The notes under the pieces: generated by a model
Database searches by the model: none
The model's input: only the letters and a program-made list of their open reading frames with translations
Told to the model about the DNA's origin: nothing
Origin: Candidatus Nanohaloarchaea archaeon
GTDB lineage: Archaea; Nanohalarchaeota; Nanosalinia; Nanosalinales; Nanosalinaceae
Reading direction: 5' to 3'
DNA length: 10,206 nt
NCBI GenBank assembly: GCA_042218325.1
Contig: JBDGRE010000003.1
Coordinates: 1-10,206, forward strand
Made by a program: the position numbers and the translations under genes
Shown: positions 1 to 10,206 of the stretch, in pieces
Layout of the letters: the number at the start of each line of letters is the position of its first letter
Position numbering within the stretch: position 1 is the first letter of the stretch

Positions 1-22
1 GTATATACGCAGGTGACAAAAT

Positions 23-1291
23 ATGGCAGATAAACCGCACATGAACCTAGTATTCATCGGTCACGTTGACCACGGAAAGTCCACCACTATCGGCAGGCTT
101 CTGTGGGAAACCGAAAACCTTCCACAGGAAGAGATGAGGAAGCTCGAAGAGGCAGCCGAGGAGGCAGGCAAGGAGACCTTCTCCTTCGCGTTCGCGATGG
201 ACAACCTCGAAGAAGAGCGTGAGAGAGGAGTTACCATCGACCTTGCCCACCAGGAGTTCGATTCCGACAACTACTACTTCACGATTATCGACGCTCCAGG
301 CCACCGAGACTTCATCAAAAACATGATCACCGGTGCCTCGCAGGCAGACGCAGCCGTCTTGGTTGTTGCTGCTGACGACGGCATCCAGCCACAGACGAAG
401 GAGCACGCCTACCTCGCGAAGACGCTCGGCATCGAGCAGCTCGCAGTCGGCGTCAACAAGATGGACCTCGAGGACTACTCCGAGGACTCCTTCAACAGCA
501 TCAAGGAAGAAGTCTCCGAGATGCTCCAGGGCGTAGGATTCGACCCGAGCGACATCGACTTCGTACCGATGTCGTCCTTCGAGGGCGAGAACGTCGCGAC
601 CGAGTCCGACGAGATGGACTGGTACGACGGCCCGACCCTGATGGAAGCTCTCGACGACTTCCACGAGCCCGAGAGAGCTATCGACCTGCCGACACGCATC
701 CCGGTACAGGACGTATACAACATCTCCGGAATCGGAGCCGTCGCTGTCGGACGTGTCGAGACAGGAGAGATCTCCCAGGGAGACGACGTAACCTTCCAGC
801 CAGCAGGCGTAGGTGGCGAGGTCAAGACCATCGAGATGCACCACGAGGAAGTCGAATCGGCTGAACCTGGCGACAACATCGGATGGAACACGCGTGGCGT
901 CGGAACAGACGACATCAAGAAGGGAGACGTCGCAGGACCTGCGGACAACCCTCCGACAGTCGTCGACTCGTTCGAGGCTCAGGTCATCGTCCTGAACCAC
1001 CCGAACGTCATCTCGGAAGGTTACACGCCGGTATTCCACGTCAACACGGCACAGGTCTCGTGTACGTTCACCGACCTGAAGAAGACGATGAACCCGAAGA
1101 CCGGTGAGACCATCGAGGAAGACCCTGACTACATCAAGCAGGGACAGGCCGCTATCGTGGAGATCACACCACAGCAGCCTCTCGTCATCGAGGAGAACGA
1201 CGAGATCCCGCAGATGTCCCGGTTCGCGATCCGCGACATGGGACAGACGGTCGGCGCAGGCATGGCCCTCAGCGTCGAAGAGAAGGAGTAA
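23..1291 (+). CDS. tuf: Translation elongation factor 1-alpha (archaeal EF-1A)
   Basis: 422 aa; [10 protein letters not shown]-loop, [33 protein letters not shown] and [11 protein letters not shown] motifs; SD-like AGGTGA just upstream of ATG 23. Confidence 0.99.
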
Positions 1292-1297
1292 AACGCT

Positions 1298-1338
1298 CCT
1301 CTCACATTTTCCTTTCTCTCTTTCTATTTCTATTCCCT
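1298..1338 (+). terminator. Pyrimidine/T-rich tract after tuf, probable archaeal terminator
   Basis: About 40 nt, almost all C/T, directly after the tuf stop codon. Confidence 0.5.
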
Positions 1339-1379
1339 GACCAGAACAGGTAGCTATATCCAGATTTCCAGCAAGAGCT

Positions 1380-1396
1380 GAAACACTATTTATAAG
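1380..1396 (+). promoter_or_regulatory. Putative BRE/TATA promoter for rps10 (probably leaderless transcript)
   Basis: GAAAC followed by TTTATAA about 25-30 nt upstream of ATG 1419; no SD. Confidence 0.55.
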
Positions 1397-1418
1397 ATTT
1401 AACTTCCTCATTAACTGT

Positions 1419-1727
1419 ATGCAGAAGGCGCGTGTAAAGCTGCGGAGCACCGACCAGGAGAAGGTCGACGAACTCGCCGACGAGATAATCGAAATCGGCG
1501 ACGAGTACAACGCAGAGGTCTCGGGACCGGTACCTCTACCGACCGATAAACTGAGAATCCCGACGATGAAGGCCCCGGACGGCGAGGGAACCGAATCGAT
1601 TGCCCGGTACGAGATGCACGTCCACAACCGGCTTATCGACATCAAGGAGTCGGAGCGCGCCCTGCGACAGGTCATGCGAGTTCACGTACCAGAAGACGTC
1701 GACATCGAAATCGAGCTCACAGAGTAA
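1419..1727 (+). CDS. rps10: 30S ribosomal protein uS10
   Basis: 102 aa; SGPVPLPT, KAPDGEG and YEMHVHNRLIDI motifs; conserved position after tuf. Confidence 0.98.
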   Translation: MQKARVKLRSTDQEKVDELADEIIEIGDEYNAEVSGPVPLPTDKLRIPTMKAPDGEGTESIARYEMHVHNRLIDIKESERALRQVMRVHVPEDVDIEIELTE

Positions 1728-1896
1728 ACCCGCTGCTTTTCCCTTGTCTAATTTAAGCTTTCCAACAACTATTTCTATTATCCGAAAGCCGCTGGAGCGC
1801 TTAGCGCGGAACGCGGTTTGACGACTCGGTGAACTGTGTTCACACAATCGAGTGGACCTACAGCCCATCGAGCCCATCAAAAATATTGCCGGGATG

Positions 1897-1942
1897 CGAA
1901 ACTCGTAAGAGTTTCTGTATCCAAGGCAAATCTGCGATTTGC
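1897..1942. repeat. Twin-hairpin cassette copy A (tRNA-Ser 5' leader)
   Basis: GAAACTC-GTAA-GAGTTTC (1898-1915), 10-nt spacer TGTATCCAAG, GCAAATC-TGC-GATTTGC (1926-1942); flanked by direct repeat TTGCCGGGATG at 1886-1896 and 1939-1949. Confidence 0.6.
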
Positions 1943-2172
1943 CGGGATGACGGAGTCTGGCTGAACGTGCCGGTCTTGAGCCTTAAGAGGGAGCCCATCC
2001 TCTTCACGGTCATTCAGGTTCCATCCTCGCTACCGCTCGGATCCAGATTATTTCGGGATTCGACCGTGAGGGGAATGGAGCACGAATGACCGTGAAGCCG
2101 GAGCAATCCGGGTTAAGGTGGATAACCGGTGGGGCGTGACGCCCCTCCTGGGTTCAAATCCCAGTCCCGGCG
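1941..2172 (+). tRNA. tRNA-Ser(TGA) with 143-nt intron at 37/38 (intron 1981-2123)
   Basis: Acceptor GCCGGGA/TCCCGGC with G73; anticodon stem CCGGT/ACCGG; anticodon TGA at 1977-1979; long variable arm GGGGCG-TGA-CGCCCC; T arm CTGGG-TTCAAAT-CCCAG. The tuf-rps10-tRNA-Ser order is common in archaea. Confidence 0.93.
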
Positions 2173-2306
2173 AACTTACCTTCGTGGTCGTGAAGAGCTT
2201 TGCTCTTCGGCCGGTGAAACCGGCCCTGTTGATGAAACTGACAGCAGTTTCTTCCAGCCCCGGCGACTTCGCTACATATTTAATCGACTATCACGGTTTC
2301 TCGGTT

Positions 2307-2720
2307 ATGGGTAAGACCGCCCGCGAACTGATGGATGAACCGGATTTCATAGACGCCGACGCGCCGGTCGGAGACGTGGAGAAAGAGTTCCAGGGATCCG
2401 AGAACACGTTGATAGTCAGGAGAGACGGAGAAGTAATCGGTGAGATACACGAGAACTCTCTACTCAAGCTGCTGATACCCGAGGAAAGACTGGACGAGGA
2501 ACGGGTCATCGGAATCCTCGGGTTCGCATTCGACTCCAGTTATGTCGCAGAGAAAGCTGAAGACTTGATGAACCGGCACGAGGTTACCGTGTCTCCAGAT
2601 GAGGATATAGACGAGATAGCATTTCTCATGGACCGGGAAGACGTAAGGGCCGTACCGGTCGAAGACGGCGGCGATATAGTGGGAGTGGTGCACGAGAACA
2701 GGATGATGGAGGAGATATAG
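2307..2720 (+). CDS. CBS-domain pair protein
   Basis: 137 aa from ATG 2307; the ORF-track start at 2118 lies inside the tRNA. CBS-like motifs ARELM, VIGEIHENSLL, AEDLM and AVPVEDGGDIVGVV; TATA-like ATATTTAAT at 2276-2284; stop overlaps the antiporter GTG. Confidence 0.88.
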   Translation: MGKTARELMDEPDFIDADAPVGDVEKEFQGSENTLIVRRDGEVIGEIHENSLLKLLIPEERLDEERVIGILGFAFDSSYVAEKAEDLMNRHEVTVSPDEDIDEIAFLMDREDVRAVPVEDGGDIVGVVHENRMMEEI

Positions 2721-3895
2721 TGGCCGGCATCAGCACATCTATACTTTTCAACTTGGCCGTGCTGCTTTCCGCCTCTTTCATAGTCGGCGAGTTATTCGAG
2801 CGCATCGGACTGGAATCTATAATAGGATATATCGTCACAGGCCTGCTTCTCGGCCCTGACCTGCTGGATCTCGTGCAGCCGGAGGCTATGGCGGGCTTCG
2901 GCACCATCGGAGCCACGCTGATTCTTTTCCAGGCCGGCCTAAGAGAGGAGAACGTGGCGGATATCTTCCGGCACGAGGAAGGGCTTGACCTCGGGCTGGC
3001 CGTACTGATCGCACCGTTTATCTTCATACTCGCCACCCTACTCGTCCTGGGACCGAGATTCCTGCCTTATACAGGGCTTCAGGAGTTCGTCTTCATCGCT
3101 CTCGCCTACGCGGTCGTCGATATAGGAGTTCCGTCGAAGCTGATGCTGTCGAAGAATCTGCTCGAGGAGGAAACCGGGAAATACACGATAAAGTCATCCG
3201 TCATCAACGTGACAGCGGGACTGGCGGTGCTTACCGTCCTCGTCATGCTGTCCTCGTCCACGATCGGAAGCGTGATGGCCAAGGCCGGAGGTATACTCGG
3301 GTTCACGCTGCTGTTCTTCCTGCTGCACGAGTTCGTACACAGGCTGGACGACTACATCATAATGTTCGAAGAGGTGGAGGCCGAGTTCGCGATAACCTTC
3401 GCGCTGCTGCTTTTCATGGCCTATCTCACCGAGCTCGTAGGCCTCTCCAGCGTGCTCGGGGCGTTCTTCGCTGGAATCATAGTTTCGCGCTCCGACTTCT
3501 CGGATTCACGGGCCTTCCAGGAGAAGATAAACGCTATCGGAGAGGGGCTGTTCATCCCGCTATTCTTCGCCTGGTTCGGCCTCGGCCTGAAGCTGTTCGG
3601 CGATGCAGGCATGATAGCCAACATAGAGGCCGCTTTCTTCCTCTTCGCTCTTTCGACAGTCTCGAAATTCGGTACCGGCTATCTGGTGACCCGTAACCAC
3701 GGGAAGGATAAACCGTTCATGATTTCCTCATCACTGTTAAGCCTGGACATAGAAACGCTGGTCATACTGCTGATAGGAATCGATCTCGGCGTCTTCGGTT
3801 CCGAGATACTCCAGATATTCGCCCCATCAGTCCTTTTCTCCACGATAACCATAGTGCTGCTCTACAGCCTGCTGGAAAGGACTGGTAGAGCCTAA
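2720..3895 (+). CDS. Cation:proton antiporter, CPA2 family (NapA/Kef-like)
   Basis: 391 aa multi-TM protein; GYIVTGLLLGP, ILFQAGL, GLSSVLGAFFAGII and FIPLFFAWFGL motifs typical of Na+(K+)/H+ exchangers. Confidence 0.9.
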   Translation: MAGISTSILFNLAVLLSASFIVGELFERIGLESIIGYIVTGLLLGPDLLDLVQPEAMAGFGTIGATLILFQAGLREENVADIFRHEEGLDLGLAVLIAPFIFILATLLVLGPRFLPYTGLQEFVFIALAYAVVDIGVPSKLMLSKNLLEEETGKYTIKSSVINVTAGLAVLTVLVMLSSSTIGSVMAKAGGILGFTLLFFLLHEFVHRLDDYIIMFEEVEAEFAITFALLLFMAYLTELVGLSSVLGAFFAGIIVSRSDFSDSRAFQEKINAIGEGLFIPLFFAWFGLGLKLFGDAGMIANIEAAFFLFALSTVSKFGTGYLVTRNHGKDKPFMISSSLLSLDIETLVILLIGIDLGVFGSEILQIFAPSVLFSTITIVLLYSLLERTGRA

Positions 3896-3934
3896 AAAGA
3901 TTCTCCCCGGTACTTGTTACACCAGACAGTTCGA

Positions 3935-4007
3935 AGCCCCCTGGGGTAGCGGTCAATCCTACCAGCTTCTGGGGCTGGTGACACAGGTTCGAATCCTGTG
4001 GGGGCTA
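3935..4007 (+). tRNA. tRNA-Gln(CTG), intronless
   Basis: Acceptor AGCCCCC/GGGGGCT with the A1-U72 pair of archaeal tRNA-Gln; CCAGC-TTCTGGG-GCTGG anticodon arm (CTG 3969-3971); ACAGG-TTCGAAT-CCTGT T arm. Confidence 0.96.
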
Positions 4008-4070
4008 AACCAGTTTTTACTCTCTGGACACAACATATAAAAGCGTCGTGCCAAATGACTGCCTGTGAAG

Positions 4071-4271
4071 ATGACAGAGTGCAAAATATGCGGAAGGACT
4101 GAGGACGAGCTCGAGGAAGAGTTCGGCCGCGAGATACCTGTTAAGGAGCATGAAGGACTGAAGAAGTGCCAGAAGTGCCTCAGCGAGTACCAGAGAGAGA
4201 CTGGCGAAACCTCTACTTCAGAGGGCGAAGAGGAATCCGAGGCCGACTGGAAGAAAGCAGTCACGGCATAA
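4071..4271 (+). CDS. Small acidic putative zinc-finger protein (CKIC...CQKC)
   Basis: 66 aa from ATG 4071; two CxxC motifs; acidic composition like the host proteins; TATA-like CATATAAA near 4034-4041. Confidence 0.75.
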   Translation: MTECKICGRTEDELEEEFGREIPVKEHEGLKKCQKCLSEYQRETGETSTSEGEEESEADWKKAVTA

Positions 4272-4303
4272 AGTTCAAATCCTTTCTCCACACTCTCTGC
4301 GGT

Positions 4304-4651
4304 ATGGAATCCGCCAGCAACTACCTCCGAATCATCTACCGCTTGACATCCGGCGGCGAAGGTAACACCACGACCTCAGAGGTAGCTGCTGCATCCGGAG
4401 TATCGGACGCCAGCGCCTCAGAGGCCATACAGAAACTGGAAGAGAAGGACCTCGTTTGCCGGGCACCTTACAGAGAGTTCACACTCAGCCCTATCGGAAA
4501 GGAGAAGGGAGAGGATCTGGCGCGCAAACACGAGATACTGGAAGAGTTCTTCGAGAGCGTGGAAGCAGAAAACCCTGCCGAAGAGGCGGACGCCGCCGAG
4601 CACGCCGTCTCCCTGGAGGCAGCGAAGAAGATAGAGGAACACATACAGTAG
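4304..4651 (+). CDS. DtxR/MntR-family metal-dependent transcriptional regulator (short form, no FeoA domain)
   Basis: 115 aa from ATG 4304; NYLRIIYRL, HTH TTSEVAAASGVSDASASEAIQKL, wing PYREFTLSPIG, RKHEILEEFF and EEADAAEH metal-site motifs. Confidence 0.92.
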   Translation: MESASNYLRIIYRLTSGGEGNTTTSEVAAASGVSDASASEAIQKLEEKDLVCRAPYREFTLSPIGKEKGEDLARKHEILEEFFESVEAENPAEEADAAEHAVSLEAAKKIEEHIQ

Positions 4652-4696
4652 CCGGTTTCTTAAGTCTTGGAAAAGCTCCAATCTATAGAAGCAGAT

Positions 4697-4830
4697 AGCC
4701 CCCTGGTGTAGCGGTCAATCATAGCGGCCTTTGGAACCTCAAGGTTCCTGCTTGGAACCAGGGAACGAGAAAACCGCCAGGTTTTCGATAAAGATAGCCG
4801 CTGACCCAGGTTCGAATCCTGGGGGGGCTA
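4697..4830 (+). tRNA. tRNA-Gln(TTG) with 61-nt intron at 37/38 (intron 4735-4795)
   Basis: Acceptor AGCCCCC/GGGGGCT; anticodon stem GCGGC/GCCGC; TTG at 4731-4733; BHB-type central helix CTTT(4729-4732)/AAAG(4790-4793) with 3' bulge AT|A. Confidence 0.94.
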
Positions 4831-4997
4831 TACTGCCTGTATCCGACAGTCTCTTCATGCCGGGGGGGCCCGTGACGTGCACGAGGCCAAGTTTTTCACA
4901 CATCTCCAGAGCTCTTTCGCGCCGGCGAAGCTCCAGATTTCCCCGGTCAGACTTCAGCGGGACAGATTGAAATACGGGGAGCCCAGAAACTTTCGTC

Positions 4998-5417
4998 GTG
5001 GAAAACTCTCACAGCATAACTGCAGCCTCGCTTGTGCTGGGCTCTATACTTGCAGCAGCAGGTTTCACACTGGTCGGAATATCCAGCTTCGCCGGGGAGC
5101 CGTTGATGGCGGCTTCCGGCTTCCTCTCGTTCGTACTGGGCTACAAGATATCCTGGTACGGGACACACACCATCAGAACCATGGAAGAACTCCGAAACGA
5201 GATGGAAGGTGCGCGTAACCAGTTTTTCGGCCATGTGGAGCGTAACCTCGGGAACTACGCGCTGATAACGCTGGGACTGGGGATGGCGGCGCACGGCACA
5301 ACGTTATTCGCACAGGTCATAACCCGTTTCCAGACACCAGAAGCAGTTCTTTCGGGACTACTCTGCACCACCGGCTACATGCTCGCACACGAAGGCGTCA
5401 ACGAGGTGCTGATATGA
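4998..5417 (+). CDS. Hypothetical membrane protein (about 4 TM)
   Basis: 139 aa, GTG start, four hydrophobic segments; TATA-like TTGAAATA about 25 nt upstream; ATGA overlap with the next gene. Confidence 0.7.
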   Translation: MENSHSITAASLVLGSILAAAGFTLVGISSFAGEPLMAASGFLSFVLGYKISWYGTHTIRTMEELRNEMEGARNQFFGHVERNLGNYALITLGLGMAAHGTTLFAQVITRFQTPEAVLSGLLCTTGYMLAHEGVNEVLI

Positions 5418-5830
5418 CACGGGGCCAGCTGAAGAAACACCTATTTTTCAGCCTCAGTATGACGTTTACCTCGTTCTTCCTGGCCTTCTCGTCTCTAATG
5501 GCGAGAAAAGGTGAGCCCTGGATGATGTTCGGGGCCACCCTGCTCATGTGGTCCGGCTATCTGGTTTCACACAGGATAGAGACCGGAAGGTTCATAGACG
5601 GCAAACCTGTAGAAGACGAAACGCGGGAAGGAAAAGACAGCAAAGTCCTTCCTCGAGGCCCTGATGAGGTGATCGGAAGCCTGATTGGCGGCGCCGTCTT
5701 CATCAGCGGGATGCTGCTCGGCACGTATGGGCTGCGCCAGTTGAACCTGGCTATCACATTTGCGGCCGCCGTGGTCTTCCTCACCGGGTACGTTATCATG
5801 CACTACGCCGGGACCGGAGAACTGCTCTAG
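5414..5830 (+). CDS. Hypothetical membrane protein (about 4 TM), probable paralog of the upstream gene
   Basis: 138 aa; two internal repeats ending GYLVSHRIETGRFI and GYVIMHYAGTGELL. Confidence 0.75.
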   Translation: MTRGQLKKHLFFSLSMTFTSFFLAFSSLMARKGEPWMMFGATLLMWSGYLVSHRIETGRFIDGKPVEDETREGKDSKVLPRGPDEVIGSLIGGAVFISGMLLGTYGLRQLNLAITFAAAVVFLTGYVIMHYAGTGELL

Positions 5831-5868
5831 CCTGACAAATCTTAAAGTTTCGCATCGACAAGAGACAC

Positions 5869-6150
5869 ATGACAGAGATACGCGCATCGCACATCCTCGT
5901 CGACAACGAGGAGCACGCCGACCAGATCAAGCTTGAACTGGAGAGAAGCGACAAAACCTTCGCGGAGCTCGCGGAGGAGAAGTCTGAAGGACCTTCCGCG
6001 GATAACGGCGGCGACCTCGGCTTCTTCGGCCGCGGCGACATGGTCAAGCCTTTCGAGAAGAAGGCCTTCGAGCTCGACGTCGGAGAGGTCTCCGAGCCTG
6101 TAAAGACGGAGTTCGGGTGGCACCTCATCCGAAAAACCGACGAACGGTAG
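5869..6150 (+). CDS. ppiC: Parvulin (PpiC-type peptidyl-prolyl cis-trans isomerase)
   Basis: 93 aa; [34 protein letters not shown] and [13 protein letters not shown] motifs. Confidence 0.96.
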
Positions 6151-6188
6151 TCGTTTTTCTGGTGACGCCGAAAATCTTCGATTTTCAA
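6130..6188. repeat. Twin-hairpin cassette copy B with duplicated parvulin 3' end
   Basis: GAAAAA(C)CGAC/GTCGTTTTTC hairpin, 10-nt spacer TGGTGACGCC, GAAAATC-TTC-GATTTTC (6170-6186); diverged direct repeat 6127-6162 vs 6190-6226. Confidence 0.7.
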
Positions 6189-6259
6189 TATCAAGAAGAC
6201 CGACGAGAGATAGCCGTTTTTTCTGGCCAACAGGTAGGCGGCTGCCCGGCCTTACCACC

Positions 6260-6267
6260 TTTATAAA
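6260..6267 (+). promoter_or_regulatory. Putative TATA box of the rps13-rps4-rps11-rpoD operon
   Basis: TTTATAAA about 30 nt upstream of ATG 6297. Confidence 0.55.
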
Positions 6268-6296
6268 ATTTGCAGGGAATTCTGAGAGTACGGATT

Positions 6297-6785
6297 ATGT
6301 CCGAGACAAAAGAAATCGTAAGAATCGCGAGAACCGACATCGACGGCACCCAGCCTGTAGCGAAAGCCATAACCTCGCTACGGGGCGTCGGAGATGTCTA
6401 CGGTAACGCGGTCGCGGAAGCCACAGATATAGATATAGAGACAAAAATCGGCGACCTCGACGAGGAGGAAATCGACGATATCGAGGAACTCATCAAGAAC
6501 CCTGAAGACGCAGGGATTCCCGAATGGCTCAGGAACCGGAGAAAGGACCGCGAGACGGGTGAAGACAACCACCTAATAGGCTCGGACCTCGAACTCAAGG
6601 AAGAGTTCGATATCAGGCGCCTCAAGGAGATAGACTCCTACAAGGGCTGGAGACACGAGATCGGTCTCCCCGTCAGAGGCCAGAAAACCAAGTCCTCGTT
6701 CCGTTCCGGCTCCAAGGTCGGAGTATCACGCGCACGCCTGAGAGAGGAAGCCGCAGAAGGCGGCGGAGAAGAGGAGGAAGAATAA
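6297..6785 (+). CDS. rps13: 30S ribosomal protein uS13
   Basis: 162 aa from ATG 6297; IVRIARTDIDG, IPEWLRNRRKDRETG and SYKGWRHEIGLPVRGQKTKS motifs. Confidence 0.98.
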   Translation: MSETKEIVRIARTDIDGTQPVAKAITSLRGVGDVYGNAVAEATDIDIETKIGDLDEEEIDDIEELIKNPEDAGIPEWLRNRRKDRETGEDNHLIGSDLELKEEFDIRRLKEIDSYKGWRHEIGLPVRGQKTKSSFRSGSKVGVSRARLREEAAEGGGEEEEE

Positions 6786-6787
6786 TG

Positions 6788-6843
6788 TTCGAAAATCATA
6801 GATTTTCTGGACTCGCAGAAAACGCCGAAGGTGTTTTCGAGTG
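6788..6843. repeat. Twin-hairpin cassette copy C between rps13 and rps4
   Basis: GAAAATC-ATA-GATTTTC (6791-6807), 10-nt spacer TGGACTCGCA, GAAAACGCC-GAA-GGTGTTTTC (6818-6838); terminal inverted repeat TCGAAAA/TTTTCGA; TG on both sides. Confidence 0.7.
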
Positions 6844-7413
6844 GTAAAGAAACTGAAGAAGCAGTACGACACTCCGAACGAGGGCTGGGACGAGGAACGT
6901 ATCAACCGTGAAATCCAGCTCATGGACGACTACGGTCTCACGAACAAGCGCGAGATTTACAAGGCGCAGAGCCAGCTACGCGACCTTCGACAGGAGGCCC
7001 GTGAACTGGTAGCGTCCGAGAACGAGACTGAGAGAAAGGAGCTGATCGAGAAAGCCAACAGGCTGGGCCTTGTAAGAGATAATGCCGGGCTTGAAGACAT
7101 ACTATCGCTCAACCTCACCGACCTGCTCGACCGGAGGCTGCAGACCGCCGTCAACAGGCGCGGCTACACCGACACGGTCAGGGAGGCACGCCAGCTCGTG
7201 GTCCACGGACACTTATACGTCGACGGGCAGCGCGTGAACGTCCCCGGATACCTGCTGACACAGGAAGAAGAGAAAGAAATCGAAGTCAGGAGGCCAGAGC
7301 CCTCTGAAGAACAGGAAGAGAAGGAAACAGAGGAAGCAGGCGAAGAAGAGCAGGAAGATGAAACAGAGTCTGAAAAACCGGAAGAAACAGCAGACGAGGA
7401 AGAGGAGGAATAG
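6841..7413 (+). CDS. rps4: 30S ribosomal protein uS4 with acidic C-terminal tail
   Basis: KKQYDTP, YGLTNKREI, LLDRRLQT and ARQLVVHGH..VDG..VNVPGY motifs; GTG start preceded by AGGTG at 6829-6833. Confidence 0.97.
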   Translation: MVKKLKKQYDTPNEGWDEERINREIQLMDDYGLTNKREIYKAQSQLRDLRQEARELVASENETERKELIEKANRLGLVRDNAGLEDILSLNLTDLLDRRLQTAVNRRGYTDTVREARQLVVHGHLYVDGQRVNVPGYLLTQEEEKEIEVRRPEPSEEQEEKETEEAGEEEQEDETESEKPEETADEEEEE

Positions 7414-7416
7414 AAG

Positions 7417-7797
7417 ATGGCAAAAGGTATCGTAAACATCTACTCGAGCTTCAACAACACCATAATCCACGTAACGGACGCCACAGGAGCCGAGACCATC
7501 TCCCGCATCACGGCAGGGATGGCGACCGACAAAGGCCGGCTGCAGGGAGAGGCTTTCCCGGCGATGAAGGCAGCGAAGCAGGCGTCCGAAGAGGCAATCG
7601 AGAAGGGTATCGACGAGGTCGATATCCAAGTAAGAGCCCCCGGCGGACAGAAGCAGAAGATGCCGGGCAAGGGAGCACAGCCAGCCATAAGAGCCATCTC
7701 CCGCAGCGAGCTCGACGTAGGAAACATCGAGGACGTAACACCGGAGCCGCACGACGGCTGCAGGGCGAAGGGCGGCAAGCGGGGTAGAAGAGTATGA
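7417..7797 (+). CDS. rps11: 30S ribosomal protein uS11
   Basis: [30 protein letters not shown] and [20 protein letters not shown] motifs. Confidence 0.98.
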
Positions 7798-8366
7798 ACG
7801 TAACGATAGAAGATGAAGACGGCGACGTCATGGAGATGCGCCTCGAGGACTCCAACGAGGCGATAGCCAACACGCTCAGGAGAGCCATGATGACGAAGGT
7901 ACCAACGCTCGCAGTCGAGGAGCTGCGTGTCGCGAAGAACGAGTCGGCGCTCTTCGACGAGGTCCTGGCGAACAGGGTCGGACAGGTCCCGTTCACCATA
8001 CCAGACAACGTGGACGAGGAAGACACCGTAAATATAGCCCTGAAGCAGGAAGGGCCGGGAACCGTTCTCGCCGAAGATCTAGTAGCAGAAAACGACGAGG
8101 CCGAGCCCGTCAACCCGGAGACCGCCATAGTAGAGCTCAAGGAAGACCAGGCGCTTGAGTTCGAGGCCGATGCCAGACTCGGCAGGGGCTCGGAGCACGC
8201 CAAGCACCAAGGCGGAACGATCGGCTACGAAAAGGTCGACGACGGCGAATTCCTCTTCCGGATCGAATCGACCTCGGGCTACAGCAACCTTGAACTCGTC
8301 GAGGCAGCGATCTCAGAGGTAAAAGAAGAGCTCGACAGTTTCGAGGAAGCATTAGAGGAGCTTTAA
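7794..8366 (+). CDS. rpoD: DNA-directed RNA polymerase subunit Rpo3 (D), short form
   Basis: [41 protein letters not shown] and FRIESTSG motifs; conserved position after rps11. Confidence 0.96.
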
Positions 8367-8417
8367 ACAGCAACCTTCTTCTTTAACTTTACAGTTCATT
8401 CCTTTATACAGGTTCAA

Positions 8418-8551
8418 GCCGGGGTTGCCGAGCCAGGCCAAAGGCGACGGACTCAAGAACTCAGGTTCTCGACCTCCGAAGAACGAGGACCAAGAGTTAG
8501 GAGGCATCCGTTCCCGTAGAGGGTTCCGGAGTTCAAATCTCCGCCCCGGCA
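8418..8551 (+). tRNA. tRNA-Leu(CAA) with 48-nt intron at 37/38 (intron 8458-8505)
   Basis: Acceptor GCCGGGG/CCCCGGC with A73; anticodon stem ACGGA/TCCGT; CAA at 8454-8456; long variable arm; CGGAG-TTCAAAT-CTCCG T arm; relaxed BHB (CTC/GAG, bulge GC|A, intron stem AACTC/GAGTT). Confidence 0.94.
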
Positions 8552-8574
8552 AACCGATACCTGCACCAGACCTG

Positions 8575-8592
8575 TTTTAGGAAGGCCTAAAA
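8575..8592. promoter_or_regulatory. Palindrome TTTTAGG-AAGG-CCTAAAA, candidate DtxR-family operator
   Basis: Perfect 7-4-7 inverted repeat 29-46 nt upstream of ATG 8621; contains the TTAGG-N4-CCTAA core. Confidence 0.45.
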
Positions 8593-8620
8593 AGATATCT
8601 CATTATCCTTTTTCCTGCCG

Positions 8621-8911
8621 ATGAGCAATAGCAAGGAGTTCTTCGACAGCATAGAGGATAGTCTCGAAGAACGACGGGCGGGAGATATGCAGGGCACGGA
8701 GGAGATCCTTGAGAGAACTCCGTACGAACAGTTCGGGCTTTCCTACGAAGAGGCCGCAAGCTACGTGGACGAGGTCAGGAATAGTAACTGGAGAGACCGG
8801 TTCGAAGACATGGAGGATGCGGTCTACCGCCGCCTGCTACAGGAGGAGACTGGTGCGGACGAAAGAACGGACAGCCCCAAGGCCCCGCAGTCACCGACAA
8901 CCCCTTTTTAA
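8621..8911 (+). CDS. Hypothetical acidic protein
   Basis: 96 aa, ATG start, D/E-rich like the host proteins; fills the gap between tRNA-Leu and the rpl18e promoter; no motif recognised. Confidence 0.7.
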   Translation: MSNSKEFFDSIEDSLEERRAGDMQGTEEILERTPYEQFGLSYEEAASYVDEVRNSNWRDRFEDMEDAVYRRLLQEETGADERTDSPKAPQSPTTPF

Positions 8912-9017
8912 AACTTGAACTTGATTTGGTGGATACAACCGCAAAGTGGTCGGAGGCCGGAAGGTCTTCTTGAGCGGAGCTTGCAGGCAGAAGCTCGCGG
9001 CCGCGAGGTGCATCATA
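8905..9017 (+). promoter_or_regulatory. TATA box and structured 5' leader of rpl18e-rpl13-rps9
   Basis: TTTTTAAAA at 8905-8913; consecutive hairpins 8938-9009, two with GNRA loops; SD GAGGTG at 9005-9010. Confidence 0.55.
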
Positions 9018-9368
9018 ATGGACAAGAAAGCAGACCCGACCAATCCCGTACTTGTGGAGACACTGGAAGTTCTCAAGGAGCAGGAGGCTCCTGTATGGAA
9101 AACCGTACGCGAACATCTTGGAAAAGTCAACAGGCAGCGACCCGAGGTAAACATTTCTGATATCGAAAGGGTAGCTGAAGACGGTGAAACAGTAGTAGTT
9201 CCGGGTAAAGTCTTGGGGTCCGGCCGCCTGACGAAGGAGGTCGAAGTCGCCGCTTTCAAGGCGTCAAGAGGCGCGAAGCAGAAGATAGGTGAGGAAGGCG
9301 AGTTCATGTTCATCCAGGACCTCGTGGAAGAAAACCCGGAAGGTGAAGAGGTGAGGATAGTCAAATGA
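9018..9368 (+). CDS. rpl18e: 50S ribosomal protein eL18
   Basis: 116 aa from ATG 9018 (SD GAGGTG 7 nt upstream); TNPVL, APVWK, EVNISDI and VVVPGKVLGSG motifs. Confidence 0.97.
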   Translation: MDKKADPTNPVLVETLEVLKEQEAPVWKTVREHLGKVNRQRPEVNISDIERVAEDGETVVVPGKVLGSGRLTKEVEVAAFKASRGAKQKIGEEGEFMFIQDLVEENPEGEEVRIVK

Positions 9369-9796
9369 AGGTTATCAACGCAGAGAACAGGGTTATCGGC
9401 CGTCTCGCGTCCGAGATCGCGAGAAAGGTCCAGGACGGGGAAGAAGTCCGCGTAGTCAACTCGGAGAAGGCTGTTATATCCGGCGACGAAGAAGACGTCA
9501 AGGCCGACTACAGGCAGAAGCACGAGAGAGGTGCACGCCATGACGGGCCTTACTTCCCGGAGAGACCTGACAAGATACTGAAGAGAACGGTTCGAGGCAT
9601 GCTTCCGTACAAGTCCAAGGAGGGCAAGGAAGCTTTCAAGCGCGTCAAGACCTACCTCGGTATCCCGACGGAGATAGAGGAAAGCGATGTAGAGGAGATC
9701 GAGGTCAAGTCGGGCGACGAGCTGAAGAACCGGAACTATGTAAAACTTGGCGAAGTATCACGTTCCATCGGCTGGAAGCCGAGGGTGGAAAAATAA
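9365..9796 (+). CDS. rpl13: 50S ribosomal protein uL13
   Basis: VINAE..IGRLAS.IA, VVNSEKAVISG and GPYFPERPDKILKRTVRGMLPYK motifs. Confidence 0.98.
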   Translation: MKVINAENRVIGRLASEIARKVQDGEEVRVVNSEKAVISGDEEDVKADYRQKHERGARHDGPYFPERPDKILKRTVRGMLPYKSKEGKEAFKRVKTYLGIPTEIEESDVEEIEVKSGDELKNRNYVKLGEVSRSIGWKPRVEK

Positions 9797-9797
9797 G

Positions 9798-10206
9798 ATG
9801 CCAGATGAGAGTACGTTCGGAACAGGAAAGCGGAAGACCGCCAAAGCACGTGCAAGCGTGAAGGACGGCGAAGGAACACTGAGAATCAACTCCAGACCGC
9901 TACATACATACCCTGAAAGCGCCCAGCAGCGTATCAAGGAGCCTCTCACCATCGCAGGACCGGAGATAGTCGACGGCATCGACATCCGCATCAACGTGAA
10001 TGGCGGCGGAGTGCAGGGCCAGGCAGAGGCCGCAAGGATGGCCATCGCACGCGCACTTGTAGAATACACGGGCAGTGACGACCTGGAGCGCGACTTCCTC
10101 GACTACGACCGCAACATGCTGGTAGAGGACCCAAGACGCACCGAGACGAGAAAACCTTCACAGTCGAGCAAAGGCGCTCGGCACAAGCAGCAGAAGTCCT
10201 ACAGGT
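9798..10206 (+). CDS. rps9: 30S ribosomal protein uS9 (stop codon cut by window edge)
   Basis: Absent from the ORF track because there is no complete stop. Reads MPDESTFGTGKRKTAKARA...NGGGVQGQAEAARMAIARAL...QQKSYR, then a final T. Confidence 0.97.
   Translation, partial: MPDESTFGTGKRKTAKARASVKDGEGTLRINSRPLHTYPESAQQRIKEPLTIAGPEIVDGIDIRINVNGGGVQGQAEAARMAIARALVEYTGSDDLERDFLDYDRNMLVEDPRRTETRKPSQSSKGARHKQQKSYR

Follow-up and report, generated by a model that had tools for sequence, protein, structure and literature searches.

Results

Twin hairpins at gene and tRNA boundaries

Three short loci, copies A, B and C, in a nanohaloarchaeal stretch of 10,206 nt (the window) raise the question of what kind of element sits at gene and tRNA boundaries and leaves the host gene intact. 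The sequence-only reading had taken them for a dispersed family of twin-hairpin cassettes. All three were located where it had placed them, and RNA folding returned the two predicted hairpins in each, with z-scores of −4.6, −2.4 and −3.4, respectively, computed against 200 shuffles (Table 1). As had been claimed, the host gene or tRNA stays intact through its duplicated ends, the first copy still completing it.

Table 1. Positions of cassette components and neighbouring host features in the window.
Feature	Position	Strand	Basis
Copy A X1, upstream copy of tRNA-Ser 5' end, TTGCCGGGATG	1886..1896	+	11/11 identical to 1939-1949
Copy A hairpin 1, canonical, GAAACTC-GTAA-GAGTTTC	1898..1915	+	hairpin scan, RNA fold
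Copy A 10-nt spacer, TGTATCCAAG	1916..1925	+	read from sequence
Copy A hairpin 2, GCAAATC-TGC-GATTTGC	1926..1942	+	RNA fold
tRNA-Ser(UGA), intron ~158 nt (~1981-2138)	1941..2172	+	by eye; orthologues aligned
tRNA-Ser trailer cassette, hairpins 2192-2208, 2209-2225, 2234-2251	2192..2251	+	RNA fold z = −3.75
Downstream copy of tRNA-Ser 3' end, CCAGCCCCGGCGA vs CCAGTCCCGGCGA at 2161-2173	2254..2266	+	12/13 match
Family-type hairpin in tRNA-Gln(UUG) intron, GAAAACC-GCCA-GGTTTTC	4769..4786	+	hairpin scan, RNA fold
Copy B X1, last 8 PPIase codons (IRKTDER*) and 3' arm of terminal stem-loop	6127..6162	+	direct-repeat search, RNA fold
Copy B canonical hairpin, GAAAATC-TTC-GATTTTC	6170..6186	+	hairpin scan, RNA fold
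Copy B X2, untranslated second gene end (would read IKKTDER*) and T-rich tail	6190..6226	+	repeat of 6127-6162
Copy C relay frame, 20-codon open frame	6785..6847	+	read from sequence
Copy C hairpin 1, GAAAATC-ATA-GATTTTC	6791..6807	+	hairpin scan, RNA fold
Copy C spacer, TGGACTCGCA	6808..6817	+	accepts further twin cassette in related strain
Copy C hairpin 2 (6818-6838), GAAAAC-GCCGAAGGT-GTTTTC, then GA and S4 GTG start	6818..6843	+	RNA fold

Copy A adjoins a tRNA-Ser(UGA) gene that neither ARAGORN nor Rfam called. In the RNA fold the 3' part of X1 pairs with the spacer and lengthens hairpin 1 to a 13-bp stem, and hairpin 2 shares its final two bases with the tRNA itself, as G1 and C2. Relatives of the spacer (TGTATATCCA, TGTATGCCCA) were found at unrelated loci. 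A cassette was present at the tRNA-Ser 5' end in 9/20 anchor matches, and in at least 8 genera the copy A cassette remains with the gene, also after gene relocation; in these comparisons it resembles a retained leader rather than junk. Both arms of hairpin 2 have changed in orthologues with pairing kept (GCAGATT/AATCTGC and GCAAATAC/GTATTTGC). Such compensatory changes are evidence for structural selection on the stem. The tRNA-Ser trailer, previously described as a looser version, does belong to the family but is a full cassette: three hairpins, behind which the tRNA 3' end is repeated. According to aligned orthologues, the C variant in that copy would pair with the GCCGGGG acceptor of other genera.

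Copy B has one canonical hairpin; the other hairpin attributed to it proved to be the PPIase gene's own terminal stem-loop, which lies within the duplicated unit. The repeat has a period of 63 nt, and X2 differs from X1 in 4 codons (3 synonymous changes and one R/K). Among 11 loci of the PPIase gene end, five had hairpin and duplication, one the duplication only, two the stem only and three were bare. One of them (L011) carries three copies of the last 8 codons, all reading IKKTDER* with purely synonymous differences, and its middle copy with flank is similar to the L005 unit; in another (L013) 5 codons differ, all synonymously. In 5/5 stem-bearing loci the Leu codon (CTC or CTG) changes in step with TGGTGA or TGGTCA, and the U.G wobbles of this stem can be read in the sense strand only.

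Copy C shows a second layout. Its relay frame opens with an ATG that overlaps the S13 stop codon (TAATG) and ends in a stop 1 nt past the S4 GTG start; the loop of hairpin 2 contains the ribosome-binding-like sequence GAAGGT. This hairpin 2 design was found again in at least 12 MAG copies. The relay-frame layout is common to the five start-codon copies read in the host genome (window C, C2:3031, C1:96936, C1:98719 and C32:37925) and is also present in MAG copies.

Abundance and placement in the host genome

The genome carrying the window (G000) is 96% complete. Among its 753 perfect 7-bp hairpins the two most frequent stems were GAAAATC (15) and GAAACTC (9), against at most 2 copies per stem in a shuffled genome. 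Loosely defined family hairpins numbered 101 against 11-16 in five shuffles, and adjacent hairpin pairs 22 against 0 in one shuffle. Further copies above the shuffled background therefore exist, and the idea of a dispersed non-coding repeat family, with the transposase absent from the window, was borne out. The family is modular, with hairpins of 17-25 nt and stems GAAAATC/GATTTTC, GAAACTC/GAGTTTC and their kin. The 10-nt spacer starting with TG, which had been regarded as exact, is the modal class (8/22 pairs, 7 of the 8 with TG) but not a fixed length: a second class of 5 nt accounts for 4/22 pairs, three of them TGCAA, and further lengths exist.

Gene interiors are avoided by 33 of the 34 core loci; among 5000 random positions, 71% fell inside genes. 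A flanking direct repeat was found at 10/34 core loci (p≤0.05, with 400 random anchors as null), every one of them at the end of a tRNA or gene.

Distribution across the phylum

The exact GAAAATC hairpin occurred in 52/70 Nanohaloarchaeota genomes and the GAAACTC hairpin in 45/70, and their counts co-vary across the 70 genomes. A reversed-pattern control for GAAAATC gave 0 in 69/70. A 22-base twin motif searched in 185,579 species gave 21 matches, 18 of them in Nanohalo* records or 'uncultured archaeon' MAGs. GAAAATC-nnn-GATTTTC palindromes do exist in further archaeal genomes, as the sequence-only reading had suggested, but in the genomes searched they are essentially limited to this phylum. 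Neither main hairpin was found in 14/70 genomes, including ones that are 99%, 96% and 96% complete. Within genera the copy number ranged from 0 to 20 (for example 9 vs 0 and 0, and 20 vs 1 and 0).

Gain, loss and nesting

Filled and empty alleles both exist, among orthologous sites of different genera and in a strain about 97% identical to the window. In the contig of that strain (X4 record 19; also in X3) position 6135 is joined to 6199 at copy B, and exactly 63 nt, the hairpin and one repeat unit, are missing; 8 letters are shared at the junction. This difference could have arisen by deletion in a filled ancestor instead of by insertion. At the tRNA-Met 3' end, 6/14 loci in three families have a hairpin and a duplicated 3' end; the stems there are GAAAATC, GAAGATC, GAAGCTC and CGAACTT, with the matching 3' arm in every case. 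In distant lineages X1 and X2 of tRNA-Met loci are identical (23/23 and 27/27), which could reflect gene conversion rather than recent insertion.

Cassettes also occur inside cassettes. A related contig has a 40-nt twin cassette within the copy C spacer, with 11 nt (6809-6819) exactly duplicated on its two sides. By eye, about 35/40 positions of this insert are identical to part of a cassette in the host genome (C12:33468-33563), and the junctions of this fresh insertion, also read by eye, fit template switching as a possible route. Nested twin cassettes were found in copy A orthologues of G001 (flanks CGAAACTC/CGGAACTC) and G009. We infer cassette mobility from these presence/absence patterns.

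Discussion

Alternative explanations

The hairpins could instead be host RNA signals for transcript-end processing or stabilising, intercistronic coupling or tRNA leaders and trailers, read by a conserved protein, with turnover as ordinary regulatory evolution via local duplication and without transposition. Stems identical throughout the phylum with freely varying loops, compensatory changes in orthologues, the sense-strand G.U pairs of the PPIase stem, placement that coincides exactly with RNA termini (both ends of tRNAs, introns, stop and start codons) and the Shine-Dalgarno-like sequence and start codon integral to copy C hairpin 2 all point this way. The exact stems and compensatory changes would also be expected of a host-functional RNA or DNA signal. 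We nevertheless consider this explanation unlikely, given the near-complete genomes that lack both main hairpins, the congeners with 0 and with 9-20 copies, and the S13/S4, PPIase-end and tRNA-Met junctions, all essential, where most relatives have no cassette. It is further weakened by nesting and by gains or losses between strains, and the untranslated second gene ends have no obvious regulatory role.

The cassettes might alternatively be PATE-like derivatives of IS200/IS605 elements, moved as single-stranded DNA by the Y1 transposase TnpA in trans. Like PATEs they have two subterminal-type hairpins and little else. The genome with the top copy numbers (28 and 18), G055, contains one IS200/IS605 copy (L067) with a canonical twin cassette (GAAACTCC..GGAGTTTC, TGGAAACACA, GGAAATC-AAA-GATTTCC) on its left, separated from tnpA by 60 nt on the upstream side; beyond the tnpB remnant follows TGAAATC-ACCTG-GATTTCA, a hairpin of GAAATC type. 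This association is a lead from a single locus, and the cassette adjoining tnpA may be another start-region copy. The IS element of G039 (L066) has end hairpins unrelated to the family. Mobilisation by a Y1/HUH nuclease, as had been suggested, found no support in the distribution of Y1_Tnp, which had no match in G000 and matched only 4/70 phylum genomes (one copy broken) against 52/70 with the hairpin; 66/70 genomes lack the transposase, among them 48 that bear hairpins. In addition, IS200/IS605 insertion makes no target duplication, whereas the cassettes carry duplications of 2-39 nt, and in an informal comparison their sites seem to be set by gene ends and not by a fixed tetranucleotide. We therefore regard this origin as improbable. 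The searches detected no mobilising enzyme for the cassettes, and we know of no transposase that matches duplication lengths of 2-39 nt.

It is slightly more doubtful still that the cassettes are intron-like, cut from RNA between equivalent points of the direct copies by the tRNA splicing endonuclease or another activity, with both copies used and kinship to the mobile tRNA introns of this lineage. A family hairpin does lie within the tRNA-Gln(UUG) intron, in a related strain tRNA-Gln(CUG) carries 62 inserted nt where an intron canonically sits, and the tRNA-Ser intron is absent from some related contigs (1980 joined to 2139). RF00005 finds just 24 tRNAs in the 96%-complete G000, many with long inserts, and the second gene-end copies are intact with mostly synonymous changes, as expected if both were read. 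Against this, no bulge-helix-bulge motif was seen by eye at the cassette boundaries, and splicing is unneeded where the first copy already is a complete gene or tRNA.

Least credible are attL/attR-type integrase scars whose element body was lost and whose hairpins are leftover arm or binding sites: G000 has 7 tyrosine integrase genes above the Pfam cut-off and a hairpin adjoins orphan tRNA 3' fragments ending ..CCTGCCA at C5:62688, C16:56370 and C2:59922, but the host duplicates differ locus by locus (tRNA 5' ends, tRNA 3' ends, start codons, PPIase end), merely 40-95 nt separate the repeats, no integrase lies near the window copies and nesting inside another cassette is not integrase-like.

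Comparison with known systems

The cassettes are an undescribed family of REP/MITE/MIRU-like kind; a literature search found no published description. With REPs, BIMEs and REPINs they share short palindromes with a conserved stem and free loop, a gene-less location between operon genes or at gene ends, alternating-type arrays with set spacers and conservation within a taxon. No RAYT or Y1 gene accompanies them, however, and REPs lack duplicated or recoded gene ends and relay frames. Mycobacterial interspersed repetitive units (MIRUs) are operon repeats of tens of nucleotides in which a small frame overlaps the flanking stop and start and relays translation, as in copy C and its kin. MIRUs differ in that they are direct repeats in tandem that lack a conserved hairpin design, are not known from tRNA ends, are not known to duplicate gene ends and belong to another host domain.

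Rickettsia palindromic elements are likewise palindromic mini-repeats, stop-free in frames and hence tolerated in a reduced genome; they are 100-150 nt long and insert inside ORFs, whereas 33/34 core cassette loci avoid gene interiors. Mobile endonuclease ORFs and prophages that replace a gene end, as at Allomyces atp6 or E. coli icd, are kilobases long and encode their own moving enzyme. As in these cases, a synonymously different end completes the gene and the displaced native end lies downstream (L011, L013 and the window), but the cassette insert is only ~45-65 nt and encodes nothing. In mitochondria with double-hairpin elements, such as those of Allomyces, gene-end duplication is reportedly tied to endonuclease ORFs and not to the hairpin elements themselves. 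Fungal-mitochondrial double-hairpin elements and GC clusters and sponge-mitochondrial repetitive hairpin-forming elements (PMC4478555, PMC2800124) are also enzyme-less two-hairpin units of tens of nucleotides in compact genomes, intergenic or intronic, with mobility deduced from presence/absence. Their sequences are unrelated to the cassettes and their hosts are organelles.

Proposed explanation

We favour, with a probability of roughly 0.55, the explanation that the three window loci belong to a phylum-wide set of gene-less, modular, mobile or expandable hairpin cassettes of Nanohaloarchaeota. The unit is a hairpin of 17-25 nt with a free loop and a stem that is always GAA...TTC (GAAAATC, GAAACTC, GAAGATT, GAAGCTC and others), usually paired to ~45-57 nt through a linker of 10 nt (TG...CA) or 5 nt (mostly TGCAA). 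At gene and tRNA ends the host end stands as a direct repeat of 11-39 nt on either side of the cassette, and its first copy completes the gene or tRNA. At start codons the cassette brings a relay frame of ~20 codons, a GTG or ATG start and, within its second hairpin, a ribosome-binding-like sequence, and ribosomes would be passed to the downstream gene.

The stems are presumably held by selection, probably in sense RNA and probably via a conserved factor that reads them. Spread within a genome may proceed by microhomology-guided copy-choice, with template switching at shared GAA/TTC arm ends, or alternatively by some putative nuclease acting in trans. Homologous recombination importing a foreign gene-end version together with its cassette could account for spread between lineages, and recombination between the two direct copies for loss. 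On this explanation the cassettes are REP/MITE/MIRU-like DNA, mobile or expandable, which is gained, nested and lost between strains and genera and would persist solely where they are harmless, at gene and tRNA boundaries.

Twin-hairpin cassettes and tRNA genes of the window

The sequence-only reading had described three twin-hairpin cassettes in the window. They lie at the 5' end of tRNA-Ser (copy A), the end of the PPIase gene (copy B) and the S13/S4 junction (copy C). All three are present and each folds as two hairpins, with z-scores of −4.6, −2.4 and −3.4 for A, B and C, respectively. The duplicated pieces of host sequence reported for copy A (11 nt) and copy B (about 36 nt of the PPIase gene end) were found as well. 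At copy A the first direct copy (X1) is TTGCCGGGATG and the second (X2) is the start of tRNA-Ser, a gene that carries a cassette at its 3' end also. A cmscan search of the window against Rfam (E ≤ 1) gave no match at copies A-C; apart from two tRNAs, its only match was to an miRNA, by chance, at 2003-2096 within the tRNA-Ser intron.

The window opens contig C23 of G000 and covers its first 10,206 bases. G000 is an archaeal genome of 1.07 Mb in 35 contigs that is 96% complete, in which a crude self-trained gene call placed 1176 genes (87% coding). It includes genes for EF-1alpha, S10, a CBS protein, a Na+/H+ exchanger, a DtxR-like repressor, a parvulin-type PPIase, S13, S4, S11, RpoD, L18e, L13 and S9. 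The end of the S4 gene (7303-7411) encodes an acidic, Glu-rich tail that is repeated imperfectly. ARAGORN detected one tRNA in the window and Rfam two; three of the five tRNA genes read there escaped one or both tools, and RF00005 gave only 24 tRNAs over the 96% complete genome.

The tRNA-Ser intron folds as a long hairpin with arms at 1995-2011 and 2062-2078, and contigs of related organisms skip the intron (1981-2138) altogether. Contigs of a related strain have 62 extra letters at 3972/3973 in tRNA-Gln(CUG), exactly at the canonical intron position, and this difference is presence or absence of an intron at strain level. Elsewhere in G000, family hairpins are followed directly by orphan tRNA 3' fragments that end in ..CCTGCCA and lack an upstream 5' half. 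Those on contigs C5 and C16 are followed by a shared element of about 50 nt (GCAATTGCA...GGAAACTGCCGA). The orphan fragments may be att-like sites or pieces of split tRNAs.

Coordinates of cassettes, tRNA genes and related features (window positions unless a G000 contig, C1 to C32, or a locus of a related genome is named)
Feature	Position	Strand	Remarks
Copy A	hairpin 1 1898-1915; spacer 1916-1925; hairpin 2 1926-1942		X1 1886-1896; X2 1939-1949
Copy B	canonical hairpin 6170-6186		between PPIase-end copies 6127-6162 and 6190-6226 (36/37 nt); period 63 nt
Copy C	hairpins 6791-6807 and 6818-6838		between S13 stop and S4 start
tRNA-Ser(UGA)	1941-2172		intron ~158 nt (~1981-2138); by eye; missed by ARAGORN and Rfam
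tRNA-Gln(CUG)	3935-4007		no intron in the window
tRNA-Leu(CAA)	~8420-8552		intron ~47 nt; by eye; undetected by ARAGORN and Rfam
Start-codon copies read in G000	window copy C; C2:3031; C1:96936; C1:98719; C32:37925		C2:3031 lies before S4e
Orphan tRNA 3' fragments	C5:62650-62800; C16:56250-56560; C2:59922	minus (C16)	
DUF123 (GIY-YIG-like) gene	C1:193620-193961	minus	query matches 53/70 phylum genomes
IS200/IS605 hairpins, locus L067	twin cassette 1357-1405; hairpin 2945-2963		second hairpin GAAATC-type, at far side

Copy number, placement and distribution of the family

An exact search of G000 for GAAAnnC-loop-GnnTTTC returned 27 hairpins, one site being counted twice, and 25 of the stems were GAAAATC (15) or GAAACTC (10). 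These are the two commonest stems among the 753 perfect 7-bp hairpins of the genome; a shuffled genome contained 441 such hairpins with at most two copies per stem. Under a looser definition 101 hairpins were found, against 11-16 in five shuffles, so that further copies exist well above shuffled-sequence background. Related stems in G000 are GAAGATT, GAAGCTC, GAAACTT and GAAACCT. Twenty-two adjacent hairpin pairs were counted, and none in the shuffled sequence. The 10-nt spacer starting with TG that had been regarded as fixed occurs in part of them only: the spacer is 10 nt long in eight pairs, seven of which start with TG, but 5 nt in four (TGCAA in three) and of other lengths in the rest. 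Loops are variable, and the longer 'loops' are palindromic themselves and lengthen the stem, which argues for a true hairpin and against two spaced half-sites. Three further sites, C1:96013, C15:9696 and C31:54350, share a different conserved module, in which GAAACTT-loop-AAGTTTC precedes ATCAC.. and a second stem (..CAGC..GCTGAACGCAC at two of the sites); it is possibly a small RNA gene family.

As is typical of REP sequences, these short conserved palindromes are scattered through intergenic DNA. By the crude gene call, 33 of the 34 core loci avoid gene interiors, whereas 71% of 5000 random placements fell inside. The 33 comprise 24 that are intergenic or on a boundary, six less than 120 nt from a detected tRNA and three less than 60 nt from a predicted start; the sole 'interior' locus adjoins undetected tRNA-like 3' ends.

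Distribution was determined by exact-pattern searches with a reversed-pattern control in the 70 genomes of the order, which make up the whole phylum in this collection. The GAAAATC hairpin is found in 52 genomes at 1-28 copies each (control, 0 in 69 of 70) and the GAAACTC hairpin in 45, with counts that co-vary. Counts peak in one genome, G055, at 28 and 18. Neither type occurs in 14 genomes, including some that are 99%, 96%, 96%, 92%, 91% and 91% complete, and copy number differs sharply within genera (0 versus 9; 0 or 1 versus 20). A 22-base twin pattern searched in 185,579 species gave 21 matches: 13 with Nanohalo* titles, five 'uncultured archaeon' and three bacterial. The bacterial matches, one in a Nitrospirae MAG and two in one Elizabethkingia genome, all lack the second family hairpin and were treated as unrelated. 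The two Elizabethkingia meningoseptica loci (L099 and L101) are near-identical copies of a repeat containing GAAAATC-nnn-GATTTTC-TGTATGGTCA-GAAAA, probably an unrelated bacterial repeat. In the literature searched, no description of the family was found, and no family hairpin was found among the published ncRNAs of a cultivated nanohaloarchaeon (PMC10266531).

Start-codon copies and end copies

Two layouts were recognized. In the five start-codon copies read in G000 the order is ATG, one codon, hairpin 1, linker, hairpin 2 (loop GAGGT or GGAGGT), GA and then the GTG or ATG of the gene. An open frame of 19-20 codons (the relay frame) passes through the cassette in all five and ends on the gene start, as (G/A)TGA or, in the window, as GTGGTAA, where the frame occupies 6785-6847 and its ATG overlaps the S13 stop (TAATG). 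The design is repeated in at least 12 MAG copies. In six of the relatives examined, S13 is followed immediately by the ATG-GTA-AAG of S4. A small ORF overlapping the stop and start of its neighbours is shared with MIRU repeats. MIRUs are tandem direct repeats of one unit, variable in number; here too the number of modules varies, but the modules are different hairpin types.

In end copies the end of a tRNA or gene is present twice in direct orientation, with a hairpin or an array in between. Compared with 400 random anchors, a flanking direct repeat was significant at 10 of the 34 core loci (p ≤ 0.05), six of them at p ≤ 0.01. At the four tRNA 3'-end loci, among nine testable loci in all, part of the T-loop region occurs once more between the repeats, in inverted form (p ≤ 0.02). 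An inverted host-end copy as a general rule is supported at these four loci only. A host origin for all second hairpins was considered and dropped: the inverted arm at the PPIase end belongs to the terminal stem that is duplicated there, and the second hairpin of start-codon copies looks element-borne.

Filled, empty and nested sites

The window was compared with contigs that the same study had obtained from other samples. A 1793-nt contig with about 97% identity covers 4803-6135 and continues at 6199-6662; therefore exactly one repeat period (63 nt) is missing at copy B. Eight letters are shared at the joint, which is identical in a second run, and the short allele joins the left portion of X1 to the right portion of X2. 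This allele either arose by deletion, through recombination within ACCGACGA, or represents an unoccupied site; the change could have gone in either direction. Another contig has 40 extra letters within the spacer of copy C, with 6809-6819 duplicated exactly at the flanks. This insert is a twin cassette about 35/40 identical (by eye) to part of an array at C12:33468-33563, and its junctions fall at AGA and TTTC, the arm ends common to all family hairpins.

Empty and filled versions of orthologous sites, as sought, were both found at the PPIase, tRNA-Ser and tRNA-Met loci. Among 11 PPIase ends compared across genera, five are filled, one has the duplication without a canonical hairpin, two have the stem only and three, including one of the same genus, are bare. 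The tRNA-Ser 5' cassette occurs at 9 of 20 anchor matches and in addition in genome G006, and the tRNA-Met 3' cassette at 6 of 14 loci, over three families. Cassettes also nest: in genome G001 a 46-nt twin cassette lies within hairpin 1 of the copy A orthologue, between CGAAACTC and CGGAACTC, and in genome G009 a different one lies in hairpin 2.

Conservation of stems and duplicated ends

In the orthologues of copy A both hairpins are kept through changes in both arms: hairpin 1 reads GAAACTC/GAGTTTC or GAAAACTC/GAGTTTTC, and hairpin 2 GCAAATC/GATTTGC, GCAGATT/AATCTGC or GCAAATAC/GTATTTGC. Arms were compared by folding each sequence, MAFFT having misregistered the A-run of hairpin 1 in two of eight rows. 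Seven of ten folds had z ≤ −3.3; two were weak (G003a and G023), and three had slightly shifted coordinates. X1 tracks the 5' sequence of the host tRNA (GCCGGGATG or GCCGGAG..). The stems of the tRNA-Met cassette (GAAAATC, GAAGATC, GAAGCTC and CGAACTT) all have a matching 3' arm, and its X2 always carries the T-stem variant of the genome in which it lies. In the downstream copy of the tRNA-Ser 3' end, one base would pair with the acceptor variant found in other genera.

At the PPIase end a Leu codon, CTC/CTG, pairs with TGGTGA/TGGTCA in all five loci that have the terminal stem, whose conserved U.G wobbles exist in the sense strand only. A host RNA signal is a possible but doubtful reading of the family; the stems are kept, and the sites are filled in some relatives and bare in others.

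The untranslated second copies of the PPIase end show no decay. Locus L011 has three copies, all IKKTDER* with synonymous differences only, the middle copy and its flank resembling the unit of L005 from another genus. Five codons differ at L013, all synonymously; the copies in the window have three synonymous differences and one R/K, those of L003 one synonymous and two non-synonymous, and those of L006 one non-synonymous. Since the differences are mostly synonymous, most of the divergence arose under protein constraint. The pattern is consistent with cassettes that pass from lineage to lineage and carry a copy of the gene end with them.

Relation to known elements

The proposal of a Y1/HUH nuclease as mobiliser has to be rejected as a general explanation: Y1_Tnp (PF01797) gave no match in G000 at E ≤ 0.1 and is present in 4 of the 70 genomes. 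TnpB matches in G000 were sub-threshold only. A GIY-YIG nuclease was also considered and rejected, as G000 has only one, single-copy gene of DUF123 type, adjoining no cassette; DUF123 occurs in 41 of the 52 hairpin-bearing genomes and in 12 of the 18 others and thus does not track the hairpin.

Descent of the cassettes from IS200/IS605 is unlikely. The expected co-occurrence was seen at one IS200/IS605 copy of G055 (locus L067, with tnpA and a decayed tnpB), where a family twin cassette precedes tnpA by 60 nt and a related hairpin lies on the other side, but the end hairpins of the element in genome G039 are unrelated; we regard L067 as a single-locus lead. The PATEs of IS200/IS605 have end hairpins recognized by TnpA, which was not found in G000, and they insert 3' of a fixed 4-5-nt target with no target duplication, whereas the family has significant flanking duplications at 10 of 34 loci. 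MITEs share terminal inverted repeats with an autonomous IS, and no parent element was found in G000; their target duplications are of fixed length, whereas here they measure about 2-6, 7-8, 11, 13, 23, 27 and 36-39 nt. Dispersed intergenic palindromes are shared with the REP/REPIN-RAYT system, but a cognate RAYT gene was not found in G000. The original REP/MITE-like assignment holds for the way the family works, like REP, MITE and MIRU repeats, but not for its parts: neither a RAYT nor a transposase was found, the target duplications vary in length, and the modules do not appear to be tandem.

Intron-like removal of the cassettes is very unlikely. By eye, no bulge-helix-bulge motif (BHB or relaxed hBH; both splice sites in 3-nt bulges 4 bp apart) was seen at copies A-C and the tRNA-Met cassette. 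That the duplicated ends are att scars is extremely improbable, as integrative elements carry an integrase and a body between their repeats, whereas only 40-95 nt are found here, with no integrase in the window and none of the seven integrases of G000 adjoining a cassette.

Discussion

We interpret the family, with a probability of roughly 55%, as mobile hairpin cassettes, enzyme-less or mobilised in trans, whose stems are under selection and which are tolerated because the gene or tRNA that they interrupt is kept or replaced. Copying would most likely proceed by copy-choice at the shared GAA/TTC arm ends, as suggested by one junction, that of the copy C insert. A further reading is possible but rather unlikely. 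The cassettes could be a new kind of enzyme-less, structure-driven mobile element that copies itself by hairpin-induced template switching at GAA/TTC arm ends, lands where DNA encodes RNA termini, takes a copy of the host end along and crosses between genera as a unit of 'gene-end replacement'. Its modules would also build the tRNA introns of this lineage, so that archaeal tRNA introns would owe their origin and mobility to a dispersed hairpin repeat.

The cassettes have consequences for annotation: because of them standard finders miss tRNA genes, spurious small ORFs are called and start codons are misplaced. Nanohaloarchaeota genomes are about 1 Mb in size and 87% coding, with overlapping genes, and a repeat that spreads in them must spare essential operons. 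The family combines two solutions, an extra copy of the gene or tRNA end and a translational relay frame with its own start signals, with no recognisable enzyme. If copying does occur by copy-choice at hairpins, the cassettes would be a minimal model for the rise and persistence of palindromic repeats in reduced genomes and a possible source of tRNA introns.
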